Virus record (IMG/VR): IMGVR_UViG_2541047828_000009
Coordinates: 1-43,862 of that record
Length of the DNA stretch: 43,862 nucleotides
Strand: one strand, 5' to 3'
Origin: a virus
Taxonomy: Duplodnaviria; Heunggongvirae; Uroviricota; Caudoviricetes
Shown here: one piece after another, positions 1 to 43,862 of the stretch
How positions within the stretch are numbered: position 1 is the first letter of the stretch
Layout: every line of letters starts with the position of its first letter
Notes under the pieces: model-generated
The model's database searches: none
Told to the model about the DNA's origin: nothing
Seen by the model: only the letters and a program-made list of their open reading frames with translations
Translations under genes and position numbers: made by a program

Positions 1-1194
1 ATGATCACCGACACAAAGCTCAGGAAGGCGCTCGGCAAGAAAAGAGATGATATCGAGATTATTTCTGATTCGCACGGGCTCAACGCCAGAATCAGCCAGG
101 CCGGAAAAATATCATTTTTCTATCGGTATCGCTGGGCCGGTAAAGCGGTAAAACTCAATGTTGGTGATTATCCTGCAATGAGTATCACCCAGGCAAGAGA
201 GCGTCGCCAACAATTCAGAAACTGGTTAACTGAGGGACTGGATCCGCGAGAGCAGGTGAAGCTGGATAAGCAGACCCGACAGGAAGCGATGTCCGTTGCC
301 GAAGCGTTCAATTACTGGATTGAAAGGCACTGTATCGCTAACGGGCTAGTTAAAGTCGATTACTATCGCCAGGTGTTTGAGAAACATATCGCCGAACCGA
401 TGAAGAATGTCAAAGTCGATAACACAGCGAAAATGCACTGGATCAACGTCTTCGATTCTATAGAAAGCAGGGTGATGGCTCATTACATGCTTTCGCTGTG
501 CAAACGGGCGTTTAGGTTCTGCGTTAACAGAAGTGTGATCGCCTCAAACCCACTCGAGGGATTACTGCCATCTGATGTCGGGCAAAAGCCTAAAAAGAGA
601 ACTCGCAGGATGGACGATGACGATCTGCGCAAAATCTATCAGTGGTTGAAAAGCCATATGTCGATAGAGTCCGTTTTCCTGGTGAAATTTATTATGCTTA
701 CCGGATGCCGTACGGCTGAGATTCGACTTAGTGAGAGATCATGGTTTCGATTGGATGATAATGAGTGGGTCGTGCCTGCGGGCAGTTATAAAACTCGGGT
801 ACATATTAGAAGGGGACTCTCAGACGCCGCCGTTAACCTGGTCAGAAATCACCTCAAGAAAATAAACACCAATCACCTGGTGACTTCACAACGTAAAATT
901 GATGGCGGGATCAAAGATTCGCCCGTTCATTCACCTGTGGCATCCAATTACGCCCGTTCTATTTGGAATGGAACAGGTATGGCAGAGTGGTCGCTTCATG
1001 ATATGAGGCGGACGATAGCCACAAATCTCTCTGAGTTAGGTTGCCCGCCGCACGTAATTGAAAAGCTGCTCGGGCATCAGATGGTGGGGGTTATGGCGCA
1101 TTACAACCTTCATGACTATATCGATGATCAGAAACACTGGCTCCGCGTTTGGCAGAGCCATCTTGAAGAGATCATCGGAGAGCCCTTCAGTTAA
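1..1194 (+). CDS. int: Tyrosine integrase (site-specific recombinase)
   Basis: 397 aa; N-terminus [10 protein letters not shown] typical of P4-type integrases; C-terminal HDMRRT...LLGHQ...MAHYNLHDY catalytic box with the tyrosine. Confidence 0.9.
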
Positions 1195-1433
1195 TTTATC
1201 TTCTTTTTATCCTCCCACTCTTTGATTGACTCAGAGCGCCAGCGGTTAGGGTTGCCGGGCCAGTCAGGGGGTGGGAACGGGCATACGAAGCCCCGAGGCA
1301 TTGTGTCTGCACTTTGCCATGACCAAAGGGTTTTGCGTGAAATTTTGTAGCGACTGGTCAGGTCTGACGTTACCAAAATATCATCCATAGCTCTCTCTAG
1401 TTGCCCGTTCGGGCCATTCAAAATCTTTTTCAA
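1191..1433 (-). CDS. xis: Excisionase / AlpA-family small DNA-binding protein
   Basis: 80 aa, HTH-like segment [21 protein letters not shown], sits directly next to int. Confidence 0.6.
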
Positions 1434-1672
1434 CCAACCTGCCCGGGCAGGGAGCGGAGACGGCGCATGCCGGTCATCGCTGTGGCCACGTAGCTCGCCT
1501 TTCGGTTCACCACCTCCACCCAGACTTTCACGCCTTCAACCTTCACCGTATAAGTCTCTTTCATCTTGCTTCGCCCATAGTCGCCATATGTTTGCAAGTG
1601 AGCTGCCAGCGCGATGTCGCATGCTTGGCGAGCTAAAGGTGATTGCTTACTTCCTCGATTGATCAGTCGCAT
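1430..1672 (-). CDS. Hypothetical early protein
   Basis: 80-aa ORF with AAGGAG-type RBS upstream of the ATG; stop overlaps xis start. Confidence 0.5.
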   Translation of the reverse strand: MRLINRGSKQSPLARQACDIALAAHLQTYGDYGRSKMKETYTVKVEGVKVWVEVVNRKASYVATAMTGMRRLRSLPGQVG

Positions 1673-1710
1673 ATAATCTCCTTGAGGGAGGGTTACCCCT
1701 CCCGGTCTCG

Positions 1711-2829
1711 TCAGGCCACGTATTCCGGTTTCATATCCGCCAGGGTGATGCTGAATTGATCGTGCAGTTCATCGCCTAAGTGACGCTTTGAAGATGCAAG
1801 CATGCGCTCGGCTTCAGCGAACCGTTCGGCTGCATGCGGCTCGTCGGGCTGGGGCAGGGATTTAATAGCCTCCTCAACCTTGTTGCGTGCATCCACTAGG
1901 TAATAACGCTTTACGGCTTTGTTTTTCAGCTCGGTGAATAGTGCGGATCCCAGCGTAGCTTTCGCCGTTTCAATGTCGGCACGCAGCGATTTGGCGCTAT
2001 CCACGTCCTGAGCAGATTCGATGCGTTCGCGGAAATCATCGGCAAGAGAGTCGACATTTACCGACGATTCCTGTGCGCTTTGCGTGGTTGTGACGGTGTC
2101 ACCTGAGATATCAGCCAGGCTAACGCGTTGCGGCGTTGGGTTGATCTCTTTTTCTGTGCGCTGTTCAATCTCATCAGGGGTGTACACACCAAGAACAACT
2201 GCAGGGCAATACAGGCGCGCCCAGTATTTGAGTGCCAGATAAGCGATCTGCTGTTTCGGGTTTGATACCCAAAGTGGAGAATTACGTGTGATTACGCTGG
2301 AGAGGAAAACAGGCTCTCCCCAGGTGATATCACTTTCACCGCGAATAACGGCACCTACCCGTACCGACAGTCCTTGTTCATCAGCACTTTCCCAACCGCG
2401 TACCATTTCTTTCTTGTCGTACGTCCCGCCACCTTTCGCAGGCTTTTTAACGGTTATCTCGCGGCTGCTGGCACATTTCGACCAGTCGCCCTCGTACTCA
2501 TAGTGAAAGCGGCCAACGATGGCGTTTGAGCTGGAGATCACCGCATTAACCAGTTGCGCTTCGTATCCCAGGACACCGTTAACCAGGTGCGTCTTTTGCG
2601 CCACGGCGTAAGGGTTCATACCCCACTGCATCGCCTGCATGATGATGGCCATGCAGTCTGCCGGATTGCCGCGGAGGTGCTCAGGCACCGTTACGGCTGC
2701 CTGTGCCATCAACCCGGCGACAGACTGAAGCTGGGTTAAAGCCTGCACGTTGAAAATGGCATTGCTGGCTGAGATCGTGTTTGGAGTCTGCTGTTCAGCG
2801 GTTACGATATTCGTGTTTTCCATCATCAT
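1711..2829 (-). CDS. recT: Single-strand annealing recombinase, RecT/Bet (Red-beta) family
   Basis: Segments QWGMNPYAVAQKTHLV and SPLWVSNPKQQIAYLALKYWARLYCP resemble conserved blocks of lambda Bet/RecT; three consecutive ATGs at the start; lies directly downstream of the exonuclease gene. Confidence 0.7.
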   Translation of the reverse strand: MMMENTNIVTAEQQTPNTISASNAIFNVQALTQLQSVAGLMAQAAVTVPEHLRGNPADCMAIIMQAMQWGMNPYAVAQKTHLVNGVLGYEAQLVNAVISSSNAIVGRFHYEYEGDWSKCASSREITVKKPAKGGGTYDKKEMVRGWESADEQGLSVRVGAVIRGESDITWGEPVFLSSVITRNSPLWVSNPKQQIAYLALKYWARLYCPAVVLGVYTPDEIEQRTEKEINPTPQRVSLADISGDTVTTTQSAQESSVNVDSLADDFRERIESAQDVDSAKSLRADIETAKATLGSALFTELKNKAVKRYYLVDARNKVEEAIKSLPQPDEPHAAERFAEAERMLASSKRHLGDELHDQFSITLADMKPEYVA

Positions 2830-2834
2830 TCCCC

Positions 2835-5800
2835 TTATGCCTGAGTACGCAGCGCTTCAAGGCGGCGCAGGTCGAAGTCGTTCAGTTCGTCGGTGTAGTC
2901 AGCAGTGATTGGCGCTGGCCATTCACCTGTGTCGAATCCGGTTGCGATATTGCGCATCGCTTTGCGGTACTCGAGCATACCCAGCTCCAGTAGTTCAGCG
3001 GATGCCTCGATGATGGCGATCCAGTGGTAGTTCTCGTCTTTGTTGACGAAAATCCAGAAGAACTGATCCAGCGCTGCGGTTTCGCAGTACATAGCCGCGC
3101 TCAGGTGATAATCACGTTCAATAATTTCCCGGTGTAGCCTGGCGCGCAGGCTTTCCTGCTTAACATTCCACATGCTGATGGTTTTCAGGTCAGCACCGAT
3201 ACGCACGCCGTCTAGGTCGATCTCAAGGTCAGGGCGCACACGAACTTCCAGTCCCGTCTCCTCGTCAAAGCCAAAGTAGCTCACCTCAACGGCGCGGCTC
3301 GGGTGGGTTAGCAGCATGCCTGCGGTCGGGTGCGAGAGCAGTGCTGACTGAATTGCCTGCGCGGTGGCAAGTTGCTGGTGGGTAACCAGCACTTTCCCTT
3401 CCGGGTTGTTGCGCCACGCATCGAGCAGCTCGTCGGCGAACACTGCATCTGGTTTGACTGCCTTCACGGCCTGAATCAGATCGGCCTTCGTGCCAGAGAC
3501 TTTCAGCGGTTGCAGCTTCTGAGCTTCCTGCGCGACCAGGTCAGGATTGATAATCGCAAGTTGTTCGAGTAGTGCGTCGCGGCTGCCGCTGGTTTTAATC
3601 TGCGCTGGCAGGGTGGCGTTGTACTCTTTGATGCACGCCTTCATTGCTGTTGCTGTCTTCTTCTGATCTGCATCGATACGTTGGAATTCAGCTGGCAGCG
3701 CCATATAGTTCTGCGCCGTTTCATCCAGGCTAGCGCCCAGCGGCACCAGCGCTGGCAGGGTGGCGTTGTATTCATCCAGCAAAGCTTTGATATCGTCTGC
3801 GCTCAGTTGCGCTGGCAGGCTGGCGTTGTACTCATCAATAAACGCGCGGATCGTTGCCGTGGTGGTAAATGCACCTTCCGGAATTACGGGTTCAACGCTA
3901 AATTCTTCATCGAGCTGTTCTGGCTGCAACGCCAGCGCATGTACCAGGTTTCCCATGTCCAGCACTGAGGAGCGCTCTTTGACGATGGTTTTCTCAACGT
4001 GGCGCGCATTGAAGTACATCAGCGAAACGCGCGCATCTTTTACCTGGGTGGAACTGATGCCGTTGGCAGCGTGGTAAACCTCGTTCGGCAGACCTTCATA
4101 GCGGCCAGGTTCGAAGTAAGCAGGGTACACAACACCCGGTTCGTCAGATTGAGCTTCTGGCTCGGTTTGGGCCGCAACCGGTTCGGTTTGGTTTACAGAA
4201 TCGCTGTTTTGGCTAACAGAATCCGCATTCTGGCTCACATCGGCTTGCTGGCCGGTATGTGACTCTTCACCAGTTTCCAGACTGCTTTCGCCTGACTGCA
4301 CTTCATCACCAGCCTGTTCTTCATCACTGACAGTTTCTTCCATCTGCACATTGCTGGTGGTTTCCTCATTAAGTGGTGAACGGTTATCTGTTTGTGTTTG
4401 TTGATCGCCCATCAGGCCATCAATGGAGAATACGCCGTTGCCCATGTTGGCGATTTGTGGCTGTTTAGCAGCTGTTTTCTGCTCTGCAGCGACCTGCTCA
4501 TTAACCTCATTTTCCCAGCTGACGTCCGGCGCATGACCAGCATCAGCCAGCGTTTCTTCTGAGGGGTTTGAGTGGTCATTTTCGGTTAGATTGGCATTGA
4601 TATATGCCCGCAACCGCCCAGGAAAGTTAACCAATTCTGATGATGTGCCGCGGATGAGTGCAAAGATGGCGGCGCGTGAATAGTCCAGGATGCCAGCGGT
4701 TTTGCGCAGCGCCTCAGACCATTCGCTGAACGGACTTTCTTTCTTGCTGACAATCTCTTTAGCGCGACGGTAGACCCCACCAGGTATGTCGTAGATATTG
4801 AAATCCATTGGCAAGGTGGCCAGCGCAATTTCAACATCCAAAGTGTCCAGTGTGTGGACATAGTCGGTATTACGATCGGTCTTATTTCCACCGCCAGCAT
4901 TGGTTTTGACGTCAGTACGTTGAATCTGCGCAACGCGGTTACCTTTCTGCCATTCCTTGACCAGCAGGCCACGGTCGATGTAATCAGTGTTGAACCACAC
5001 AGTCAGGAACTGGATAACTGTTGCCAGCTCCGGTTTTTTACCGTCGACAGGGAAGACTTTCTTAACAGCATTCACGACTTTATGAATATCGTGCTCAATG
5101 GCTTTTTTGAATGCTTCCACATTCTCAGCAGCCAGCAGCAGGTTCTGGATGTACGTGTCATCAGTGTCCATCTCAAGGCGGACAATCTCGTTTTTCTGCC
5201 CAGCGTCGATGTGATAGAGATATTCACCATCACCGATGAACTGAGCCAGTACGCGCTGACGGAATGGCAGGGTGGCTACGACGATCAGGTTCGGCTGATC
5301 TGGCTGCTGAGATTGTTCTTCGGTACCGACTTCATCACCAACGCTGGTGGTTTCAGTTTTGAGCAGAGGAAACCTTCCACTGCGCCAGTCTTCAACCAGT
5401 TGATTGCGATCACCTGCTTCTGCGTTCACCCAGTCAGACATGAAAGCAGCGATCACTTCAGGTCCATGCTCTTCACCCTGTTCGAAGATGTCTTTAATCG
5501 CCTGAATCATTTTCCACTCAGCATTAAGACTGAGTTCGCCAACTTCAGGAACATCATTTTTAACCTGCAGCAAGTTCTGGAGATAGGTATTGCTTTCGTC
5601 CAGTGACATTTCGCTGGCAGCCAGCTGCTGCTCTTTAGTGACGTGAGTCTGGTACTTATCGCTCATCAGATGGAAGGCAAAACGGACTGCTGGAGTGCGG
5701 TTTTCTAACGATACATTCTCGTCAGAAGTCGCTACTTCATCTGTATTTTTTACATCGGCAGGGATAGTGGTGACAACGTCGCCAGCGGCCTTTGGCAGCC

Positions 5801-6065
5801 AGGTGCGCCCGTCGTCCTGCAGTTCGTAACGATCACACCAGGTGAAATCAACTTCACCTTCTTCCGGCAGGTCGTCATATACCGGGAAATCGGTGCGGAT
5901 TGGTTTGGCATAATCTTTACCGCGGCCAGTTTCTTCAATTCCGGCTTCTTCCAGTGCCACATCGAGTTGGAGATTGGCGCGCGCTACACTTTTCGCAGTG
6001 AACCAAATCACTGCATCTTTCTTGCCAGACTTCTGACTGGCTTTTATCAGATGGAAAAATTCCAT
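2835..6065 (-). CDS. recE: Exodeoxyribonuclease VIII-like (RecE-type) large exonuclease, 1076 aa
   Basis: Start taken at ATG 6065 (MEFFHL, AAGAGGA RBS), not the longer track ORF; C-terminal nuclease-like domain; paired with recT as in Rac-type prophages; internal acidic linker and triple EYNA[ST]LPA repeat. Confidence 0.7.
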   Translation of the reverse strand: MEFFHLIKASQKSGKKDAVIWFTAKSVARANLQLDVALEEAGIEETGRGKDYAKPIRTDFPVYDDLPEEGEVDFTWCDRYELQDDGRTWLPKAAGDVVTTIPADVKNTDEVATSDENVSLENRTPAVRFAFHLMSDKYQTHVTKEQQLAASEMSLDESNTYLQNLLQVKNDVPEVGELSLNAEWKMIQAIKDIFEQGEEHGPEVIAAFMSDWVNAEAGDRNQLVEDWRSGRFPLLKTETTSVGDEVGTEEQSQQPDQPNLIVVATLPFRQRVLAQFIGDGEYLYHIDAGQKNEIVRLEMDTDDTYIQNLLLAAENVEAFKKAIEHDIHKVVNAVKKVFPVDGKKPELATVIQFLTVWFNTDYIDRGLLVKEWQKGNRVAQIQRTDVKTNAGGGNKTDRNTDYVHTLDTLDVEIALATLPMDFNIYDIPGGVYRRAKEIVSKKESPFSEWSEALRKTAGILDYSRAAIFALIRGTSSELVNFPGRLRAYINANLTENDHSNPSEETLADAGHAPDVSWENEVNEQVAAEQKTAAKQPQIANMGNGVFSIDGLMGDQQTQTDNRSPLNEETTSNVQMEETVSDEEQAGDEVQSGESSLETGEESHTGQQADVSQNADSVSQNSDSVNQTEPVAAQTEPEAQSDEPGVVYPAYFEPGRYEGLPNEVYHAANGISSTQVKDARVSLMYFNARHVEKTIVKERSSVLDMGNLVHALALQPEQLDEEFSVEPVIPEGAFTTTATIRAFIDEYNASLPAQLSADDIKALLDEYNATLPALVPLGASLDETAQNYMALPAEFQRIDADQKKTATAMKACIKEYNATLPAQIKTSGSRDALLEQLAIINPDLVAQEAQKLQPLKVSGTKADLIQAVKAVKPDAVFADELLDAWRNNPEGKVLVTHQQLATAQAIQSALLSHPTAGMLLTHPSRAVEVSYFGFDEETGLEVRVRPDLEIDLDGVRIGADLKTISMWNVKQESLRARLHREIIERDYHLSAAMYCETAALDQFFWIFVNKDENYHWIAIIEASAELLELGMLEYRKAMRNIATGFDTGEWPAPITADYTDELNDFDLRRLEALRTQA
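3600..3835. repeat. Three copies of a ~25-bp intragenic repeat GCGCTGGCAGG[GC]TGGCGTTGTA[CT]TC inside recE
   Basis: Copies at about 3603, 3749 and 3809; each encodes the peptide EYNA[ST]LPA on the minus strand. Confidence 0.8.
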
Positions 6066-6203
6066 GTGAGATCCTCTTTTTTGAGTGTTAGAATCCCCGG
6101 GCCAGAGATAGCGCCCATTGGATGTTTTTTGGTTTGGTATAAATTCCGGTGTAACTTTGGTCGGTGGCACCGGACGTGAATCCCGCCTTGCGCGGGGTTT
6201 TCG

Positions 6204-6365
6204 TTATGCTTCGTGGGCCATCTGGTCGAACGAAGCGCAACGTACTGAACAGTAATCACGTTGCTCGCGTTTCAACTGCGTGCCGTGGATAAAGAGCAGT
6301 TCGTTTTTAACTTCCTTCCCTTGCTTGATCGGCTTGCGGCAGTACGCGCATTTTTTCTCCTGCAT
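6204..6365 (-). CDS. Small zinc-ribbon protein (53 aa), possibly YdaE-like
   Basis: Hand translation MQEKKCAYCRKPIKQGKEVKNELLFIHGTQLKREQRDYCSVRCASFDQMAHEA with CxxC and CxxxC pairs; GGAG 9 nt upstream; below the 60-aa track cutoff. Confidence 0.45.
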   Translation of the reverse strand: MQEKKCAYCRKPIKQGKEVKNELLFIHGTQLKREQRDYCSVRCASFDQMAHEA

Positions 6366-6376
6366 AACTCACTCCG

Positions 6377-6583
6377 TTAATGGCTAAGGCCATGTCCTAA
6401 ACCGTTTAGATAAACCTCAACCAGCAAATCTTTGGTGTAGGTACGTTCGATGCCACGGTGAAGATACAGGCGACCGCGTGCGTTAGCAGATGCGGTCCAG
6501 GTTGAGTCTTTGTGTTTTACAAGCATCCCCGGCTGAACTGCGCCGCGGTTTACTGTCTGTGTACCGTAGTGCTGATGAACCAT
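6377..6583 (-). CDS. Kil-like small early protein (68 aa)
   Basis: ATG at 6583 with GGAG RBS; the track ORF extending to 6727 begins with TTG; positional analogy to kil of Rac/lambda; sequence identity not verified. Confidence 0.4.
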   Translation of the reverse strand: MVHQHYGTQTVNRGAVQPGMLVKHKDSTWTASANARGRLYLHRGIERTYTKDLLVEVYLNGLGHGLSH

Positions 6584-6835
6584 GATGTTCTCCACTATTG
6601 CTGAGTGAACTTCGCTGGTGGTGCCGTGACGCTGATCTTCACAGTTGAGCGTTTTAACTCTGCAATTCACCACCGCGAAGCTCACTTCTGTGTTTGCCCT
6701 TGTCGCCAGGCTGGCGGAACGTTTCAAACCTACTGCGCGTTAATATCACCACCTCATTCCGGTTTTCGTATGCCCCGGACGGCTACTTCGTGGGCTCCAT
6801 GCCTGGGTGGTTCGTGGTGCGTCTTGGTGATTGCA

Positions 6836-6864
6836 TATTAAGCCTGAGACTTAAATCATGTCAA
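6836..6864 (-). promoter_or_regulatory. pL-like early-left promoter
   Basis: On the minus strand TTGACA, 17-nt spacer, TTAATA; an operator palindrome overlaps the spacer and -10. Confidence 0.5.
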
Positions 6865-6901
6865 GCTCCAGGCGAAATGTGATTGTAAGTTTCAGGCTTA
6901 A
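6838..6901. promoter_or_regulatory. Left operator cluster (OL-like): two 17-bp TTAAG-N7-CTTAA palindromes
   Basis: ttaagcctgagacttaa (6838-6854) and gtaagtttcaggcttaa (6885-6901); the same motif recurs at the right operator. Confidence 0.7.
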
Positions 6902-7005
6902 TCGTGATGTTCACCGAATTGCAGGCAAAAAAAATCCCGACGCTAAGGTCGAGATCGGGGACTTCGTGGCTGGGTGTTGGCGGCTGAGATGGTGGGTGAG
7001 GGTGT

Positions 7006-7034
7006 AAAAAACCGGCGCTGTGGCCGGGTTTTTT
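7006..7034. terminator. Bidirectional rho-independent terminator
   Basis: aaaaaa-CCGGC-gctgtg-GCCGG-gtttttt; A-run on one side and T-run on the other; sits just past the end of the immunity cargo operon. Confidence 0.7.
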
Positions 7035-7036
7035 CA

Positions 7037-7141
7037 TTACTGCTGGTTAAATCCTTTCGGCGAGTGCTGCTGTTCTTTATTACCAAATTTTTGATTTACA
7101 ATGATTTTATAAGCGTTATTGAGAGCTTGCTTTATAGACAT
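7037..7141 (-). CDS. Small ORF (34 aa) downstream of the AT-rich cargo gene
   Basis: Hand translation MSIKQALNNAYKIIVNQKFGNKEQQHSPKGFNQQ; strong AAGGAG RBS 6 nt before the ATG; 17 nt after the stop of the 434-aa gene; followed by the terminator. Confidence 0.4.
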   Translation of the reverse strand: MSIKQALNNAYKIIVNQKFGNKEQQHSPKGFNQQ

Positions 7142-7158
7142 TAATATCTCCTTATGTG

Positions 7159-8463
7159 TTATTGACGATTAAAGTAGTTAGAGTTTAGCTCTTTAGGGAA
7201 GTAGTGTTTACGATTTACCCAAACAAATCCATCAACTTTTGATATCACAGCGACATCAACAGGCCCACCGACAGTTTCATAATCATGTGATACTTTTCTT
7301 TTGAATGCAGTGATGTTCACTAATGATTCGGCCATATACGCAAGATCTGCCTTCCCAAGTGATTGCAACATCGATATCATTTTATTTGTATGGTTATTAA
7401 CAATATAGCTTTCAAGTTTAGTATCGTGATCTTGTAAAAGTACGTTTTTGAGTTCCTCAATTTCACTGGAGAAGTGATTGGCTAGTACTCCATTGTTCAT
7501 TGCAGGGAAAATATTGCTAGAAACATAATGATTAAGCCGATCAAAAACTTCCTCTGTAAGAGTTCTGTTAAAATTAATGATGTTAGGGTTGCACCCATCA
7601 ATGAAAGTTACTACTTCATCTTCTTGAGCAAATGGTATAACAAACCCCATATTGGTTACCTCATTATGGGATTTATCATCAATATTATGGATCATCAATT
7701 TGTTTTTAAAAATGCCGTAGATATGAAGAGTGCAAATGGAAGGGTAATATTCTTCCTCTCCATAACCTGTTATAACAATCCCTGAATATGTACGACTAGC
7801 ATGGACTTTGAAAATTAAACAAGTGGAATATAATATGACTTTTTCCATAAGCTCTTGCTGTATATTTTCACAGTTATCAAGAACAATAATTGATGAAATG
7901 TATGGCGATATTAAATCTTGTATATATGCTAAAGCATCATTAAACTCTTCTGTATCAAACCCTTCGAAAAAGAGATTATTCCTTAAGATTCCTATCTCTA
8001 AATCAAAGGCTTGCTTAACTATGTTTTGAAAAATAACATTGTCGAGTTCAACGGCGGGGTTCATTGTTAAATAGTTTACTACATTATTATCATTAATGTA
8101 TCTCATCAAACCTTTGAGGTTATCAACAACAAGGTTTATAACGCAAGCCTCTCTCATTTCATTTGTTATAAGGTCTGAGTTACCATTGATGAATTTTACA
8201 AAGTCATTAACATATTCTTTAATGGTAGGGAAACTAGTTTTCCCCAATTGTTTTCTATAGGATTTAATTATAAGTTCCCACGGTGCGCCACCCAGTGTCG
8301 CATTATTATAAATCATGATCCCCACGGGATGGTGTTTAGATAGTTCGAATAGTTTTTCCGCACTATTATTTATTTTTACTAATCTATTATGCTCTGTGGT
8401 GACTGCAGAGTCAGCAGCAAGGGCGATTCCAGTATTATTTATTACAACAATCTCAGCTGTCAT
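7159..8463 (-). CDS. AT-rich hypothetical protein (434 aa), candidate superinfection-exclusion or abortive-infection factor
   Basis: Start chosen at ATG 8463 (MTAEIVVINNTGIALAADSAVT); an in-frame ATGATG at 8562 would give the 467-aa track ORF; codon usage conspicuously AT-rich versus flanks; co-oriented immediately downstream of the repressor. Confidence 0.7.
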   Translation of the reverse strand: MTAEIVVINNTGIALAADSAVTTEHNRLVKINNSAEKLFELSKHHPVGIMIYNNATLGGAPWELIIKSYRKQLGKTSFPTIKEYVNDFVKFINGNSDLITNEMREACVINLVVDNLKGLMRYINDNNVVNYLTMNPAVELDNVIFQNIVKQAFDLEIGILRNNLFFEGFDTEEFNDALAYIQDLISPYISSIIVLDNCENIQQELMEKVILYSTCLIFKVHASRTYSGIVITGYGEEEYYPSICTLHIYGIFKNKLMIHNIDDKSHNEVTNMGFVIPFAQEDEVVTFIDGCNPNIINFNRTLTEEVFDRLNHYVSSNIFPAMNNGVLANHFSSEIEELKNVLLQDHDTKLESYIVNNHTNKMISMLQSLGKADLAYMAESLVNITAFKRKVSHDYETVGGPVDVAVISKVDGFVWVNRKHYFPKELNSNYFNRQ

Positions 8464-8604
8464 TGCAAAACATCCCGTGTAGTAGTGATAAATATTAATT
8501 AAATTGATAGTTTTTTTCAATCTAACATAAATGGCGGAATCACCCCCCAGTAAAGACATCATTGTCTCATGGGAACTAAAAATTCAGGACAAACCTAAAG
8601 CGAT

Positions 8605-8991
8605 TCAGTCCCCCTGCGAGCGAATCCGCCCCTTCATGTACTTCTCATACAGCTCATCCAGTTCCTTAAGACGTATCGAAAAGATGCGGAGCATGTTCTG
8701 TTGCTCTTCTTCTGGCAGCTGGCGGTAGAGCTCAAGCAGGCGCTGTTCGTCCGGCTTAAGTCCGTCCTTCTCGCCGACATCCTCACCGAGTAACCAAGGC
8801 ACAGACACGCCAGCTGCGTCAGCGACAGCGAGAGCTGATTTCTTGCTGATCACGCCTTTTTTAAACCAGCCGTTCACAGACTGCGGGGTTACCCCAGCAA
8901 CCCTGGCCATATCGGATTTGGTCATACCGCGCCCGTTCAGCTCTGAAAGGCGTTCGACAAGTATCGGATTAAGTACGGTTTTCTCTTTCAT
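8605..8991 (-). CDS. Prophage repressor, XRE-type HTH (cI functional analogue), 128 aa
   Basis: HTH segment MTKSDMARVAGVTPQSVNGWFKKG; divergent from the cro-like gene across an operator cluster; no SD before the ATG (leaderless-like, as for lambda cI from pRM); no C-terminal S24 peptidase domain. Confidence 0.8.
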   Translation of the reverse strand: MKEKTVLNPILVERLSELNGRGMTKSDMARVAGVTPQSVNGWFKKGVISKKSALAVADAAGVSVPWLLGEDVGEKDGLKPDEQRLLELYRQLPEEEQQNMLRIFSIRLKELDELYEKYMKGRIRSQGD

Positions 8992-9001
8992 GGTTAGAAG
9001 A

Positions 9002-9067
9002 ATAAGCCTTTTGCTTAAACTTGAAAATTCGCCTCAGGCTTGACAATAAATTAAGTCTCAGGCTTAA
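9002..9067. promoter_or_regulatory. Right operator cluster (OR-like): three TTAAG-N7-CTTAA-type sites
   Basis: ataagccttttgcttaa (9002-9018), weaker ttcgcctcaggcttgac (9028-9044), ttaagtctcaggcttaa (9051-9067). Confidence 0.7.
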
Positions 9068-9068
9068 T
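9040..9068 (+). promoter_or_regulatory. pR-like early-right promoter
   Basis: Perfect -35 TTGACA at 9040-9045, 17/18-nt spacer containing an operator site, -10-like CTTAAT/TTAATT. Confidence 0.55.
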
Positions 9069-9095
9069 TTGATTGTATTCAAATCGGAGACAACG

Positions 9096-9314
9096 ATGAA
9101 CGGGTTAACGAAAGCCATTAAGTCCGCTGGCACTGCAACAAATCTCGCAACCATGCTGGGCATCAAGCCGATGTCGGTCAGCCGCTGGAAAAACCGGTAC
9201 CAGGGCGTGGTGCCTGCTGATCGGGTCCTTCAAATCTACGCGGCTACCGGCGTAACTCCACACGAGCTGCGCCCTGATCTCTATCCAAATCCCACTGACG
9301 GATTACCAAAGTAG
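9096..9314 (+). CDS. Cro/YdaS-like HTH regulator (72 aa)
   Basis: ATG 9096 with GGAGA 5 nt upstream; HTH segment TATNLATMLGIKPMSVSRWKNR; divergent from the repressor. Confidence 0.7.
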   Translation: MNGLTKAIKSAGTATNLATMLGIKPMSVSRWKNRYQGVVPADRVLQIYAATGVTPHELRPDLYPNPTDGLPK

Positions 9315-9325
9315 GAGCACTGACA

Positions 9326-9883
9326 ATGCAAACACTTTCTTTTCAACAGAATAACAGAGCGCCATCAGAGCACCTGAAATTCCAGTATCAACACAGTGAG
9401 GCTGAAGGCCAGCCGGTCGATCACCGGGCTATCTGTTCTGCCGTCCGCGCCTGGGCGGCGGCAGAGGGCCGCGTGGCGGTCGCTCTGGCGATTAAAGAGG
9501 CTGCCGAACAGGCCGAGCTTGACAGCATTGACATGACCGGCAGCGCCGATGTGTGGAACGTGAAGCTGTTTCGCTGGCTGGACAACCACGAGAAATCACC
9601 GGCCTACCGGGCGAACGTCGAGCAGCTGGCGCCGGTAATAATTTCGGTTCTGCCGCTGGCGTACCGGGATCGCGTGATTAAGCACGACTGCTTTGCGGTT
9701 CGTGTCGCCAGGTCGGTGAAAGAAGACGCTGAGGCGATACAGGCTGTCGTCCTCAAAGCCCCCAGACACGAACGGATGAAGGAAATCAGCGAGAGCATCG
9801 TAGCTAAGCTCTACCTGGACGGACCTGATTCTGTGGCGCCCATTATGGCGATGGTTACAACGATGCTGGGTGGTGCGCTATGA
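9326..9883 (+). CDS. YdaT-like protein (putative cII-type early regulator)
   Basis: 185 aa, AGGAG RBS; position directly after the cro-like gene; family assignment from memory only. Confidence 0.4.
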   Translation: MQTLSFQQNNRAPSEHLKFQYQHSEAEGQPVDHRAICSAVRAWAAAEGRVAVALAIKEAAEQAELDSIDMTGSADVWNVKLFRWLDNHEKSPAYRANVEQLAPVIISVLPLAYRDRVIKHDCFAVRVARSVKEDAEAIQAVVLKAPRHERMKEISESIVAKLYLDGPDSVAPIMAMVTTMLGGAL

Positions 9884-9967
9884 CGGGCTCAGAAATGGCG
9901 AAAGCCGCGGTGCTCGAACACCAACGGCTTTCAGGTGCAAAAACTGTGCGTAATTGCGGAGAACAGT

Positions 9968-10876
9968 ATGTCAAATACCGCTGAAATAATCAATTTCCCA
10001 AATAAAACCGAACAACCGGGAGGTCGTATGGCCGACCTGTCGAACGGGTATACCAAGGTCGCTAACGAGATCCAACAGCTTAAGCCTCGCCTGAGACTGT
10101 CAGGCCGGGAATGGCAATGTTTTGAGGCGGTGATCTGGCTTACCTACGGCTGGAACAAGAAACAGGACCGCGTGACAAATACGGTTATTGCCGAGCTTAC
10201 GGGCCTGAGCGATACGCATGTATCGGACGCGCTTAAGTCTCTCGCAGAACGCAAAATCATCTTTTCACAGAAGCAGGGCATGATGAAAATCGTCGGTGTA
10301 AACACTGACCTTTCAGCATGGATTTTAGACAAACCGGAAACGGGAAGAAAATTCCCGAAAACGGGAAAATCCTTCCCGAAATCAGGAATAACCTTCCCGA
10401 AAACGGTAGACACCCAATACAAGAACAAGAACAGTATTAAAAGATCTTCGTCCGAGAATTCTGACGAATCCTCTGACGCACGTCTGAAGAAATTTTTATC
10501 AACTCATCCTGAAGCTGCGGTCTACACACCATCCGGTGCGAAGTGGGGCTCTGCTGAAGACCTCGAGACAGCTAAGTGGATTTCCTCCAGGGTGAAGCTG
10601 ATTAACCCAACCTGCAAAGCCCCGGACATGACCTCCTGGTCTAACACTGTTCGCCTGATGCGCCAGATAGACAACCGGTCGCACCAGGACATCTGCGCGC
10701 TGTATGACTGGGCTAGCAAACACCACTTCTGGCAGACCAACATCCTGAGTCCCGAAAGCCTGCGTAAGCAGTGGGACAAGCTGACAATGCAGCGTAACGC
10801 CGGAGGTGAGCAGCGCGCTGTCAAGCCAGATCTGGACTTCAACAACACTGACTGGGCCTATGGGGTGATCCGATGA
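9968..10876 (+). CDS. Replication initiator, lambda O-like
   Basis: N-terminal block LSGREWQCFEAVIWLTYGWNKKQDRVTNTVIAELTGLSDTHVSDALKSL typical of O N-domains; iterons inside the gene; stop overlaps the P start. Confidence 0.8.
   Translation: MSNTAEIINFPNKTEQPGGRMADLSNGYTKVANEIQQLKPRLRLSGREWQCFEAVIWLTYGWNKKQDRVTNTVIAELTGLSDTHVSDALKSLAERKIIFSQKQGMMKIVGVNTDLSAWILDKPETGRKFPKTGKSFPKSGITFPKTVDTQYKNKNSIKRSSSENSDESSDARLKKFLSTHPEAAVYTPSGAKWGSAEDLETAKWISSRVKLINPTCKAPDMTSWSNTVRLMRQIDNRSHQDICALYDWASKHHFWQTNILSPESLRKQWDKLTMQRNAGGEQRAVKPDLDFNNTDWAYGVIR
10331..10445. repeat. Origin-like iteron array plus AT-rich tract inside the O-like gene
   Basis: About four copies of TTCCCGAAAACGG-type units at roughly 20-bp spacing (one is the palindrome ttcccgaaaacgggaa), followed by an AT-rich stretch. 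Confidence 0.65.
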
Positions 10877-11562
10877 AATCTCTTGCAGAGCAGATGCGTA
10901 ACCACGACCGCGAGCAGATGAGCCGCATGGCCCATAACCTGCCAGAGCAGTACCAGGAGTGCGCGCCGGTCGAGCAGGTGGCGCAGGTATTCAACAAGCT
11001 GTTCAACGAGCTGCGCGCCGCGTTCCCGGCCAGCATGGCGAACTTCCGCACCCAGGAAGACCTGAACGAATTCCGCCGTCAGTGGCTGCTGGCGTTTCAG
11101 GAGAACGGGATCCACACCATGGCTCAGGTCGATGCCGGCATGCGCATTGCCCGCCGCCAGGAGCGCCCATTCCTGCCGTCGCCGGGCCAGTTCGTCGCCT
11201 GGTGCAAGCAGAGCGGCGGCGCGCTGGGCGTCAACGTTGACCAGGTGATCGCCGAATACTGGGACTGGCGTAACCGCTCGTTCGAATTCATCTCCAGCGA
11301 GCAATTTCCATGGTCGCAGCCGGTCATGTACCACATTTGCGTAGAATTGCGCCACCGCAGCACCGAGCGCCAGTTAACGCATGGTGAACTGGCACGCGAG
11401 GCAGGCGATCTGCTGGACATGTGGGAAAGGCGCGTCACCGAGGGTAAGCCAGTGCCGCCGGTACGCCGGGCTATTGCCGCACCAGCTGCCGAGCAAGGGC
11501 CGACGCCGATCCAGCTGCTGCTGGCCAAGTACAACCGCAACAAGTCGAACGGGATGGTGTGA
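10873..11562 (+). CDS. P: Replication protein P (helicase loader), lambda P-like
   Basis: Long blocks match lambda P as recalled (FDREQM, PEQY, QVAQ, FPAS, RRQWLLAFQENGI, RRQERPFLPSPGQFVAWC). Confidence 0.9.
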   Translation: MKSLAEQMRNHDREQMSRMAHNLPEQYQECAPVEQVAQVFNKLFNELRAAFPASMANFRTQEDLNEFRRQWLLAFQENGIHTMAQVDAGMRIARRQERPFLPSPGQFVAWCKQSGGALGVNVDQVIAEYWDWRNRSFEFISSEQFPWSQPVMYHICVELRHRSTERQLTHGELAREAGDLLDMWERRVTEGKPVPPVRRAIAAPAAEQGPTPIQLLLAKYNRNKSNGMV

Positions 11563-11563
11563 C

Positions 11564-11804
11564 ATGAACATAACAATCCGTGAGCAGGTGCTGGCAGCCC
11601 TGCGCAACAACCCAGGGTTGAACAACGCCAAACTGGCAGGGCTTCCCGGAGTGGTACATCATCGATCAGGACTATCGGGGGCAGAAGTACGCGAAGGACA
11701 AGCAGGTTGCGCGTTGTGGCAACGCAGTTCCGCCGCCATTCGCCGAGGCACTGGTGAGGGCTAATTTACCGGAGCTTTGTCAGCAGAAAGAGATCGCAGC
11801 TTAA
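11564..11804 (+). pseudogene. Frameshifted C-terminal remnant of a C5-cytosine DNA methyltransferase
   Basis: Frame 2 encodes QGFPEWYIIDQDYRGQKYAKDKQVARCGNAVPPPFAEALVRANL (MTase motifs IX and X); it is out of frame with the upstream ATG by one base at a GGG run (11639-11641); removing one G gives AKLAGFPEWY. Confidence 0.4.
11741..11804 (+). repeat. Direct repeat copy 1 (about 64 bp) ending in TAA
   Basis: Roughly 80 percent identical by eye to 12329-12392; both encode AEALVRANL.ELCQQK.IAA-stop. Confidence 0.7.
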
Positions 11805-11903
11805 TGTCCGAGTTTCAGAACATGGTGTAACAAATCCTGCTACTTCAATGACGTAGATTCAAACCTGATATAATTAGGCTCTTCACAACACGAGGAGCCT
11901 AAA

Positions 11904-12140
11904 ATGCACCATTACATGATCCCTATCAACGGAACTGTTCACCTGATCAAGACTGACTCTCTAATCCCTGAAGGGACTGAGTATAGCTTTGAAGGAGAAA
12001 GTCTAATCTGCGCTCATGCCACTTTTAAATCTGGGACGTATGGCTTCCTGATACCAAAGGGAAATCAGTTGAATAGAGAGCATGCGTTCTGGCATGTAAG
12101 TGGAATTCACCCTAATCCCCTGGGAATGGATAAATCGTAA
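11904..12140 (+). CDS. Hypothetical protein (78 aa)
   Basis: GAGGAG RBS 7 nt before the ATG; lower-GC moron-like stretch. Confidence 0.5.
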   Translation: MHHYMIPINGTVHLIKTDSLIPEGTEYSFEGESLICAHATFKSGTYGFLIPKGNQLNREHAFWHVSGIHPNPLGMDKS

Positions 12141-12328
12141 TCCATAATATGCATGCCATCGTCCTGAACATACGGTGGCATGCATCCGGCACTACAACAG
12201 AAACGTTAAAGTGCAAACAATACAATTCGAGCAATATTCAACCTGTCACAGATGGCGAATACCACCGCCATTTCGTGCATTCTGTGGTTTCTATTACCCA
12301 TTGCGTTAATGCTGTCCAATCATCAGCT

Positions 12329-12392
12329 CGCTGAGGCGCTGGTTAGGGCTAACCTACAGGAGCTTTGTCAGCAGAAACAAATAGCGGCGTAA
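12329..12392 (+). repeat. Direct repeat copy 2
   Basis: Partner of 11741-11804; in frame with a 46-aa hydrophobic ORF (12252..12392) that has no obvious RBS. Confidence 0.7.
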
Positions 12393-12410
12393 TAAAACAT
12401 CGCTAATTCA

Positions 12411-12437
12411 ACCCGCTACGGCGGGTTTTCTTTTTTT
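12411..12437 (+). terminator. Rho-independent terminator
   Basis: aCCCGC-tacg-GCGGGt stem followed by a T-run. Confidence 0.7.
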
Positions 12438-12499
12438 ACTACTGACAGAAAATTAACAATTTGTGCTCTTAAAGCGTTGATAATTTCCGCGCATAGGTA

Positions 12500-12519
12500 T
12501 ACTGTATAAAAACACAGTA
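12500..12519. promoter_or_regulatory. LexA (SOS) box overlapping the dinI-like promoter
   Basis: taCTGTataaaaacACAGta fits CTGT-N8-ACAG; TTGATA is 17 nt upstream; gene starts 18 nt downstream. Confidence 0.75.
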
Positions 12520-12537
12520 AATGCAATGGGGGCCATT

Positions 12538-12771
12538 ATGAAAGTTGAATTAACCATTGATCGTATGAAAGAACTTCCTAAAGGCGCAGTACCAGCACTG
12601 GAGAAAGAACTGCTTAAGCGCCTGAATGATCACTATGACAATTGCAGGCTCACAATCCGCCGTGCCGGGGCCGATGGGTTAAGTGTTTTTGGTGGTGACA
12701 AGGACGATAAAAAGAAAATTGAATCAATCCTCCAGGATACCTGGGAAAGCGCTGACGACTGGTTTTATTAG
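12538..12771 (+). CDS. dinI: DinI-family DNA damage-inducible protein
   Basis: MKVELTIDRMKELPKGAV ... ILQDTWESADDWFY matches the DinI N- and C-terminal signatures; LexA box upstream. Confidence 0.85.
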   Translation: MKVELTIDRMKELPKGAVPALEKELLKRLNDHYDNCRLTIRRAGADGLSVFGGDKDDKKKIESILQDTWESADDWFY

Positions 12772-12888
12772 AATTGCGCTTAAGGCTGGCGCGCATTTTT
12801 CAGAATACCGCAATTTGCGTAACCCTCTGATGCTGCTGCCGACAATCTTTAATCGCGTCTGTTAGTCGCTCGAAGGGAGAACATAAAT

Positions 12889-13137
12889 GTGAGTGATTCA
12901 GCTTTGCAAACGTCAGAAGACAACTGGTATGACATTGTAAGAAGGTCTGACGGCTGCGTGGTGTTTAGCTTTCCTTCATCGGGCAGGCATCTAATTTATC
13001 GCGTCAATGGCATGGTTTCTATGCGGCCTTTGCTGGATGATGAAGAGGTCTTTACTCCTAATGGTTTTATGCAGTTTATTCACCGTCTCGGCTACCGGGT
13101 AACCCCACCTTCTGATAATATGAAATCAACGGTCTGA
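12889..13137 (+). CDS. Hypothetical nin-region protein (82 aa)
   Basis: GTG start with GAAGGGAGA RBS; no recognisable domain. Confidence 0.45.
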   Translation: MSDSALQTSEDNWYDIVRRSDGCVVFSFPSSGRHLIYRVNGMVSMRPLLDDEEVFTPNGFMQFIHRLGYRVTPPSDNMKSTV

Positions 13138-13171
13138 ACAACCGTAACCTACTGCGCCACGGAGAGAAACC

Positions 13172-13771
13172 ATGGCGCACGAACTACAACTCATCAAGCA
13201 TTCCTCAGGAATCCTGATCCCCGCTACGCCGGAGACCAGTGATTTACTGCAATCAAAAATCAAACTCGGCTCCGTACTGGTGGCTGAGTTCCGGCAGGTA
13301 CGCAACCCGGCCTTTCACCGTCGTTTCTTCGCGTTACTCAATCTCGGTTTCGAATACTGGGAACCCACCGGCGGGGCAATCTCCTCCAACGAACGCAAGC
13401 TGGTAACCGGCTATGCCAAGTTCCTTGCCTCATTCGCGGGAAGTGAAGCAGCACTCCTGGATGCTGCTGAGCAATATCTGGACCGCATCGCCGATAAGCG
13501 TACTGGTAGCATCTGCGCCTGTAAGTCATTCGATGCATATCGTGCATGGGTCACTATTGAGTCCGGCCATTACGACGCCATTCAGCTGCCTGACGGCACC
13601 CTCCGCAAACATCCCCGCAGTATCTCATTCGCAAATATGGATGAAACTGAGTTCCAGCAGCTGTACAAAGCCGCGCTCGATGTTCTGTGGCGATGGATAC
13701 TCTCCCGATCATTTCGCAGTTGTGAAGAGGCAGAAAACGCCGCCGCCCAGCTGATGAGCTTTGCGGGGTGA
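13172..13771 (+). CDS. Hypothetical nin-region protein (199 aa)
   Basis: GGAGAGA RBS; conserved-looking phage protein of unknown function. Confidence 0.6.
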   Translation: MAHELQLIKHSSGILIPATPETSDLLQSKIKLGSVLVAEFRQVRNPAFHRRFFALLNLGFEYWEPTGGAISSNERKLVTGYAKFLASFAGSEAALLDAAEQYLDRIADKRTGSICACKSFDAYRAWVTIESGHYDAIQLPDGTLRKHPRSISFANMDETEFQQLYKAALDVLWRWILSRSFRSCEEAENAAAQLMSFAG

Positions 13772-13977
13772 TGGCGATGAAATTTTCCTGGTTCCACCAT
13801 CACGAATGCACCACCGAACAGGCCGACGAGCTGGTGGAGAAATACCGGGCGCGCGGTGTAAAGACAGAGCGCAGCCTGAATCGCGACAACATCACCTGGA
13901 CCGTCAGCGCGCAATTGCCGGAAGGCGATAACGCGCCTCGCCCGAGCCGGGTATGGCAAAGCAAGGCGTGGGGGTGA
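13768..13977 (+). CDS. Hypothetical protein (69 aa)
   Basis: Start overlaps the previous stop; several candidate starts (GTG 13768, ATG 13771/13777). Confidence 0.45.
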   Translation: MMAMKFSWFHHHECTTEQADELVEKYRARGVKTERSLNRDNITWTVSAQLPEGDNAPRPSRVWQSKAWG

Positions 13978-13979
13978 GC

Positions 13980-14270
13980 ATGGCAAATTTACGCAAAGAG
14001 GCTCGTGGTCGTGATTGTCAGGTTCGAATTCCCGGCGTCTGCAACGGTAACCCGGAAACGTCTGTACTGGCGCACATTCGCCTGGCCGGGTTATGTGGCA
14101 CCGGAATCAAACCGCCTGATCTGATTGCCACCATTGCATGCTCTGCCTGTCACGACGAGATCGACCGCCGTACACATTTTGTCGATGCTGAGTATGCTAA
14201 AGAATGCGCGCTGGAAGGTATGGCGAGAACGCAGGTTATCTGGCTGAAAGAGGGGGTAATCAAGGCGTGA
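13980..14270 (+). CDS. Cys-rich nin-region protein, YbcO-like as recalled
   Basis: [34 protein letters not shown] ... [24 protein letters not shown]; family name from memory, unverified. Confidence 0.55.
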
Positions 14271-14629
14271 ATACTTACAACATCACATTGCCCTGGCCGC
14301 CGAGCAATAACCGCTACTACCGCCATAATCGCGGGCGCACGCACATCAGCGCAGAAGGGCAGGCATACCGCGATAACGTCGCCCGAATCATTAAAAACGC
14401 AATGCTGGATATCGGTCTGGCTATGCCTGTGAAAATCCGCATTGAGTGCCACATGCCGGATCGCCGTCGCCGTGACCTGGATAATCTGCAAAAGGCCGCT
14501 TTTGACGCACTCACCAAAGCAGGTTTCTGGCTGGACGATGCTCAGGTCGTTGATTATCGCGTTGTGAAGATGCCCGTTACCAAAGGTGGAAAGCTGGAAC
14601 TGACAATCACCGGGCTGGAGGCCGTATGA
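14267..14629 (+). CDS. rusA: Holliday junction resolvase RusA
   Basis: [46 protein letters not shown]... is near-identical to RusA as recalled; GTG start overlaps the upstream stop. Confidence 0.9.
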
Positions 14630-14763
14630 CATTTGAATCCTGTTTTTCCGATCACCTCCGCGTTCGCTGGCAGCGGCTTCGCTTATACCACTTTCCCGGC
14701 TCTGTGCTAACGGACTACCGGATACTGAAGAACTACATCAAAACCATAGGCGGTGCAGTATGA
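14626..14763 (+). CDS. Small ORF (45 aa) translationally coupled between rusA and the Q-like gene
   Basis: ATGA overlaps at both ends (rusA stop/start and start of the next gene); [23 protein letters not shown]...; below the track cutoff. Confidence 0.35.
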
Positions 14764-15449
14764 ATACTCAATTTCTCGAATACGTGCGCCAGCAGTTGAT
14801 GGTGGCCACCGCCGATTTAAGTGGTGCGACGAAAGGGCAGTTGATGGCGTGGCTTGAAAACGCGCAGTTCGATACGGGAACGTTTAAACGTAAAAAGCCT
14901 CGAGTGCTGGATGAAGTGACCGGGGAAATGATTACGCTGGATAACCCGCCAATACCGGGCAAGCAGTCGCATACCAAGGGTTCGCATATTCCCCTGGTGC
15001 AGCCGGTTGAATACTCCAGCGCATCGTGGCGCCGCGCACTGATGTCACTCGAAGAACACCAGAAAGCGTGGCTGCTATGGAACTATAGCGAGAACGTGCG
15101 CTGGTGCTATCAGGTGGAAATCACTCAATGGGCGTGGGCAGAGTTCCGGGAGCAGCTCGGCGCGAAGAAGGTGGCCGGCAAAACGATGGAGCGCCTGAAG
15201 AAGCTTGTCTGGCTCGCGGCTCAGGACGTGAAAGCAGAGCTGGCAGGGCGTGAGACGTACGAATATCAGGCGCTGGCGTCGCTGGTTGGCGTAACGCCAA
15301 AAAACTGGTCAGAGACCTTTACTGACCGCTGGGTTGAGATGCGCAGCATCTTCCTGCGACTGGATAGCGGGGCTTTATTGCAGGTTACGCGATCACGTTC
15401 ACAACAAAAGGCGACAAATTTAGACTCAAGTCTTGCAAAACTGGATTGA
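14760..15449 (+). CDS. Putative late-gene antiterminator (Q-like)
   Basis: Position between rusA and the late promoter/lysis cassette; sequence not confidently matched to a Q family. Confidence 0.5.
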   Translation: MNTQFLEYVRQQLMVATADLSGATKGQLMAWLENAQFDTGTFKRKKPRVLDEVTGEMITLDNPPIPGKQSHTKGSHIPLVQPVEYSSASWRRALMSLEEHQKAWLLWNYSENVRWCYQVEITQWAWAEFREQLGAKKVAGKTMERLKKLVWLAAQDVKAELAGRETYEYQALASLVGVTPKNWSETFTDRWVEMRSIFLRLDSGALLQVTRSRSQQKATNLDSSLAKLD

Positions 15450-15461
15450 AACGCATATATT
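15433..15461 (+). promoter_or_regulatory. Late promoter (pR-prime-like)
   Basis: TTGCAA, 17-nt spacer, TATATT, at the 3-prime end of the Q-like gene. Confidence 0.6.
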
Positions 15462-15514
15462 TCATGTAAATCTGATATCGTCGCCATAGCTTCGTAGGTC
15501 GACAAAGAATTAAG

Positions 15515-15545
15515 AGCCTCGCCATCGTGCGGGGCTTTTTTATTT
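15515..15545 (+). terminator. Rho-independent terminator (first of a tandem pair)
   Basis: agcctcgc-catcgt-gcggggct stem then TTTTTTATTTGCG. Confidence 0.7.
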
Positions 15546-15619
15546 GCGGTACGCAGCACACAGAACCCACTACCTGGGACCCTTCGGCCAGAGAGCCGAC
15601 ATTGCCTTACCCTCACATT

Positions 15620-15646
15620 GCCAGCCTGTCGCTGGCTTTTTTATTT
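15620..15646 (+). terminator. Rho-independent terminator (second of the pair)
   Basis: gccagc-ctgtc-gctggc stem then the identical tail TTTTTTATTTGCG. Confidence 0.7.
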
Positions 15647-15718
15647 GCGATGTCCGGTCGTTGTTTCCTGGCATCCTTCCACTCTACACAAACAGCACCC
15701 CGTTCCTTCGGAGGTGAT

Positions 15719-16036
15719 ATGGCAAAGCGTATGAATGACGACCACAAAATTGTAGGCCTGTCCTGGTTAGTCCTGCTCGGCATTGCATGCTGGGGCGGTT
15801 TAGTTCGCTACCTGATCGACGTAAAGCAGAATAAAGCGACATGGAGCTGGATAAACGCGCTGGCACAGATCGCTGTCTCCGGCTTTACCGGTTTGATTGG
15901 CGGGTTGATAAGCGTGGAGAGTGGGTTGAGTTTTCACATGATCCTTGTCACGTCCGGCATTAGCGGGGCGATGGGTTCAGTGGCTCTGACCTATTTCTGG
16001 GAACGCTTGACGGGGATGAAGAATGCAAACCAGTGA
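15719..16036 (+). CDS. Holin (three predicted transmembrane segments)
   Basis: ATG 15719 with GGAGGTG RBS; hydrophobic stretches IVGLSWLVLLGIACWGGLV, WINALAQIAVSGFTGLIGGLI, FHMILVTSGISGAMGSVALTYF; immediately precedes and overlaps the lysozyme gene. Confidence 0.7.
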   Translation: MAKRMNDDHKIVGLSWLVLLGIACWGGLVRYLIDVKQNKATWSWINALAQIAVSGFTGLIGGLISVESGLSFHMILVTSGISGAMGSVALTYFWERLTGMKNANQ

Positions 16037-16463
16037 TAAAGGCATTGCCCTGATCAAAGAGTTCGAAGGTTGCAAGCTCACTGCCTATCAGGACAGCGTC
16101 GGCGTTTGGACGATCGGTTATGGCTGGACTCAGCCCGTCGACGGGAAACCAATCCGTGCCGGGATGACAATTAAGCAGGAAACGGCAGAACGCCTGCTGA
16201 AGACAGGAATGGTCAGTTACGAAAGTGACGTGTCACGACTGGTTAAAGTTGGCCTGACTCAGGGGCAATTCGATGCCCTGGTGTCGTTCACGTATAACCT
16301 CGGTGCGCGGTCATTGTCGACATCGACTCTCCTGCGAAAACTCAACGCCGGAGATTACGCTGGTGCAGCCGATGAGTTCCTGCGCTGGAATAAAGCTGGT
16401 GGGAAGGTGCTGAATGGGCTGACACGTCGGCGGGAGGCAGAGCGAGCTCTGTTCCTGTCATGA
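16023..16463 (+). CDS. Endolysin, phage lysozyme (P22 gp19-like)
   Basis: [30 protein letters not shown] ... [11 protein letters not shown] matches P22-type lysozyme as recalled. Confidence 0.9.
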
Positions 16464-16930
16464 TTAGCGCACTGGTTAAGCGTTACTGGCTGCAGTTGCT
16501 GGTGCTGGCGTTAATCGGCGCACTGGCTTTCTTCGTGAACCACTACCGCGACAACGCCATCACTTACAGAGACCAGCGCGATAAGGCCACTGAGAAACTC
16601 CTCCTGGCGACCGCCACCATTAAAGACATGCAGACCCGCCAGCGTGATGTCGCTGCACTGGATGCCAAATACACCGGAGAACTGGCTGATGCGAAAGAAA
16701 CCATTGAGCGTCTGCATAGCGATGTCATTGCTGGCCGTAAGCGGCTGCAGCTCAACGCAAACTGTCCCGCGAACGGAACGACCAGCACCGGCGGCCTGGG
16801 CGATGTTACCGGCCCCCGACTTACTGACTCCGCTGAACGGGATTATTTCACCCTCAGAGAGCGAATCGTCACAGTGACGAAACAGGTTGGATATTTGCAG
16901 GAATACATCAAAGAGCAGTGCTTAAATTGA
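16460..16930 (+). CDS. Rz: Inner-membrane spanin Rz
   Basis: N-terminal TM segment [16 protein letters not shown], coiled-coil-like body; follows the endolysin. Confidence 0.8.
16689..16877 (+). CDS. Rz1: Outer-membrane lipoprotein spanin Rz1, embedded in Rz in the +1 frame
   Basis: [20 protein letters not shown] lipobox; proline-rich mature part; entirely inside Rz. Confidence 0.8.
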
Positions 16931-16962
16931 TGTTAAATTAACCTTTTACATACGGAGGGGTT

Positions 16963-17367
16963 ATGCAAATAGATCAAGAATACCTTAAAGGTTTGCTCGA
17001 GGCTTTCGAGGCATCGGATTCACCTGATACCGATATTATTCGATTAAAGGATTTAGGGTTCAATTGTGAAACTGACACATTTGTGTTTCATATGCGTTTG
17101 CTTGAGGATAGAGGGCTGATTATCAGGAGTGATGGAGAGCCCGGCTTTGGTGCTATTCAGTCTTTAGACGGAATGACTCACTGGGCTGTAATGCCCTTGC
17201 GATTGACCGCGATGGGGCATGACTTCTTGGATGCTCTCCGTAACAAAGAGGTTTGGGCAACATTAAAAACCGGATTCAAAGATGCCAGTATGGGCACGCT
17301 GATGACAGTTTCGAAGGAGCTGTTTAACCGAGCTCTAGCTAAGCAACTTAATAAAATGTTCGACTAA
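16963..17367 (+). CDS. Hypothetical moron protein (134 aa)
   Basis: AT-rich codon usage; own terminator downstream; sits between the lysis cassette and terminase. Confidence 0.6.
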   Translation: MQIDQEYLKGLLEAFEASDSPDTDIIRLKDLGFNCETDTFVFHMRLLEDRGLIIRSDGEPGFGAIQSLDGMTHWAVMPLRLTAMGHDFLDALRNKEVWATLKTGFKDASMGTLMTVSKELFNRALAKQLNKMFD

Positions 17368-17388
17368 CCGCCTACGGGCGGTTTTTTA
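17367..17388 (+). terminator. Rho-independent terminator
   Basis: accgcc-tacg-ggcggt stem then TTTTTTATT. Confidence 0.75.
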
Positions 17389-17443
17389 TTGTCAACTTTA
17401 TGAGCAAACTGATCTTAATTACTGTAACTAGGTGGTCAATGAT

Positions 17444-18082
17444 ATGGCAACGCTTAAGGACCTTTCCAGTCAGTTAAGACAGCTGCAGAAGCAAATACCG
17501 TTTGCGACTGCCCAGGCTATGACTAAAGTGGTTCGCCAGATAGAAGCGGCCCAAAAAACAGCATTTGAGCGGAATCTGGATAATCCAACACCTTTTACAG
17601 TTAAATCGGTTGGGTCAGTTGGTGCCAGGAAAAACAGCCTTCGTGCGAAGGTGTTTGTTCGTGATACTGCTGCTGGTTACCTTGAACCCTTCGAGTTCGG
17701 CGGAGAGCACAAGCTTAATGGTAGTGCTTTGCTTAACCCGAAAGACATAAAGCTTAATAAATACGGCAACCTGCCGCGTAATAAGCTCTCTCAGCTCAAA
17801 GCAAAGGAAAATGTATTCGTAGGTGAGGTGGATGGCGTTAACGCTGTCTGGCAGCGTAAGAAACCGATGAAAGCTAAGAAGCGACGGGCCAAGCGCTCCG
17901 CTAATGGGACGCGAAGACCGAAACGTAAACAGCGTTCTCCAAAGCTTTTGATCCGGTTTGGTGATGCGCTACCTGTGACTCCAGTGCTGGGGTATATGGA
18001 TAGGGCCCGTACCATGGCGAACGCACTGCTACCGTCTGCTTTAAATCAGGCGATAGCAGAAGCCATCAGGACGGCAAAATAA
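17444..18082 (+). CDS. Hypothetical protein with a Lys/Arg-rich tract
   Basis: ATG 17444 with AGGTGG RBS; basic stretch KKPMKAKKRRAKRSANGTRRPKRKQRSPK. Confidence 0.55.
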   Translation: MATLKDLSSQLRQLQKQIPFATAQAMTKVVRQIEAAQKTAFERNLDNPTPFTVKSVGSVGARKNSLRAKVFVRDTAAGYLEPFEFGGEHKLNGSALLNPKDIKLNKYGNLPRNKLSQLKAKENVFVGEVDGVNAVWQRKKPMKAKKRRAKRSANGTRRPKRKQRSPKLLIRFGDALPVTPVLGYMDRARTMANALLPSALNQAIAEAIRTAK

Positions 18083-18092
18083 AAGCAGTAAC

Positions 18093-18596
18093 TTATAAGT
18101 TAATTTCGCAAGCTTTTATGAAGCTGTTTACTGCAGTTGTCGATCCAGAAACATTGGCTGACATGGAATGCTGGTTTCCGCCATCCTTTGTTTGCACACC
18201 AACTAACACTTTGGATTTCGCCCCCTGAAGCTGCTTAAGCACTGTTTTTAGTTGGTCCGCGTCATCCGATTGAATCTGGAGGCTCTGAACATTACGTCTT
18301 GAAAGGGTAGCATCGAGCTTCACTGCGGTATTCCCGTCGACCTTCATTATCAGGTCCATTGGTACCTCTGATAGTGATTCGGTGCTTTTATCCATTTCAA
18401 CGTATGCCGCCGATAGCTTTTCTTTAGTGCAGTCAAACACAATGGCGCCATTGTCGGATGAAACCTCGCCAAGCATCATTGCTTTCTTACCACCAGAGAA
18501 AAGGTCATCTTCAGTATTAGTTACCCACTGGGCATGAGCAATTGGTGATGCCAGCACTGCGGCTACGAAAGTTATTTTGATTATATTGTTACCCAT
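18093..18596 (-). CDS. Secreted/periplasmic moron protein (167 aa) in the bor-equivalent position
   Basis: ATG 18596 with AAGGAGAA RBS; signal peptide MGNNIIKITFVAAVLASPIAHA then QW; antisense to the flanking late genes. Confidence 0.6.
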   Translation of the reverse strand: MGNNIIKITFVAAVLASPIAHAQWVTNTEDDLFSGGKKAMMLGEVSSDNGAIVFDCTKEKLSAAYVEMDKSTESLSEVPMDLIMKVDGNTAVKLDATLSRRNVQSLQIQSDDADQLKTVLKQLQGAKSKVLVGVQTKDGGNQHSMSANVSGSTTAVNSFIKACEINL

Positions 18597-18740
18597 TACA
18601 TTCTCCTTGTATTGAATAGGAATAATCATAGTCGGAGCGAATGGTCGAAGCCATTAAAAAAATGGGTCCTTCCTGAGACTTTTGTAAGGTACGGGCATTG
18701 CGCGCCGCAGTGTTTTCCTAGCTACAAATTTTCAAATTTA

Positions 18741-18889
18741 GGTAACAGGTAACAGTTACGTTTTGTTACGTTTTGAGCTTTGTTCTTGATTGCAAAAATA
18801 TTCCTCTCAGCTGGTTGTTACCCTCGATGTTACCTCTTCTGGTTGGGTAACAGTGTCAGGTAACAGATCAGACTGCAGGTGAGGTAACA
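18741..18889. repeat. GGTAACA(G) repeat array upstream of the terminase small subunit (putative cosB/pac-type binding sites)
   Basis: At least seven direct or inverted copies (ggtaacaggtaacag, gttacg twice, tgttaccc, tgttacct, gggtaacag, aggtaacag, aggtaaca abutting the ATG). Confidence 0.6.
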
Positions 18890-19471
18890 ATGAACCAGTC
18901 AGATTTCGCACGGTTACATGGCGTTAGCCGCAAGACCGTTACGATGTGGAAAAGCCGGGGATGGCTGATCATGTCCGGCGATGATATCGATGTTGCCGCT
19001 TCAAATGCACAACTCGAAAAGTACAGGAAAAGCGTTAACCGACCCGATAAACAGAAAACGTCTGCGCCAGAAAAAAAGAAAGCTGACCGGCTGTTGCCTG
19101 CGCGGGAGCCGCCGGAAGAAAGTAACTCGTCACTGGAGGGGCTTGCGCGGGATTTCCTCCTTGAAAACGGCGCTGAGTTATCGCTGGATGAAGCGCGCCG
19201 GGTAAAGGAAAACTACCTGGCGTTACTGACAAAATTAGAGTTTCAGCAAAAAGATGGCCAACTCATTGAGATGGCTGCCGCCGAGGAGGTTCTTTTCAAC
19301 GCCTTTCGCCAACAGCGTGACGCCTGGCTTAACTGGCCGTCAAGAGTGGCACCATTAATGGCTGCTGATCTGGGCGTGCCGGCGGACAGGATGACAGAGG
19401 TGCTGATTGAACATGTCCACAAACATATCTCAGTCCTCGGAGAACCAGAATTTAACCCAGCAGAAGATTGA
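18890..19471 (+). CDS. Terminase small subunit (Nu1-like)
   Basis: N-terminal HTH NQSDFARLHGVSRKTVTMWKSRGWL comparable to lambda Nu1; directly precedes the large subunit. Confidence 0.75.
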   Translation: MNQSDFARLHGVSRKTVTMWKSRGWLIMSGDDIDVAASNAQLEKYRKSVNRPDKQKTSAPEKKKADRLLPAREPPEESNSSLEGLARDFLLENGAELSLDEARRVKENYLALLTKLEFQQKDGQLIEMAAAEEVLFNAFRQQRDAWLNWPSRVAPLMAADLGVPADRMTEVLIEHVHKHISVLGEPEFNPAED

Positions 19472-21539
19472 ACGCCTTCAACTGAGTGTCCGTAAGGGAT
19501 GGACACCACCACCACGTATCAGCGTCCCTCAATGGGCCGATGACTACCGGAAGCTGGCGAAAGAAGCTGGCAGTACCTCCGGGAACTGGGAAACATCAAC
19601 GGTTGAAATTGCCCGCGGTCCTATGCTGGCCGCGACGGAATCGGGCGTCCACATTATCACCGTGATGTGCTGTACCCAGTTAATGAAAACCGCGCTGCTG
19701 GAAAACCTGTTTGGTTATTTTGCGCACCTCGACCCATGTCCGATTTTGCTCCTGCAGCCGAAGGAAGAAGCCGCCGAGCAGTTTTCCAAAGAACGCATCA
19801 GCCCGCTGGTTAGGGTAACGCCAGTTCTGCGTAACATCATAGGTGACTCAAAGCAGAAGAGTTCAAAAGAAACCATTCTGTATAAAGCTTTCACCGGCGG
19901 ATTTCTGGCGTTGGCCGGCGCAGGTAGTCCAGATAACCTTGCGCGCCGTCCGATCCGTGTTCTGCTGGCAGATGAGGTGGATAAATACCCGATTACCCGC
20001 GAGGGCGATCCCATTGCTCTGGCGGAAGAGCGAACCGCCACATTTGGCCTTAACTGGCTGTCTGTGCGGGCTTGCTCGCCGACGGTCGAAGATGAAAGCC
20101 GGATTGCTGACAGTTACGAAGATTCAGATCAGCGGCGGGCCTCTGTAGTTTGCCCCCATTGCGGGCACCGACAGTTCCTTGATTTCTTCAAACATGTTCA
20201 ATGGCCAAAAGAAGGTGATAAGCACCTGACCAAAGCGGCCATGATCCATTGTGAATGTTGTGGTGCTGGCTGGTCAGAGGGTGAGCGTCTGCGGGCATTA
20301 CAGACAATCCGCTGGCATCAGACCAAACCGTTTGAATGTTGTGGTTCCCGCCATTCACCATTAATGGAATACGACCAGAAATGGCATGAAGGAGACGAGG
20401 GCAGTGTTGATGCCGTCTGGCGCTGGTCAGAGTCGGAACGGCATGCCGTATACCGGGCGATTTGCCCGGACTGCGGGGCCGAGGCGCTGGATAATCACCA
20501 CGCCGGGTACCAGGCGTCAAAACTCTTCAGTCCCTGGCAAAAAGACAAGCCATCGGACATTGCAAAGAAATACCTCGATGCGAAAGGGGATCCGGATAAG
20601 GAACAGGCCTGGTGGAACACCCAGATGGGGTTGCCGCACCGGCCTAACCACGGGAAACAGCTCCCGGTTGATGTCCTGCTGGCGCGCCGTGAAGTCTTCC
20701 CGGCCGTCGTTCCTGATGGCGTGGCATTGTTAACTGCGGGCGTCGATACCCAGGATGACCGATTCGAAATCACGATCACTGGCTGGGGGCGGGACGAGGA
20801 ATCGTGGTCAGTTGCGCATGACGTCATTTATGGCGATCTGGAGACTGAGGAACCCTGGAAGCGCCTCGATGCGTACCTGAAACAGATATGGCGACGCGGC
20901 GACGGGCGAGGGCTGAATATTCTGGCTGCATGTATGGACTCCGGCGGTCACCACACGCAAAAGGTTTATGAGTTCTGCAAAGATCGCCTTGGGCGCCGCG
21001 TCTGGGCTATCAAGGGCGAATCTGCGCAGGGTGGGAAACGCAACCCCGTCTGGCCAACCAAGCGACCGACATCGAAAAGTAAAGCCAGCTTCAGGCCAAT
21101 TATACTTGGCGTGAACTCTGCGAAAGATGTTGTCCGTGGTCGTCTGCATCTTGAACCGCCAGCTTTAGGTACTGCCGGTGCGGGCTATATGCACTTCCCG
21201 GATGATCGTGACCTCGGATATTTCAACCAGCTGCTGGCCGAGCGACTGGTTTATAAAGTGGTGGCCGGTCAGCGATTCAGTGTCTGGGAGCCTATCCCCG
21301 GACGGGCGAACGAAGCACTCGACTGCCTCGTTTACAGCTATGCCGCGTTGTGTGGGCTGAAACATATGGGATTAAAACTCAATGTTCGGGCCGCTAACCT
21401 TCAGGCCGATCCCGATAAGTTCCTGCCGGCGCCAGCCGAGCCAGAAGAAAAAATCAATTACGAATTACCGGGTGCCATCGTGGATGAGGCTATGGCTCCT
21501 GTTAAGCGTAAGAACATTTCTAAACTCCTGCCGCAATAA
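19413..21539 (+). CDS. Terminase large subunit (lambda gpA-like)
   Basis: Block TAGVDTQDDRFEITITGWGRDEESW parallels lambda A GIDSQLDRYEMRVWGWGPGEESW; the track ORF begins at TTG 19407 and ATG 19413 is used here. Confidence 0.9.
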   Translation: MSTNISQSSENQNLTQQKIERLQLSVRKGWTPPPRISVPQWADDYRKLAKEAGSTSGNWETSTVEIARGPMLAATESGVHIITVMCCTQLMKTALLENLFGYFAHLDPCPILLLQPKEEAAEQFSKERISPLVRVTPVLRNIIGDSKQKSSKETILYKAFTGGFLALAGAGSPDNLARRPIRVLLADEVDKYPITREGDPIALAEERTATFGLNWLSVRACSPTVEDESRIADSYEDSDQRRASVVCPHCGHRQFLDFFKHVQWPKEGDKHLTKAAMIHCECCGAGWSEGERLRALQTIRWHQTKPFECCGSRHSPLMEYDQKWHEGDEGSVDAVWRWSESERHAVYRAICPDCGAEALDNHHAGYQASKLFSPWQKDKPSDIAKKYLDAKGDPDKEQAWWNTQMGLPHRPNHGKQLPVDVLLARREVFPAVVPDGVALLTAGVDTQDDRFEITITGWGRDEESWSVAHDVIYGDLETEEPWKRLDAYLKQIWRRGDGRGLNILAACMDSGGHHTQKVYEFCKDRLGRRVWAIKGESAQGGKRNPVWPTKRPTSKSKASFRPIILGVNSAKDVVRGRLHLEPPALGTAGAGYMHFPDDRDLGYFNQLLAERLVYKVVAGQRFSVWEPIPGRANEALDCLVYSYAALCGLKHMGLKLNVRAANLQADPDKFLPAPAEPEEKINYELPGAIVDEAMAPVKRKNISKLLPQ

Positions 21540-21547
21540 GGAAAACC

Positions 21548-21811
21548 ATGTTTAACCGAAACACGAGCTTACTTGCTGGTGGGATGACTGATGAGCAGCT
21601 CAGAGACGCTCTGCAGAAAGCGCAGCAGGCTTATATCGACCTGACTACCGGCAGCCGTGGCGTCTCATTCTCCTATACGCAGGGTGATGGGACGCGCTCT
21701 GTCTCCTATCAGCAAAGCTCTCTCGCCGACCTGCTGGCGCTGATTCAGTTGCTGCAGGCGCAACTGGGAATTGTCGCCCGGCCACGGAAGCCAGTGAGGT
21801 TCAGATTCTGA
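21548..21811 (+). CDS. Head-tail joining protein (gpW-like)
   Basis: Small protein between terminase and portal with a gpW-like pattern. Confidence 0.6.
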   Translation: MFNRNTSLLAGGMTDEQLRDALQKAQQAYIDLTTGSRGVSFSYTQGDGTRSVSYQQSSLADLLALIQLLQAQLGIVARPRKPVRFRF

Positions 21812-23445
21812 TGAATAAAGTGCAAATCCTTGGTCCTGACGGGAGACCTTATCAGGCACCAAAACCCAGCATGTTGACGGGCGGTAGCCGGGTGCCATAT
21901 GACGCCGCGGATTCCTTCAGCGATCAACTGGCGAACTGGCAGCCCGCACTATGGTCACCGGATAACGAAATTAATATCTACCGTGACCGTATAGTTTCCC
22001 GTGCGCGGGATCTGGTCCGAAATGATGGATGGGCCAATGGTGCCATAACTCGCCTGCTTGATAATGCGGTCGGCGCCAATTTCCGTCCGATCATGAAGCC
22101 TGACTATCGTGTATTACGGATGATGACAGGTAATAAAAGTTTTGACGCAGTATGGGCGGAAGAGTACGGAAAAGCACTCGCTTCCCACTGGAGAACCTGG
22201 GCATACGACACAGGCCGTTATTGTGACGTTGAGCGCAAGCTAACCGTTCCACAAATGTTGCGTCTGGCCTTTCGCCACAAGCTGATTGATGGCGATGCCC
22301 TGATGGTGCTTCAGTATCGCACCGATCGCCTTGGACCAGGTAAGGGGCGTTATGCCACGACGGTGCAGGTTGTTGATCCCGACAGACTCAGTAACCCGCA
22401 GCAGAATTTTGATATGCCGAATATCCGCGGCGGCGTTGAAATTGATGCTGACGGCGCACCTGTGGCTTATCACATACGTGAAGCACATATCGGTGACTGG
22501 TGGAGTGGCGCCAAAACAATGACATGGCGACGAATCCCGCGCGAAACCGCATGGGGGCGCCCGCACGTTGTGCACGACTTTGACCATGAGCGTGGAGCTC
22601 AGCATCGGGGGAATGGCATTCTGACTCCAGTAGTGCAACGTCTGAAGATGCTGGTGAAGTACGACCAGAGCGAGCTGGAAGCAGCAATTCTGAATGCTAT
22701 CTTCGCCGCGTATATTGAGTCTCCATACGATCCCGAAATGATCCAGTCCGCGCTGGGGGAAAACTTCGAAGAGGGATTGGGAGCATACCAGGATGGTCGT
22801 GCAGAGTTTCATAATGATCGCCGTTTGACGCTGCAGAATGGCGCCCGTATGCCGATCCTTTATCCAGGGGAGAGAATAACAACGGTCAACGCTGCCCGCC
22901 CTTACAGCAACTTTGAGGTTTTCGAGTCTGCAGTATTGCGTAATTTCTCATCCGGTACGGGGTTATCTCCTCAGCAGGTTACACAGGACTGGTCTGATGT
23001 GAATTACAGCTCTGCGCGATCTTCCTTGCTGGAGGCATGGAAAACGCTCACCCGCCGACGTGATGATTTTTCCATGGGTACCGCTCAGCCGCTTCTGACG
23101 GCCTTTGTGGAGGAAGTTCACGATAACGAGGATTTACCTCTACCTAATGATGCCCCTGATTTTGTTGATGCCCGGGCTGCGTATTCCCGTGCGCGCTGGA
23201 TGGGGCCGGGGCGAGGATGGGTTGATCCGGTGGCAGAGAAAAAAGGCGCCATTCTCGGCCTCGATGCCGGCCTTTCCACTCTCGAAATTGAAGTGGGTGA
23301 AAACGTGGGTGAGGACTGGGAAGAGATACTTGATCAGCGCCAGCGGGAAATTGAGTCCTGCCTGAAGCGCGGACTTCCATTACCTAGCTGGGCGCAGGCG
23401 GACCAGTTCGCCAGCCAGACAATTACCGATCCGGAGGAAAAGTGA
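21811..23445 (+). CDS. Portal protein (lambda gpB family)
   Basis: 544 aa immediately after W-like gene and before the prohead protease. Confidence 0.85.
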   Translation: MNKVQILGPDGRPYQAPKPSMLTGGSRVPYDAADSFSDQLANWQPALWSPDNEINIYRDRIVSRARDLVRNDGWANGAITRLLDNAVGANFRPIMKPDYRVLRMMTGNKSFDAVWAEEYGKALASHWRTWAYDTGRYCDVERKLTVPQMLRLAFRHKLIDGDALMVLQYRTDRLGPGKGRYATTVQVVDPDRLSNPQQNFDMPNIRGGVEIDADGAPVAYHIREAHIGDWWSGAKTMTWRRIPRETAWGRPHVVHDFDHERGAQHRGNGILTPVVQRLKMLVKYDQSELEAAILNAIFAAYIESPYDPEMIQSALGENFEEGLGAYQDGRAEFHNDRRLTLQNGARMPILYPGERITTVNAARPYSNFEVFESAVLRNFSSGTGLSPQQVTQDWSDVNYSSARSSLLEAWKTLTRRRDDFSMGTAQPLLTAFVEEVHDNEDLPLPNDAPDFVDARAAYSRARWMGPGRGWVDPVAEKKGAILGLDAGLSTLEIEVGENVGEDWEEILDQRQREIESCLKRGLPLPSWAQADQFASQTITDPEEK

Positions 23446-24308
23446 ATCTACCTCATCTGGCCCAGCGCCTTTTTAATACACCGCTGGCGCTGCACCCAAG
23501 TAAAGCTGAAGTCATCATGGCATCCGTTATGGACCGGTTTGGCATCAGTAAAATCGAATCCTCTCTTGCCATGGATGATGACTGGTATGGATACGACGAT
23601 AACCGGGGGCGGGAATCCCGTAGCGACCCGGGTTATGACAATGTGTTGGGCGTCGCTGTCATCCCGATATGTGGGACCCTGGTGCAGAAGCTGGGTAGCC
23701 TGCGCCCATACAGTGGCATGACAGGCTATGACGGCATTCGTCAGGCCTTCCTGACTGCGATGGAAGACCCCGATATTACAGGGATCTGCCTGGATATTGA
23801 TTCGCCAGGAGGCGAGGTCGCCGGATGTTTCGATCTGGTCGATGTCATTTATGGCGCCCGCGGGAAAAAGCCCATCCATGCCATTCTGACGGAAAGCGCC
23901 TATTCCGCCGCCTATGCGATTGCCAGTGCGGCGGACCGGATTTCTGTTCCCCGAACCGGTGGTGTGGGTTCAGTTGGTGTGATCACTATGCACCTTGACT
24001 GGACCCAGCGGATAAAAGATGACGGCCTCAAAGTCACCATCATCACCTACGGTTCCCGTAAGGCTGAGGGGTCACCGCTGAGAGAGCTGTCAGATGAAGC
24101 GCTGGCGGCTATTCAGCAGGACATCAACACCATGGGTGAATTGTTTGTGAATACCGTCGCCAGAAATCGGGGGATTAGCGCAAAGGTTATCAAAAGTACT
24201 CAGGCTGCCTGTTTTATGGCTGCTGATGGTGTGGAACTTGGACTGGCTGATGAGGTGTGTCCTCCTGATGCTGCGTTCAGAAACTTACTTGAAAAAACAG
24301 GAGCCTGA
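23442..24308 (+). CDS. Prohead protease, S49 (ClpP/SppA-like) family
   Basis: GTG start overlapping the portal stop; serine-protease-like core ILTESAYSAAYAIASAADRI. Confidence 0.85.
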   Translation: MNLPHLAQRLFNTPLALHPSKAEVIMASVMDRFGISKIESSLAMDDDWYGYDDNRGRESRSDPGYDNVLGVAVIPICGTLVQKLGSLRPYSGMTGYDGIRQAFLTAMEDPDITGICLDIDSPGGEVAGCFDLVDVIYGARGKKPIHAILTESAYSAAYAIASAADRISVPRTGGVGSVGVITMHLDWTQRIKDDGLKVTIITYGSRKAEGSPLRELSDEALAAIQQDINTMGELFVNTVARNRGISAKVIKSTQAACFMAADGVELGLADEVCPPDAAFRNLLEKTGA

Positions 24309-24309
24309 A

Positions 24310-24900
24310 ATGGCGAAGAAAAAGACTTTTAGTTTTGCTCATCTTATTGGCCGTGGCGCGACTGCTTCCGAAGAGGAAGAGGACAAAAAGGCCAAAAAAG
24401 CGAAAGGCCGTCGCGCGGAAGAGGATGAGCGCGAAGATGATGCCGGGGACGATGAACGCGAAGATGACGCGGAAAACGACGATCGTGATGATGACGCTGA
24501 AGATGACGGTGACGACCCGGATGCGGCTGAAGACGATGACGATTCCGAAGATGACGGCGACGATGACCGCAAAGAAAGCAAAGCGGTGAAAAATGCCCGC
24601 GCCGCCGAGCGTAAACGTTGCGCCCGTATCTTCGGCAGTAAGCACGCTGCGGCGAATCCGTCACTGGCCGCTTCACTCGCATTCAATACCGGGATGAGCT
24701 CTGCCGCCGCTATCGATGTTCTGGCATCCACGGCGCCAGCCTTGCAACCAAAGGCAACGCGCGGGCGCTCTCTCGATCAGCGCATGCAGGAAAGCCATGA
24801 TGTCCGTCTGAATCCGGATGGCGGCAAGAAAGAGAACGGTAAATCGGCACTGGTAAACCAGATGACCGGCCTCTACAACTCCATTAAAGGAGAGAAATAA
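24310..24900 (+). CDS. Putative scaffolding protein with a long acidic low-complexity region
   Basis: ATG 24310 (MAKKKTFSF); Asp/Glu-rich repeats 24420-24570; position between protease and decoration/capsid genes. Confidence 0.55.
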   Translation: MAKKKTFSFAHLIGRGATASEEEEDKKAKKAKGRRAEEDEREDDAGDDEREDDAENDDRDDDAEDDGDDPDAAEDDDDSEDDGDDDRKESKAVKNARAAERKRCARIFGSKHAAANPSLAASLAFNTGMSSAAAIDVLASTAPALQPKATRGRSLDQRMQESHDVRLNPDGGKKENGKSALVNQMTGLYNSIKGEK

Positions 24901-25307
24901 TGGATCAATTTGGTCAGAATGCCTTTGCACCTGGCATGAAGAGTTCAGTGTTTGTGCCGGATCAGTTAATTGCCGGTACGCTGCAACTGGTCACTGACAC
25001 CGGCACGATCACCGGCGGTGTGTATAAGCGTGGCACTGTGCTTGGCATGATCACCGCCAGTGGCAAATATACAGCCAGTGTGAAAACCGCAACGGATGGT
25101 AGCGAGACGCCAGCGGCCATTCTGGTTGATGATGTTGACGCTTCCACCCATGGCGATCAGTCCGGCGGCCTGTACCTGATGGGCGAGTTCAACCAGAATC
25201 ATATTATTTTTGACGATTCCTGGACTGCGCCGGAACTGAAAACAGCACTACGTCCGCTGGCCATCTTCCTGAAAGACAGCGCCCAGGCACCTTTAACCAC
25301 CTCCTGA
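24900..25307 (+). CDS. Head decoration protein (gpD-like)
   Basis: 135 aa, directly upstream of the major capsid gene. Confidence 0.6.
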   Translation: MDQFGQNAFAPGMKSSVFVPDQLIAGTLQLVTDTGTITGGVYKRGTVLGMITASGKYTASVKTATDGSETPAAILVDDVDASTHGDQSGGLYLMGEFNQNHIIFDDSWTAPELKTALRPLAIFLKDSAQAPLTTS

Positions 25308-25405
25308 TTTATCCCTCATTTATCCTGGCGAATGCTTTAACCGGCAGGCGCTGACCTATTTAAAATTTATGCCAGCGTCTAGCTGGCATTATCAAGAGAC
25401 TGAAT

Positions 25406-26455
25406 ATGGAAAATATTTATGATACCAGTGTGCTGGTGCAGGTCGTTCCTAACCTGAAAACCAGTCAGAACTGGCTGCTTGATCGCTTCTTCCCGAACGT
25501 CGTGACTTATGAGACCGAAGAAGTAGCGATTGACGTGGATGTCGGCTTACGTCGTATGGCGCCATTCGTCTCCCCGCTGGTGGAAGGTAAGCTGGTCGAG
25601 TCCCGTAAATACCAGACCAATACGTTCAAACCGGCGTACATCAAAGACAAGCGGGCGCCGGACCTGCGTAAACCTATTCGCCGCCAGATTGGTGAGCGTA
25701 TTGGCGGTGAATATACCGCCGCAGAACGCGAAATGTTGAACCTGCAGTTTGAGATGACTGATCAGATTGACATGATCAACCGTCGGCTGGAATGGATGGC
25801 GGCCAGCGCGCTGGTGTCCGGTACCGTCACGGTTGCCGGGGAAGGCTATGAAACCAAAGTGGTGGATTTCGGGCGCTCTCCGGATTTGACTATCACTCTG
25901 AGTGGTTCAGATAAGTGGCCGTTGACGGTTGCCGCGGGTGCCACTAATACCCAGCCCTCTGATGATATTGAAATCTGGCAGACGCTTTTCCTGAAAGAAT
26001 CCGGTTCCGTCGCGACAGATCTGGTGTTCACAAGCAAGTCATGGCGTGCTTTCCGACTGGACACCACCATCAAAGATAACGCCATCACGTTCCCGGCGCT
26101 GAGCCCGTTTGGTAACCAGATTAATGCTGGTCCACAGGCGATGAAGGGCGCTATTTATAAAGGTCGCTGGGGTAACTTTGACCTCTGGTTATATAACGAC
26201 TGGTTTATTGACCCACTTGATAATGTCGAGAAGCCGATGATCCCCGACGGCGCCGTTATTATGTCTGGCGCTGATCTGATGGGTACCCGCGCTTTTGGCG
26301 TTATCCTGGACCCGGCATTTAACTACGGTCCCCTGGCCTATGCGCCAAAATCCTGGGTGAAAGAAGATCCGGCCCAGCGTCTTATCCTGATGCAATCCTC
26401 CCCGCTGGTTATTCCGAGCCGGGTAAACGCATCCCTCTGCGCGACGGTGGTCTGA
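25406..26455 (+). CDS. Major capsid protein (lambda gpE-like)
   Basis: 349 aa; MAPFVSPLVEGKLVESRKYQTNTFKPAYIKDKR parallels lambda E MALYVSPIVSGEVIRSRGGSTSEFTPGYVKPKH. Confidence 0.85.
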   Translation: MENIYDTSVLVQVVPNLKTSQNWLLDRFFPNVVTYETEEVAIDVDVGLRRMAPFVSPLVEGKLVESRKYQTNTFKPAYIKDKRAPDLRKPIRRQIGERIGGEYTAAEREMLNLQFEMTDQIDMINRRLEWMAASALVSGTVTVAGEGYETKVVDFGRSPDLTITLSGSDKWPLTVAAGATNTQPSDDIEIWQTLFLKESGSVATDLVFTSKSWRAFRLDTTIKDNAITFPALSPFGNQINAGPQAMKGAIYKGRWGNFDLWLYNDWFIDPLDNVEKPMIPDGAVIMSGADLMGTRAFGVILDPAFNYGPLAYAPKSWVKEDPAQRLILMQSSPLVIPSRVNASLCATVV

Positions 26456-26456
26456 T

Positions 26457-26834
26457 ATGGCAAAAATCTCTAAAACCGAGCAGGTCGATGATCTGAATGC
26501 TGAAGGCGCCACCGAAGACGCCCTGAATATCGACGACCTGAATGCCGGCGGCAGCGTTCAGATGACGCATCAGTATGACGAAAAAGACGGCGATTCATCT
26601 GATGATCAGGATGACGATGAAGAAGATTTTCAGGAAGTAGCGGAACCTGAGTTTGTGGTCCTGAAAGGGAACTGCATTCGCCATGACGGTGAGGTTTACC
26701 GGGAAAACTCCCTAATTCCGGTCTCCGGTAAGGATGCCGAGCGTCTGCTGGCCGCAGGTGTAATTGCCGATGTCCATGCTCTGCGACAGCGCGCGTTATC
26801 TGCTGCGCGTGGTGTGAAAATAACAACGGAGTGA
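26457..26834 (+). CDS. Hypothetical head-associated protein with acidic N-terminal half
   Basis: Position after the capsid gene. Confidence 0.5.
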   Translation: MAKISKTEQVDDLNAEGATEDALNIDDLNAGGSVQMTHQYDEKDGDSSDDQDDDEEDFQEVAEPEFVVLKGNCIRHDGEVYRENSLIPVSGKDAERLLAAGVIADVHALRQRALSAARGVKITTE

Positions 26835-26838
26835 GCAT

Positions 26839-27198
26839 ATGGGCGTGGACTGGGATTTACATCTTCTGAGTCCGCTCCATGGCGTGTTTGGCGATGAGCA
26901 TGAGTACCGTCCCCGCAACGGTACTCCTTTTACGATTAACGGTATTTTTGACCGTGGCTATGCGCAGGTTGCAGAAAATCTTGATGGTGATTCAGAAATT
27001 AACACCTCCAGCCCAATGCTTGGGGTGCGCGATGCTGAATTTCGTCAGTTGGGTAAACCGCAACCTGCCGTATCTGACCGTGTGTTTATCAAAACGGTCG
27101 GAGGTCAGATCATCAATCAGTTATTTGTTGTGTCCAACGTCGAACCGGACAGCCATGGCGGCTCACGTCTTGTTCTCAATGTGGCGAAAACCCGATGA
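26839..27198 (+). CDS. Head-tail connector / head completion protein (Mu gp36-like position)
   Basis: Gene order only. Confidence 0.45.
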   Translation: MGVDWDLHLLSPLHGVFGDEHEYRPRNGTPFTINGIFDRGYAQVAENLDGDSEINTSSPMLGVRDAEFRQLGKPQPAVSDRVFIKTVGGQIINQLFVVSNVEPDSHGGSRLVLNVAKTR

Positions 27199-27740
27199 AT
27201 GCTTCCGCAATACGACACATGGTCGTGGCCGCGCTGAAAGATAAAACGGCTGCCGCCGATCGTGTGTATTCCCCGCGTGACTGGGCAACTTCGCCGGACC
27301 TGTACCCAGCGTTGCTTGTTCAGACGCCATTTGATCACAAAAAGGCGCAGGGGAGAAATGTCCCGGCCTTTACCTCTTTGACCACCGTTCGCATTACTGG
27401 CCGGGTTCAGGAGTACGACAGTGAAACCACTGATGATGGCGCCATGCGCGCGGAGGTTGCGCTGGAAGAGCTCCGGGAACAGGTAGAAAGGGCGGTGATT
27501 AACAGCTACGAGTTAACCCGGAACATCCAGAAATATGCGGAGGTCCGCTCGACGATTGATGTTGATGCGGATGGTGAAGCGCATATGGGCCAGCTGCTTA
27601 TCGAAATTGATATTGAGCACTATCAGGGACCGGAAGACTTTTATCCGGTCGATACGGTGCCGCTGGCGGGGATCGACATCACCATCGACATGCCGGACGG
27701 TACGCCGCAGCCGGGCGTAAAAATAGACCTTCAGGAGTAA
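27195..27740 (+). CDS. Neck / tail-completion protein (Mu gp37-like position)
   Basis: Gene order only. Confidence 0.45.
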   Translation: MNASAIRHMVVAALKDKTAAADRVYSPRDWATSPDLYPALLVQTPFDHKKAQGRNVPAFTSLTTVRITGRVQEYDSETTDDGAMRAEVALEELREQVERAVINSYELTRNIQKYAEVRSTIDVDADGEAHMGQLLIEIDIEHYQGPEDFYPVDTVPLAGIDITIDMPDGTPQPGVKIDLQE

Positions 27741-27742
27741 TC

Positions 27743-27928
27743 ATGTTTGTAAAACCGAAGGACGGGCTCAGCGTTCGCTGCCCTGTCAGGGGGGAGCCTT
27801 TGCCCAAAGATGGCGCGGAGGTACCTGATAATACGTTCTGGCGTCGCCGCCTGAAGGATGGCGACGTCAGTCTGGTACCGGAAAAGGGCGTTAAAAACGC
27901 CGTAAAAAAAGAGGGCGTAATTAAATGA
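27743..27928 (+). CDS. Small hypothetical protein preceding the sheath gene
   Basis: AGGAG RBS; 61 aa. Confidence 0.45.
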   Translation: MFVKPKDGLSVRCPVRGEPLPKDGAEVPDNTFWRRRLKDGDVSLVPEKGVKNAVKKEGVIK

Positions 27929-29436
27929 CCGTTCCATTTTCGCGAGTTCCCGGCAATTTACGTGTGCCGCTTTTTTATGTGGAGTTTGATAACTCCATGG
28001 CCAACACGGCGACGGCTACACAACGAACGCTGTTGATTGGTCAGATGCTGGCATCAGGCTCTGCACAGGAAAAAATCCCGGTAAAAGTCTCCTCTCCCAA
28101 TGCGGTGGGTGAGCTCACCGGAAAAGGATCAATGCTGCATGGCATGATGACGGCGTATCAAAAAAACGATACTGCTGCGGAGGTCTGGATCCTTCCGCTG
28201 GCTGATGATGCGGATTCGATGGCAGTGGCAACTGGCAGTATCAAGGTTGCCACACAGGCGGCAGAAACCGGCGTTATCTCTCTTTATATTGCTGGCGTTC
28301 GCGTACAACTGACCGTACTGGCGACTGACACTCCGGCTCAGATTGCCACTGCGCTGGTCGCGGCGATTACCCGCAAAACGGAACTGCCGGTGACAGCTGC
28401 TGTAAAAGCCGATGCAACGGATACCGTGACACTGACGGCCAAAAATGCCGGGTTGCTGGGCAATGGTATTGATATCAGGCTGAATTATCTCGGTGTTCAG
28501 GGTGGTGAGGTGACGCCCGCGGGCCTGACACTCACCATCACGGGCATGACCGGCGGCGCCGGCGCGCCGGATTTTGTTGATGCCCTTGGCAACCTGCAGG
28601 ATAAGACCTTTGATTTTGTCATCAACCCTTATGATGACACCGCATCACTGGATGCCATCAGAGAATTTCTGAACGATGCAACCGGCCGCTGGGCATGGGA
28701 TAAACAGCTTTATGGCCACGCATTCACCACTACCAACGGCACTTACGCCGAGCTTGGCACCAAAGGGGAAACCCGTAATAACCAGCATGAGTCACTGCTT
28801 GGTGTGTATCGCTCACCGTCACCGCGTTATATCTGGGCGGCGGCACTGACAGGGGCCGCCGCACCCAGCCTGCGTAATGACCCCGCACGTCCGCTACAAA
28901 GTCTGCCTGTTTATGGCGTGCTGGCACCGGACCTGGCGGATCGCTTTGAGCTGACAGAGCGCAACAACCTGCTGTACAGCGGCATCTCCACTTACACCGT
29001 GGGTGATGACGGGACGGTGATGATTGAAAACCTGATTACCACCTACCAGAAAAACAGCTATGGCGACGAAGACGACAGTTACCTTCAGGTGGAAACGCTC
29101 TTCAGCCTGATGTTTGTCACGCGATATCTCCGCACTGCAGTGACCAGTAAATTTGGTCGCATGAAGCTGGCCGCGGATGGCACGCGTTTTGCGCCGGGGG
29201 CGGCGATAGTGACGCCAAACATCATCAGAGCCGATCAGATCGCGGAATACCAGACGCTGGTCTTTAACGGCTACGCGCAGGACGCTGAGGCCTTCGCCAG
29301 AAACATTATCGTGGAGCAGAACAAAACAAATCCGAACCGCGTCGATGTGTTGTGGCCGGGAACGCTTATGAACCAGTTGCGCATCTTCGCGCTGCTTAAC
29401 CAGTTCCGCCTGCAGGCTGAATCAACAGGAGCATAA
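27925..29436 (+). CDS. Tail sheath protein (Mu L-like)
   Basis: 503 aa, N-terminal MTVPFSRVPGNLRVPLFYVEFDNS typical of sheath proteins; followed by the tube gene. Confidence 0.85.
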   Translation: MTVPFSRVPGNLRVPLFYVEFDNSMANTATATQRTLLIGQMLASGSAQEKIPVKVSSPNAVGELTGKGSMLHGMMTAYQKNDTAAEVWILPLADDADSMAVATGSIKVATQAAETGVISLYIAGVRVQLTVLATDTPAQIATALVAAITRKTELPVTAAVKADATDTVTLTAKNAGLLGNGIDIRLNYLGVQGGEVTPAGLTLTITGMTGGAGAPDFVDALGNLQDKTFDFVINPYDDTASLDAIREFLNDATGRWAWDKQLYGHAFTTTNGTYAELGTKGETRNNQHESLLGVYRSPSPRYIWAAALTGAAAPSLRNDPARPLQSLPVYGVLAPDLADRFELTERNNLLYSGISTYTVGDDGTVMIENLITTYQKNSYGDEDDSYLQVETLFSLMFVTRYLRTAVTSKFGRMKLAADGTRFAPGAAIVTPNIIRADQIAEYQTLVFNGYAQDAEAFARNIIVEQNKTNPNRVDVLWPGTLMNQLRIFALLNQFRLQAESTGA

Positions 29437-29439
29437 AAC

Positions 29440-29811
29440 ATGGCTGGAGATACCACTAATCGCCTGGCAGGTACCGCTTATGTCACCGTAAACGGGGTGA
29501 CCGTTATGGTGGAGGGCTCATTCAAGTATCAGACCTCCACTGTTAACCGTACCACACTGACAGGCATGGACGGTGTGCATGGCTACAAAGAAAAGCCGGT
29601 TGCCCCGTATATTTCTGCCCGTCTTCGCGACAGCGGCGGTACCAACGTACTGGGTTTTAACAAACAGACGAACGTCAACGTGATCGCCGAACTGGCGAAC
29701 GGAAAGACTATTATCGGTCGCGCGCTATGGACGGTGAACGTTCAGGAAGTGGAAAGCGAAGATGCAGTGTTTGATGTTCGCTGGGAAGGCCGGGACGTAA
29801 CGGAGAACTAA
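29440..29811 (+). CDS. Tail tube protein
   Basis: 123 aa immediately after the sheath gene. Confidence 0.8.
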   Translation: MAGDTTNRLAGTAYVTVNGVTVMVEGSFKYQTSTVNRTTLTGMDGVHGYKEKPVAPYISARLRDSGGTNVLGFNKQTNVNVIAELANGKTIIGRALWTVNVQEVESEDAVFDVRWEGRDVTEN

Positions 29812-29812
29812 G

Positions 29813-30091
29813 ATGGCAGAACTTGAACGCACCAAAGTCATTCCCCTCATCAAGCCTCTGGTCGATGAGGCGCAAAAAACACGCTATGAGCAACTGGAGC
29901 TGAAGGCGCCGACGCTCAGCCAGGCAGAGCAGTTCTACGAAAAGCAGGCATCGTCCACTTCACTGGCGGCGATGCGCCTGCTGATCTCGCTGGTCACGGA
30001 TACGCGGGAAAGTGTGCTTCAGCCGATGGATTTTATCGACTTCCGAAAATGCGAGGAGTTTTTGCTCGGTTTTTTGACCTGGAAGCCCTGA
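29813..30091 (+). CDS. Tail assembly chaperone (short form)
   Basis: Small acidic protein before the tape measure gene; contains a slippery heptamer near its 3-prime end. Confidence 0.7.
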   Translation: MAELERTKVIPLIKPLVDEAQKTRYEQLELKAPTLSQAEQFYEKQASSTSLAAMRLLISLVTDTRESVLQPMDFIDFRKCEEFLLGFLTWKP

Positions 30092-30240
30092 CCGCCTGGC
30101 AGGAAACGGCCGCTGACGTCACATTTTATTTCCGCTGGACAGAAGACAGGGCATGGGGCATGACCTATGCCCGTCTGAAGTGGTGGGTATCGCAGGCCTC
30201 CCGTATCAATAAACTCAGGAATCCCGAACCCGATGAGTAA
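30070..30240 (+). other. Programmed -1 frameshift site (T_TTT_TTG at 30070-30076) and -1-frame extension of the tail chaperone
   Basis: Zero frame ..GGT TTT TTG ACC..; -1 frame continues FDLEALTAWQETAAD... to a stop at 30240, overlapping the tape measure start. Confidence 0.7.
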
Positions 30241-32086
30241 TTCTTTCGACTTTGAGCTGGTGGCCAGCGACCAGGCGACGGAAGCCATTGAGCGTATCAA
30301 TGAGGCTATCCGTGATCTGGAACCAAAGCTGGATAAAACCAAAGAGGGACTCCAGTTAGGAGGGCAGGAGACCCTCGATGGACTGAACGGCTTTATTTCC
30401 CGCTTCGAAAATCTGTCCAAAAATGCCCGTGATAATGTTCAGTACATCGGGGACATGGTACCACCGCTGAAGATGGTCGGTGAGCTCTCCGGTAAGCTGG
30501 CATCACTGGGGGTTGTTGGAGCGGCGGGATATGGGCTAAAACAGATTGCCTACGGTTTCCATGAGGCCTCAAGGGAAGCCTATAACCTCGATGTCGCCGC
30601 GAAAAATGCGGGTATGCGAGTGGACGATTTTTCCCGCCTGTCCGGTGCCATGCGGATACTGGGTGCTGATGGCGACAGTGCAAATTCCTCCATCGAGGGG
30701 ATGGCTAAAAGCCTGAAGGAGGCCGCCAGTGGTGCCAACAGCCAGGTGCTCGGCGCATTGTCACAGATTGGCGTTCAGATCCAGAAAAACAACGATGGAT
30801 CCGTTGATACGCTGAGAACACTGGAGTCGATAGCACGCGTTTTACCGAGTCTGCGACCGGACCAGCAGAAATCAGTTTCCGATGCCCTCGGGTTGACGCC
30901 GGAAATGCTGGCGCTGATGCGTGAAGGCGTACGGATGAAAGCATTGCTGGCTAAATCTGATGAACTTGGCCTGACGGTTGATCCGGAACTTAACCGGCAA
31001 TTGTCCGAGGTTAACGGCTCCATGAATGAGCTGGGCGCTGCATGGGATGGGCTGAAAAACCGTTCGAAAAACTCTCTGTTTAAGGGATTGCTTTCCGATG
31101 GTTCGGTGAAAGACGGCCTTGAAGGAGTGACCGACTTGTTCACGAATGGCGATTTCACCGGGCTGTCGCATGCGCTGGGGTTTATCAGTAGCAAGGATGC
31201 CGGGAAGCTACGCCGCATTCAGGGTGATAAGGCGCTGTATAACACCCTTTCCCGGCGCGAGCGCGGAGCGGTGGATGCCGGCTTTATGACTGATGCCGTC
31301 CGTAAACGCTACGACGCGCAATATGGCGCCGGGGACAGAGCTGAACAACTCCGAAATGATTTGTCTGTCATCCTGCCAGCAGGTGCAGCAGCTCCACGCA
31401 GAGAAGTGAATTACAGCCAGCCATCTAACCAGGCACTGGGCCTGAGAAATAATAACCCCGGCAATCTCCGGATAGCGCCTAATGCGACCGGAGTGAATCG
31501 TGGTTTCGTCACTTATGACAACAGCAGCGACGGGCTGGCGGCAATGGCCCGGCAACTGATGTTATATGGCGATCGTGGGAATAACACGCTGAACAGCATG
31601 ATCCACACTTATGCGCCACGCTCGGAAAATGATACGCAGTCCTATATCAATTCAGTATCGGCCGCGACAGGTATTCAACCCCAGCTGCGGGTGGATCTGC
31701 ATAACCCGGAGGTGCTGAAGTCAGTCATGGCGGCCATGATTCAGCATGAGAATGGGGCGCAGCCATATTCTGAAGATGAGATACGGGCGGCAATTCAGAC
31801 GGCTATCAGTGATCCGCGCTGGTCTGGTCTTCGTGACAGCCGAGTGCTCAGCCAGCAGAGAGAGAACATCCTCGTACCGCAACCGGACAAGTTTGACAGT
31901 TCCTCAATCCTGACAGCTTCCGGTAATGGGAGAGACACTGTCAGTGAAAACCTGACCCGGTCCCTCAAAGAGGCGATGGCCGATCAGAAAATGAAGCTGG
32001 AAATCACCCTGGTCAATGATAAGGGGGAGAAGAAAACCTATAACGTCGAGGATAACGGCAGAATAACAACTGCCATGAATTACTAA
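30233..32086 (+). CDS. Tail tape measure protein
   Basis: 617 aa, largely helical/low-complexity, follows the chaperone pair. Confidence 0.8.
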   Translation: MSNSFDFELVASDQATEAIERINEAIRDLEPKLDKTKEGLQLGGQETLDGLNGFISRFENLSKNARDNVQYIGDMVPPLKMVGELSGKLASLGVVGAAGYGLKQIAYGFHEASREAYNLDVAAKNAGMRVDDFSRLSGAMRILGADGDSANSSIEGMAKSLKEAASGANSQVLGALSQIGVQIQKNNDGSVDTLRTLESIARVLPSLRPDQQKSVSDALGLTPEMLALMREGVRMKALLAKSDELGLTVDPELNRQLSEVNGSMNELGAAWDGLKNRSKNSLFKGLLSDGSVKDGLEGVTDLFTNGDFTGLSHALGFISSKDAGKLRRIQGDKALYNTLSRRERGAVDAGFMTDAVRKRYDAQYGAGDRAEQLRNDLSVILPAGAAAPRREVNYSQPSNQALGLRNNNPGNLRIAPNATGVNRGFVTYDNSSDGLAAMARQLMLYGDRGNNTLNSMIHTYAPRSENDTQSYINSVSAATGIQPQLRVDLHNPEVLKSVMAAMIQHENGAQPYSEDEIRAAIQTAISDPRWSGLRDSRVLSQQRENILVPQPDKFDSSSILTASGNGRDTVSENLTRSLKEAMADQKMKLEITLVNDKGEKKTYNVEDNGRITTAMNY

Positions 32087-32095
32087 CCCTATTAA

Positions 32096-32117
32096 ACCGC
32101 CACCCTGGCGGTTTTTT
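32096..32117 (+). terminator. Rho-independent terminator (probable attenuator inside the tail operon)
   Basis: accgcc-accct-ggcggt stem then TTTTTT. Confidence 0.7.
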
Positions 32118-32132
32118 AATTCAGGAGGCCTG

Positions 32133-33533
32133 ATGGCAATTATCCAGGATGCAATAACTTCTCTGATGGGGGGCGGTGGTAGTGAGGACTGGTTGAGCCA
32201 GCTACGTCCCGGCTCGTTCCGGGGCGTGCCTTTTGCTGTGGTGAATGAGGAAGGCAGTCATGGCCGGCGGCAGGCGGTTCATGAATATCCATACCGTGAT
32301 ACCGCCTGGATTGAGGATATGGGGCGCGGGACACGGCGATTTATTATCCGTGGCTTTATCGTCCAGAACAGTCTGGTATACGGCGGTGGCGACGTTATTT
32401 CTCAGCGCCAGTCATTGATCAATGCGTGTGAAGCTAAGGGGAGTGGTACGCTCATTCACCCCACGCTGGGGGAGATGACCGTTTCCATACCTGAGAACGG
32501 GTTAAGGCTTTCCGGCTCCGCCGACAACGGTCGTTCGTTTGAATTTACCCTGATGGTGATTGAGTCGGGGTTAAAGGTCTTTGCCGTTACCGACAGCGCC
32601 GCCGCGGGGAATACCGTTGGCACCAACTATCTGAAGCTGGTTAGTACGACGGTTGCCAGTACCCTCGCGAGAATTAAAAGCGAGATCCGCGGTGTGTCGC
32701 AGGGGATTCAGACCATCAGGGGAACCGTGACGTTCTGGACCAATATGGTGGATAACACCATCAGTGAGGTAACAAACGTCAGTAACGTGCTGGATTCTAC
32801 TTTCGGGAATAATCGTTACGGGCGGTACAGCAAGGGGACCGTAGGCGGGAGCTCTTCGGGTATTAACGGCAATCGTGATGCCGATGATTCAGAAGACCAT
32901 CAGGCATTGTCTGAACAGGTTACCGCCCGGGCGGTGATGGATCGCCAGGCTGTGCTCGATACAACGGCTGCACTGAATGAATCTGTATCGGTCGAGGAAT
33001 TTGTTCAGGGCGTTGCCGATGTGATTAATCGCATTCTGTCCAGCGCTGGTAGCGTGAGTGACAAAATTGCCGCATTTGAAAAACTGGCGGCTTCAACCAG
33101 TACCGGATACCAGCGTTCCGAAAGCAGCCAGCAACTGGCTGGCACCATGAACACGCTGATCGTAGTGCTATGTACCGGAGCCATGACGGATGCTGCTGCA
33201 GATTACAACCCAACCAGTCGTAATGAGGCCGAAGAAATCACTCAACGCGTGGCCGGGCAACTGGATACCGCGTTACTACTGGCGGGCGACCGTGGCGATG
33301 ATGATCTTTATACGGCATTGATGGACGTGAGAACCGCTTTTCTGAATACCATGGCTCAGACTTCATCCGGACTGAGTGAGTTGATGCAAATCAATACTGC
33401 GGTGCCGGTTCCTGCCCTGGTACTGGCCAACCGCCTGTATCAGGATGCCTCGCGGGCAAATGAACTGATACAGGAGGCCAGCGTACCGCATCCGGCATTT
33501 ATGCCGACGACGATGAAGGTGTTGAGACAATGA
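32133..33533 (+). CDS. DNA circularization protein (Mu N-like)
   Basis: 466 aa directly after the tape measure gene; AGGAGG RBS. Confidence 0.7.
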   Translation: MAIIQDAITSLMGGGGSEDWLSQLRPGSFRGVPFAVVNEEGSHGRRQAVHEYPYRDTAWIEDMGRGTRRFIIRGFIVQNSLVYGGGDVISQRQSLINACEAKGSGTLIHPTLGEMTVSIPENGLRLSGSADNGRSFEFTLMVIESGLKVFAVTDSAAAGNTVGTNYLKLVSTTVASTLARIKSEIRGVSQGIQTIRGTVTFWTNMVDNTISEVTNVSNVLDSTFGNNRYGRYSKGTVGGSSSGINGNRDADDSEDHQALSEQVTARAVMDRQAVLDTTAALNESVSVEEFVQGVADVINRILSSAGSVSDKIAAFEKLAASTSTGYQRSESSQQLAGTMNTLIVVLCTGAMTDAAADYNPTSRNEAEEITQRVAGQLDTALLLAGDRGDDDLYTALMDVRTAFLNTMAQTSSGLSELMQINTAVPVPALVLANRLYQDASRANELIQEASVPHPAFMPTTMKVLRQ

Positions 33534-34615
33534 GTACGGATAATGATCAGGATATTGTCTCCCTGACAGTGGGCGGAAAAATCATTGAAGGATGGGACTC
33601 TGTGCGGGTGACCCGTGGCATTGAGCGTTTTCCCTCCGATTTTGACCTGGGACTGATGGATTATTTTCCGGGAAGTGACCAGAAGCAGCTGGTAAAGGAA
33701 GGGATGCCTTGTCAGGTAAAGCTTGGTAACGACCTGGTAGTGACGGGGTATGTTGATGACTGGTCGCCTGCTATTTCCCGTTCGCGCCATGAAGTCAGAG
33801 CCTCAGGCCGCAGTAAGTGCGCAGATCTCGTTGATTGCTCTGCTGAATGGCCAAATAACGTCATCAATAACAGTAATGCGCTTGATATTGCCTCCCGCCT
33901 CGCATCCCATTACAACATTGGCGTAAGTACAGACGTTGATGATCTGGTGAAAGTTCCGCAATTTTCCCTGAACTGGGGGGAATCGCCACAGGAAATACTT
34001 GATCGTGTCTCCCGCTGGTCGGCATTGCTTTATTACGATCAGCCTGACGGTAACTTATTTCTGACCCGGGTGGGGACAAAGCGCGCGGCCAGCGGTATCG
34101 CAGAAGGGGTAAATATCGAACAGGCTTATTACCGCCGTTCGATGGCTGACCGCTTTTCTGATTACGTCGGCGTATCGATGAGCATTTCGCCGATTGCAGG
34201 ATTCTCGCCAGATACGGCTTATGATTCGGTGACGCTGGCGACGGCCCGCGATCCTGAGGCGGCCAGTATGCGTTACCGAAAACGGATCATTATTGTTGAA
34301 AGTACACTGATGGCTTCACAACAGGCTCAGCGAGCGATTGACTGGGAGATGAACCGCCGATACGGCCGTTCCCGTCAGTTAACGGTGACGATTGATTCCT
34401 GGCGCGATAAATCCGGGAAATTATGGGAGCCGAATACGCTTATCCCGGTCAACATCCCGAGTCTGCAGCTGCCTGACACCGAATTGCTTATCGCAGAGGT
34501 GACTTATATCAGAGACAGTGACGGCACCCATGCGCGCCTTTATCTGATGCCCCCGGAGGCTTTCGCTGTCCAGCCTTATGCTTTCTACCAGCAAATACCC
34601 GGACTAAACCAATGA
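33530..34615 (+). CDS. Baseplate hub protein (Mu P / gp44-like)
   Basis: Gene order in the Mu-like baseplate block. Confidence 0.7.
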   Translation: MSTDNDQDIVSLTVGGKIIEGWDSVRVTRGIERFPSDFDLGLMDYFPGSDQKQLVKEGMPCQVKLGNDLVVTGYVDDWSPAISRSRHEVRASGRSKCADLVDCSAEWPNNVINNSNALDIASRLASHYNIGVSTDVDDLVKVPQFSLNWGESPQEILDRVSRWSALLYYDQPDGNLFLTRVGTKRAASGIAEGVNIEQAYYRRSMADRFSDYVGVSMSISPIAGFSPDTAYDSVTLATARDPEAASMRYRKRIIIVESTLMASQQAQRAIDWEMNRRYGRSRQLTVTIDSWRDKSGKLWEPNTLIPVNIPSLQLPDTELLIAEVTYIRDSDGTHARLYLMPPEAFAVQPYAFYQQIPGLNQ

Positions 34616-35193
34616 ATCAAAATTTAAAGAAATCGGCCACGCGCATCGCCGGCATGCTGGGCATTGGCCGTATTACCACGCAGAAAGATAGCGGGGTTGT
34701 GCAGGAAATCCAGTACCAGACTCCGCTGGAAGTGGCCAGCGCCCCACGGCTCTCTGATTTTGGTTTTTCATCGGGGTTACCGGCGGGATCGGATGTGCTT
34801 ATTGCCTTTCTCGGCGGGGACCGCTCCAGTCCTGTCGTCATTGCCTCTAACCATCAAAGCTTCCGGTATACCGGGCTTAAGCCAGGCGAAACCGTGGTCT
34901 ATAACCAGCAGGGGATGAATATTCATCTGACCGAGGAGGGAATTTTCATTGATGCGAAAGGCAAAGATGTAGAGATCAATAATGCCAGAAACATCACCGC
35001 GACGGCAACGGAACAGGTAAAGCTGGTTACCCCCAAACTCCTGGTGACGGGTGACATCATCGATAACTGCGAGACGAACAATTCAACGCTCAAAGCGCTG
35101 CGGGATGCTCACAACGATCATGACCATGACGTTAAAAAAGTTCAGTCCGGCGATAGCACGATCATAAGCGAAAAAACAGAGAGTCAGGTATGA
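34612..35193 (+). CDS. Baseplate spike protein (gpV / Mu gp45-like)
   Basis: Gene order. Confidence 0.7.
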   Translation: MNQNLKKSATRIAGMLGIGRITTQKDSGVVQEIQYQTPLEVASAPRLSDFGFSSGLPAGSDVLIAFLGGDRSSPVVIASNHQSFRYTGLKPGETVVYNQQGMNIHLTEEGIFIDAKGKDVEINNARNITATATEQVKLVTPKLLVTGDIIDNCETNNSTLKALRDAHNDHDHDVKKVQSGDSTIISEKTESQV

Positions 35194-35639
35194 GTGATAT
35201 TTCCTCATTCTGGGATGTGGATGCCATTCATGCTGACTGGCAAACCGGTAACGGCGTACTGACATCTGAGAATGATATGCACACGGCCATAATTATCAGT
35301 TTGTTTACTGACGGACTGGCGCGCGCTGATGATGATTATGAAGGAACTGACCGCCGCGGCTGGTGGGGGGATCTGGACAACGACCGGAATATTGGCTCAA
35401 GGCTGTGGCTACTGCGGCGTGAAAAACTGACGCGCGAAGTGGCGATGAGAGCTGAAGATTATGCCGAAGAGGCTCTGGCCTGGATGAAGTCGGATGGTAT
35501 TGCAGCAGCGATAGAGGCTCAGTCAGAGATTGTTTTCCCGAATAGGCTGAACCTCATCATCCGGTATTTGCCGCCGGCGGGGGACTGGCAGGAGTTCAAA
35601 TTCTTCTGGCTATGGGAGCAACTGAATAATGCCATTTAA
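35190..35639 (+). CDS. Baseplate protein (gpW / Mu gp46-like)
   Basis: Gene order. Confidence 0.7.
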   Translation: MSDISSFWDVDAIHADWQTGNGVLTSENDMHTAIIISLFTDGLARADDDYEGTDRRGWWGDLDNDRNIGSRLWLLRREKLTREVAMRAEDYAEEALAWMKSDGIAAAIEAQSEIVFPNRLNLIIRYLPPAGDWQEFKFFWLWEQLNNAI

Positions 35640-36777
35640 GCGGAAAACACTGAGCGAGCTCCGGCAGGAGAATCGCCAGTTTATGCAGGCAGAGCTTGAA
35701 AGTGTTGGCGCGCTGTTACGGTTTGGCAACCTTAAGGTGCTCGCTGATATGGATGCGGGCATGGCCCATCTGCACTACGCCTACCTGGATTATATTGCCC
35801 GTCAGAGCACGCCTTTCACCTCTACCGATGAGTGGCTTGCCGGATGGATGGCGCTAAAGCAGATTTACCGAAAAGCCGCAACGGCAGCACGCTCTCCGGC
35901 GGCGACCGTTACCGGAACGCCGGGGAAAACACTGTCAAAAGGGGCGGTGTTAAACCGTGATGATGGTTACCAGTACACAACCGATGATGCCATAACGATA
36001 AACACTGCTGGCAGTGCGTCGGTTGCTGTAACAGCGGTTTTGCCGGATATCACAGACGATGTGACAGGAGGAGGCACTTCCGGAAATGCCGATGCTGGCA
36101 CCATTCTTACACTGGATGCTAATGCCCCCGGCATAGACAGCTCGGTTACGCTGATTGAGCCCGCCACCGGCGGCGCCAACATTGAAAGTGAAGAGGATTT
36201 CCGATTACGTGGTCTGCTGGCGTATCAGAATCCCCCGCAGGGCGGGAGTGACACTGATTATAAAAGCTGGGCTTTATCCGTGTCGGGGATCACCAGGGCA
36301 TGGATACGGCGCCGGGGGATGGGGCCGGGTACCGTGGTGATTTACATCATGTGCGACGGCGATGATAAAACCAATCATGGATTCCCTGCAGGAACTGACG
36401 GTGTCTCTCAACTGGAAGAGTGGGGGGCTGTAAAAGCCACCGGGGATCAGGGGAGAGTTGCCGATTATATGTATCCGCTTGCGCCGGTTACCTCCCTTAA
36501 CTATGTCTGCTCTCCCATCGAACGCGTTATCGATTTTGAAATAAGCGGGATATCTGATGCCGACAGCGCAACGACTGCGGCCATTGCTGATGCGATTGAC
36601 GGGGTATTGTTTGAATCTGCTAACCCGCTCGGCACAGGGAAAATTTACCTTTCAGATCTCAACCGTGCGATAGGGGATGTTGCCGGTACTTCAGGTTATA
36701 TCCTTGTGTCGCCTTCTGCGAATATTGAGCCGGGAGTTGGGGAGCTGGCTGTTCGTGGTGAGGTGAACTACACATGA
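35629..36777 (+). CDS. Baseplate J-like protein (Mu gp47-like)
   Basis: 382 aa in the expected position. Confidence 0.75.
   Translation: MPFKRKTLSELRQENRQFMQAELESVGALLRFGNLKVLADMDAGMAHLHYAYLDYIARQSTPFTSTDEWLAGWMALKQIYRKAATAARSPAATVTGTPGKTLSKGAVLNRDDGYQYTTDDAITINTAGSASVAVTAVLPDITDDVTGGGTSGNADAGTILTLDANAPGIDSSVTLIEPATGGANIESEEDFRLRGLLAYQNPPQGGSDTDYKSWALSVSGITRAWIRRRGMGPGTVVIYIMCDGDDKTNHGFPAGTDGVSQLEEWGAVKATGDQGRVADYMYPLAPVTSLNYVCSPIERVIDFEISGISDADSATTAAIADAIDGVLFESANPLGTGKIYLSDLNRAIGDVAGTSGYILVSPSANIEPGVGELAVRGEVNYT

Positions 36778-43862: not shown

What the first reader, a model, noticed from the sequence alone, without database searches (positions are those of the whole stretch)
6836..9068. 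Shared 17-bp operator palindrome at both ends of the immunity region
TTAAG-N7-CTTAA sites occur twice at the left boundary (6838-6854, 6885-6901) and three times at the right (9002-9018, 9028-9044 weaker, 9051-9067). Each overlaps a promoter with a perfect TTGACA -35: pL-like on the minus strand, pR-like on the plus strand. The repressor ATG has no SD, consistent with a leaderless pRM-type transcript. This defines the immunity specificity and pins the cargo operon inside it.
Basis: seen in the sequence. Interest (0 to 1): 0.45.

Follow-up and report, generated by a model that had tools for sequence, protein, structure and literature searches.

The report
Operator sites of a Gifsy-like prophage switch
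The repeated 17-bp palindromes are real and are almost certainly the repressor/Cro binding sites that flank the immunity region of a Gifsy/Rac-like E. coli prophage; this is a textbook lambda-style switch with an operator sequence I did not find described, so it is ordinary in kind but cleanly defined.

Summary
TTAAG-N7-CTTAA occurs exactly twice (expected 0.01), and all four matches with ≤1 mismatch lie in the two proposed control regions.

Two corrections:
- The "weak" right site is one base out of register. It is 9027-9043.
- The left side also has a third, middle site (6861-6877). The layout is therefore 3+3 sites spaced 23-25 bp apart, and the left region is an inverted paralogue of the right.

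- In 80 related viral loci, the motif pair at OR and a second pair beyond the repressor occur in every locus of this repressor type with enough sequence. There are none in 215 kb of other flank.
- A sister repressor/Cro allele carries TAAA…TTTA sites at the same positions instead.
- In E. coli, relatives with identical flanks have swapped the repressor N-terminus, Cro, OL and OR together.
- A TATTCT hexamer sits 6-7 nt upstream of the repressor ATG in all variants and there is no SD. This supports a leaderless pRM, as shown experimentally for paaR2 and racR.

The repressor belongs to the non-cleavable GfoR (Gifsy-1) family, and a LexA-box–dinI–antirepressor operon lies downstream.

The repressor-to-OL slot is a hypervariable defence hotspot. 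Here it holds an uncharacterised proteasome-fold protein plus a 34-aa partner.

Verdict: a new member of a known kind. No binding experiment exists for it.

The parts
6838..6854 (.). OL1, the pL-proximal operator TTAAGCCTGAGACTTAA. It lies between the -35 and -10 of pL.
   Evidence: Exact motif match. It is the reverse complement of the cro-proximal OR site. It recurs in 67/68 related loci.
6861..6877 (.). OL2, the middle half-conserved operator (reverse complement TTTCGCCTGGAGCTTGA). It overlaps the pL -35.
   Evidence: Alignment of the left and right regions; inverted repeat I4; conserved as TTCGCC-N5-CTTGA across relatives.
6885..6901 (.). OL3, the distal left operator GTAAGTTTCAGGCTTAA.
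   Evidence: One mismatch to the motif. It is always 46-47 bp from OL1 in relatives.
6835..6864 (-). pL-like promoter: TTGACA (6864-6859), 18-bp spacer, TAATAT (6840-6835). It transcribes leftward into kil, ydaE, recE and recT.
   Evidence: Promoter scan, 10/12; the -35 is invariant in relatives; downstream genes identified.
6933..6956 (-). Terminator-like hairpin followed by a T-run, on the repressor strand, upstream of OL.
   Evidence: Terminator scan. This sequence is conserved on the cargo side of the OL cassette in both immunity types.
7012..7027 (.). Bidirectional terminator-like hairpin that closes the cargo cassette.
   Evidence: Terminator scan, called on both strands.
7037..7141 (-). 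Unannotated 34-aa ORF with an AAGGAG SD, the partner of the cargo protein.
   Evidence: Sequence. A 34-54-aa ORF follows distant homologues of the cargo in Citrobacter, Vibrio and Pectobacterium.
7159..8463 (-). Cargo gene, 434 aa counted from the ATG at 8463 (the longest ORF extends to 8562). It is low in GC (31-36%) and has a proteasome-beta fold.
8605..8991 (-). Immunity repressor, 128 aa: an HTH_3 domain plus a short helical C-terminal domain, with no S24 peptidase. GfoR family.
   Evidence: Pfam HTH_3; phrog_8 and phrog_4; termini match the GfoR primers in PMC3121763; PGAP calls the same start.
8999..9027 (-). Putative pRM: TTTTCA (9027-9022), 17-bp spacer, TATTCT (9004-8999). The hexamer ends 7 nt before the ATG at 8991, consistent with a leaderless transcript.
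   Evidence: TA[TC]TCT lies at -13/-12 in all 26 distinct upstream variants, and none has an SD within 17 nt. AGAATA is invariant. The sister allele has TACAAT at -12..-7.
9002..9018 (.). Repressor-proximal right operator ATAAGCCTTTTGCTTAA. It occupies the lambda OR3 position, inside the pRM spacer and -10.
   Evidence: One mismatch to the motif. Almost invariant in relatives.
9027..9043 (.). Middle right operator ATTCGCCTCAGGCTTGA. It occupies the OR2 position, overlapping the pR -35 and abutting the pRM -35. The register is corrected by one base.
   Evidence: 12/17 match to the strong site. The outer bases are conserved and the centre varies.
9051..9067 (.). Cro-proximal right operator TTAAGTCTCAGGCTTAA. 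It occupies the OR1 position, over the pR spacer and -10.
   Evidence: Exact match. It is the only OR 17-mer that recurs at OL in relatives.
9040..9070 (+). pR-like promoter: TTGACA (9040-9045), then TAATTT (9065-9070, 19-bp spacer) or CTTAAT (9063-9068, 17-bp spacer).
   Evidence: Sequence. GGCTTAATTT is invariant in relatives. The scan did not call it. It is homologous to pL.
9096..9314 (+). Cro-like YdaS, 72 aa, with a GGAG SD 7 nt upstream.
   Evidence: PF15943, 1.2e-14. Similar to a solved Cro, PDB 3bd1. Alleles co-vary with operator type.
9326..9883 (+). cII-like YdaT, 185 aa.
   Evidence: PF06254; phrog_163, CII-like activator.
12502..12517 (+). LexA box CTGTATAAAAACACAG, preceded by a terminator at about 12411-12436.
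   Evidence: Pattern search; sequence. The position matches the Gifsy description in PMC3121763.
12538..13137 (+). dinI homologue (12538-12771) and an 82-aa putative GfoA-type antirepressor (12889-13137).
   Evidence: PF06183 DinI. The 82-aa ORF runs MSDSALQ...VTPPSD, against MSNSALQ and VTPPSDI encoded by the gfoA primers.

Best explanation
The window holds the immunity region of a lambdoid, Gifsy/Rac-like E. coli prophage.

Six 17-bp sites with the consensus nTAAG-yC-N3-Gr-CTTAn are the shared binding sites of two proteins: the 128-aa GfoR-family repressor (8605-8991, minus strand) and the Cro-like YdaS (9096-9314). Three sites lie at OL (6838-6901) and three at OR (9002-9067), spaced 23-25 bp centre to centre.

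Inferred mechanism in a lysogen:
- Repressor dimers fill the strong promoter-proximal sites, helped by the weaker middle sites. This blocks pR (TTGACA 9040-9045) and pL (TTGACA 6864-6859), because the sites lie over the -35, spacer and -10 of each promoter.
- Repressor at the middle right site abuts the weak -35 of pRM and probably stimulates it.
- The repressor-proximal site lies inside pRM and would shut it off at high repressor levels, or when Cro binds.
- pRM starts at or very near the A of the repressor ATG, giving a leaderless mRNA. It reads on through the cargo cassette (the proteasome-fold gene and the 34-aa ORF) to the terminators at 7012-7027 and 6933-6956.
- Induction is not by autocleavage. 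SOS relieves LexA at 12502-12517, and a GfoA-type antirepressor (12889-13137) is made that strips the repressor from DNA.

What is shown here: the sites and their non-random placement; OL/OR paralogy; co-variation with the repressor and Cro alleles; the conserved promoter hexamers; the absence of an SD; and the gene identities.

What is inferred: actual binding, order of site occupancy, pRM activation, the transcription start sites, co-transcription of the cargo, and antirepressor function.
For: - Motif statistics.
- The left region is an inverted paralogue of the right over about 75 bp.
- Natural swaps. E. coli relatives have identical kil, ydaE and ydaT flanks but an alternative repressor N-terminus and YdaS. 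They carry TAAA..TTTA sites at both OL and OR.
- OL and OR modules occur in the same 12/5426 genomes, whereas 106 genomes share the flanks.
- In 68 viral loci of this repressor type, TAAG-N7-CTTA occurs 134 times in OR and 132 times downstream, as pairs in 67/68 loci, and 0 times in 214.8 kb of other flank. In the 12 loci of the sister type it occurs 0 times.
- In a motif-free test, the recurring word is always the cro-proximal operator.
- Footprint: outer bases and promoter hexamers are invariant, centres variable.
- YdaS alleles co-vary, and only 7 positions of the repressor DNA-binding domain discriminate the two types.
- The -10-like hexamer is at -13/-12 and no variant has an SD.
- Experimental precedents for the same architecture: CP-933P (footprints, 5'RACE, a PL with three OL sites repressed about 100-fold; PMC8630535); Rac (three operators, a leaderless PracR3, a mapped ydaS promoter; PMC9638921); Gifsy (non-cleaved dimeric repressors, the LexA-dinI-antirepressor operon, and a gfhR promoter lying between two AUGs; PMC3121763).
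- The LexA box, dinI and the GfoA-like ORF are present in the window.
Against: - No binding, footprint or transcript-start data exist for this phage or for this operator sequence, and no paper in the library contains the site.
- The pR -10 is weak and needs a 19-bp spacer if it is TAATTT. The consensus scan did not call pR or pRM.
- The middle sites match in only one half-site, so their occupancy depends on assumed cooperativity.
Activation of pRM is therefore uncertain.
- Promoter-like hexamers lie between the repressor stop and the cargo start (8520-8492), so the cargo may have its own promoter.
- Identity with GfoR and GfoA rests only on terminal residues deduced from published primers.
- Most of the 80 loci are fairly close relatives, so the counts overstate the number of independent events.
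Confidence: 0.85

Rival explanations
1. The repressor mRNA is not leaderless. It starts further upstream from one or more other promoters and is translated without a canonical SD, or the true start codon lies elsewhere.
For: racR has three mapped promoters, only one of which is leaderless (PMC9638921). Gifsy-3 makes an N-terminally extended GfhR* from an upstream promoter during induction (PMC3121763). The putative pRM here matches the consensus at only 8/12 and the scan did not call it.
Against: A TA[TC]TCT hexamer is fixed 6-7 nt upstream of the ATG in all 26 distinct variants, while the bases between it and the ATG vary and never form an SD. The sister allele has a near-consensus TACAAT at -12..-7. 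Leaderless starts were shown by 5'RACE, protein sequencing or primer extension for paaR2 and racR. PGAP picks the same ATG.
Confidence: 0.25
2. The sites are bound mainly by YdaS/Cro or by another factor. The 128-aa HTH protein either recognises something else or is not the immunity repressor.
For: YdaS alleles co-vary with the operators just as perfectly as the repressor alleles do, so co-variation alone cannot separate the two proteins. The recognition helices of the two repressor types differ only by S38A, whereas the YdaS alleles differ more.
Against: In every characterised relative (lambda, CP-933P, Rac, Gifsy) the repressor and Cro share the operators. The gene's position, orientation and HTH_3 domain, and its GfoR-like termini, fit the repressor role. 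GfoR confers immunity experimentally (PMC3121763). The N-terminal half of the repressor, and only that half, is swapped together with the operators.
Confidence: 0.07
3. The repeats are only the by-product of a duplicated promoter. pL and pR would be paralogues, conserved as RNA polymerase signals rather than as protein-binding operators.
For: The two strongest sites lie inside homologous promoters with an identical -35 and a similar -10. Part of their conservation could therefore reflect promoter function.
Against: The repressor-proximal OR site and the distal OL site carry the same dyad without overlapping pR or pL. Both half-sites are conserved while the centres vary, which is the signature of a dimeric binding site. 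A sister allele changes position 5/13 at all four strong sites in step with the HTH alleles, while keeping the promoter hexamer positions.
Confidence: 0.05

Closest known systems
CP-933P (E. coli O157:H7) PaaR2 / YdaS / YdaT switch with PR, PRM and PL (Jurenas et al. 2021, PMC8630535)
   Same: - Divergent genes for a small HTH repressor and YdaS, separated by an intergenic region of about 100 bp.
- YdaT acting as the cII analogue.
- Several dyad operators overlapping PR and PRM.
- A PL with a matching -35 and -10 and three OL sites beyond the repressor operon.
- A leaderless repressor mRNA.
- Accessory cargo co-transcribed downstream of the repressor and located inside the operator-bounded region.
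   Different: The operator sequence is different: the half-site there is GTTTAGTAA and the palindromes are 18 bp. The cargo there is the paaA2-parE2 toxin-antitoxin pair, whereas here it is a proteasome-fold protein plus a 34-aa ORF. Similarity between the repressor here and PaaR2 could not be tested, because no PaaR2 sequence was available. CP-933P is cryptic, while this prophage looks complete.
Gifsy-1 GfoR repressor with the LexA-controlled dinI-gfoA antirepressor operon (Lemire et al. 2011, PMC3121763)
   Same: - A small repressor without an S24 domain. Its termini (MKEKT... and ...EKYMKGRIR...) match those encoded by the GfoR primers.
- recE/recT-type left arm.
- A terminator, LexA box and dinI, followed by a small ORF whose ends match GfoA, and then a DUF1367 gene. 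This cluster lies about 0.9 kb downstream of the replication genes.
   Different: The N-terminal arm differs (MKEKTVLNP here, MKEKTHQIN in GfoR), so the immunity type may differ. I did not find GfoR operators defined at sequence level in that paper. The host is E. coli, not Salmonella. Full-length comparison was not possible.
Phage lambda OL/OR with cI, cro, pRM and rexAB
   Same: - Three operators on each side, spaced about 24 bp apart, roughly 2.2 kb between OL and OR.
- pR and pL overlapped by the operators.
- A weak, leaderless pRM.
- Lysogen-expressed exclusion genes lying between the repressor gene and OL.
   Different: The repressor here has no C-terminal S24 autocleavage domain (Pfam finds only HTH_3, and the protein is 128 aa). 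The operator sequence is unrelated. The Cro is an all-alpha YdaS/P22-Cro type. No N gene was identified in the pL operon.
Rac prophage RacR/YdaS (K-12)
   Same: Same gene order (kil, ydaE ... repressor, ydaS, ydaT). Three dyad operators in the intergenic region, with a further copy downstream of racR. A leaderless racR promoter. The ydaS promoter consists of TTGACA and TAATAT overlapped by an operator.
   Different: RacR is 158 aa and only 44% identical to this repressor, over 32 residues. Its operators are (T/A)TAGGC-N3-GCCTA(T/A). In K-12 the OL copy lies about 110 bp past racR, so there is no cargo slot.

Membership tests
Lambda-type bipartite immunity switch (OL/OR) | Divergent repressor and cro-like genes separated by a short regulatory region. 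| tested here: met
   Repressor at 8605-8991 (minus strand) and YdaS at 9096-9314 (plus strand), with a 104-bp gap.
Lambda-type bipartite immunity switch (OL/OR) | Several dyad-symmetric operators at regular spacing that overlap pR and pRM. | tested here: met
   Three sites with centres at 9010, 9035 and 9059. They overlap TTGACA at 9040-9045 and the TATTCT hexamer.
Lambda-type bipartite immunity switch (OL/OR) | The same operator sequence recurs at a second, distant leftward promoter (OL/pL). | tested here: met
   in the window; 67/68 related loci.
Lambda-type bipartite immunity switch (OL/OR) | Operator sequence co-varies with the repressor and Cro DNA-binding domains, which defines immunity specificity. 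| tested here: met
   The association is perfectly reciprocal in 80 loci and in the E. coli swap alleles.
Lambda-type bipartite immunity switch (OL/OR) | Repressor and Cro physically bind the sites and repress pR and pL. | not testable with these tools
   This needs EMSA, footprinting or reporter assays. It has been shown only for analogues (PMC8630535, PMC9638921).
Lambda cI / LexA-like cleavable repressors | A C-terminal S24 peptidase domain with an Ala-Gly cleavage site. | tested here: not met
   The protein is 128 aa. Pfam finds only HTH_3 above its threshold, with weak sub-threshold HTH hits besides. It works like cI but is not a member of this family.
Gifsy GfoR-type non-cleavable repressor with LexA-controlled antirepressor | A small repressor (about 130-150 aa) homologous to GfoR. 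| tested here: inconclusive
   Size and domain content fit. Only the termini deduced from published primers could be compared (MKEKT... and EKYMKGRIR...).
Gifsy GfoR-type non-cleavable repressor with LexA-controlled antirepressor | A terminator, LexA box, dinI homologue and small antirepressor gene downstream of the replication genes. | tested here: met
   Terminator at about 12411-12436, LexA box at 12502-12517, DinI (PF06183) at 12538-12771, an 82-aa ORF at 12889-13137 and DUF1367 at 13172-13771.
Gifsy GfoR-type non-cleavable repressor with LexA-controlled antirepressor | The antirepressor binds the repressor and releases it from DNA. | not testable with these tools
   The only evidence here is that the ends of the ORF resemble GfoA (MSDSALQ and VTPPSD against the primer-encoded MSNSALQ and VTPPSDI).
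CP-933P/Rac YdaS-YdaT type early-right operon | YdaS (PF15943) and YdaT (PF06254) as the first genes of the pR operon. | tested here: met
   E-values of 1.2e-14 and 1.5e-17, both above the gathering scores.
CP-933P/Rac YdaS-YdaT type early-right operon | Leaderless repressor transcript. | tested here: inconclusive
   A conserved -10-like hexamer lies at -13/-12 and there is no SD. The start site itself has not been mapped.
RacR immunity group | A RacR orthologue and TAGGC-N3-GCCTA operators. | tested here: not met
   44% identity over 32 aa only, and the operator sequences differ.
Proteasome-beta / HslV-type Ntn hydrolases (for the cargo protein) | Ntn alpha-beta-beta-alpha fold with an N-terminal Thr nucleophile. 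| tested here: met
   [not shown]

The most novel reading that the evidence does not exclude
The operator-bounded slot between the repressor and OL is a defence hotspot expressed in lysogens. Its occupant here would then be a previously unrecognised anti-phage or exclusion cassette: a proteasome-beta-fold protein of about 430 aa with an invariant N-terminal Thr and long helical insertions, plus a partner ORF of 34-54 aa. It would be transcribed from pRM in lysogens, and it belongs to a family of more than 6000 unannotated proteins that moves between prophage accessory slots.

A second, smaller novelty is that this immunity type and its sister type differ essentially by one base pair per half-site (TAAG versus TAAA) and by a handful of residues, including S26A and S38A. 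That makes them a natural minimal specificity switch.
Probability: 0.35. Interest if true: 0.7.

Novelty: new member of a known kind. Interest (0 to 1): 0.3.

Why it matters
The finding itself mainly improves annotation. It fixes the boundaries, promoters and specificity determinants of one immunity group of Gifsy/Rac-like prophages. That group includes viable phages such as SEN34, SW-37, PHB10 and mEp237, and its operators do not seem to have been written down.

Two by-products have wider use:
- The sister alleles differ at one base pair per half-site and at seven positions of the DNA-binding domain. They give a compact natural system for studying how heteroimmunity evolves.
- Once OL and the repressor are recognised, the slot between them can be extracted automatically from hundreds of prophages as a defence-gene hotspot. 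In this window it points to an uncharacterised proteasome-fold cassette.

Tried and rejected
- **Chance:** rejected by shuffles and by 0 hits in 215 kb of flank.
- **RacR orthology:** rejected, with only 44% identity over 32 aa and different operators.
- **Solved-structure search with the repressor:** it gave only spurious polyubiquitin matches to residues 72-94.
- **YdaT site TTGATT-N6-AATCAA:** no enrichment (5 matches against 2.6 expected) and none between ydaS and ydaT, so a pRE-like site could not be assigned.
- **KilS sRNA homologue in the pL leader:** no nucleotide similarity to K-12 and no Rfam hit there.
- **Cargo annotation:** PADLOC, Pfam and NCBIfam gave nothing for the cargo or its partner.
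- **Literature:** searches for the operator sequence found nothing. A keyword search for proteasome or Ntn-hydrolase anti-phage defence in prophages returned nothing relevant.
- **Tool-use errors:** four calls failed on coordinates or search terms and were repeated, and one script had an indexing error.
- **Not used:** the genome contigs and metagenome scans, the second structure job and the representative-protein search, because the viral and E. coli collections already gave decisive comparative data.


Full report
**1. What is in the sequence**

Reading 6500-9500 confirms the four good sites at the stated coordinates:
- 6838-6854 TTAAGCCTGAGACTTAA
- 6885-6901 GTAAGTTTCAGGCTTAA
- 9002-9018 ATAAGCCTTTTGCTTAA
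- 9051-9067 TTAAGTCTCAGGCTTAA

The last is the exact reverse complement of the first. TTAAG-N7-CTTAA occurs twice in the window against 0.01 expected. The dyad extends beyond the 5-bp arms, with 7 of 8 symmetric pairs in the two perfect sites.

Two corrections are needed:
9027-9043 (ATTCGCCTCAGGCTTGA) matches the strong site at 12/17, mostly in its right half.
- The left side also has a middle site, 6861-6877 (reverse complement TTTCGCCTGGAGCTTGA).

The reverse-complemented left region aligns with the right region over about 75 bp, covering all three sites and the -35 hexamer. The layout is therefore 3+3. Site centres are 6846, 6869 and 6893 on the left and 9010, 9035 and 9059 on the right, giving a spacing of 23-25 bp.

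**2. Genes and context**

The window is 100% identical over this region to a prophage next to kch in E. coli 20KM2222. Gene order:
- integrase, recT and a 1111-aa recE
- ydaE
- kil (phrog_294)
- OL
- two terminator-like hairpins
- a 34-aa ORF
- a low-GC 467-aa ORF
- a 128-aa HTH_3 repressor
- OR
- YdaS (PF15943; similar to a solved Cro)
- YdaT (PF06254; phrog 'CII-like')
- O and P
- dinI and onward to Q and the lysis genes

**3. Promoters**

- **pL:** TTGACA (6864-6859), 18-bp spacer, TAATAT (6840-6835). The scan called it at 10/12. OL1 fills the spacer and OL2 covers the -35.
- **pR:** a perfect TTGACA at 9040-9045. Its -10 is either TAATTT after 19 bp or CTTAAT after 17 bp, and the scan did not call it. 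GGCTTAATTT is invariant in relatives. The experimentally mapped Rac ydaS promoter is built the same way, with TTGACA and then a TAATAT that begins with the outer TAA of an operator.
- **pRM candidate, on the repressor strand:** TTTTCA (9027-9022), 17-bp spacer, TATTCT (9004-8999), then TCTAACC, then the ATG at 8991.

**4. Comparative test of the operator hypothesis**

(a) *Natural swaps in E. coli.* Strains NADC1036, M172-1, ET881 and 1368KP have the same kil, ydaE and ydaT flanks. They carry a different repressor N-terminal half (…TPQAVNGW…), a different YdaS, and different sites of the form nTAAAyC-N3-GrTTTAn at both OL and OR. The OL exchange is a cassette of about 95 bp between identical flanks.

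(b) *Co-occurrence.* The OL module and the OR module of this window each hit exactly the same 12 of 5426 complete E. coli genomes, whereas 106 genomes share parts of the region.

(c) *IMG/VR survey.* 430 viral contigs encode a relative, and I kept 80 loci. A comparison of 17-mers that assumes no motif shows that the OR word recurring downstream of the repressor is always the cro-proximal operator.

Counts:

| Repressor type | Loci | Own motif in OR | Own motif downstream | Same motif in other flank |
|---|---|---|---|---|
| This type, TAAG-N7-CTTA | 68 | 134 (two per locus in 66 loci, one in two; 49 bp apart) | 132 (pairs 46-47 bp apart in 67/68) | 0 in 214.8 kb |
| Sister type, TAAA-N7-TTTA | 12 | 24 | 21 | 0 in 39.4 kb |

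The single locus of this type without a downstream pair has only 765 bp of downstream sequence. The TAAG motif is absent from all 12 sister-type loci. The TAAA motif appears in this-type loci only as scattered single matches (1 in OR, 10 downstream, 2 in other flank).

(d) *Footprint.* Over 51 distinct OR and 56 distinct OL sequences, the outer TAAG/CTTAA bases, the -35 hexamers and AGAATA (the pRM -10) are nearly invariant. The operator centres and the spacers between sites vary freely. The middle sites are conserved as TTCGCC-N5-CTTGA at both ends. This argues that they are functional weak operators and not merely the -35 of pR or pL.

(e) *Proteins.* YdaS alleles split exactly with the repressor alleles. 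Only seven positions of the repressor DNA-binding domain fully separate the two types: L18I, G20D/E/N, M23V, S26A, S38A, V62I and P65A, along with the N-terminal arm. The operators differ essentially at position 5/13 of the 17-mer, G:C against A:T.

Together these results give strong indirect evidence that the sites are the specificity-determining operators shared by OL and OR.

**5. Leaderless pRM**

All 26 distinct upstream variants of this type have TA[TC]TCT at -13 or -12 from the ATG. The only SD-like string is AAGG at -18/-19, which is inside the operator and too far upstream to act as an SD. The sister allele has TACAAT at -12..-7 of an internal ATG, which suggests that PGAP's upstream GTG start for that allele is wrong.

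Precedents:
- paaR2 is leaderless by 5'RACE, N-terminal sequencing and mass spectrometry (PMC8630535).
- The strongest racR promoter is leaderless (PMC9638921).
- The gfhR promoter lies between two in-frame AUGs (PMC3121763).

The claim is plausible, at about 0.7, but the start site is unmapped.

**6. What kind of repressor, and how induction works**

The protein is 128 aa and has no S24 domain. Its termini (MKEKT… and …EKYMKGRIRSQGD) match those encoded by the GfoR primers of Lemire et al. (MKEKTHQIN… and …EKYMKGRIRTRED). It is only distantly related to RacR.

As described for the Gifsy phages, the window has the following, in order:
- a terminator
- a consensus LexA box at 12502-12517
- a dinI homologue
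- an 82-aa ORF whose ends (MSDSALQ and VTPPSD) match the gfoA primers
- a DUF1367 gene

Induction is therefore inferred to work through an SOS-controlled antirepressor and not through repressor cleavage.

**7. Comparison with known systems**

The architecture is the one demonstrated for CP-933P: footprinted operators over PR and PRM, a PL with three OL sites beyond the repressor operon that is repressed about 100-fold, a leaderless repressor, and accessory cargo inside the region. It also matches lambda itself. The operator sequence differs from those of CP-933P, Rac and lambda, and I found no paper containing it.

Cultured phages with this repressor family are annotated only generically. Protein identities to the repressor here are SW-37 86%, PHB10 84%, SEN34 82% and mEp237 74%. 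This is a new member of a known kind.

**8. The cargo slot (outside the finding proper)**

The distance from the repressor stop to OL ranges from 133 to 2040 bp. The slot holds 73 ORF clusters across 80 loci, and the same cargoes occur behind both immunity types. Six of ten representatives hit known or candidate defence models: BstA, PDC-M66A/B, PDC-M63B, HEC-04 and PDC-M11A.

About the occupant in this window:
- It has no Pfam, PADLOC or NCBIfam hit.
- It has more than 6150 homologues of about 430 aa, and every one that a source names is called hypothetical or uncharacterised.
- The family has invariant Met-Thr2, D18, K30/K37 and GGPxDVA.
- Distant homologues sit in other prophage accessory slots and are always followed by an ORF of 34-54 aa. 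That ORF corresponds to the unannotated 7037-7141 ORF here.

No terminator-like site lies between the repressor and the cargo, and two lie after the cassette. Co-transcription from pRM is therefore likely. An internal promoter-like site (8520-8492) leaves an independent promoter possible.

**9. Verdict**

- Interest for the finding itself is low to moderate, because it is a textbook mechanism.
- The more novel leads are the one-base-pair specificity difference between the sister immunity types and the proteasome-fold cassette in the defence hotspot.

Noticed in passing
[not shown]
   Followed up: partly
L042-L121, between the repressor stop and the OL pair: The repressor-to-OL slot is hypervariable. 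It ranges from 133 to 2040 bp and holds 73 ORF clusters. It often carries known or candidate defence genes (BstA, PDC-M66A/B, PDC-M63B, HEC-04, PDC-M11A). The same cargoes occur behind both immunity types, so cargo and immunity reassort independently.
   Followed up: partly
window 12411-13771: A Gifsy-type SOS module: terminator, LexA box (12502-12517), dinI homologue, an 82-aa GfoA-like putative antirepressor (GTG start at 12889) and DUF1367.
   Followed up: partly
window 42919-42934 and 42956-43246: A second, near-perfect LexA box (TACTGTATATAAAAACAGTA) lies just upstream of an unannotated ORF of about 96 aa, next to an invertase-like gene at 43315 to the end of the window. This may be a second SOS-controlled gene. 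Two further CTGT-N8-ACAG matches lie inside the cargo (7858-7873) and recE (4204-4219).
   Followed up: no
window 15465-15538 (+): An Rfam isrJ (Hfq-binding sRNA) match at 68.7 bits, against a gathering score of 37, in the region upstream of Q.
   Followed up: no
L002-L005 and L105-L120 (sister immunity type): The sister allele's operators differ from this window's essentially at one base pair per half-site (TAAA against TAAG). The repressors differ at only seven fully discriminating positions in the DNA-binding domain plus the N-terminal arm. PGAP's GTG start for that repressor lies upstream of a TACAAT hexamer and an internal ATG, so it is probably wrong.
   Followed up: partly
L003 3158-3553; L123 3412-3813; L124 3904-4296: Some relatives (E. 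coli 1368KP, phages SEN34 and mEp237) carry a second, paralogous GfoR/GfhR-like HTH gene directly downstream of the repressor, in the cargo slot. Its role is unknown. It could be a second immunity function or a decoy for antirepressors.
   Followed up: no
L122 2139-2170 (K-12 Rac): A RacR-type operator (TAGGC-N3-GCCTA) also lies about 110 bp downstream of the racR stop. Rac therefore seems to have its OL immediately next to racR with no cargo slot, and sieB, ydaF and ydaG lie beyond it.
   Followed up: no

Follow-up and report, generated by a model that had tools for sequence, protein, structure and literature searches.

Positions 7006 to 8604 of the window, the 43,862-nucleotide stretch of DNA analysed here, form a self-contained, horizontally mobile two-gene cassette occupying a variable cargo slot between a prophage repressor and OL/PL. 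On its predicted structure, the large gene product is a proteasome-beta/Anbu-like N-terminal-nucleophile hydrolase of predicted cytoplasmic location. The 34-aa ORF behind it is not a chance ORF and is part of a conserved two-gene cassette.

A two-gene cassette between repressor and leftward operators

The repressor, large ORF, small ORF and terminator all lie on the minus strand as one block, and each feature described in a first-pass annotation of the sequence was found at the coordinates claimed for it (Table 1). The 434-aa ORF is AT-rich as reported, with GC contents of 0.36, 0.32 and 0.34 (500-nt windows, 7001–8500) against 0.50–0.52 on either side, so that it stands at 32–36% where the flanks are at about 52%. 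The small ORF does have a good ribosome-binding site (AAGGAG at 7153..7148, 6-nt spacer), a G-C stem followed by TTTTTT ends the block, and the two operator clusters (repeats at 6839–6900 and 9028–9066) bracket it as proposed. Sites of the TAAGCCTGAGACTTA type occur at 6839–6853, 6886–6900 and 9052–9066, with a related pair at 6859–6876 and 9028–9045; six operator-type matches were observed versus 0.62 expected, a number that none of 100 shuffles reached.

The repressor is annotated by phrog_8 as 'transcriptional regulator', matches the NCBIfam DicA subfamily with E=1.7e-8, which is under that model's cutoff, and shares 74% identity with the protein annotated as prophage repressor in phage mEp237. 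Other cargo occupies the repressor–OL interval of phages whose repressor is homologous, and PADLOC, run on what three related phages (PHB10, mEp237 and SEN34) carry there instead, returned generic HTH matches only and no known defence system. The cI–N interval has been described as a mosaic hotspot and the home of RexAB and BstA (PMC8585504). The architecture likened in the first-pass annotation to lambda cI-rexA-rexB holds for position, as the cassette is co-oriented and has the repressor on one side and the leftward operator/promoter on the other; of the accompanying interpretation, the co-oriented, AT-rich cargo in the rexAB position stands, the orphan status does not, and there is no homology to RexA or RexB. 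A Klebsiella orthologue (70% identity) is also found directly downstream of a cI-type repressor, there of the S24 self-cleaving kind.

Since no terminator separates the repressor from the cassette, co-transcription of the two is possible. A separate promoter-like site at 8520..8492 and the location of most family members away from any repressor are both noted against it. The start at 8463 originally chosen for the 434-aa ORF agrees with every homologue, all of which start M-T-A-E, and differs from the RefSeq start, an ATG at 8562 giving 467 aa. N-terminal 'extensions' in some family proteins look like start-codon mis-annotations.

Table 1. Features of the repressor–cassette region, with coordinates in the window and the basis of each assignment
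Feature	Coordinates	Strand	Basis
Right operator cluster (OR-like), between repressor and divergent YdaS/Cro-like gene	9028..9066	.	TAAGCCTGAGACTTA at 9052-9066 (0 mismatches, minus strand), related TTCGCCTCAGGCTTGACA at 9028-9045; both pair with left-cluster copies
Prophage repressor, 128-aa HTH, DicA/RacR type, no S24 self-cleavage domain	8605..8991	-	Pfam HTH_3 E=1e-6; phrog_8 E=6e-18
Sigma-70-like promoter candidate for cassette, in AT-rich spacer	8492..8520	-	TTGAAA-17-TAATAT, 9/12 consensus matches; consensus match only
434-aa proteasome-beta-like (PMI-type) N-terminal-threonine hydrolase (predicted)	7159..8463	-	phrog_5990 full length E=2e-178; AF2; Foldseek; conserved residues
Shine-Dalgarno AAGGAG of small ORF	7148..7153	-	6 nt before ATG; read from sequence
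34-aa partner protein MSIKQALNNAYKIIVNQKFGNKEQQHSPKGFNQQ, absent from RefSeq annotation	7037..7141	-	Small ORF in same position in 89/90 loci
Intrinsic terminator closing cassette	7006..7034	-	CCGGCCACAGCGCCGG then TTTTTT; stem 7027..7012, 5 G-C pairs
Left operator cluster (OL-like) and leftward promoter-like site	6835..6900	.	Operator copies 6839-6853, 6886-6900; promoter TTGACA-18-TAATAT at 6864..6835, 10/12
kil-like ORF, faced by leftward promoter-like site	6727..6377		phrog_294, E=2e-36

The large protein and its small partner

Initially thought to match nothing recognisable, the cargo protein proved to be a proteasome-family Ntn hydrolase from a very large, catalogued but uncharacterised family. 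The AF2 model (pLDDT 85.7, pTM 0.80) displays the alpha-beta-beta-alpha sandwich of a proteasome beta subunit, consistent with a T1-type enzyme, and the top 50 Foldseek matches in the PDB consist entirely of Anbu and 20S beta subunits (lowest E 3e-4, probability 1.0, target TM about 0.5). Pfam, NCBIfam, PADLOC and phmmer against the PDB gave nothing significant for either cassette protein, and only PHROGs provided a sequence-based family match for the cassette, to phrog_5990, a family of unknown function. The HMM and structure searches proposed in the first-pass annotation were split in outcome, with 0 PADLOC-DB v2.0.0 families at E<=1 for both proteins and a proteasome fold, by Foldseek, for the large one.

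The active site can be read from the alignment. Among PDB sequences the profile matches best to the beta subunit of T. acidophilum, whose motif SGGMIDVAVITRKDGY aligns with VGGPIDVAVISKGDGF, and the LAADSA.T and K-L-F contexts parallel this beta subunit when the N-terminus is aligned by eye. T2, D18 and K37 are the equivalents of Thr1, Asp17 and Lys33, leaving the triad intact in the 434-aa protein, and among 262 family sequences T2 is conserved in 98% and D18, K30 and K37 in 100%. The protein begins Met-Thr and has no propeptide, so that methionine removal would expose Thr1. Two helical insertions, at about residues 101–222 and 293–368, split the beta core; conservation across the same 262 sequences is 0.71–0.78 in the core versus 0.28–0.30 in the insertions.

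A small ORF is present 3' of the large gene in 89 of 90 loci. An HMM of the small protein, built from 31 sequences and searched against 23,676 six-frame segments, had 37 of its 38 matches (E<=0.01) at the expected position, and the 38th was also adjacent. Start/stop overlaps of -4 to -14 nt between the large and small genes are frequent across the family; the second gene is translationally coupled or closely spaced to the first and travels with it across Bacteria, Archaea and phages. No fusion of the small to the large protein was found among 262 proteins. Klebsiella, Serratia and Rahnella carry orthologous 34–35-aa ORFs with a Shine-Dalgarno sequence behind the large gene, followed by a hairpin of the same type (AACCCGGC...GCCGGGTTTTTT). 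The E. coli 34-aa protein reads as basic and hydrophilic with no membrane-spanning segment. Jackhmmer did not link the enterobacterial 34-aa type to the main small-ORF type, the equivalence of the two being one of position only. The main type contains a [FY][FL]P motif and the E. coli protein K-F-G, and conservation of the aromatic-Pro motif does not extend to the enterobacterial, Bacteroidota and Stenotrophomonas partner types. Residue 4 of the large protein, close to Thr1, changes with the type of partner: the N-terminus reads MTAEI where the partner is of the main type and MTAVV where it is of the Bacteroidota type.

Distribution, mobility and genomic neighbourhood

The family comprises about 4,962 clusters at 50% identity in Bacteria, Archaea and prophages, with members in at least 534 species genomes, archaea included. 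That the block is cargo acquired by horizontal transfer, AT-rich and closed by a terminator of its own, is supported. Across the family, the cassette has a lower GC content than its flanks in 97% of loci from genomes and in 100% of those from viruses, with mean differences of -9.1 and -12.6 points respectively. Occurrence is sporadic: any DNA match was detected in 15 of 5,426 E. coli genomes (about 0.3%), 13 of which hold most of the block, and a homologue in 10 of 72,556 plasmids, mostly megaplasmids.

Phage cassettes favour two accessory slots, one beside the repressor and the other between Q and holin. Nearest neighbours in 56 dereplicated IMG/VR loci include Phage_antitermQ (17), HTH_3 (11), holins (7), Peptidase_S24 (4) and Phage_CI_repr (3), and in Serratia and Enterobacter the cassette is antisense between Q and holin. 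It also occurs in Streptococcus phage satellites, and RelBE-type modules accompany it in prophages and satellites. Most family members adjoin no repressor or sit outside phages. Ordinary genes (ThiC, Hsp70, NADH dehydrogenase, transporters) make up most of the nearest neighbours at the 75 non-enteric loci taken from genomes, and no third gene is conserved, as evidenced by 172 Pfam families in the 145 nearest neighbours, none of them seen more than twice. Among these neighbours, taken one on each side and without a background comparison, restriction-modification, toxin and transposase genes account for no more than a handful, and what matched comprised methylases (a few), a single type I restriction subunit, zeta toxins and mad2-like proteins; the Pfam and PADLOC scan of them gave no clear defence-island signal.

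Possible functions and relation to known systems

On the basis of position and mobility, a defence or abortive-infection role is plausible. More specifically, we tentatively propose, at a little under an even chance, that the cassette is a lysogen-expressed regulated-proteolysis module protecting against other phages by abortive infection or exclusion, and we infer that the protease is gated by its small partner. In the lysogen, either a promoter of its own or read-through of the repressor transcript would drive the cassette, and the small protein might hold the hydrolase silent, bound as a pseudo-substrate, an inhibitor or a first substrate. Infection could then remove or outcompete the partner, or a phage product could engage the variable helical insertions, and the freed Thr1 site would cleave a host or phage protein such that phage production is blocked. 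We found no paper tying proteasome homologues, or the cassette family, to phage defence. A bolder claim, which we advance with more reserve, is that the family constitutes a new pan-prokaryotic immune or conflict system with a proteasome-family Thr hydrolase as effector (a protease or a Connectase-like transpeptidase), a micro-protein as its control and the insertions as sensor. If true, this would be the first function for the PMI group and the first proteasome fold in anti-phage defence, with a partner micro-protein that annotation has systematically missed.

The same two-gene layout could instead belong to a toxin-antitoxin-like selfish module, in which the protease would arrest growth as a toxin and be countered by the small partner, a probably labile antitoxin, the module persisting by addiction or stress arrest with any anti-phage effect incidental. 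Like type II systems, the cassette has two adjacent, often coupled genes, one of them small, in a compact operon, often with the start/stop overlap of -4 to -14 nt, and its promiscuous insertion beside unrelated genes, AT-rich and patchy character, and co-occurrence with RelBE-type modules in prophages and satellites point the same way. We nevertheless consider a toxin-antitoxin module unlikely: the gene order, with the large gene leading, is the rarer one, no toxin or antitoxin domain is recognised, including a DNA-binding antitoxin domain in the small protein, no toxin-antitoxin model of Pfam, NCBIfam or PADLOC matched, and the cassette is rare on plasmids (10/72,556, mostly megaplasmids). 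A regulated peptidase with a role outside defence, for example in stress proteolysis or peptide processing to the benefit of host or prophage, and carried as a generic lysogenic-conversion gene, would account for the many chromosomal copies between housekeeping genes and for the lack of a defence database match; HslV, Anbu and BPH, likewise proteasome homologues, do not act in defence. The extreme patchiness (about 0.3% of E. coli genomes), the foreign base composition throughout, the recurrence in prophage and satellite accessory slots and the poor conservation of the insertions speak against such a role; a conflict or selfish module fits these features better than a physiological enzyme, and we judge the latter improbable.

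Other chemistry and other targets have also to be weighed. Archaeal Connectase is a monomeric proteasome homologue that acts as a sequence-specific protein ligase (PMC7980362) on one short motif, a precedent for non-degradative chemistry in this fold. To our knowledge it occurs in methanogens only, and no small partner gene lies beside it. By analogy, the cassette enzyme might read the short partner motif ([FY][FL]P in the main type, K-F-G in E. coli), form an acyl-enzyme at Thr1 and ligate a fragment to itself or a target, the partner being a transferable tag and not an inhibitor. A Thr1 enzyme with no propeptide and with insertions expected to prevent rings (PMC8665760) would suit this idea, the aromatic-Pro motif conserved in main-type partners recalls the Pro at the scissile bond of the Connectase motif, and residue 4 by Thr1 co-varies with partner type, although this co-variation could be purely phylogenetic. 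The enterobacterial, Bacteroidota and Stenotrophomonas partner types do not, however, conserve the aromatic-Pro motif, and the Connectase substrate motif is of the KDPGA type. Connectase is also outside the top 50 Foldseek matches, and its S3/S4 helical lid, a two-helix insertion, is absent from the 434-aa model (no helices between strands 38–40 and 47–53); we rate ligation or tagging as quite improbable. Because the repressor has no S24 self-cleavage domain, the protease could alternatively be an anti-repressor that cleaves its neighbour to induce the prophage, like ImmA on ImmR in ICEBs1. Its gene does lie directly downstream of a non-S24 HTH repressor in the same orientation, and 11 of 56 viral loci have an HTH_3 protein as nearest neighbour; but the closest orthologue (Klebsiella) sits behind an S24 self-cleaving cI, most copies are beside no repressor or outside phages, phages with the same repressor type occur without the cassette, and ImmA-type proteases are M78/COG2856 metalloproteases of unrelated fold. 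An anti-repressor role is very improbable and was largely rejected, cassette and repressor not being linked across loci.

A function is still to be assigned for proteasome homologues outside HslV, 20S and Connectase, and the 2021 catalogue gave no genomic clue (PMC8665760). The E. coli prophage locus offers three: an obligate micro-protein partner, a terminator-bounded mobile cassette and repeated occurrence in the two classic lysogeny-expressed accessory slots of temperate phages. An uncharacterised family of about 5,000 clusters is thereby brought to a directly testable hypothesis on a 1.6-kb E. coli fragment. A defence role would give prokaryotic immunity an effector fold and a form of regulation that are both new; a ligase would be a possible protein-engineering tool like Connectase.

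Lit is a zinc metalloprotease and a protease-based abortive-infection effector. The logic proposed for the cassette would resemble that of Lit and of type II toxin-antitoxin systems, namely a cytoplasmic protease or toxin, encoded in a compact mobile operon, that is kept latent until infection sets it free; the fold of Lit is unrelated to that of the proteasome-type cassette enzyme. With lambda cI-rexA-rexB and BTP1 cI-bstA the locus shares an AT-rich cargo directly downstream of the repressor, in the same orientation, before OL/PL and with its own terminator, and with rexAB also the two-gene unit. The cassette proteins resemble RexA, RexB and BstA neither in sequence nor in fold (PADLOC, Pfam, PHROG, Foldseek); RexB is a polytopic membrane channel whereas the small cassette protein is hydrophilic. 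Nor, in contrast to BstA, is the cassette bound to the repressor locus, most copies lying elsewhere.

Among T1 Ntn peptidases, HslV, Anbu, BPH and 20S beta are the best structural matches, with the same fold in the predicted model and the same catalytic residues. The cassette enzyme differs from them in about 230 extra residues in two insertions, probably precluding stacked rings in the view of Fuchs et al. (PMC8665760), and the cassette is mobile and sporadic, has no AAA+ partner gene and has a tiny dedicated partner. Judged from the published description, the 434-aa protein most likely belongs to the uncharacterised group PMI-4 ('Proteasome homolog with Multiple Insertions' group 4) of Fuchs, Alva & Lupas 2021, whose representative is HDY66466.1 (KEGG OC.661505-661513) (PMC8665760). 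It shares with PMI-4 the proteasome-beta-like core, Thr1/Asp17/Lys33 and the lack of a propeptide, and long insertions after H1/H2 and between H3/H4, the model showing, in agreement with the description, extra helices at 101–218 and 293–368 with core elements on either side. Both are large families with the same spread over most bacterial phyla, Euryarchaeota and phages. Fuchs et al. argue that the PMI insertions would clash with ring formation and reported no informative genomic context for proteasome homologues of PMI type (PMC8665760); the present analysis adds to their description an obligate small partner ORF behind the large gene, the organisation as a cassette closed by a terminator, and a preference for certain prophage slots.

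A two-gene cassette in the repressor-kil interval

The window corresponds to a complete E. coli prophage of the lambdoid/Rac-like kind. Its immunity region carries a mobile two-gene cassette, bounded by a terminator, in a cargo slot of the lysogeny type. The first-pass annotation had described a repressor, a 434-aa and a 34-aa ORF and a terminator bracketed by operators, all of which are present where it placed them, and its view of the block as foreign, AT-rich cargo also stands (GC 0.32-0.36 over 7001-8500 vs about 0.50-0.52 either side). The operator-like matches number six against 0.62 expected, a count reached in no shuffle. Positions 6900-9100 are 100% identical in NZ_CP151050 (strain 20KM2222), and DNA matching the block was found in only 15 of 5,426 complete E. 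coli genomes, 13 of which carry most of it. A second terminator-like hairpin lies ~50 nt past the cassette terminator, ahead of the left operators, and the pair would doubly insulate PL/kil from read-through.

Features of the cassette, its surroundings and other cargo (window positions)
Feature	Position or length	Strand	Remarks
YdaS/Cro-like gene (divergent) and YdaT/CII-like gene	right of repressor block
Operator-like TAAGCCTGAGACTTA, three copies	6839-6853, 6886-6900, 9052-9066
Second related operator-like pair	6859-6876, 9028-9045
Repressor, 128 aa	8991..8605	-	HTH_3 E=1e-6, phrog_8 E=6e-18, DicA-like
Spacer, repressor to large ORF	141 nt	-
Large ORF, 434 aa	8463..7159	-
Spacer, large to small ORF	17 nt	-	AAGGAG 6 nt 5' of small-ORF ATG
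Small ORF, 34 aa	7141..7037	-
Cassette intrinsic terminator	7027..7012	-	stem, then T-run
Second terminator-like hairpin	6933-6956	-	9 pairs, then TTTTTTT
Strong leftward promoter-like site	6864..6835		toward kil-like gene
Acyl_transf_3 gene	38239-39330	-	363 aa, E=4e-15
Resolvase/invertase gene	43269-43862	+	Resolvase E=5e-39, HTH_7

The proposed analogy with the rexAB position holds. In phages PHB10, SEN34 and mEp237, whose repressors are homologous (84%, 82% and 74% identity), the repressor-kil interval is filled with unrelated cargo, namely small hypothetical proteins, a second HTH paralogue and an HNH endonuclease; it is therefore a variable slot. PADLOC returned only generic HTH matches for the alternative cargo of these three phages, and other occupants of the slot are likewise uncharacterised. 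The cI-N interval has been described as a mosaic hotspot with RexAB and BstA that is highly transcribed in lysogens (PMC8585504).

The large protein and its family

The large protein had been said to match nothing recognisable, and HMM and structure searches had been proposed. That claim needs correction: Pfam, NCBIfam, PADLOC and phmmer against PDB sequences gave no match, but PHROGs returned a full-length match to phrog_5990 (E=2e-178), whose function is not known, and Foldseek a proteasome fold, the top 50 PDB matches all being 20S proteasome beta subunits or Anbu (E down to 3e-4, probability 1.0). The AlphaFold2 model (34 homologues, pLDDT 85.7, pTM 0.80) has a beta-sandwich core (residues 4-60, 227-277 and 402-419) broken by two long helical insertions at about 101-218 and 293-368. 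When PDB sequences were searched with a profile, the T. acidophilum beta subunit ranked first at a non-significant E=0.7, the match sitting exactly on the C-terminal signature (SGGMIDVAVITRKDGY vs VGGPIDVAVISKGDGF). In 262 members of the family, conservation is 98% for T2 and 100% for D18, K30 and K37; with Met removed, T2, D18 and K37 are the equivalents of Thr1, Asp17 and Lys33. The mean top-residue frequency is 0.71-0.78 in the core vs 0.28-0.30 in the insertions. Given the proteasome-type fold matches and conserved triad residues, the large protein is a proteasome-family Ntn hydrolase, probably active, with two poorly conserved helical modules.

The earlier choice of start codon is confirmed, as every homologue begins M-T-A-E, matching a start at 8463. 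The RefSeq version (WP_225104017) is 467 aa long and starts from the 8562 ATG; the 33 extra codons (8464-8562, minus strand) include the promoter-like site of 8520..8492, and their translation would leave the Thr1 nucleophile buried. The longer version is probably a start-codon mis-annotation that has spread to 229 database entries.

Among scored candidates the family has more than 6,150 proteins that pass E<=1e-3, every one named 'hypothetical', and it forms 4,962 clusters at 50% identity among 1.84 billion representatives; almost all members are 415-445 aa long and start M-T-A-E/V. It occurs in at least 534 GTDB species genomes, both bacterial (among them Nitrospirota, Planctomycetota, Firmicutes, Bacteroidota, Cyanobacteria) and archaeal (including Methanosaeta, ANME-1 and Woesearchaeota), on 238 IMG/VR contigs and in 13 GenBank phages or satellites (Stenotrophomonas, Providencia and Porphyromonas phages; Streptococcus satellites). 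A catalogue by Fuchs, Alva and Lupas (2021) lists 22 proteasome homologues that are uncharacterised, and its authors noted that genomic context gave no pointer to function (PMC8665760). The large protein is most likely a member of their PMI-4 group, a placement inferred from the published description (501 nr90 sequences from most phyla plus phages, with insertions after H1/H2 and between H3/H4; PMC8665760) rather than from a representative's sequence.

The small partner and genomic context

A small ORF with a Shine-Dalgarno site lies 3' of the large gene in all eight loci first examined (Klebsiella, Serratia; Providencia, Stenotrophomonas, Porphyromonas and Streptococcus phages or satellites), and 89 of 90 loci have a downstream ORF of 28-100 aa, often overlapping the large-gene stop codon by 4-14 nt. 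Its product falls into a main type (38 loci), a Bacteroidota type (12), an enterobacterial type of 34-35 aa (E. coli, Klebsiella, Serratia, Rahnella; 8) and a Stenotrophomonas/K. pneumoniae type (5). The main-type consensus has a basic N-terminus, then Y.S..E[FW]EK.[FY][FL]P, then G..LA.ESL.K. An HMM seeded with 31 main-type proteins also found further downstream ORFs outside the seed. Run against 23,676 six-frame segments drawn from all loci, it gave 38 matches at E<=0.01, 37 of them in that downstream position and the remaining one adjacent too. Jackhmmer found no sequence link among the types, so the E. coli peptide corresponds to the main type by position, not sequence. Enterobacterial partners conserve their N-terminal 20 residues (MS[ILV].[QK][AI][LI]..AYK[IV]I...KF) with frequent synonymous changes (Serratia vs Rahnella, 8 synonymous and 4 non-synonymous codons). 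The large proteins encoded alongside them share only 46-70% identity with that of E. coli. The kind of terminator hairpin 3' of the small ORF is conserved as well, unlike the upstream promoter regions. No small-large protein fusions were found. The 34-aa ORF is absent from the RefSeq annotation and its equivalents are uncalled in most gene calls examined (e.g. Klebsiella, K. pneumoniae, Enterobacter, one of two Serratia loci), which may explain the lack of reported gene co-occurrence for the family.

Large proteins beginning MTAVV rather than MTAEI (ten loci) pair with the distinct Bacteroidota-type small protein (...SNKDVLSAFK...GMS..EISE.VSEKI..VVKEQFE); position 4, three residues past the nucleophile, co-varies with partner type, which may reflect phylogeny.

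In 97% of 77 genome loci and 100% of 77 viral loci, cassette GC lies below that of the flanks, with mean differences of -9.1 and -12.6 points, respectively. Nearest neighbours at 75 non-enteric genome loci are heterogeneous (172 Pfam families in 145 proteins, each at most twice). Many are housekeeping proteins; methylases (a few), a single type I restriction subunit, zeta toxins, one transposase and a phage GPA also turn up. At this resolution there is consequently no third conserved component and no obvious defence-island signal. Every Enterobacterales context examined is a prophage accessory slot. Cassettes lie directly 3' of cI (E. coli and four different Klebsiella prophages), antisense between Q and holin (Serratia, Enterobacter) or adjoining holin (K. 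pneumoniae, Stenotrophomonas phage), and the commonest nearest neighbours in 56 dereplicated IMG/VR loci are Phage_antitermQ (17), HTH_3 (11), holins (7), Peptidase_S24 (4) and Phage_CI_repr (3).

These prophages hold other cargo. In the window, a second AT-rich antisense gene (GC 0.34-0.39) among the tail-fibre genes looks like an O-antigen/surface acetyltransferase acting in lysogenic conversion or receptor masking, and the right-end resolvase/invertase gene, which adjoins the tail-fibre region, suggests an invertible tail-fibre switch of host range; genes of the latter type also flank cassette-bearing K. pneumoniae prophages. An Enterobacter prophage with the cassette in the Q-holin slot encodes in its early region a 580-aa OLD/Gabija-like AAA_15/AAA_21 ATPase (12514-14256 of that locus) joined by a D12 methyltransferase, possibly additional defence cargo.

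Possible roles and relation to known systems

The products of the cassette are a Thr1 hydrolase of proteasome fold, its triad intact, and an obligate micro-protein; a defence role is plausible. Expression in the lysogen would come from its own promoter-like site (8520..8492) or from repressor read-through, possible because no terminator intervenes. The product may be a gated protease that the partner keeps silent as pseudo-substrate or inhibitor; infection, sensed through the variable insertions or through partner loss, would then be aborted or excluded. We put this forward tentatively, at somewhat below even chances. A selfish toxin-antitoxin-like module seems unlikely, weakened by the rarity of homologues on plasmids (10 of 72,556), and we give equally little credence to a non-defence accessory peptidase, which the housekeeping neighbours would suit but which is at odds with the patchy distribution. 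Still less probable is a Connectase-like ligase with the small protein as tag, since the Connectase-type lid is absent and the partner motif is not universal, and an ImmA-like anti-repressor protease is very improbable because linkage to the repressor is not kept across loci.

As a small, directly testable E. coli fragment, the cassette could supply the first function for a proteasome-homologue family of about 5,000 clusters, and may represent a new class of prokaryotic immune effector. The fold family is already catalogued; there is no earlier description of the two-gene system, of its context or of its possible immune role. The micro-protein partner, cassette structure and preference for two prophage accessory slots are new as far as the searchable literature shows. 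PADLOC v2 matched the cassette to no known or candidate defence system. The block is alike in position to lambda cI-rexAB and BTP1 cI-bstA but homologous to neither. In its fold and its catalytic residues the large protein is a member of the proteasome-like Ntn family.

What the first reader, a model, noticed from the sequence alone, without database searches (positions are those of the whole stretch)
7037..7141. Unannotated 34-aa ORF with a strong RBS after the cargo gene
MSIKQALNNAYKIIVNQKFGNKEQQHSPKGFNQQ is below the ORF-track cutoff. It has an AAGGAG 6 nt upstream, starts 17 nt after the cargo-gene stop, and is followed by the terminator. A small partner like this could be a modulator or antitoxin-like component of a two-gene system.
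Basis: seen in the sequence. Interest (0 to 1): 0.45.

Follow-up and report, generated by a model that had tools for sequence, protein, structure and literature searches.

The report
Microprotein partner of a proteasome-like enzyme
The 34-codon reading frame is a real, conserved small-protein gene that travels with an uncharacterised proteasome-like enzyme as a two-gene unit carried by prophages, phages and satellites, a pairing the paper that catalogued these enzymes said it could not find.

Summary
The ORF is under strong purifying selection: pN/pS is 0.06-0.16 between close relatives, and it is the only one of six frames without stops. It recurs, with a Shine-Dalgarno site and a terminator, after homologues of the 434-aa gene down to 42% identity.

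In 103 of 104 loci from bacteria, archaea, phages and satellites, a same-strand ORF follows this gene. It is 34-82 aa in nearly all and starts within about 45 nt of the stop. A profile of the commonest type hits only that position among 11,040 ORFs. No third gene is conserved.

Here the pair sits co-oriented behind the prophage repressor in a variable cargo slot.

The two-gene-system reading is supported. The antitoxin or modulator role remains untested. My best guess is a bound regulatory subunit, made of an amphipathic helix plus an aromatic C-terminal tail. Interest 0.6.

The parts
7037..7141 (-). 34-aa microprotein gene (MSIKQALNNAYKIIVNQKFGNKEQQHSPKGFNQQ). Residues 3-18 are a predicted amphipathic helix and 19-34 a polar disordered tail with Phe31 four residues from the end.
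   Evidence: Sequence. Nine distinct orthologues with motif M[ST]xxQxxxNAY[KR]x6[KH]F. pN/pS 0.06-0.16 for close pairs, and the only stop-free frame. AF2 helix 3-18, pLDDT 84-88.
7148..7153 (-). Shine-Dalgarno AAGGAG, 6 nt upstream of the microprotein ATG.
   Evidence: Duplex energy with the anti-SD is -9.3 kcal/mol, against -4.4 for the large gene. The small gene's SD is the stronger in 8 of 10 related loci.
7159..8463 (-). 434-aa proteasome-beta-like Ntn (Thr1) hydrolase. The core is split by helical insertions at about residues 101-218 and 293-368. It matches phrog_5990 and is probably the PMI-4 family.
8492..8520 (-). Sigma-70-like promoter (TTGAAA, 17 nt, TAATAT) about 30 nt upstream of the large gene's ATG, inside the low-GC island.
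   Evidence: Consensus scan only, 9 of 12 positions. Function is inferred.
7006..7027 (-). Intrinsic terminator (stem 7027-7012, T-run 7011-7006) that closes the two-gene transcript. An A-run upstream makes it look bidirectional.
   Evidence: Similar CCCGGC...GCCGGG-TTTT hairpins follow the small ORF in Klebsiella, Serratia, Pantoea and metagenomic relatives.
6933..6956 (-). Second terminator-like hairpin. Together with the first it separates the repressor-cargo transcript from the kil/recET early-left genes.
   Evidence: The region 6916-7034 is the conserved flank shared with sibling prophages that carry other cargo.
7035..8560 (.). Low-GC (30-37%) cargo island in a backbone of about 50-55% GC. 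It holds exactly the promoter, the hydrolase gene and the microprotein gene.
   Evidence: Composition. Present in 13 of 5426 complete E. coli genomes. The same slot holds HicAB and other genes in sibling prophages.
8605..8991 (-). Context: the prophage HTH (cI/RacR-like) repressor gene, directly upstream of the pair and co-oriented with it.
   Evidence: HTH_3 at E 1e-6. PHROG transcriptional regulator. RefSeq annotation.

Best explanation
The 34-codon ORF is a translated microprotein gene and the cognate partner of the upstream 434-aa gene.

The 434-aa gene encodes a proteasome-beta-like N-terminal-threonine hydrolase with two large helical insertions. It is probably the PMI-4 family, whose function is unknown.

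The two genes form a self-contained module of promoter, enzyme, microprotein and terminator. The module moves horizontally and is carried as accessory cargo by prophages, phages and phage satellites. Here it sits co-oriented behind the repressor of a Rac-like prophage.

Shown:
- The ORF is coding and under purifying selection.
- Its synteny with the enzyme is near-universal and tight, and partner type is co-inherited with the enzyme.
- The enzyme's fold and catalytic residues are established.
- No third partner gene is conserved.

Inferred:
- The pair is expressed in the lysogen, because of where it sits.
- The microprotein binds the enzyme through its N-terminal amphipathic helix (residues 3-18).
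- Its disordered tail with a near-C-terminal aromatic residue (Phe31) docks in a pocket or in the substrate cleft.
- In this way it acts as a regulatory subunit that gates or restrains the Thr1 active site until a trigger arrives.
- The likely biological role is prophage-conferred exclusion or abortive infection of other phages.

My probabilities:
- real gene and cognate partner, about 0.9
- physically binds and regulates the enzyme, about 0.5
- the module is an anti-phage or exclusion system, about 0.35

The single confidence figure given for this explanation (0.55) refers to the whole chain up to 'binds and regulates'.
For: Coding:
- In codons 2-20, window versus the 80%-identity relative gives 10.5 synonymous and 2.5 non-synonymous differences (pS 0.95, pN 0.05).
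- Five other close pairs give ratios of 0.11-0.16.
- Summed over 8 pairs, the sense frame gives 0.13 with no stops. The other five frames give 0.28-2.3 with 7-28 stops.

Synteny:
- Nine distinct 34-37-aa orthologues, each with an SD and a terminator, follow large-protein homologues of 80-42% identity.
- 103 of 104 loci have a same-strand small ORF, 34-82 aa in nearly all, starting within about 45 nt of the stop. Among 92 distinct pairs, 45 overlap the large gene.
- A profile of the commonest partner type hits 42 ORFs among 11,040. All 42 are at that position.
- Partner type follows the large-protein phylogeny: 81 of 98 nearest neighbours share a type, against 25.6 +/- 4.5 in shuffles.
- No third gene is shared. 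At most 2 of 147 flanking ORFs share any Pfam family.

Enzyme:
- M1, T2, D18 and K37 are invariant.
- Homologues align from residue 1.

Regulatory reading:
- The small gene's SD is stronger than the enzyme's in 8 of 10 loci.
- The peptide is predicted as a helix plus a disordered tail.
- An aromatic residue lies 3-4 from the C-terminus in 11 of 14 distinct gammaproteobacterial partners, against 4 of 78 others.

Mobile or accessory role:
- The module is a low-GC island.
- It occupies three different prophage hotspots: behind cI or the repressor, and between Q and the lysis genes.
- It occurs in phage and satellite genomes.
- Sibling prophages carry HicAB or other cargo in the same slot.
Against: - No direct evidence of binding, of toxicity, or of any phenotype.
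- A complex prediction could not be run.
- The 34-aa form shows no detectable sequence homology to the 55-70-aa partners of most other lineages (hhalign probability 0.3%). The 'same partner everywhere' claim therefore rests on position for this lineage.
- One locus, Vibrio L014, has the enzyme followed directly by a terminator with no partner.
- PADLOC models do not match either protein.
- Immediate neighbours in 80 genomes are mostly housekeeping or miscellaneous genes rather than defence genes.
- Whether the peptide activates, inhibits or is itself a substrate cannot be told from sequence.
- PMI-4 membership is inferred from described features, not from a sequence match.
Confidence: 0.55

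Rival explanations
1. The microprotein is the enzyme's dedicated substrate rather than its regulator. The Thr1 hydrolase would cleave it, or, like the proteasome homologue connectase, ligate or transpeptidate it. The processed peptide would then be the active product: a signal, an effector or a labile antitoxin-like timer.
Against: No conserved candidate cleavage or ligation motif is shared between the partner types. The partners diverge in sequence and length much more than would be expected for a recognition sequence read by a highly conserved active site. Nothing was tested biochemically.
Confidence: 0.2
2. The microprotein is an activator or assembly factor. It would supply in trans a C-terminal aromatic tail that docks between enzyme subunits. 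This would resemble the HslU C-terminal tail (EDLSRFIL, Phe441) switching on HslV, or HbYX tails opening the proteasome.
For: An aromatic residue lies 3-4 from the C-terminus in 11 of 14 distinct gammaproteobacterial partners, against 4 of 78 others. The HslU octapeptide alone activates HslV, and Phe441 is strictly conserved (PMC4106860). No AAA+ partner accompanies this family (PMC8665760).
Against: In the window the aromatic residue is at -4, not -3. Three of the 14 lack it, and the majority partner type has no such tail. The resemblance is a motif-level lead, not a test. The enzyme's oligomeric state is unknown, and its insertions may preclude rings (PMC8665760).
Confidence: 0.2
3. The pair is a classical type II toxin-antitoxin module. 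The large protein would be a growth-arresting toxin and the 34-mer a labile antitoxin that also autoregulates the operon.
For: It is a compact, mobile two-gene unit. The small partner has the stronger SD. The same prophage slot holds HicAB in a sibling prophage. The context is prophages and satellites, and Streptococcus satellite Javan421 also carries RelBE.
Against: The 34-mer has no DNA-binding domain and no family hit. The order is large gene first. No toxicity data exist. A locus with the enzyme alone exists (L014), which a potent toxin would not tolerate unless it were inactivated.
Confidence: 0.12
4. The ORF is a chance reading frame or a non-coding element, such as part of the 3' UTR or terminator region, and is not translated. 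Alternatively, the conservation belongs to an antisense gene, like the 128-aa minus-strand ORF that gene callers place over it in Klebsiella.
For: It is very short. RefSeq does not annotate it. An antisense ORF is called over it in Klebsiella contigs.
Against: Synonymous sites are saturated while the peptide is conserved. Only the sense frame is stop-free across relatives. The SD is consistently strong. There is no Rfam match. The antisense ORF would have to run through the terminator hairpin and is not conserved in E. coli.
Confidence: 0.03

Closest known systems
PMI-4 ('Proteasome homolog with Multiple Insertions 4') and the other new proteasome homologues of Fuchs, Alva and Lupas 2021 (PMC8665760); PHROG family phrog_5990
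   Same: The large protein has a proteasome-beta core and a Thr1/Asp17/Lys33-type triad, and no propeptide. It carries long insertions after H1/H2 and between H3/H4. It occurs across nearly all bacterial phyla, Euryarchaeota and phages, and its function is unknown (paper sections 3.2-3.3).
   Different: [quoted passage not shown] Here a small ORF is found directly downstream in 103 of 104 loci. Identity with PMI-4 could not be checked by sequence, because the representative HDY66466.1 is not retrievable with these tools.
HslVU, and HbYX-type proteasome activators
   Same: In both, a Thr1 proteasome-family peptidase has its activity controlled by a partner. The partner's tail has an aromatic residue near the C-terminus, as in HslU ...RFIL, where the octapeptide alone activates HslV (PMC4106860).
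   Different: The partner here is a 34-aa microprotein, not an AAA+ unfoldase, and no AAA+ gene is linked. The aromatic residue is at -4 here. The enzyme carries about 200 residues of helical insertions. Binding is untested.
Connectase (archaeal proteasome homologue, protein ligase)
   Different: Connectase lacks H1/H2, is monomeric and is restricted to methanogens, and its substrate MtrA is not encoded next to it as a microprotein. No ligase evidence exists here.
Lambda rexAB and P22/Rac sieB-type prophage exclusion genes; type II TA modules such as HicAB in the same slot
   Same: All are accessory modules placed behind the repressor and co-oriented with it, with low GC and different cargo in sibling prophages. 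Lysogen expression is inferred from that position.
   Different: There is no sequence or fold relationship. The effector here is a proteasome-like hydrolase. No exclusion or toxicity phenotype is known.

Membership tests
Proteasome-like (peptidase T1 / Ntn) superfamily | Four-layer alpha-beta-beta-alpha proteasome-beta core fold | tested here: met
Proteasome-like (peptidase T1 / Ntn) superfamily | Catalytic Thr1 exposed at the N-terminus, plus Asp17 and Lys33 | tested here: met
   M1, T2, D18 and K37 are invariant in 32 diverse homologues. Longer database entries all contain an internal MTAEI start. Most of the listed hits align from residue 1. Mapping K37 onto Lys33 rests on the shared 'KLF' context and on my own knowledge of the T. 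acidophilum sequence.
PMI-4 subfamily (Fuchs et al. 2021) | Long insertions after H1/H2 and between H3/H4; no propeptide; distribution across most bacterial phyla, Euryarchaeota and phages | tested here: met
   The insertions lie at about residues 101-218 and 293-368. Distribution. Paper sections 3.2-3.3 and Table 1. PMI-3 shares the insertion sites but is rare and narrowly distributed.
PMI-4 subfamily (Fuchs et al. 2021) | Sequence clustering with the PMI-4 representative HDY66466.1 | not testable with these tools
   The accession cannot be fetched, and the paper's supplement holds no sequences.
Type II toxin-antitoxin system | Antitoxin with a DNA-binding or autoregulatory domain, usually encoded first | tested here: not met
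   The 34-aa peptide is one helix plus a tail. It has no Pfam, PHROG or NCBIfam hit, and it is encoded second.
Type II toxin-antitoxin system | Toxicity of the large protein, neutralised by binding of the small one | not testable with these tools
   This needs expression experiments.
Known anti-phage defence systems (PADLOC-DB v2.0.0) | Match of either protein to a defence-system model | tested here: not met
   No hit up to E = 1 for either protein. The flanking genes show only scattered methyltransferase and restriction hits.
HslUV-type activation | Linked AAA+ unfoldase partner | tested here: not met
   No family is shared by more than 2 of 147 flanking ORFs. The same conclusion is reached in PMC8665760.
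HslUV-type activation | Conserved aromatic residue near the partner's C-terminus that docks into the peptidase | tested here: inconclusive
   F or Y lies at -3 or -4 in 11 of 14 distinct gammaproteobacterial partners, against 4 of 78 others. In the window it is at -4. The major partner type lacks it. Docking is untested.
Prophage immunity-region exclusion modules (rexAB / sieB-like) | Located next to the repressor and co-oriented with it, in a variable slot | tested here: met
   behind the repressor; alternative cargo in the same slot.
Prophage immunity-region exclusion modules (rexAB / sieB-like) | Homology to RexA/RexB/SieB, or an exclusion phenotype | tested here: not met
   No Pfam or PHROG match to those families. 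The phenotype is not testable here.

The most novel reading that the evidence does not exclude
A widespread family of proteasome-like Thr1 enzymes in bacteria, archaea and their viruses (about 5000 clusters at 50% identity) works only as a two-component system with an obligate, fast-evolving microprotein subunit. This subunit has been overlooked because it is short and often unannotated. On prophages, phages and satellites the pair would be a new kind of anti-phage or exclusion system. In it, the microprotein holds a proteasome-type protease in check, or targets it, until infection.
Probability: 0.3. Interest if true: 0.8.

Novelty: new variant of a known kind. Interest (0 to 1): 0.6.

Why it matters
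Proteasome-family enzymes are normally controlled by large ATPase caps. The many new prokaryotic homologues described in 2021 have no known function or partners.

A conserved microprotein encoded right behind one of the largest of these families gives the first concrete handle on how such an enzyme is regulated, or on what it acts upon.

Carriage of the pair in prophage immunity regions, lysis-cassette hotspots and phage satellites points to a testable role in phage-phage or phage-host conflict.

It also shows how the length cut-offs used in annotation hide the second component of two-gene systems.

Tried and rejected
Only the 34-mer alone could be folded.
- hhalign of the short form against the major 55-70-aa partner type found no detectable homology. 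I therefore do not claim that they are homologous.
- Pfam, NCBIfam and PADLOC gave no match for either protein. Rfam found nothing in 6800-8700.
- A sequence search of the PDB gave only a weak match (E about 0.8) of the C-terminal GGPxDVAxxSKxDG motif to archaeal proteasome beta. Foldseek against the PDB and against viral structures found no solved or closer structure. The afdb50 library was unavailable.
- A search for a conserved third gene or a defence-island context around 80 loci found none.
- A search for natural enzyme-microprotein fusions among the longer homologues found only mis-called N-terminal extensions.
- Literature searches for a function of this family, or for a proteasome-like anti-phage system, found nothing beyond the 2021 catalogue.
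- The PHI family was considered for the large protein and set aside, because it has a single helical insertion and far fewer members. PMI-3 was set aside because it is rare and narrowly distributed.

Full report
**Observation**

The ORF lies on the minus strand, from ATG 7141-7139 to TAA 7039-7037. It has 34 codons and reads MSIKQALNNAYKIIVNQKFGNKEQQHSPKGFNQQ.
- AAGGAG is at 7153-7148 with a 6-nt spacer.
- The upstream gene ends at TAA 7161-7159, 17 nt before the ATG.
- A GC-rich hairpin (7027-7012) plus a T-run (7011-7006) follows 9 nt after the stop.

**Setting**

The window starts with a Rac-like lambdoid E. coli prophage. Its left arm holds, in order:
- integrase (plus strand)
- RecT, RecE, YdaE and Kil (all minus strand)
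- the pair studied here
- an HTH repressor (minus strand)
- YdaS/YdaT and replication genes O/P (plus strand)

The pair forms a low-GC island of 30-37% in a backbone of about 50-55% GC. It lies directly behind the repressor and is co-oriented with it.

A sigma-70-like promoter sits in front of the pair at 8520-8492. Two terminators follow it, before a promoter-like site (6864-6835) and kil.

The island occurs in 13 of 5426 complete E. coli genomes. Sibling prophages with the same flanks carry HicAB plus other genes, or two unrelated hypothetical genes, in the same slot.

RefSeq does not annotate the small ORF. The exact peptide is nevertheless deposited elsewhere as 'hypothetical protein', on at least 1000 contigs.

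**Is it a gene?**

Homologues of the large protein at 80, 70, 68, 49, 46, 46, 46 and 42% identity each carry a 34-37-aa ORF at the same place. They come from metagenomic contigs, Klebsiella, Serratia, Rahnella, Citrobacter and Pantoea. Each small ORF has a good Shine-Dalgarno site and a terminator, and shares the motif M[ST]xxQxxxNAY[KR]x6[KH]F.

Nei-Gojobori counts over codons 2-20 show saturated synonymous change with a conserved peptide:

| Comparison | Result |
|---|---|
| Window vs the 80% relative | 10.5 synonymous, 2.5 non-synonymous differences; pN/pS 0.06 |
| Five other close pairs | pN/pS 0.11-0.16 |
| Sense frame, 8 pairs summed | ratio 0.13, no stop codons |
| The other five frames | ratio 0.28-2.3, 7-28 stops |

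This also rules out the antisense ORF that gene callers place there in Klebsiella. No Rfam family matches the region.

**What is the large gene?**

It has no Pfam, NCBIfam or PADLOC match. It matches phrog_5990 (unknown function) over its full length.

The family is large: 4962 clusters at 50% identity at E <= 1e-3. It is found in nearly every bacterial phylum and in several archaeal lineages.

M1, T2, D18 and K37 are invariant. Longer database entries are mis-called starts that contain an internal MTAEI. The 434-aa start at 8463, which exposes Thr after Met removal, is therefore right, and RefSeq's 467-aa start is probably wrong.

The core is split by helical insertions after H1/H2 (about residues 101-218) and between H3/H4 (about 293-368).

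These features and the taxonomic spread fit 'PMI-4' of Fuchs, Alva and Lupas 2021 (PMC8665760). I could not verify this by sequence.

That paper states that no genomic context or co-occurrence pattern was found. I found no later work on the family.

**A general two-gene module**

I collected 104 loci from genomes, viral contigs, phage records and metagenome assemblies. In 103 of them a same-strand ORF, 34-82 aa in nearly all, starts within about 45 nt of the large gene's stop.
- Among 92 distinct pairs the median partner length is 61 aa and the median start is +2 nt from the stop. In 45 pairs the small ORF overlaps the large gene.
- The exception is Vibrio L014, where a terminator follows the large gene directly.
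- Control: an ATG-plus-SD ORF of 34-120 aa near the stop is present after 53 of 80 family members, but after only 8 of 144 neighbouring genes.
- An iteratively built profile of the commonest partner type has a basic N-terminus, then [YF]xSxxE[FWY]Exx[FY][FL]P, then ...LGxxLAxExL.... It hits 42 ORFs among 11,040 six-frame ORFs, all at that position.
- Partner sequences fall into clade-specific types that follow the enzyme's phylogeny. The nearest enzyme neighbour shares the partner type in 81 of 98 cases, against 25.6 +/- 4.5 in shuffles.
- The 34-aa enterobacterial type shows no detectable homology to the major type. For that link I rely on position only.
- No third gene is conserved, and the flanks are heterogeneous.

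**Mobile context**

The pair lies behind the repressor in E. coli and Klebsiella prophages.

It lies between the Q antiterminator and the lysis genes in Serratia and Citrobacter prophages and in Providencia phage PSTRCR_117lys. In that phage a 58-aa partner is annotated.

It also occurs next to the lysis cassette of Stenotrophomonas phages, in a Porphyromonas phage, and in nine Streptococcus phage and satellite records.

**Mechanism**

The following points are shown:
- The enzyme keeps an intact Thr1 catalytic set.
- The partner is co-inherited with the enzyme and tightly coupled to it.
- The partner's SD is stronger than the enzyme's in 8 of 10 loci (-9.3 against -4.4 kcal/mol in the window).
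- The 34-mer is predicted as an amphipathic helix (residues 3-18) plus a disordered polar tail.
- Gammaproteobacterial partners usually carry F or Y three or four residues from the C-terminus: 11 of 14 distinct peptides, against 4 of 78 others.

This last feature recalls the HslU tail EDLSRFIL, whose Phe441 docks between HslV subunits and activates them (PMC4106860). That is a lead, not a test.

I infer that the microprotein is a bound regulatory subunit that gates or restrains the active site. I also infer that on mobile elements the module serves exclusion or abortive infection.

The rivals are a dedicated substrate (cleaved or ligated, connectase-like), a trans-acting activator or assembly factor, and a classical toxin-antitoxin pair. 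None can be excluded without experiments. A chance or non-coding ORF is essentially excluded.

**Verdict**

The 'two-gene system' reading is supported. The 'antitoxin or modulator' reading is plausible but untested.

The enzyme family is known but uncharacterised. Its conserved microprotein partner appears to be unreported in the literature I could search.

Noticed in passing
window 8463-8562 (minus strand): RefSeq annotates the large gene as 467 aa, starting at 8562. All homologues start at the internal MTAEI (ATG 8463), and Thr2 must be N-terminal for an Ntn hydrolase. The annotated start is therefore probably 33 codons too far upstream.
   Followed up: yes
window 6916-7034 and loci L105, L106: The slot between kil and the repressor holds variable cargo. 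Sibling prophages with the same flanks carry either HicA/HicB plus a 141-aa protein, a YoaK-like small membrane protein and an extra HTH gene, or two unrelated hypothetical genes.
   Followed up: partly
window 6835-6864 (minus strand) and 6584-7011: A near-consensus sigma-70 promoter (TTGACA, 18 nt, TAATAT) lies downstream of the two terminators and upstream of kil, in a roughly 430-nt stretch without an annotated gene. It is probably the early-left promoter and operator region of the prophage.
   Followed up: no
L083-L085 6292-6678 (minus strand of the locus): Gene callers place a 128-aa antisense ORF across the Klebsiella small ORF and its terminator hairpin. The frame analysis suggests this is a spurious call that masks the real microprotein gene.
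   Followed up: partly
L014 5284-5330: Vibrio sp. J1-1 is the only locus where the proteasome-like gene is followed directly by a terminator with no small ORF. Either the partner has been lost naturally or the enzyme works alone there.
   Followed up: partly
L080 5262-5513 and L037 5316-5513: In two Chloroflexota loci the partner-like ORF overlaps the 3' end of the large gene by 55-160 nt in another frame, and the large ORF runs about 25-45 codons longer than usual. This could be a frameshift, programmed or an assembly error, or a different stop.
   Followed up: no
L098 (Streptococcus satellite phage Javan421) 3501-4900 and 6379-6862: Nine Streptococcus phage and satellite records carry the enzyme, seven of them satellites. 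In the one opened, Javan421, it is followed by an unannotated 55-aa partner and lies in the accessory end of the element, about 1.7 kb from a RelBE toxin-antitoxin pair.
   Followed up: partly
L096 3799-3975; L004, L010, L011: A third partner type is found in Providencia/Morganella, Alteromonas, Pseudidiomarina and Vibrio. It keeps a W/F-x-x-K-[FY]-x-P motif like the N-terminal half of the major type, and ends in an F/Y-x-x(-x) tail like the 34-aa type. It may be an evolutionary bridge between the two.
   Followed up: partly

What the first reader, a model, noticed from the sequence alone, without database searches (positions are those of the whole stretch)
7159..8463. Cargo protein N-terminus resembles an N-terminal-nucleophile (HslV/proteasome-like) start
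After the initiator Met the protein begins Thr-Ala-Glu-Ile-Val-Val-Ile-Asn-Asn-Thr-Gly-Ile-Ala-Leu-Ala-Ala-Asp-Ser-Ala-Val-Thr. By eye this parallels the HslV/proteasome beta N-terminus (Thr1 nucleophile, beta-strand, AxDxxxT). If real it suggests a protease-like effector. The start codon is also ambiguous (8463 versus 8562), and which one is used decides whether Thr is exposed. This is a weak, pattern-level resemblance.
Basis: inference. Interest (0 to 1): 0.5.

Follow-up and report, generated by a model that had tools for sequence, protein, structure and literature searches.

The report
Proteasome-like threonine hydrolase in a prophage
The prophage cargo gene really does encode a distant relative of the proteasome/HslV protease whose catalytic threonine sits right after the start methionine, and it travels with a previously unannotated mini-gene as a mobile two-gene cassette of unknown, possibly anti-phage, function.

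Summary

The start is 8463, not 8562. 68 of 79 related loci have no upstream in-frame start, and nearly all homologues begin Met-Thr. RefSeq's 467-aa call is therefore too long.

The family is huge (more than 6,000 clusters at 50% identity) and is annotated only as 'hypothetical'. It fits the 'PMI' proteasome homologues with multiple insertions (probably PMI-4) described computationally in 2021, which have no known function.

Two things are new here. A small ORF (window 7037-7141, 34 aa) follows the gene almost everywhere. The cassette also sits in prophage cargo sites (here next to the repressor), in satellites, and beside restriction genes. A defence or toxin-antitoxin-like role is inferred, not shown.

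The parts
7159..8463 (-). Coding sequence of the 434-aa proteasome-like Ntn hydrolase (stop codon 7159-7161). This is the supported gene model.
   Evidence: ORF and translation. phrog_5990 profile positions 1-427 match residues 1-434. Homologues are 416-440 aa and start MTAE. Fold.
8458..8463 (-). Start codon ATG (8463-8461) and the Thr2 codon ACA (8460-8458). Thr2 is the predicted N-terminal nucleophile once the initiator Met is removed.
   Evidence: Sequence. Thr2 is T in 78 and S in 2 of 80. It aligns with Thr1 of the Thermoplasma proteasome beta subunit.
8410..8412 (-). Asp18 codon, the equivalent of proteasome Asp/Glu17.
   Evidence: Invariant 80/80. Aligned to Glu17 of 1pma_B.
8353..8355 (-). 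Lys37 codon (motif E/N-K-L-F), the equivalent of proteasome Lys33 (K-L-F in Thermoplasma). Lys30 (8374-8376) is also nearly invariant.
   Evidence: K37 is 80/80 and K30 is 79/80. The alignment pairs NKLF with KKLF.
7804..8175 (-). Helical insertion 1 (about residues 97-220, four helices), placed after core helices H1/H2. Its sequence is poorly conserved.
   Evidence: Secondary structure of the model. Variable columns in A1. Removing it is needed for a significant sequence match to the proteasome: versus 74.
7360..7587 (-). Helical insertion 2 (about residues 293-368, a long helical hairpin), between core helices H3 and H4.
7249..7272 (-). The invariant motif V-G-G-P-V-D-V-A (residues 398-405), which corresponds to S-G-G-M-I-D-V-A of the archaeal proteasome beta subunit.
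   Evidence: Invariant 80/80. Aligned.
8464..8562 (-). In-frame upstream extension (33 codons) included in the RefSeq 467-aa model. It is most likely untranslated leader. It contains a sigma-70-like promoter match (-35 TTGAAA at 8520-8515, -10 TAATAT at 8497-8492).
   Evidence: No homologue conserves the extension. 68 of 79 loci have no upstream in-frame start. In-frame stops lie 1-12 codons upstream in 9 of 9 close loci. The promoter match is consensus only and lies in AT-rich DNA.
7037..7141 (-). Unannotated 34-aa ORF (MSIKQALNNAYKIIVNQKFGNKEQQHSPKGFNQQ). It starts 17 nt after the stop of the large gene and has the Shine-Dalgarno sequence AAGGAG at 7148-7153. It is the proposed partner mini-protein.
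   Evidence: Same-frame orthologues exist in Klebsiella, Serratia, Rahnella and Pantoea, with many synonymous changes. A small downstream ORF is present in 72 of 85 loci versus 29% of controls, and in 80 of 80 viral loci.
7005..7027 (-). Intrinsic terminator (stem CCGGCCACAGCGCCGG followed by a T-run) that closes the two-gene cassette. It reads as a terminator on both strands.
   Evidence: Equivalent terminators follow the small ORF in related loci.
8605..8991 (-). Upstream helix-turn-helix repressor-like gene on the same strand. No terminator-like site lies between its stop (8605) and the cassette's start (8463), so the cassette occupies the position that rexAB holds in lambda.
   Evidence: The 70%-identical Klebsiella homologue also lies directly downstream of a cI-type (HTH_3 + Peptidase_S24) repressor.

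Best explanation
Gene 7159-8463 (-) encodes a 434-aa member of the proteasome-like branch of the N-terminal-nucleophile hydrolases. Translation starts at ATG 8463. Methionine aminopeptidase is expected to remove Met1 because Thr is a permitted second residue, as in E. coli HslV. That would leave Thr as residue 1, with its free amino group and side-chain hydroxyl forming the nucleophile. Asp18 and Lys37 complete a proteasome-type Thr/Asp/Lys triad. Two large helical insertions are grafted on the core, one after H1/H2 and one between H3 and H4. This matches the 'proteasome homologue with multiple insertions' architecture (most likely PMI-4 of Fuchs, Alva and Lupas 2021). The insertions probably provide substrate selection or regulation instead of a closed proteasome barrel. 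The gene forms a self-contained, low-GC, horizontally mobile cassette with a 34-aa mini-protein (7037-7141) and a terminator. The mini-protein gene abuts or overlaps the large gene's stop codon in most related loci. It probably binds the enzyme as an inhibitor (antitoxin), a specificity factor or a dedicated substrate. In this Rac-like E. coli prophage the cassette sits just downstream of the repressor, in the position of lambda rexAB, and is probably expressed in the lysogen. Its most likely role is a prophage-borne conflict function (phage exclusion, abortive infection or addiction) carried out by site-specific proteolysis. What is shown: the sequence, the start site, the fold homology, the conservation of the triad, the conserved gene pair and the mobile contexts. 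What is inferred: Met removal, catalytic activity, binding of the mini-protein, expression in the lysogen and the defence role. Rough sub-confidences: homology and start 0.95; active Thr hydrolase 0.7; mini-protein as a functional partner 0.65; defence or conflict role 0.4.

For: Sequence: the core-only profile A3 hits the Thermoplasma proteasome beta subunit at E 4.5e-4 among 177,635 PDB sequences, pairing Thr2 with Thr1, Asp18 with Glu17, Lys37 with Lys33 and VGGPIDVAVISKgDG with SGGMIDVAVITRKDG. 6 of 33 core-only members hit Pfam PF00227 Proteasome, best E 6.7e-5. The triad is invariant.

Start.

Family size and spread: 6,102 clusters at 50% identity with E <= 1e-3; many bacterial phyla plus archaea; 222 viral contigs.

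Cassette: GC 0.31-0.36 against about 0.50 in the flanks. A small ORF lies downstream in 72 of 85 loci versus 29% of controls. An HMM of the commonest small-protein type hits only that downstream position among 12,418 ORFs. 80 of 80 viral loci have such an ORF, 76 of them with a Shine-Dalgarno match and most followed by a terminator-like hairpin. The window-type mini-ORF is conserved in frame, with synonymous:nonsynonymous changes of 7:6 and 11:11.

Context: Rac-like prophage. Homologues lie next to cI, between Q and the holin gene on the opposite strand, beside lysis genes, in Streptococcus satellites, and directly downstream of type I/III/IIG restriction genes in unrelated taxa. No other conserved neighbour was found.

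Literature: the PMI families, their insertion sites and their distribution are described in PMC8665760.
Against: There is no experimental evidence for catalysis, Met removal or any phenotype. The full-length protein matches no Pfam, NCBIfam or PADLOC model, and PADLOC's defence-candidate models do not include it. Counterparts of proteasome Ser129, Asp166 and Ser169 are not evident: the aligned positions read P-F-A-Q and E-T-V-G-G. The Gly47 equivalent is Asn in this protein, so the active site is not a full copy of the proteasome's. Many non-phage loci have ordinary housekeeping neighbours, so the defence-island association is only moderate and was not quantified against a background. The window's 34-aa ORF is not detected by the HMM of the main small-protein family. 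A profile search with the small protein found no fusion to the large protein. Membership in PMI-4 specifically could not be checked against the published representative sequence.
Confidence: 0.7

Rival explanations
1. The enzyme and the mini-protein are a dedicated enzyme-substrate pair. Like the monomeric proteasome homologue connectase, the Thr1 enzyme would cut or ligate its small partner at the conserved aromatic-Pro motif. This could activate a peptide or tag a target, rather than the peptide acting as an inhibitor.
Against: The protein keeps helices H1/H2, which connectase lacks, and it lacks connectase's S3/S4 insertion. No processing site has been demonstrated. In the window's own peptide the Pro is replaced by Gly.
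Confidence: 0.15
2. The cassette serves the phage or mobile element itself rather than defending the host. It could be a toxin-antitoxin addiction module that stabilises the element, a protease that tunes lysogeny or induction, or a counter-defence protease that destroys host immune proteins.
For: It lies next to the repressor in two different phage backbones. It is present in sequenced phages and satellites. The layout of a small gene coupled to an enzyme gene resembles toxin-antitoxin pairs. Zeta-toxin and Fic/Doc neighbours occur.
Against: The same cassette also occurs between Q and the holin gene, beside lysis genes, next to restriction systems, and in genomes with no phage genes nearby. 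That argues against a role tied to one phage's regulatory circuit. Nothing distinguishes addiction from defence at the sequence level.
Confidence: 0.25
3. The protein is a catalytically dead scaffold, like proteasome alpha subunits, that has kept only the fold.
For: Equivalents of Ser129, Asp166 and Ser169 are not recognisable, and Gly47 is not conserved in this subfamily. The large insertions suggest a binding role.
Against: The start position is fixed so that Thr (or rarely Ser, the only alternative seen) directly follows Met. Asp18, Lys37 and Lys30 are invariant or nearly so across bacteria and archaea. That pattern is expected for a working N-terminal nucleophile and is not seen in alpha subunits, which carry N-terminal extensions (PMC8665760).
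Confidence: 0.08
4. Translation starts at 8562 or 8559, and the 33 extra residues act as a propeptide that is removed autocatalytically, as in proteasome beta subunits.
For: The ORF is open back to 8562, and RefSeq and many GenBank records annotate 466-467 aa. Proteasome beta subunits do use propeptides.
Against: No homologue conserves the extension. 68 of 79 loci cannot encode one, and close relatives have in-frame stops 1-12 codons upstream. The residue before Thr is Met, not the Gly typical of autoprocessing sites. A promoter-like site lies inside the extension. Fuchs et al. report propeptides only in proteasome beta and HslV.
Confidence: 0.04
5. The resemblance is a chance similarity at the N-terminus and the protein is unrelated to Ntn hydrolases.
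For: The full-length sequence gives no significant Pfam or PDB sequence hit. hhalign against E. coli HslV gives a probability of 0.4%.
Confidence: 0.01

Closest known systems
PMI-type proteasome homologues ('Proteasome homolog with Multiple Insertions', most likely PMI-4) of Fuchs, Alva and Lupas, Bioinformatics 2021 (PMC8665760)
   Same: Both have a proteasome-like core with the Thr1/Asp17/Lys33 triad and no propeptide. Both carry a long insertion after H1/H2 and a second one between H3 and H4. Both are found in most bacterial phyla, some archaea and phages. PMI-4 is the largest of the new groups. None has a known function.
   Different: Identity with the published PMI-4 representative (HDY66466.1) could not be checked because its sequence is not held. 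The paper reports no conserved genomic context, whereas here a small co-oriented ORF follows the gene in most loci, and prophage cargo sites and restriction-gene neighbourhoods recur.
20S proteasome beta subunit (archaeal PsmB, e.g. Thermoplasma acidophilum 1PMA chain B; Pfam PF00227, MEROPS T1)
   Same: This is the best structural and sequence match. Thr1, Asp/Glu17, Thr21 and Lys33 align, and the C-terminal motif xGGxIDVAVIxxxDG is almost identical.
   Different: The window protein has about 200 extra residues in two helical insertions and no propeptide. Ser129, Asp166 and Ser169 equivalents are not evident. There is no alpha subunit and no AAA+ partner nearby. Assembly into a barrel is unknown and may be prevented by the insertions.
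HslV (ClpQ), the bacterial proteasome-like protease
   Same: Both have the Ntn fold. In both, Thr directly follows the initiator Met, so Met removal exposes the nucleophile. The N-terminal pattern T-x-(beta-strand)-(A/G)D-x-x-x-T is shared.
Connectase (Methanocaldococcus/Methanosarcina), a monomeric proteasome homologue that is a sequence-specific protein ligase
   Different: Connectase lacks H1/H2 and has its signature insertion between S3 and S4. It is restricted to methanogens, and its substrate gene is not an adjacent mini-ORF.
Prophage cargo next to the repressor, such as lambda rexAB and the BstA abortive-infection protein (PMC8585504, abstract only; its position next to the repressor is recalled from memory)
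   Same: The cargo sits immediately downstream of the prophage repressor, where lysogen-expressed exclusion genes are found. The lambda rexAB arrangement is established knowledge.
   Different: There is no sequence or fold relationship. No exclusion phenotype has been tested for this cassette.

Membership tests
Proteasome-like Ntn hydrolases (MEROPS family T1 / Pfam PF00227 superfamily) | Four-layer alpha-beta-beta-alpha Ntn fold of proteasome subunits | tested here: met
Proteasome-like Ntn hydrolases (MEROPS family T1 / Pfam PF00227 superfamily) | Thr (or Ser) as the first residue of the mature chain | tested here: met
   At the sequence level, Thr directly follows the forced start Met and aligns with Thr1. 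Actual Met removal in vivo cannot be tested with these tools.
Proteasome-like Ntn hydrolases (MEROPS family T1 / Pfam PF00227 superfamily) | Asp/Glu17 and Lys33 complete the catalytic triad | tested here: met
   Asp18 and Lys37 are 80/80 invariant and align to Glu17 and Lys33 of 1pma_B.
Proteasome-like Ntn hydrolases (MEROPS family T1 / Pfam PF00227 superfamily) | Gly47 oxyanion hole plus Ser129/Asp166/Ser169 support residues | tested here: inconclusive
   HMMER treats Gly47 as an insertion. The nearby position is Gly in most homologues but Asn in the window protein. The aligned segments read PFAQ and ETVGGP rather than GSG and DSxSGG.
Proteasome-like Ntn hydrolases (MEROPS family T1 / Pfam PF00227 superfamily) | Significant match to the family's sequence model | tested here: inconclusive
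   The full-length protein has no Pfam hit. With the insertions removed, 6 of 33 members hit PF00227 (best E 6.7e-5), and the profile hits the archaeal beta subunit at E 4.5e-4.
Proteasome-like Ntn hydrolases (MEROPS family T1 / Pfam PF00227 superfamily) | Self-compartmentalising ring assembly | not testable with these tools
   Only monomer prediction was available. Fuchs et al. argue that insertions at these sites may prevent rings.
PMI-4 (Fuchs et al. 2021) | Long insertion after helices H1/H2 and a second insertion between H3 and H4, with no propeptide | tested here: met
   Model helices 101-218 follow H1 (62-73) and H2 (81-94). Helices 293-368 lie between H3 (282-289) and H4 (371-392).
PMI-4 (Fuchs et al. 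2021) | Broad distribution: Proteobacteria, Firmicutes, Actinobacteria, Bacteroidetes, PVC, Cyanobacteria, Euryarchaeota and phages | tested here: met
   Loci come from all these groups, and from phages and viral contigs. Compare Table 1 of the paper.
PMI-4 (Fuchs et al. 2021) | Sequence clustering with the published representative HDY66466.1 | not testable with these tools
   The sequence is not in the paper's text or the held supplement. PMI-3 has the same insertion sites and cannot be formally excluded.
HslV | Compact protein of about 175 aa, significant sequence similarity to HslV, and an adjacent hslU AAA+ gene | tested here: not met
   The protein is 434 aa with two insertions. No AAA+ gene is in the cassette and no neighbour is conserved.
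Connectase | Lacks H1/H2 and has a two-helix insertion between S3 and S4 | tested here: not met
Known anti-phage defence systems (PADLOC-DB 2.0) | Match to a model of a known or candidate defence protein | tested here: not met
   0 families at E <= 10.
Type II toxin-antitoxin-like or two-gene conflict cassette | Two co-oriented genes that abut or overlap, one of them small, moving together between genomes | tested here: met
   In many loci the small ORF's start overlaps the stop codon of the large gene.
Type II toxin-antitoxin-like or two-gene conflict cassette | Toxicity of one partner that is neutralised by the other | not testable with these tools
   This requires expression experiments.

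The most novel reading that the evidence does not exclude
The two-gene cassette is a new kind of mobile immune or conflict system whose effector is a proteasome-family threonine hydrolase (or connectase-like ligase). The effector would be controlled by, or would act on, a co-translated mini-protein. This would be the first biological role for the large, uncharacterised PMI branch of proteasome homologues and, as far as the searched literature shows, the first threonine-protease effector in phage defence.
Probability: 0.3. Interest if true: 0.8.

Novelty: new member of a known kind. Interest (0 to 1): 0.6.

Why it matters
A family of more than 6,000 sequence clusters, found from E. coli prophages to archaea, is still labelled 'hypothetical protein', and in E. 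coli RefSeq it carries a start codon that hides its catalytic threonine. Recognising it as a proteasome-type N-terminal-nucleophile enzyme gives direct handles for experiments: a Thr2Ala mutant, proteasome activity probes and inhibitors. Finding that it almost always travels with an unannotated mini-gene, and that it sits in prophage cargo slots and beside restriction systems, turns a purely computational family with no known context into a testable two-component system in a tractable host. If it proves to be a defence or addiction module, it would add proteasome-like chemistry to the set of bacterial conflict systems.

Tried and rejected
Direct family scans of the full-length protein gave nothing useful. 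Pfam returned only noise with E > 0.05, NCBIfam returned none and PADLOC returned none. PHROGs gave phrog_5990, 'unknown function'. phmmer against PDB sequences found nothing. The full-length profile against the PDB gave only non-significant hits, E about 0.9.

hhalign of the full-length alignment against the Thermoplasma beta subunit recovered only the C-terminal motif (probability 47%). Against E. coli HslV it recovered nothing significant. The Thermoplasma one agrees with the fragments printed.

The afdb50 fold library was not available. Megablast of the region against phage genomes found only a repressor fragment.

I looked for a third conserved gene and found none among 283 nearest neighbours. 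I looked for natural fusions of the mini-protein to the enzyme and found none; there were only 18 stand-alone hits.

The HMM of the main mini-protein family does not detect the window's 34-aa ORF. Its status therefore rests on position, the Shine-Dalgarno sequence, the terminator and conservation in five enterobacterial genera.

Literature searches for any link between proteasome-like, Ntn or threonine proteases and phage defence found nothing relevant.

Modelling the enzyme-peptide complex was not attempted.

An Rfam scan of 5800-9600 gave only one sub-threshold hit.
Full report
**1. The observation**

The minus strand carries an ORF from 8562 to 7159 (467 aa). The region from 7100 to 8600 has 31-36% G+C against about 50% on both sides, so the gene is foreign cargo.

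Comparison with a complete E. coli genome shows that the window is a Rac-like lambdoid prophage. It has an integrase next to kch, RecE/RecT, YdaS/YdaT and replication O/P-like genes. The gene lies directly downstream of, and on the same strand as, a helix-turn-helix repressor-like gene (8605-8991). That is the position rexAB occupies in lambda. RefSeq calls the gene a 467-aa 'hypothetical protein'. Only 15 of 5,426 complete E. coli genomes carry it.

**2. Which start codon**

The evidence points clearly to 8463.
- A PHROG profile (phrog_5990, unknown function) aligns position 1 to residue 1 of the 434-aa form.
- The 120 closest database relatives are 416-440 aa long and almost all begin MTAEI. 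The few with extensions have unrelated extensions.
- Of 143 representatives of 50%-identity clusters, 134 begin MT and four begin V/L-T from GTG or TTG starts.
- In 68 of 79 loci from across bacteria and archaea, the longest possible ORF starts exactly at the Met-Thr codons.
- In nine of nine close relatives an in-frame stop lies 1-12 codons upstream.
- A sigma-70-like promoter match (TTGAAA, 17 nt, TAATAT, at 8520-8492) lies inside the supposed extension. This is weak evidence because the DNA is AT-rich.

**3. What the protein is**

Full-length searches are uninformative. There is no Pfam, NCBIfam or PADLOC match and no PDB sequence match. The full-length profile gives only non-significant hits, but those hits are all to the Thermoplasma proteasome beta subunit.

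To obtain sequence evidence independent of the model, I cut the two insertions out of 33 diverse homologues (A3). This core profile hits the Thermoplasma beta subunit at E = 4.5e-4 among 177,635 PDB sequences, in two collinear stretches:
- Thr2 pairs with Thr1.
- Asp18 pairs with Glu17.
- Thr22 pairs with Thr21.
- Lys37 (in NKLF) pairs with Lys33 (in KKLF).
- VGGPIDVAVISKgDG pairs with SGGMIDVAVITRKDG.

Six of the 33 core-only sequences also hit Pfam PF00227 'Proteasome' (best E 6.7e-5).

Across 80 sequences from many phyla, Thr2 is T in 78 and S in 2. Asp18 and Lys37 are invariant, and Lys30 is 79/80. Thr and Ser are exactly the residues an N-terminal nucleophile allows.

Proteasome Ser129, Asp166 and Ser169 have no obvious counterparts, and the Gly47 position is Asn in this protein. 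The active site is therefore related to the proteasome's but not identical.

**4. Relation to what is known**

Fuchs, Alva and Lupas (2021, PMC8665760) described 22 new groups of proteasome homologues by iterative searches. Their PMI groups ('proteasome homolog with multiple insertions') have no propeptide. PMI-3 and PMI-4 carry long insertions after H1/H2 and between H3 and H4. PMI-4 is the largest new group and is found in most bacterial phyla, Euryarchaeota and phages.

The window protein has exactly these insertion sites and this distribution, so it is most probably a PMI-4 member. I could not compare it with the published representative because that sequence is not held.

The authors state that they found no genomic context suggestive of function. 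I found no later paper assigning one. I also found no paper linking Ntn or threonine proteases to phage defence.

**5. A conserved mini-gene**

Seventeen bases after the stop codon there is a strong Shine-Dalgarno sequence (AAGGAG, 7148-7153). It precedes an unannotated 34-codon ORF (7141-7037, MSIKQALNNAYKIIVNQKFGNKEQQHSPKGFNQQ), which is followed at once by an intrinsic terminator (7027-7005).

The same arrangement recurs widely:
- In 72 of 85 loci a 30-100-aa ORF starts within -40 to +60 nt of the stop codon on the same strand, and it often overlaps the stop. The figure is 29% for other long ORFs in the same loci.
- All 80 viral loci examined have such an ORF. 76 have a Shine-Dalgarno match and most are followed by a terminator-like hairpin.
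- The small proteins fall into related families that track the clade of the large protein. The commonest family has a basic N-terminus, the motif [S/T]xx[EQ][FWY]x[KR]x[YF][FLY]P with a nearly invariant Pro, and an amphipathic C-terminal helix.
- An HMM of that family hits only the ORF immediately downstream of the large gene among 12,418 ORFs in the loci. Most of those hits were in the training set, so this mainly shows specificity.
- The window's peptide belongs to an enterobacterial subtype (M[ST]hxQxhxNAYKxhxxxKF[GP], 34-37 aa). It is found in Klebsiella, Serratia, Rahnella, Pantoea and many viral contigs. It is always open in the same frame, and synonymous changes are as common as non-synonymous ones (7:6 and 11:11).

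No third gene is conserved. A profile search found no fusion of the mini-protein to the enzyme.

**6. Context and likely role**

In enterobacteria the cassette occupies several classic prophage cargo slots:
- downstream of the repressor, in this window and again in the 70%-identical Klebsiella homologue behind a cI-type repressor;
- between the Q antiterminator and the holin gene on the opposite strand, in Enterobacter, Serratia and Providencia phage;
- beside lysis genes, in Klebsiella and Stenotrophomonas phage.

It is also found in Streptococcus phage satellites. In unrelated bacteria it lies 35-58 nt downstream of type I, type III or type IIG restriction genes. It also occurs near methyltransferases, DUF4145, DUF488, Fic, Zeta toxin, integrases and a relaxase. 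Many other neighbours are ordinary housekeeping genes.

This is the pattern of a mobile accessory cassette with a moderate association with defence and conflict islands. The association was not measured against a background.

My best explanation is as follows. The product is an active Thr1 hydrolase whose helical insertions select a specific substrate. The mini-protein gene abuts or overlaps the enzyme gene in most loci, and the mini-protein binds the enzyme as an inhibitor, adaptor or substrate. The cassette is expressed with the repressor in the lysogen, because no terminator-like site lies between the repressor's stop codon and the cassette. It would serve phage exclusion, abortive infection or addiction. 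The enzymology and the biology are inference. The homology, the start site and the gene pair are shown.

**7. Verdict**

The protein is a new, mis-annotated member of a computationally known but experimentally untouched family. The added value here is the corrected start, the explicit mapping of the catalytic residues, the conserved mini-gene and the recurring prophage, satellite and restriction-system contexts. I score interest at 0.6. It is a good and tractable lead into an unexplored enzyme family, but its function is unproven and the family itself has already been published.

Noticed in passing
window 7037-7141 (-), SD at 7148-7153, terminator at 7005-7027: An unannotated 34-aa ORF lies directly after the Ntn-like gene, with a strong Shine-Dalgarno sequence and an intrinsic terminator after it. 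Equivalent mini-ORFs of 34-87 aa follow the homologous gene in most loci from bacteria, archaea, phages and satellites. The published survey of the family reported no conserved context.
   Followed up: yes
window 8464-8562 (-); RefSeq WP_225104017.1 in L085: RefSeq and many GenBank records annotate the protein 32-33 residues too long (466 or 467 aa), which hides the catalytic Thr behind a non-conserved extension. The 434-aa form is also in the databases.
   Followed up: yes
L099 about 5891-5915, L005 about 5891-5915, L091 about 7933-7957 (roughly 45-110 nt upstream of the start codon): A shared palindrome-containing motif, TTTGCGTACGCGT(T/G)A, lies upstream of the cassette in Serratia, Rahnella and Enterobacter. 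A related ACGCGTAACCAGC occurs in Pantoea loci L101 and L110. It is absent from the window, whose upstream region instead shares TGATTCCGC with the Klebsiella cI-adjacent locus L096. It could be an operator or promoter element, or part of the phage backbone.
   Followed up: no
L082 and L084 (Ferruginibacter / Chitinophagales), start of the large gene: Two Bacteroidota homologues begin Met-Ser instead of Met-Thr. This is the only substitution seen at position 2 in 80 sequences, which fits a nucleophile role. The Bacteroidota clade (MTAVVGILNK...) also has its own mini-protein family (…MSxEEISEIVSEKIIxxVKEQFE…).
   Followed up: partly
window 6107-6202 (+): A sub-threshold Rfam match to the Hfq-binding sRNA isrB (30.4 bits against a gathering score of 35, E 0.009) overlaps the 5' end of the RecE-like ORF.
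   Followed up: no
window 6584-7036: About 450 nt between the cassette's terminator and the next annotated gene (a hypothetical protein at 6377-6583, then YdaE at 6204-6365) have no annotated gene. The stretch contains a second terminator-like hairpin on the minus strand (6956-6933). In Rac this region holds kilR and sieB.
   Followed up: no
L051 2790-5945, L070 3252-5963, L076 1894-5940, L007 75-2480, L021 164-3487: In five unrelated genomes a type I, type III or type IIG restriction or modification gene is among the two nearest upstream neighbours of the cassette, on the same strand. In three of them (L051, L070, L076) it ends only 35-58 nt upstream of the cassette, as if the cassette were embedded in the restriction operon. 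In L007 a 150-aa ORF lies between them and in L021 the gap is about 2.5 kb. One of these genes (L007) also carries a Fic domain.
   Followed up: partly
L024, L049, L056, L058: Four of the 80 genome loci carry a large gene broken by a frameshift or premature stop. These could be assembly errors in metagenome bins or genuine inactivation of a costly gene.
   Followed up: no

What the first reader, a model, noticed from the sequence alone, without database searches (positions are those of the whole stretch)
18093..18596. Antisense secreted protein in the position where lambda carries bor
A minus-strand gene with a good RBS and a canonical signal peptide (cleavage after AHA) sits between the late-strand moron and terminase. 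Lambda bor occupies this position and orientation. This is a likely lysogenic-conversion or envelope-modifying factor, possibly an exclusion protein.
Basis: partly seen in the sequence, partly recalled or inferred. Interest (0 to 1): 0.5.

Follow-up and report, generated by a model that had tools for sequence, protein, structure and literature searches.

The report
Exported-protein moron beside the phage cos site
A prophage of E. coli carries, just inside the right end of its packaged DNA and pointing against the late genes, a small add-on gene for an exported periplasmic protein of unknown function; it is an ordinary kind of prophage "moron", sits where lambda carries bor, but is unrelated to Bor.

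Summary
Window 18093-18596 (-) is a real, selected gene of 167 aa. It has an AAGGAG ribosome-binding site and a Sec-type signal peptide (..SPIAHA|QW..), and lies between a late-strand gene and the small terminase gene. NCBI annotates the same CDS as "hypothetical".

It is the coding part of a ~580-bp cassette (18083-18662). That cassette is missing from an otherwise collinear E. coli prophage and from phage phiNP. Its G+C is lower than that of its neighbours. It carries a conserved candidate promoter.

It abuts the cos site. The 12-nt cohesive end GCATTGCGCGCC lies at 18695-18706, so this is the last gene of the virion DNA. That matches lambda bor in position and orientation.

The best reading is a prophage-expressed, soluble periplasmic binding protein that benefits the lysogen. 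Superinfection exclusion is the leading but untested guess. This is a new member of a known kind, of modest interest.

The parts
18093..18596 (-). CDS of 167 aa: exported protein of an unnamed family (phrog_19473). The mature part of about 145 aa has invariant Cys56 and Cys163.
   Evidence: ORF and translation. Same CDS in RefSeq. phrog_19473, E 1.6e-99. dN/dS 0.07-0.16. AlphaFold model with pLDDT 85 and pTM 0.78.
18531..18596 (-). Codons of the signal peptide (residues 1-22, predicted cleavage AHA|QW)
   Evidence: Sequence. Residues 1-20 have pLDDT below 50 in the model. Family-wide signal-peptide features. Rule-based prediction only; not tested experimentally.
18603..18608 (-). Ribosome-binding site AAGGAG, 6 nt before the ATG
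   Evidence: conserved as AAGGAG or AAGGGG in 26 distinct upstream sequences.
18625..18630 (-). Candidate -10 hexamer TATGAT
   Evidence: Conserved as TATGAT, TATCAT, TATATT or TAAGAT at a fixed distance from the ATG in 26 distinct upstream sequences. ACTATGATTATT also precedes the chromosomal Leminorella copy. The consensus scan did not call it because the -35 is weak. Inference.
18649..18654 (-). Candidate -35 hexamer ATGGCT (18-nt spacer), preceded by a T-run
   Evidence: The block AT(G/A)GC is conserved across divergent loci while its flanks vary. It matches TTGACA at only 3 of 6 positions. Inference.
18083..18662 (.). The insertion cassette: gene plus 66 nt upstream and 10 nt downstream. 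It is present here and absent from collinear relatives.
   Evidence: Alignment with the E. coli ES2 prophage and phage phiNP, which go from the 216-aa gene straight to TGGGTCCTTCC and cos. G+C is 43.4%, against 52-55% in the lysis and terminase genes.
18663..18673 (+). TGGGTCCTTCC: element 22-32 nt inside the right DNA end, invariant in 26 of the 27 distinct upstream sequences aligned (cosQ-like by position)
   Evidence: Invariant in those alignments and present at the right end of BZS1 virion DNA. The cosQ role is inferred from position only.
18695..18706 (+). cosN cohesive-end sequence GCATTGCGCGCC
   Evidence: Identical to the 12-nt 5' overhang annotated as cosL in Serratia phage vB_SspM_BZS1. 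That end was determined with PhageTerm and by sequencing of ends. It occurs once in the window.
18741..18888 (.). Seven GGTAAC/GTTACC repeats between cosN and the terS start (cosB-like binding sites for the small terminase)
   Evidence: 7 of the window's 42 matches fall in these 148 bp. The repeats are shared with BZS1 and phiNP. They are replaced by GGGACA repeats in a Citrobacter prophage with a different TerS. The role is inferred.
17432..18082 (+). Convergent neighbour: a conserved 216-aa late-strand gene (phrog_1924; RefSeq starts it at 17444)
18890..19471 (+). Small terminase subunit gene, divergent from the target across cos
   Evidence: phrog_57, E 1.6e-32. 44% identical to BZS1 Nu1-like TerS.

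Best explanation
The feature is a moron: a self-contained cassette of about 580 bp (18083-18662) inserted between the last late-strand gene and the cos site of a lambdoid-head, Mu-like-tail prophage.

It encodes a 167-aa precursor. The Sec pathway exports it, and signal peptidase I cleaves it after Ala22. This releases a soluble periplasmic protein of about 145 aa, probably with one disulfide (Cys56-Cys163). It has an IalB-like beta-rich fold and no recognisable catalytic motif.

The gene points against Q-dependent late transcription and has its own conserved candidate sigma-70 promoter, which sits within the 98 nt between the ATG and the DNA end. It is therefore most likely expressed from the repressed prophage and damped by converging late transcription after induction, as lambda bor is.

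It most likely works by binding a component of the cell envelope rather than by catalysis, and so benefits the lysogen. My single best guess for that benefit is interference with superinfecting phages at the periplasmic or DNA-entry step.

Status of each step:
- Shown: the gene, selection on it, the insertion polymorphism, the adjacency to cos, the signal-peptide features and the fold resemblance.
- Inferred: export, the disulfide, the promoter, lysogen expression and binding as the mode of action.
- Speculative (about 0.3): exclusion as the phenotype.
For: Gene reality: same CDS in RefSeq; dN/dS 0.07-0.16; exact protein on at least 1000 contigs.

Moron anatomy: the cassette is absent from the collinear E. 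coli ES2 prophage and from phiNP, and BZS1 has other small ORFs in the slot. G+C is 43-45% against 52-55% in the flanks. The same gene is found in three other slots: after com-mom at the end of Mu-like prophages; between the tape-measure and DNA-circularisation genes; and in non-phage chromosomal sites. The protein is 99-100% identical across E. coli, Enterobacter, Kluyvera and Citrobacter, while the neighbouring TerS is 59% identical in most of the loci that carry the 98-100%-identical protein.

Own promoter: conserved ATGGCT-N18-TATGAT plus RBS in 26 distinct upstream sequences, and the -10 block is also upstream of the chromosomal Leminorella copy.

Bor-like logic: lambda bor has the same position and orientation. 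Morons are by definition expressed from repressed prophages and often encode envelope proteins that exclude phages or help the host (PMC3594210).
Against: There are no expression, localisation or phenotype data.

The consensus promoter scan found no sigma-70 site upstream on the minus strand, and the candidate -35 is weak.

No terminator follows the gene, so one textbook moron feature is missing.

In Mu-like and tail-module contexts the gene is co-oriented with late genes, in two loci (L007, L082) only 30-46 nt after the tape-measure gene. There it could be expressed late in lytic growth.

Distant relatives are ordinary chromosomal genes: between recA and alaS, and next to redox-enzyme genes in Acidiphilium. 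This argues for a general envelope function rather than a phage-specific one.

No model of a known defence or exclusion protein matches. No isolated phage genome among the 50,697 INPHARED records carries a homologue.
Confidence: 0.5

Rival explanations
1. It is a host-interaction or virulence-type conversion factor. The exported protein reaches the cell surface or medium and alters adhesion, invasion or serum survival of the lysogen, as reported for Bartonella IalB and lambda Bor.
Against: There is no sequence-level link to IalB. None of the 88 members reaches PF06776, profile searches of the PDB miss 3dtd, and a search from the most divergent members recovers no IalB-annotated protein. There is no similarity to Bor and no lipobox. 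Carriers include isolates from river water, frogs, chickens and food. Relatives occur in free-living Acidiphilium.
Confidence: 0.15
2. It is a general periplasmic housekeeping or stress protein (for example a chaperone-like or envelope-maintenance factor) captured from a bacterial chromosome. It raises lysogen fitness without acting on phages or animal hosts.
For: The family is broad: 270 cluster representatives, mostly ~165 aa with a signal peptide. Distant members sit in core chromosomal contexts: recA-alaS; between a molybdopterin oxidoreductase gene and an AhpC-type redoxin gene; after copC-copD-yebY. Tandem-repeat versions exist.
Against: The enterobacterial clade is overwhelmingly phage-borne and keeps one slot next to cos over 60-100% protein identity. 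That suggests selection tied to the phage. No neighbour is consistently linked in the chromosomal contexts.
Confidence: 0.2
3. It is a lytic-cycle accessory protein acting in the periplasm late in infection, for example modulating lysis timing or shielding progeny from adsorbing to debris, rather than a lysogen-expressed gene.
For: In Mu-like prophages it follows com-mom on the late strand. In Dryocola-type and other tail modules it follows the tape-measure gene on the same strand, with gaps as short as 30-46 nt. In the window it lies close to the lysis cassette.
Against: In the dominant context (at least 50 of 58 viral contigs) it is antisense to the late operon. Q-antiterminated late transcription would therefore oppose its expression. 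It is dispensable in collinear phages, and the lysis cassettes upstream vary freely.
Confidence: 0.1
4. It is a member of the lambda Bor/Iss family of outer-membrane lipoproteins and confers serum resistance.
For: Only the shared position and orientation between the lysis genes and cos.
Against: No lipobox; Bor has LITGC. BLASTP finds no alignment at E <= 100, and hhalign gives probability 13% over the signal peptide only. There is no Bor Pfam hit. The proteins differ in size (167 vs 97 aa) and the model has a different fold class.
Confidence: 0.01

Closest known systems
Lambda bor (Bor/Iss outer-membrane lipoprotein, a lysogenic-conversion gene)
   Same: A small exported-protein gene on the strand opposite the late operon, in the interval between the Rz/Rz1 lysis genes and the right cos end. 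It is an accessory gene that is not needed for phage growth (PMC3594210).
   Different: No sequence or profile similarity. Bor is a 97-aa lipoprotein with a lipobox, whereas this is a 167-aa precursor with a signal-peptidase-I site and no lipobox. Here two late-strand genes separate it from Rz, and it directly abuts cos (98 nt from the DNA end).
Phage morons as defined for HK97/HK022 (for example HK97 gene 15, a superinfection-exclusion moron in the tail operon)
   Same: A single-gene addition absent from collinear relatives, with deviating G+C, its own candidate promoter, an envelope-targeted product and bacterial chromosomal homologues. Relatives of this gene also occupy a tail-operon slot next to the tape-measure gene (PMC3594210).
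   Different: gp15 is a small inner-membrane protein of the YebO family, whereas this is a soluble periplasmic beta-rich protein. No terminator was found here. No exclusion phenotype has been tested.
IalB (invasion-associated locus B, Pfam PF06776; PDB 3DTD)
   Different: 13% identity. The Pfam model is not matched by the window protein or by any of the 88 aligned relatives. Foldseek does not recover it. IalB is a chromosomal gene family of Alphaproteobacteria, not phage-borne.
Serratia phage vB_SspM_BZS1 and Citrobacter phage phiNP (closest sequenced phages for this genome segment)
   Same: The same cos overhang GCATTGCGCGCC and flanks, GGTAAC repeats, a homologous TerS (44%) and a homologue of the 216-aa gene (71%) just before cos.
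   Different: Neither carries the target gene. phiNP has an empty slot and BZS1 has two unrelated small + strand ORFs.

Membership tests
Lambda Bor/Iss lipoprotein family | Lipoprotein signal peptide with a lipobox (L-x-G/A-C) | tested here: not met
   The target has ..SPIAHA|QW.. and no Cys before residue 56. Bor has LITGC. Only 2 of 88 family members give a lipobox-like match.
Lambda Bor/Iss lipoprotein family | Sequence homology to Bor | tested here: not met
   BLASTP finds no alignment at E <= 100. hhalign gives probability 13%, over the signal peptide only. There is no Bor Pfam hit.
Lambda Bor/Iss lipoprotein family | Position between the lysis genes and cos, opposite to late transcription | tested here: met
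   Lambda annotation compared with the window layout.
Lambda Bor/Iss lipoprotein family | Expressed in the lysogen and confers serum resistance | not testable with these tools
   Needs expression and serum-killing assays.
Phage moron (Juhala et al. 2000, as summarised in PMC3594210) | Extra DNA relative to otherwise collinear related phages | tested here: met
   18083-18662 is absent from the E. coli ES2 prophage and from phiNP.
Phage moron (Juhala et al. 2000, as summarised in PMC3594210) | [quoted passage not shown] | tested here: met
   The cassette is 43.4% and the CDS 44.6% G+C. TerS/TerL are 52-55%, the lysis genes about 55%, and the window mean is 51%. The adjacent DUF2513 gene and the cos region are also low.
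Phage moron (Juhala et al. 2000, as summarised in PMC3594210) | Own promoter | tested here: inconclusive
   ATGGCT-N18-TATGAT is conserved in 26 distinct upstream sequences. The consensus scan does not call it, and there are no transcript data.
Phage moron (Juhala et al. 2000, as summarised in PMC3594210) | Own terminator | tested here: not met
   Only 10 nt separate the two convergent stop codons. No hairpin with a U-run lies downstream.
Phage moron (Juhala et al. 2000, as summarised in PMC3594210) | Expression from the repressed prophage | not testable with these tools
   Needs RNA-seq, 5'-RACE or a reporter fusion in a lysogen.
IalB family (PF06776) | Match to the family HMM above the gathering score | tested here: not met
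   The window protein and the 88 aligned relatives give no hit. One other relative, P0066, scores 18.7 bits (E 0.002) against a cut-off of 22.1. No IalB-annotated protein was reached from divergent members.
IalB family (PF06776) | Same fold as the solved IalB structure (3DTD) | tested here: met
Sec / signal-peptidase-I exported proteins | n-, h- and c-regions with small residues at -3 and -1 | tested here: met
   K7; hydrophobic core with best 10-residue KD mean 2.37; A-H-A at -3..-1. This is a rule-based check, not a trained predictor, and export itself was not tested.
Known anti-phage defence or exclusion proteins (PADLOC models) | Match to a model of a described system | tested here: not met
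   The only hit is a chance-level one (E 0.007, 13 bits, to a Type I specificity subunit).

The most novel reading that the evidence does not exclude
The protein founds an undescribed family of soluble periplasmic phage-exclusion (or envelope-protection) factors with an IalB-like fold. It is placed deliberately at the extreme right cos end. By analogy with lambda (my knowledge, not tested here), that end is packaged last and injected first. A host-type promoter 40-70 bp from the DNA end could then make this the first gene expressed from the entering genome as well as from the prophage. If true, it would also give the first mechanistic handle on the IalB fold.
Probability: 0.12. Interest if true: 0.6.

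Novelty: new member of a known kind. Interest (0 to 1): 0.3.

Why it matters
It adds one more uncharacterised but widespread cargo gene to the list of prophage morons of Enterobacteriaceae. The exact protein is on at least 1000 public contigs. Matches to the 1.5-kb stretch around it occur in 57 of 5426 complete E. coli genomes, 22 of them covering at least 80% of the stretch.

The family has no Pfam model, no name and no tested member. Its only structural relative, IalB, is itself mechanistically unexplained. A simple phenotype screen could therefore annotate a whole family at once.

The by-product is practical. The cos site of this prophage group is now placed in the window, which fixes the ends and gene order of the packaged genome.

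Tried and rejected
Searches that found nothing useful:
- Pfam, NCBIfam and PADLOC scans of the protein gave only chance-level hits: DUF7767 at E 0.03, SigF at 0.015, a Type I specificity subunit at 0.007.
- Pfam on 88 relatives: no family was matched by more than one member.
- INPHARED phage genomes: no megablast hit to the 1.5-kb region and no tblastn hit to the protein.
- Foldseek against the PDB: no match at E <= 0.001, and the top hits (TEAD) have TM 0.25.
- The afdb50 fold library was unavailable.
- BFVD gave only uncharacterised proteins of T4-like phages RB16 and KP15, at TM about 0.5.
- Profile and single-sequence searches of PDB sequences did not reach IalB.
- A database search seeded with the most divergent family members found no IalB-annotated bridge.
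- The search for related loci with the broad alignment failed for lack of a conserved stretch.
- With the narrow alignment it gave only 4 loci among species representatives.
- A literature search for the protein accessions and the PHROG number returned nothing.

Negative results on signals:
- The sigma-70 consensus scan found no promoter on the minus strand upstream of the gene, and no terminator downstream.

Ideas rejected:
- The 178-aa reading from the upstream ATG. It has no RBS, and that ATG lies inside the candidate -10.
- Bor homology.
- A lipoprotein.
- A chance ORF.
- Calling the 216-aa + strand neighbour a moron, since it is conserved across the phage group.

Full report
**What is at the coordinates.** The minus strand carries an ORF at 18093..18596 (167 aa) that begins MGNNIIKITFVAAVLASPIAHAQWVTNTEDD. 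AAGGAG lies 6 nt before the ATG (18608..18603). A longer reading from an ATG at 18629 exists mechanically. It has no ribosome-binding site, and homologues start at the downstream Met. The 1.5-kb stretch 17400-18900 is 100% identical to a prophage of E. coli 20KM2222 (NZ_CP151050.1), where NCBI annotates exactly this CDS as "hypothetical protein" WP_001472855.1. By coordinate conversion from that record's annotation, the window corresponds to the whole prophage, from the integrase next to kch to a recombinase next to yciI.

**Surroundings.** The order on the + strand is:
- Q antiterminator (14760-15449), holin, lysozyme (16023-16463), Rz/Rz1;
- a DUF2513 gene (16963-17367);
- a 216-aa gene (17432-18082; phrog_1924).

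Then comes the target on the minus strand. After it, on the + strand, come the small terminase (18890-19471), the lambda GpA-type large terminase, gpW, portal, head genes and a Mu-like contractile tail.

**The gene is real and under selection.** Pairwise dN/dS against homologues taken from other loci is 0.07-0.16 wherever dS is not saturated. A first search found 33 relatives in Escherichia, Enterobacter, Citrobacter, Salmonella, Klebsiella, Leminorella and Dryocola, all named "hypothetical". An exhaustive profile search found 270 cluster representatives, mostly ~165 aa, with a few tandem-repeat proteins. The exact protein has been seen on at least 1000 contigs.

**Export signals.** The N-terminus has a Lys, a hydrophobic core and A-H-A directly before an invariant Trp. 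Figures for the 88-member family alignment:
- all 88 have a hydrophobic N-terminal core;
- 66 of the 68 anchorable members have small residues at -3/-1 just before the conserved Trp;
- 2 of 88 have a lipobox-like match;
- 87 of 88 have exactly two Cys in the mature part, Cys56 and Cys163 here.

This pattern is what a Sec-exported, DsbA-oxidised soluble periplasmic protein would show. The check is rule-based and not experimental. No trained predictor was available.

At the sequence level there is no family. There is no Pfam, NCBIfam or PADLOC hit for the window protein. None of the 88 aligned relatives matches a shared Pfam family. One other relative, P0066, gives a sub-threshold IalB hit. Profile searches do not reach 3dtd. 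A search from the most divergent members reaches no IalB-annotated protein. PHROGs lists the family as phrog_19473, function unknown. IalB itself is a ~20-kDa signal-peptide protein required for erythrocyte invasion; its location and mechanism are disputed (PMC6299047). The resemblance is therefore a fold-level lead and not a functional assignment.

**Comparison with bor.** Bor is, however, a 97-aa lipoprotein with the lipobox LITGC. BLASTP finds no alignment, and profile comparison aligns only the signal peptides at 13% probability. The target is not a Bor family member.

**The cos site lies next to the gene.** Aligning the target-to-terS spacer from five prophages revealed an invariant block, GGAAAACACTGCGGCGCGCAATGCCCGT ... 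CAGGAAGGACCCATTTTT as read on the minus strand. A sensitive search of phage genomes matched position 1-61 of Serratia phage vB_SspM_BZS1, annotated "cosL". Its 12-nt 5' overhang, GCATTGCGCGCC, was determined with PhageTerm and by sequencing phage ends against the prophage junction (PMC7556043). The identical 12-mer occurs once in the window, at 18695-18706. The BZS1 right end matches window 18656-18694.

Between cosN and the terS start lie seven GGTAAC/GTTACC repeats (18741-18888). BZS1 and phiNP share them, and a Citrobacter prophage with another TerS type has GGGACA repeats instead. They are probably TerS binding sites (inference). The target's ATG is therefore 98 nt from the right end of the packaged DNA. 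It is the last gene of the virion genome and reads inward.

**It is an insertion cassette.**
- Phage phiNP goes from the homologue of the 216-aa gene straight to cos and terS.
- An E. coli prophage in strain ES2 is collinear on both sides but lacks the gene.
- The three-way alignment puts the boundaries at 18083 and 18662. In ES2 the stop codon of the 216-aa gene is followed by 14 nt and then TGGGTCCTTCC.
- BZS1 has two unrelated small ORFs in the slot.
- The cassette is 43.4% G+C, against 52-55% in the lysis and terminase genes.

Among 58 IMG/VR viral contigs that carry a relative, at least 50 have the same layout. The 216-aa gene converges on the target, the cos 12-mer lies 108-153 nt upstream where it is present as an exact match (in most of them), and terS is divergent. 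This holds while the protein diverges from 100% to 60% identity.

The gene also occurs elsewhere:
- co-oriented after com-mom at the end of Mu-like E. coli prophages;
- between the tape-measure and DNA-circularisation genes in other myovirus tail modules;
- in non-phage chromosomal sites in Leminorella, Pantoea and others.

Distant relatives (about 20-30% identity) are core chromosomal genes, for example between recA and alaS, or next to redox-enzyme genes in Acidiphilium. In most of the loci that carry the 98-100%-identical protein, including those from Kluyvera and Citrobacter, the adjacent TerS is only 59% identical. This shows mosaic exchange.

**Transcription signals.** The 66 nt of the cassette upstream of the ATG contain TATGAT (18630..18625). 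It is conserved as TATGAT, TATCAT, TATATT or TAAGAT at a fixed distance from the start in 26 distinct sequences. A conserved AT(G/A)GC block lies 18 nt further up (ATGGCT, 18654..18649) and is preceded by a T-run. The -10 block is also found before the chromosomal Leminorella copy. The consensus scan did not call this promoter because the -35 is weak, so it remains a candidate. No intrinsic terminator follows the gene. The two convergent stop codons are 10 nt apart, and the downstream RNA has no hairpin with a U-run.

**How it most likely works.** The anatomy meets most of the criteria of a moron as summarised in PMC3594210. It is an addition relative to related phages, has deviating G+C, has a promoter of its own (candidate only), and has bacterial homologues outside prophages. 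Its terminator is missing and its expression is untested.

Because it opposes Q-dependent late transcription in its main context, the simplest model is expression from the repressed prophage, with interference from converging late transcripts after induction, as for bor. The product would be exported by Sec, cleaved after Ala22, oxidised, and would act as a soluble periplasmic binding protein. No catalytic motif or enzyme fold is seen.

Which partner it binds is unknown. Among characterised envelope-targeted morons, the common outcomes are superinfection exclusion (HK97 gp15, Cor, SieA) and host-interaction or survival factors (Bor, Lom, SodC). I put exclusion first, at about 0.3. Relatives occupy the tape-measure slot, next to where the HK97 gene-15 exclusion moron sits, and the phage-borne clade is tightly kept by phages. 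The chromosomal relatives and the co-oriented contexts keep a general envelope-fitness role and a late lytic role open.

**Verdict.** This is a new member of a known kind of element, and its protein family is unnamed and unstudied. Interest is modest.

Noticed in passing
window 18663-18889: The cos region of the prophage. The cosN 12-mer GCATTGCGCGCC (18695-18706) is identical to the determined cohesive end of Serratia phage BZS1. An invariant element TGGGTCCTTCC lies 22-32 nt inside the right end. Seven GGTAAC/GTTACC repeats lie before terS. A Citrobacter prophage with a different TerS has GGGACA repeats in the same place, which suggests co-variation of TerS with its binding sites.
   Followed up: yes
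window 17432-18082 (+): The 216-aa gene convergent with the target is labelled 'minor tail protein' in PHROGs (phrog_1924) and has no Pfam hit. It always sits immediately before cos, far from the tail genes. It has a very basic stretch (KKRRAKRSANGTRRPKRKQRSPK). It is 71% identical to BZS1 p72. Its role is unclear and the tail label looks doubtful.
   Followed up: partly
window 16963-17367 (+): A DUF2513 gene between Rz and the 216-aa gene has low G+C (44%), like the target. It may be a second accessory insertion in the lysis-to-cos interval. Other related prophages carry different genes here (HicAB, DUF826, DUF1883, an AraC-type regulator).
   Followed up: no
window 38239-39593 (-): A second antisense unit inside the late region. 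An acyltransferase gene (38239-39330) and a small ORF (39330-39593) lie on the minus strand among the tail-fibre genes. They are a candidate O-antigen-modifying lysogenic-conversion gene of the Oac type.
   Followed up: no
window 1-43862: The window corresponds to a complete prophage inserted between kch and yciI of E. coli 20KM2222. It has an integrase at the left end and a recombinase/invertase at the right end (43314-43862). The early region is Rac-like (RecE/RecT, YdaS/YdaT), the head and terminase are lambda-like, and the contractile tail is Mu-like.
   Followed up: partly
loci L027-L059 compared with window 18093-19471: The target protein is 98-100% identical in about 30 contigs from several genera (Kluyvera, Citrobacter, E. 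coli). In most of them the adjacent TerS is only 59% identical to the window's. A recombination joint therefore lies in or near cos (matches end at window 18739).
   Followed up: partly
proteins P0151, P0177, P0180: Some distant relatives are 474-655-aa proteins made of two to three or more tandem copies of the domain behind one signal peptide. Each copy keeps the Cys pair.
   Followed up: no
loci L009 and L073-L081, upstream of the target homologue: In the Klebsiella-type prophages an extra 28-40 nt is inserted between the cosQ-like element and the candidate promoter. It moves cosN from about 110 nt to about 150 nt upstream and introduces a TTTACA motif.
   Followed up: no

What the first reader, a model, noticed from the sequence alone, without database searches (positions are those of the whole stretch)
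18741..18892. Array of GGTAACA(G) repeats ending at the terminase small-subunit start codon
At least seven direct and inverted copies are packed into about 150 bp, the last overlapping the ATG. They are most likely small-terminase recognition sites (cosB or pac-like), which would locate the packaging start just upstream. They could also autoregulate terminase translation.
Basis: partly seen in the sequence, partly recalled or inferred. Interest (0 to 1): 0.45.

Follow-up and report, generated by a model that had tools for sequence, protein, structure and literature searches.

The report
Terminase docking repeats beside cos site
The GGTAACA repeats are real and are almost certainly the docking sites (cosB) where this E. 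coli prophage's small terminase sits to start DNA packaging from a lambda-type cos cut site 35 bp upstream. It is an ordinary kind of element, but in a lineage where it had not been described.

Summary
Observation confirmed. Seven exact GGTAACA/TGTTACC copies lie at 18741-18889 (10 in the whole window). No 7-mer clusters like this in 200 shuffles.

Interpretation supported by comparison, not experiment. The window has, exactly, the 12-nt cohesive end GCATTGCGCGCC (18695-18706) mapped in the related Serratia phage BZS1. It also has lambda's GGGTCCT motif (cosQ from memory) 24 bp upstream and a gpA-type large terminase downstream. The first heptamer pair sits at bp 47-60 from the cut, where lambda's R3 site lies.

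Across 96 related loci, five heptamers (GGTAACA, TGTCCCA, TGTTCGC, GGTTTCA, TGTCCGC) partition perfectly with five versions of the small-terminase recognition helix. Prophages with a 98-99.6% identical large terminase carry the other heptamer plus the other TerS N-terminus, swapped as one block (about 18735-19280).

The TerS N-terminal domain models as a winged helix. Its best structural matches are lambda-type TerS DNA-binding domains.

So this is a complex cosB of lambda type, a new member of a known kind. No IHF consensus was found, and autoregulation of translation is unsupported.

Unexpected extra: in short-spacer relatives the same array lies inside terS, encoded as GNK-type repeats.

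The parts
18664..18670 (+). GGGTCCT heptamer, in the position of lambda's cosQ (packaging termination signal)
   Evidence: The same heptamer sits at lambda 48473-48479, 23 bp before the nick. Here it is 24 bp before 18695. It is invariant in BZS1, phiNP and 8 aligned class-A loci, and present in 70 loci that carry the cosN 16-mer. Calling lambda's GGGTCCT 'cosQ' rests on my own knowledge. The literature read here says only that cosQ is a highly conserved 7-bp site.
18695..18706 (.). cosN: predicted 12-nt 5' cohesive end GCATTGCGCGCC (boundaries +/-1 nt)
   Evidence: Identical to the cohesive end of Serratia phage vB_SspM_BZS1, which was determined by PhageTerm plus comparison of prophage and virion end sequences (PMC7556043; record annotation). 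The 16-mer GGGCATTGCGCGCCGC is followed by a TerS and/or gpA homologue in 100 fetched loci.
18707..18740 (+). Conserved spacer between cosN and cosB (GCAGTGTTTTCCTAGCTACAAATTTTCAAATTTA)
   Evidence: Conserved across all heptamer classes and fixed in length, so the first heptamer always starts at bp 45-50. It resembles the lambda sequence at the same position (GGTTTTCGCTATTTATGAAAATTTTCC).
18741..18754 (+). Proximal tandem pair GGTAACAGGTAACA (bp 47-60 from the cohesive-end start), positional equivalent of lambda R3
   Evidence: It is present at this position in every class. Lambda R3 spans bp 50-65, with TerS contacts at bp 55-63 (PMC9026076).
18755..18815 (.). Spacer between the proximal pair and the distal block. 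Contains two degenerate inverted copies (18754-18760, 18764-18770)
   Evidence: The sequence is not conserved among class-A relatives, though it looks A+T-rich by eye in them. No IHF consensus with up to 1 mismatch.
18816..18834 (-). Two inverted copies (TGTTACC at 18816-18822 and 18828-18834, 12-bp period), equivalent in orientation to lambda R2
   Evidence: They are conserved while the flanks diverge. The ++--++++ layout is the most common long-form architecture in classes A and B.
18846..18889 (+). Three direct copies (18846-18852, 18859-18865, 18883-18889), with a lost copy at about 18872-18878. Equivalent to lambda R1. The last copy overlaps the terS Shine-Dalgarno sequence
   Evidence: Typical spacing in relatives is 12-13 bp.
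18890..19471 (+). terS, small terminase subunit (193 aa)
   Evidence: phrog_57 'terminase small subunit', E = 1.6e-32, full length. It lies directly upstream of and overlaps the gpA-type terL. Homologues are annotated terS in phages BZS1 and phiNP. No Pfam or NCBIfam hit.
18890..19030 (+). TerS N-terminal winged-helix DNA-binding domain (aa 1-47). Predicted recognition helix aa 14-22 (18929-18955), sequence RKTVTMWKS
18735..19280 (+). Exchangeable specificity module: the heptamer array plus TerS aa 1 to about 125
   Evidence: Identity to class-B prophages collapses only here. It is 100% up to about 18723 against L005, and at least 90% again from about 19285. TerS aa 123-193 are 69/71 identical between classes A and B, while aa 1-122 are far more diverged (visibly so in the alignment).
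19413..21539 (+). terL, lambda gpA-type large terminase (the ORF can also be read from a TTG at 19407)
   Evidence: PF05876 GpA_ATPase E = 9e-66 and PF20454 GpA_nuclease E = 3e-81. RefSeq annotation.

Best explanation
The region 18664-18889 is a complete lambda-type cos site of an E. coli prophage. It consists of a cosQ-like GGGTCCT, then cosN (12-nt staggered cut at 18695-18706), then cosB.

The GGTAACA heptamers are the R elements of cosB. Each is read by the recognition helix of the winged-helix domain at the N-terminus of the small terminase TerS (18890-19471).

Inferred mechanism:
- TerS bound to the proximal pair, at a fixed distance from cosN, positions the gpA-type large terminase to nick cosN.
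- The inverted pair and the distal direct copies (12-13 bp phasing) recruit more TerS subunits. This builds a bent or wrapped nucleoprotein complex that stays on the left end and docks on the prohead.
- The heptamer sequence together with TerS aa 1 to about 125 sets the packaging specificity.

Shown here: the anatomy, identity of cosN to a mapped relative, positional equivalence to lambda, heptamer/helix co-variation, the module swap, and the fold of the TerS N-terminus.

Inferred, not shown: actual binding, cutting at this site in this prophage, and the geometry of the complex.
For: 1. Clustering is far beyond chance.
2. The exact 12-nt cohesive end of phage BZS1 lies 35 bp upstream (PMC7556043). 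GGGTCCT sits 24 bp before the cut, against 23 bp in lambda.
3. gpA-type TerL, gpW and a lambda-family portal follow.
4. The first heptamer starts at bp 45-50 from the cohesive end in all 71 unique intergenic sequences of five classes. Lambda R3 is at bp 50-65, and its distance to cosN is critical (PMC9026076).
5. The orientation pattern ++ / -- / +++ mirrors lambda's R3 / R2 (inverted) / R1. The terS ATG is at bp 196, against 191 in lambda.
6. Five recognition-helix classes and five heptamers partition perfectly in 96 loci.
7. L053 and L061 have TerL 98-99.6% identical to the window but carry TGTCCCA repeats and the other TerS N-terminus. L005 has an identical left flank, including the same two upstream proteins. 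Divergence is confined to about 18735-19280.
8. The heptamers are invariant while the DNA between them is unalignable.
9. In short-form relatives the same heptamers lie inside terS and are read in different reading frames, so selection acts on the DNA.
10. The TerS N-terminus is a winged helix, closest to lambda-type TerS DNA-binding domains.
Against: - No experiment exists on this prophage. cosN is assigned by identity to a relative, and its ends could be off by 1 nt.
- TerS has no significant sequence similarity to lambda Nu1 and no Pfam or NCBIfam hit.
- Foldseek E-values on the full-length model were not significant. Only aa 1-47 of the model are confident.
- No IHF consensus lies between the proximal and inverted copies, so a lambda-style IHF hairpin is not supported.
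- The 7-bp period of the proximal pair is too short for two winged-helix domains to bind side by side on one face of the DNA. Occupancy is therefore unclear.
- Co-variation counts are inflated by related sequences. The independent events are about five classes, plus a possible sixth heptamer/helix pair in L067, plus the recombinants.
Confidence: 0.85

Rival explanations
1. The repeats, especially the copy abutting the start codon, mainly autoregulate terS. TerS bound there would block translation initiation or transcription of the terminase operon.
For: A copy lies 0-2 nt from the ATG in 18 of 28 unique class-A sequences, about 8 nt away in 27 of 30 class-B sequences, and 3-4 nt away in 5 of 9 class-C sequences. 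In the window it overlaps the Shine-Dalgarno GAGG.
Against: - Some relatives have the last copy 7-24 nt upstream.
- TerS is a DNA-binding winged helix, with no RNA-binding evidence.
- The mRNA fold of 18736-18905 is not better than shuffles (z = -1.44).
- No promoter-like site occurs in 18000-19100, so there is no local promoter to repress.
- This idea does not explain the fixed distance of the first copies from cosN, nor the module swap.
- It is compatible with cosB as a side effect, but not as the primary role.
Confidence: 0.07
2. The heptamers are operators for another DNA-binding protein, either a phage late regulator, a host factor, or one of the conserved upstream gene products, and not for TerS.
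For: Short direct and inverted repeats in an intergenic region are typical of operators. A 216-aa gene (17432-18082) is conserved just upstream of cos in this phage group (PMC7556043).
Against: - The two upstream proteins are the same accessions (WP_001472183.1, WP_001472855.1) in the class-A window and in the class-B prophage L005.
- TerL is 99.6% identical across classes.
- The only coding sequence that changes together with the heptamer is TerS aa 1 to about 125.
Confidence: 0.04
3. The repeats act at the RNA level, as a structured 5' leader or small RNA, or are functionless products of replication slippage.
For: Inverted copies can pair with direct copies. For example, 18828-18841 pairs with 18876-18889 over 14 nt at 86% complementarity, which would sequester the SD.
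Against: - Fold energy is within the shuffle range (17 of 200 shuffles fold as well).
- No Rfam family reaches its threshold.
- The heptamers are exactly conserved across genera while the spacers diverge. They keep a fixed register to cosN and occur in coding DNA in different frames. None of this is expected for slippage debris or for an RNA helix.
Confidence: 0.02

Closest known systems
Phage lambda cos: cosQ, cosN and cosB (R3-I1-R2-R1) with gpNu1/gpA terminase
   Same: - Same order of subsites, with GGGTCCT 23-24 bp before the nick.
- 12-nt 5' cohesive end.
- First TerS site about 50 bp from the nick.
- An inverted middle element followed by direct distal elements.
- terS ATG at bp 196, against 191 in lambda.
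- gpA-type TerL, gpW and a lambda-family portal.
- TerS N-terminal winged helix.

   Different: - The cohesive-end sequence differs (5 of 12 positions match).
- R elements are 7-bp cores present 7-9 times, rather than three 16-bp sites.
- The R3 position holds a tandem pair with a 7-bp period.
- No IHF consensus.
- TerS is not detectably related to Nu1 by sequence.
Lambda versus phage 21 packaging specificity (cosB plus the Nu1/gp1 recognition helix)
   Same: Phages share cosQ, cosN and TerL but differ in R sequence and TerS recognition helix (PMC4669245). Here classes A and B show the same pattern on a 98-99.6% identical TerL.
   Different: At least five classes, and possibly a sixth in L067, are seen in one lineage. 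Specificity here is inferred from co-variation and has not been measured.
Phage N15 'simple' cosB (single R3 plus an inverted rR2 inside gene 1) versus Monarch 'complex' cosB
   Same: - One specificity group contains both simple and complex layouts.
- Short forms have the terS ATG at bp 57-82 (N15: bp 89).
- Short forms have an inverted copy inside terS, at bp 218-224 in BZS1 (N15 rR2: bp 249-260).

   Different: The intragenic part here is a whole array of 3-7 copies, encoded as GNK-type peptide repeats. It is found in four classes. It is strictly alternative to an upstream array: long forms have zero copies in terS.
PICI cos-rpp modules (EcCICFT073 RppA/RppC), which redirect helper TerS to a different cosB
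   Same: Locus L067 is a 15.7-kb element with a D5-type primase. It has the same cosQ and cosN, a different heptamer (TTCACA), and a protein that shares only the TerS DNA-binding domain. This matches the cos-rpp layout (PMC6739421, PMC9026076).
   Different: This concerns a related locus, not the window. There is no sequence match to Rpp, and satellite status is untested.
MerR-like and excisionase winged-helix proteins that coat direct repeats head-to-tail (BldC, Xis)
   Different: Those proteins act in transcription or recombination, not packaging. Filament-type binding by this TerS is speculation.

Membership tests
Lambda-type cos site (cosQ-cosN-cosB) | gpA-family large terminase encoded immediately downstream | tested here: met
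   PF05876 E = 9e-66 and PF20454 E = 3e-81 on 19407-21536.
Lambda-type cos site (cosQ-cosN-cosB) | cosN giving 12-nt 5' cohesive ends | tested here: inconclusive
   The sequence is identical to the 12-nt end mapped in relative BZS1. The ends of this prophage's own virion DNA are not known. Symmetry of the flanks suggests the published end could be shifted by 1 nt.
Lambda-type cos site (cosQ-cosN-cosB) | Conserved 7-bp cosQ about 23 bp upstream of the nick | tested here: met
   GGGTCCT at 18664-18670, 24 bp before 18695. The same heptamer sits 23 bp before the lambda nick. It is conserved in relatives. The assignment of this heptamer as lambda's cosQ is from my own knowledge.
Lambda-type cos site (cosQ-cosN-cosB) | cosB: repeated TerS sites between cosN and terS, first at about bp 50, middle element inverted | tested here: met
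   Copies at bp 47-60 (+,+), 122-140 (-,-) and 152-195 (+,+,+). Lambda values come from PMC9026076.
Lambda-type cos site (cosQ-cosN-cosB) | IHF site (I1) between R3 and R2 | tested here: not met
   No WATCAANNNNTTR match with up to 1 mismatch in 18700-18890. N15 also lacks I1, so this feature is not universal in the family.
Lambda-type cos site (cosQ-cosN-cosB) | TerS physically binds the R elements, and they are required for packaging initiation | not testable with these tools
   Only indirect evidence is available: helix/heptamer co-variation and the module swap.
gpNu1-type small terminase (Pfam Phage_Nu1) | Sequence membership of the Nu1 family | tested here: not met
   No Pfam hit at E <= 0.01. 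BLASTP against lambda Nu1 gives E = 0.16 on an unrelated stretch. It does belong to phrog_57 'terminase small subunit'.
gpNu1-type small terminase (Pfam Phage_Nu1) | N-terminal MerR-like winged helix-turn-helix DNA-binding domain, with a C-terminal part that goes with TerL | tested here: met
pac-type (headful) packaging signal | Headful terminase with terminally redundant, permuted DNA | tested here: not met
   TerL is gpA-type, and the relative has defined 12-nt cohesive ends.

The most novel reading that the evidence does not exclude
The heptamer arrays may be more than a lambda cosB copy. Sites phased at 12-13 bp, up to nine of them, with no IHF site, would be coated by a TerS multimer (ring or head-to-tail filament, as for BldC and Xis). 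This differs from a dimer clamped across an IHF bend.

The array is also a movable unit. It lies either upstream of terS or inside it, where it literally encodes the TerS linker. Together with the helix classes, five or six of them, this would give a readable and engineerable packaging-specificity code. Satellites such as L067 would exploit that code.
Probability: 0.25. Interest if true: 0.65.

Novelty: new member of a known kind. Interest (0 to 1): 0.45.

Why it matters
- It fixes the genome ends and packaging origin of a widespread group of enterobacterial prophages whose small terminase is usually annotated 'hypothetical'.
- It offers natural specificity variants on near-identical large terminases. 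These are ready-made material for testing how TerS reads cosB, a question that is hard to address in lambda because Nu1 binds poorly in vitro.
- Relatives show the binding-site array written into the terS coding sequence. This gives much stronger natural support for functional intragenic R sites than the single rR2 of N15.

Tried and rejected
- **Genome-contig scan.** The scan for the cosN 16-mer returned mostly chance hits in GC-rich genomes. Only L171, L182, L224 and L232 were real.
- **Megablast against phages.** The region found nothing.
- **Family and sequence searches.** Pfam and NCBIfam gave nothing for TerS. BLASTP against lambda Nu1 was not significant. phmmer of full-length TerS against PDB gave nothing useful.
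- **Regulatory and RNA checks, all negative.** IHF consensus search, sigma-70 promoter and terminator scan, Rfam (only a sub-threshold Pistol match at E = 0.93), and RNA fold.
- **GGTAACA at 18587-18593 (- strand), 108 bp left of cosN.** I considered it as a lambda R4-like element and rejected it. It is the start of the upstream gene and lies in sequence 100% identical in the class-B prophage L005.
- **Literature.** A search for the cohesive-end sequence found only the BZS1 paper, which does not mention the repeats. I could not confirm the cosQ sequence from the held literature.

Full report
**1. The observation**

The sequence at 18741-18892 reads aGGTAACAGGTAACAgttacgttttgttacg...ggtTGTTACCctcgaTGTTACCtcttctggttgGGTAACAgtgtcaGGTAACAgatcagactgcaggtgaGGTAACAatg. 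Exact GGTAACA copies:
- + strand: 18741, 18748, 18846, 18859, 18883.
- - strand: 18816, 18828.

These are 7 of only 10 copies in the whole window, where 3.3 are expected (repeat families).

I also ran a test that does not presuppose the motif. Seven copies in 150 bp is the strongest cluster of any 7-mer in the window. In 200 dinucleotide-preserving shuffles the maximum was 3-5.

The last copy ends at 18889 and abuts the ATG at 18890. It overlaps the Shine-Dalgarno GAGG rather than the ATG.

**2. Genomic context**

The window is a prophage 100% identical to one in E. coli 20KM2222. It has lambdoid early genes, a lysis cassette, and then this region. Downstream lie:
- a 193-aa ORF at 18890-19471,
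- a gpA-type large terminase (PF05876 plus PF20454),
- gpW,
- a lambda-family portal,
- a contractile tail.

The 193-aa protein has no Pfam or NCBIfam hit. It matches phrog_57 'terminase small subunit' end to end (E = 1.6e-32). Its phage homologues are annotated terS.

**3. The cut site**

The closest characterised phage is Serratia phage vB_SspM_BZS1. Its record starts with an annotated 12-nt cohesive end, GCATTGCGCGCC, 74 bp before terS. That end came from PhageTerm plus comparison of prophage and virion end sequences (PMC7556043).

The window has the identical 12-mer at 18695-18706, 35 bp before the first heptamer.

Twenty-four bp further upstream is GGGTCCT (18664-18670). Lambda has the same heptamer 23 bp before its nick. 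That position is lambda's cosQ according to my own knowledge. The papers read say only that cosQ is a conserved 7-bp site.

The sequence just right of cosN also resembles lambda's. The whole of 18664-18889 therefore has the layout cosQ, cosN, cosB.

**4. Position and architecture compared with lambda**

| Feature | Window | Lambda |
|---|---|---|
| First TerS sites | direct pair, bp 47-60 | R3, bp 50-65 (TerS contacts 55-63) |
| Middle element | inverted pair, bp 122-140 | R2, inverted |
| Distal element | direct copies, bp 152-195 | R1, direct |
| terS start | bp 196 | bp 191 |

In lambda the cosN-to-R3 distance tolerates almost no change (PMC9026076; PMC4669245).

**5. Comparative test**

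A scan of viral contigs for the cosN 16-mer gave 120 loci. With the loci already held and four real hits from the genome scan, 100 loci had a TerS and/or gpA homologue downstream.

The most repeated 7-mer between cosN and the terS ATG falls into five types, and each goes with one version of the TerS recognition helix:

| Heptamer | TerS recognition helix |
|---|---|
| GGTAACA | S[RK]KT[VI]TxW |
| TGTCCCA | [DN]RKT[IV][GST]RW |
| TGTTCGC | SDTLVRRA |
| GGTTTCA | SHTAV[SA]KW |
| TGTCCGC | DEKQVRRA |

There is essentially no cross-occurrence in 96 loci, which comprise 71 unique intergenic sequences.

In every class the first copy starts at bp 45-50. The most common long architecture is ++--++++. 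Spacings are 7 bp for the first pair and 12-13 bp for the rest.

Within class A, eight lineages from different genera keep cosQ, cosN and the heptamers invariant, while the DNA between them cannot be aligned.

**6. Natural swap experiments**

L053 and L061 have a TerL 98-99.6% identical to the window's, yet carry TGTCCCA repeats and the class-B TerS N-terminus.

L005 (E. coli MLI104K1) is 100% identical to the window through the two upstream genes and cosN. The two upstream proteins have the same accessions in both. Only then does it switch.

Divergence is confined to about 18735-19280. TerS aa 1-122 are far more diverged than aa 123-193, which are 69/71 identical (overall 59%). The only protein segment that changes with the heptamer is therefore the TerS N-terminal part.

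**7.

The AF2 model is confident only for aa 1-47 (pLDDT about 88): two helices, a beta hairpin, and a third helix.

7lxs_A is also the best sequence match in the PDB, though weakly (E = 0.16). Its sequence NKKKLAEIFGCDVRTVTAWQSQG aligns with NQSDFARLHGVSRKTVTMWKSRG.

By that alignment, window residues 18 and 22 correspond to lambda residues 20 and 24. Those are known specificity determinants, and both differ between classes A and B.

**8. What is not supported**

- No IHF consensus lies in the spacer.
- No promoter or terminator consensus.
- No Rfam family.
- The RNA fold is not better than shuffles.

A heptamer near the start codon is frequent but not universal. Nothing points to translational control.

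**9. Unexpected finding in relatives**

Relatives with a short cosN-to-ATG distance (57-82 bp) include the mapped phage BZS1. They have only 0-3 exact copies upstream (usually 2-3). The rest of the array sits inside terS, 140-250 nt after the ATG, in the linker-coding region.

In BZS1 this is TGTTACC at bp 218-224 and GGTAACA at bp 246, 258, 270, 285 and 297, encoding ...TVTRPGKKVAGNKQGNKTGNRSSGNKSGNKN.

The intragenic heptamer is again class-specific in classes A, C, D and E. The same heptamer is read in different frames in different phages (GGT AAC A gives GN[KR]; G GTA ACA gives VT). Selection is therefore on the DNA.

The two arrangements are strictly alternative:
- short forms have 1-7 own-class copies inside terS (median 6 in class A);
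- all 45 unique long-form genes, including the window's, have none.

This parallels N15's single intragenic rR2, but on a much larger scale.

**10. Verdict**

The repeats are the cosB of a lambda-type cos site in a lineage where cosB had not been described. The BZS1 paper reports only the 12-bp cos site.

The system is homologous in layout to lambda's. It differs in:
- the cohesive-end sequence,
- the number and shortness of the R elements,
- the tandem pair at the R3 position,
- the lack of an IHF consensus,
- a TerS outside the Nu1 sequence family.

I rate it a new member of a known kind, of moderate interest. The comparative by-products add some value: five or six specificity classes, upstream versus intragenic arrays, and a possible satellite. 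All functional statements rest on comparison. None has been tested on this prophage.

Noticed in passing
L002 (phage BZS1) 218-303; also L011, L003, L048, L115, L031, L017, L069, L171, L049, L182, L050, L093: In short-form relatives the class-specific heptamer array lies inside terS, in the linker-coding region, encoded as GNK-, ANS- or ET-type peptide repeats. It is read in different frames in different phages. Long forms, including the window, have none inside terS: 0 of 45 long-form genes against 1-7 copies in 32 short-form genes.
   Followed up: partly
L067 1-1100 (IMGVR_UViG_2882471735_000005, a 15.7-kb contig): The cosQ and cosN are the same as in the window, but there is a sixth heptamer (TTCACA/TGTGAA, about 7 copies). 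The following 193-aa protein shares only the TerS winged-helix domain (33% identity over 49 aa), and no terminase follows. The element also encodes a D5-type primase-helicase, a Fic protein and an SLT-domain protein. This layout recalls PICI cos-rpp satellites.
   Followed up: partly
window 18692-18710: If the cohesive end were shifted by 1 nt, to GGCATTGCGCGC at 18694-18705, both nicks would follow a 5'-CG-3'. That is the conserved rule in lambda-like phages (PMC4669245), and the flanks would be more symmetric. The published BZS1 end may therefore be off by one base.
   Followed up: no
window 18093-18629 (- strand) and 17432-18082 (+ strand): Between the lysis genes and cos lie two genes. One is a divergently oriented 178-aa protein of unknown function, possibly secreted (phrog_19473). 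The other is a 216-aa 'minor tail protein'-like gene (phrog_1924), whose position just upstream of cos is conserved in this phage group, as the BZS1 authors also noted. Neither co-varies with the heptamer class.
   Followed up: partly
window 18872-18878: Relatives have a fourth distal direct copy here, with 13-bp phasing. The window reads ACTGCAG instead, so it has 7 copies where relatives with the ++--++++ layout have 8.
   Followed up: yes
window 18890-19471 versus E. coli genomes: Of 5,426 complete E. coli genomes, 59 match this region, but only one (20KM2222) covers at least 80% of the query. The next-best hits cover 63% in two pieces, and the one inspected (L005) carries the TGTCCCA/class-B module. 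The nearest TerS homologues are in Klebsiella, Edwardsiella, Raoultella and Pectobacterium, nearly all annotated 'hypothetical protein'.
   Followed up: partly
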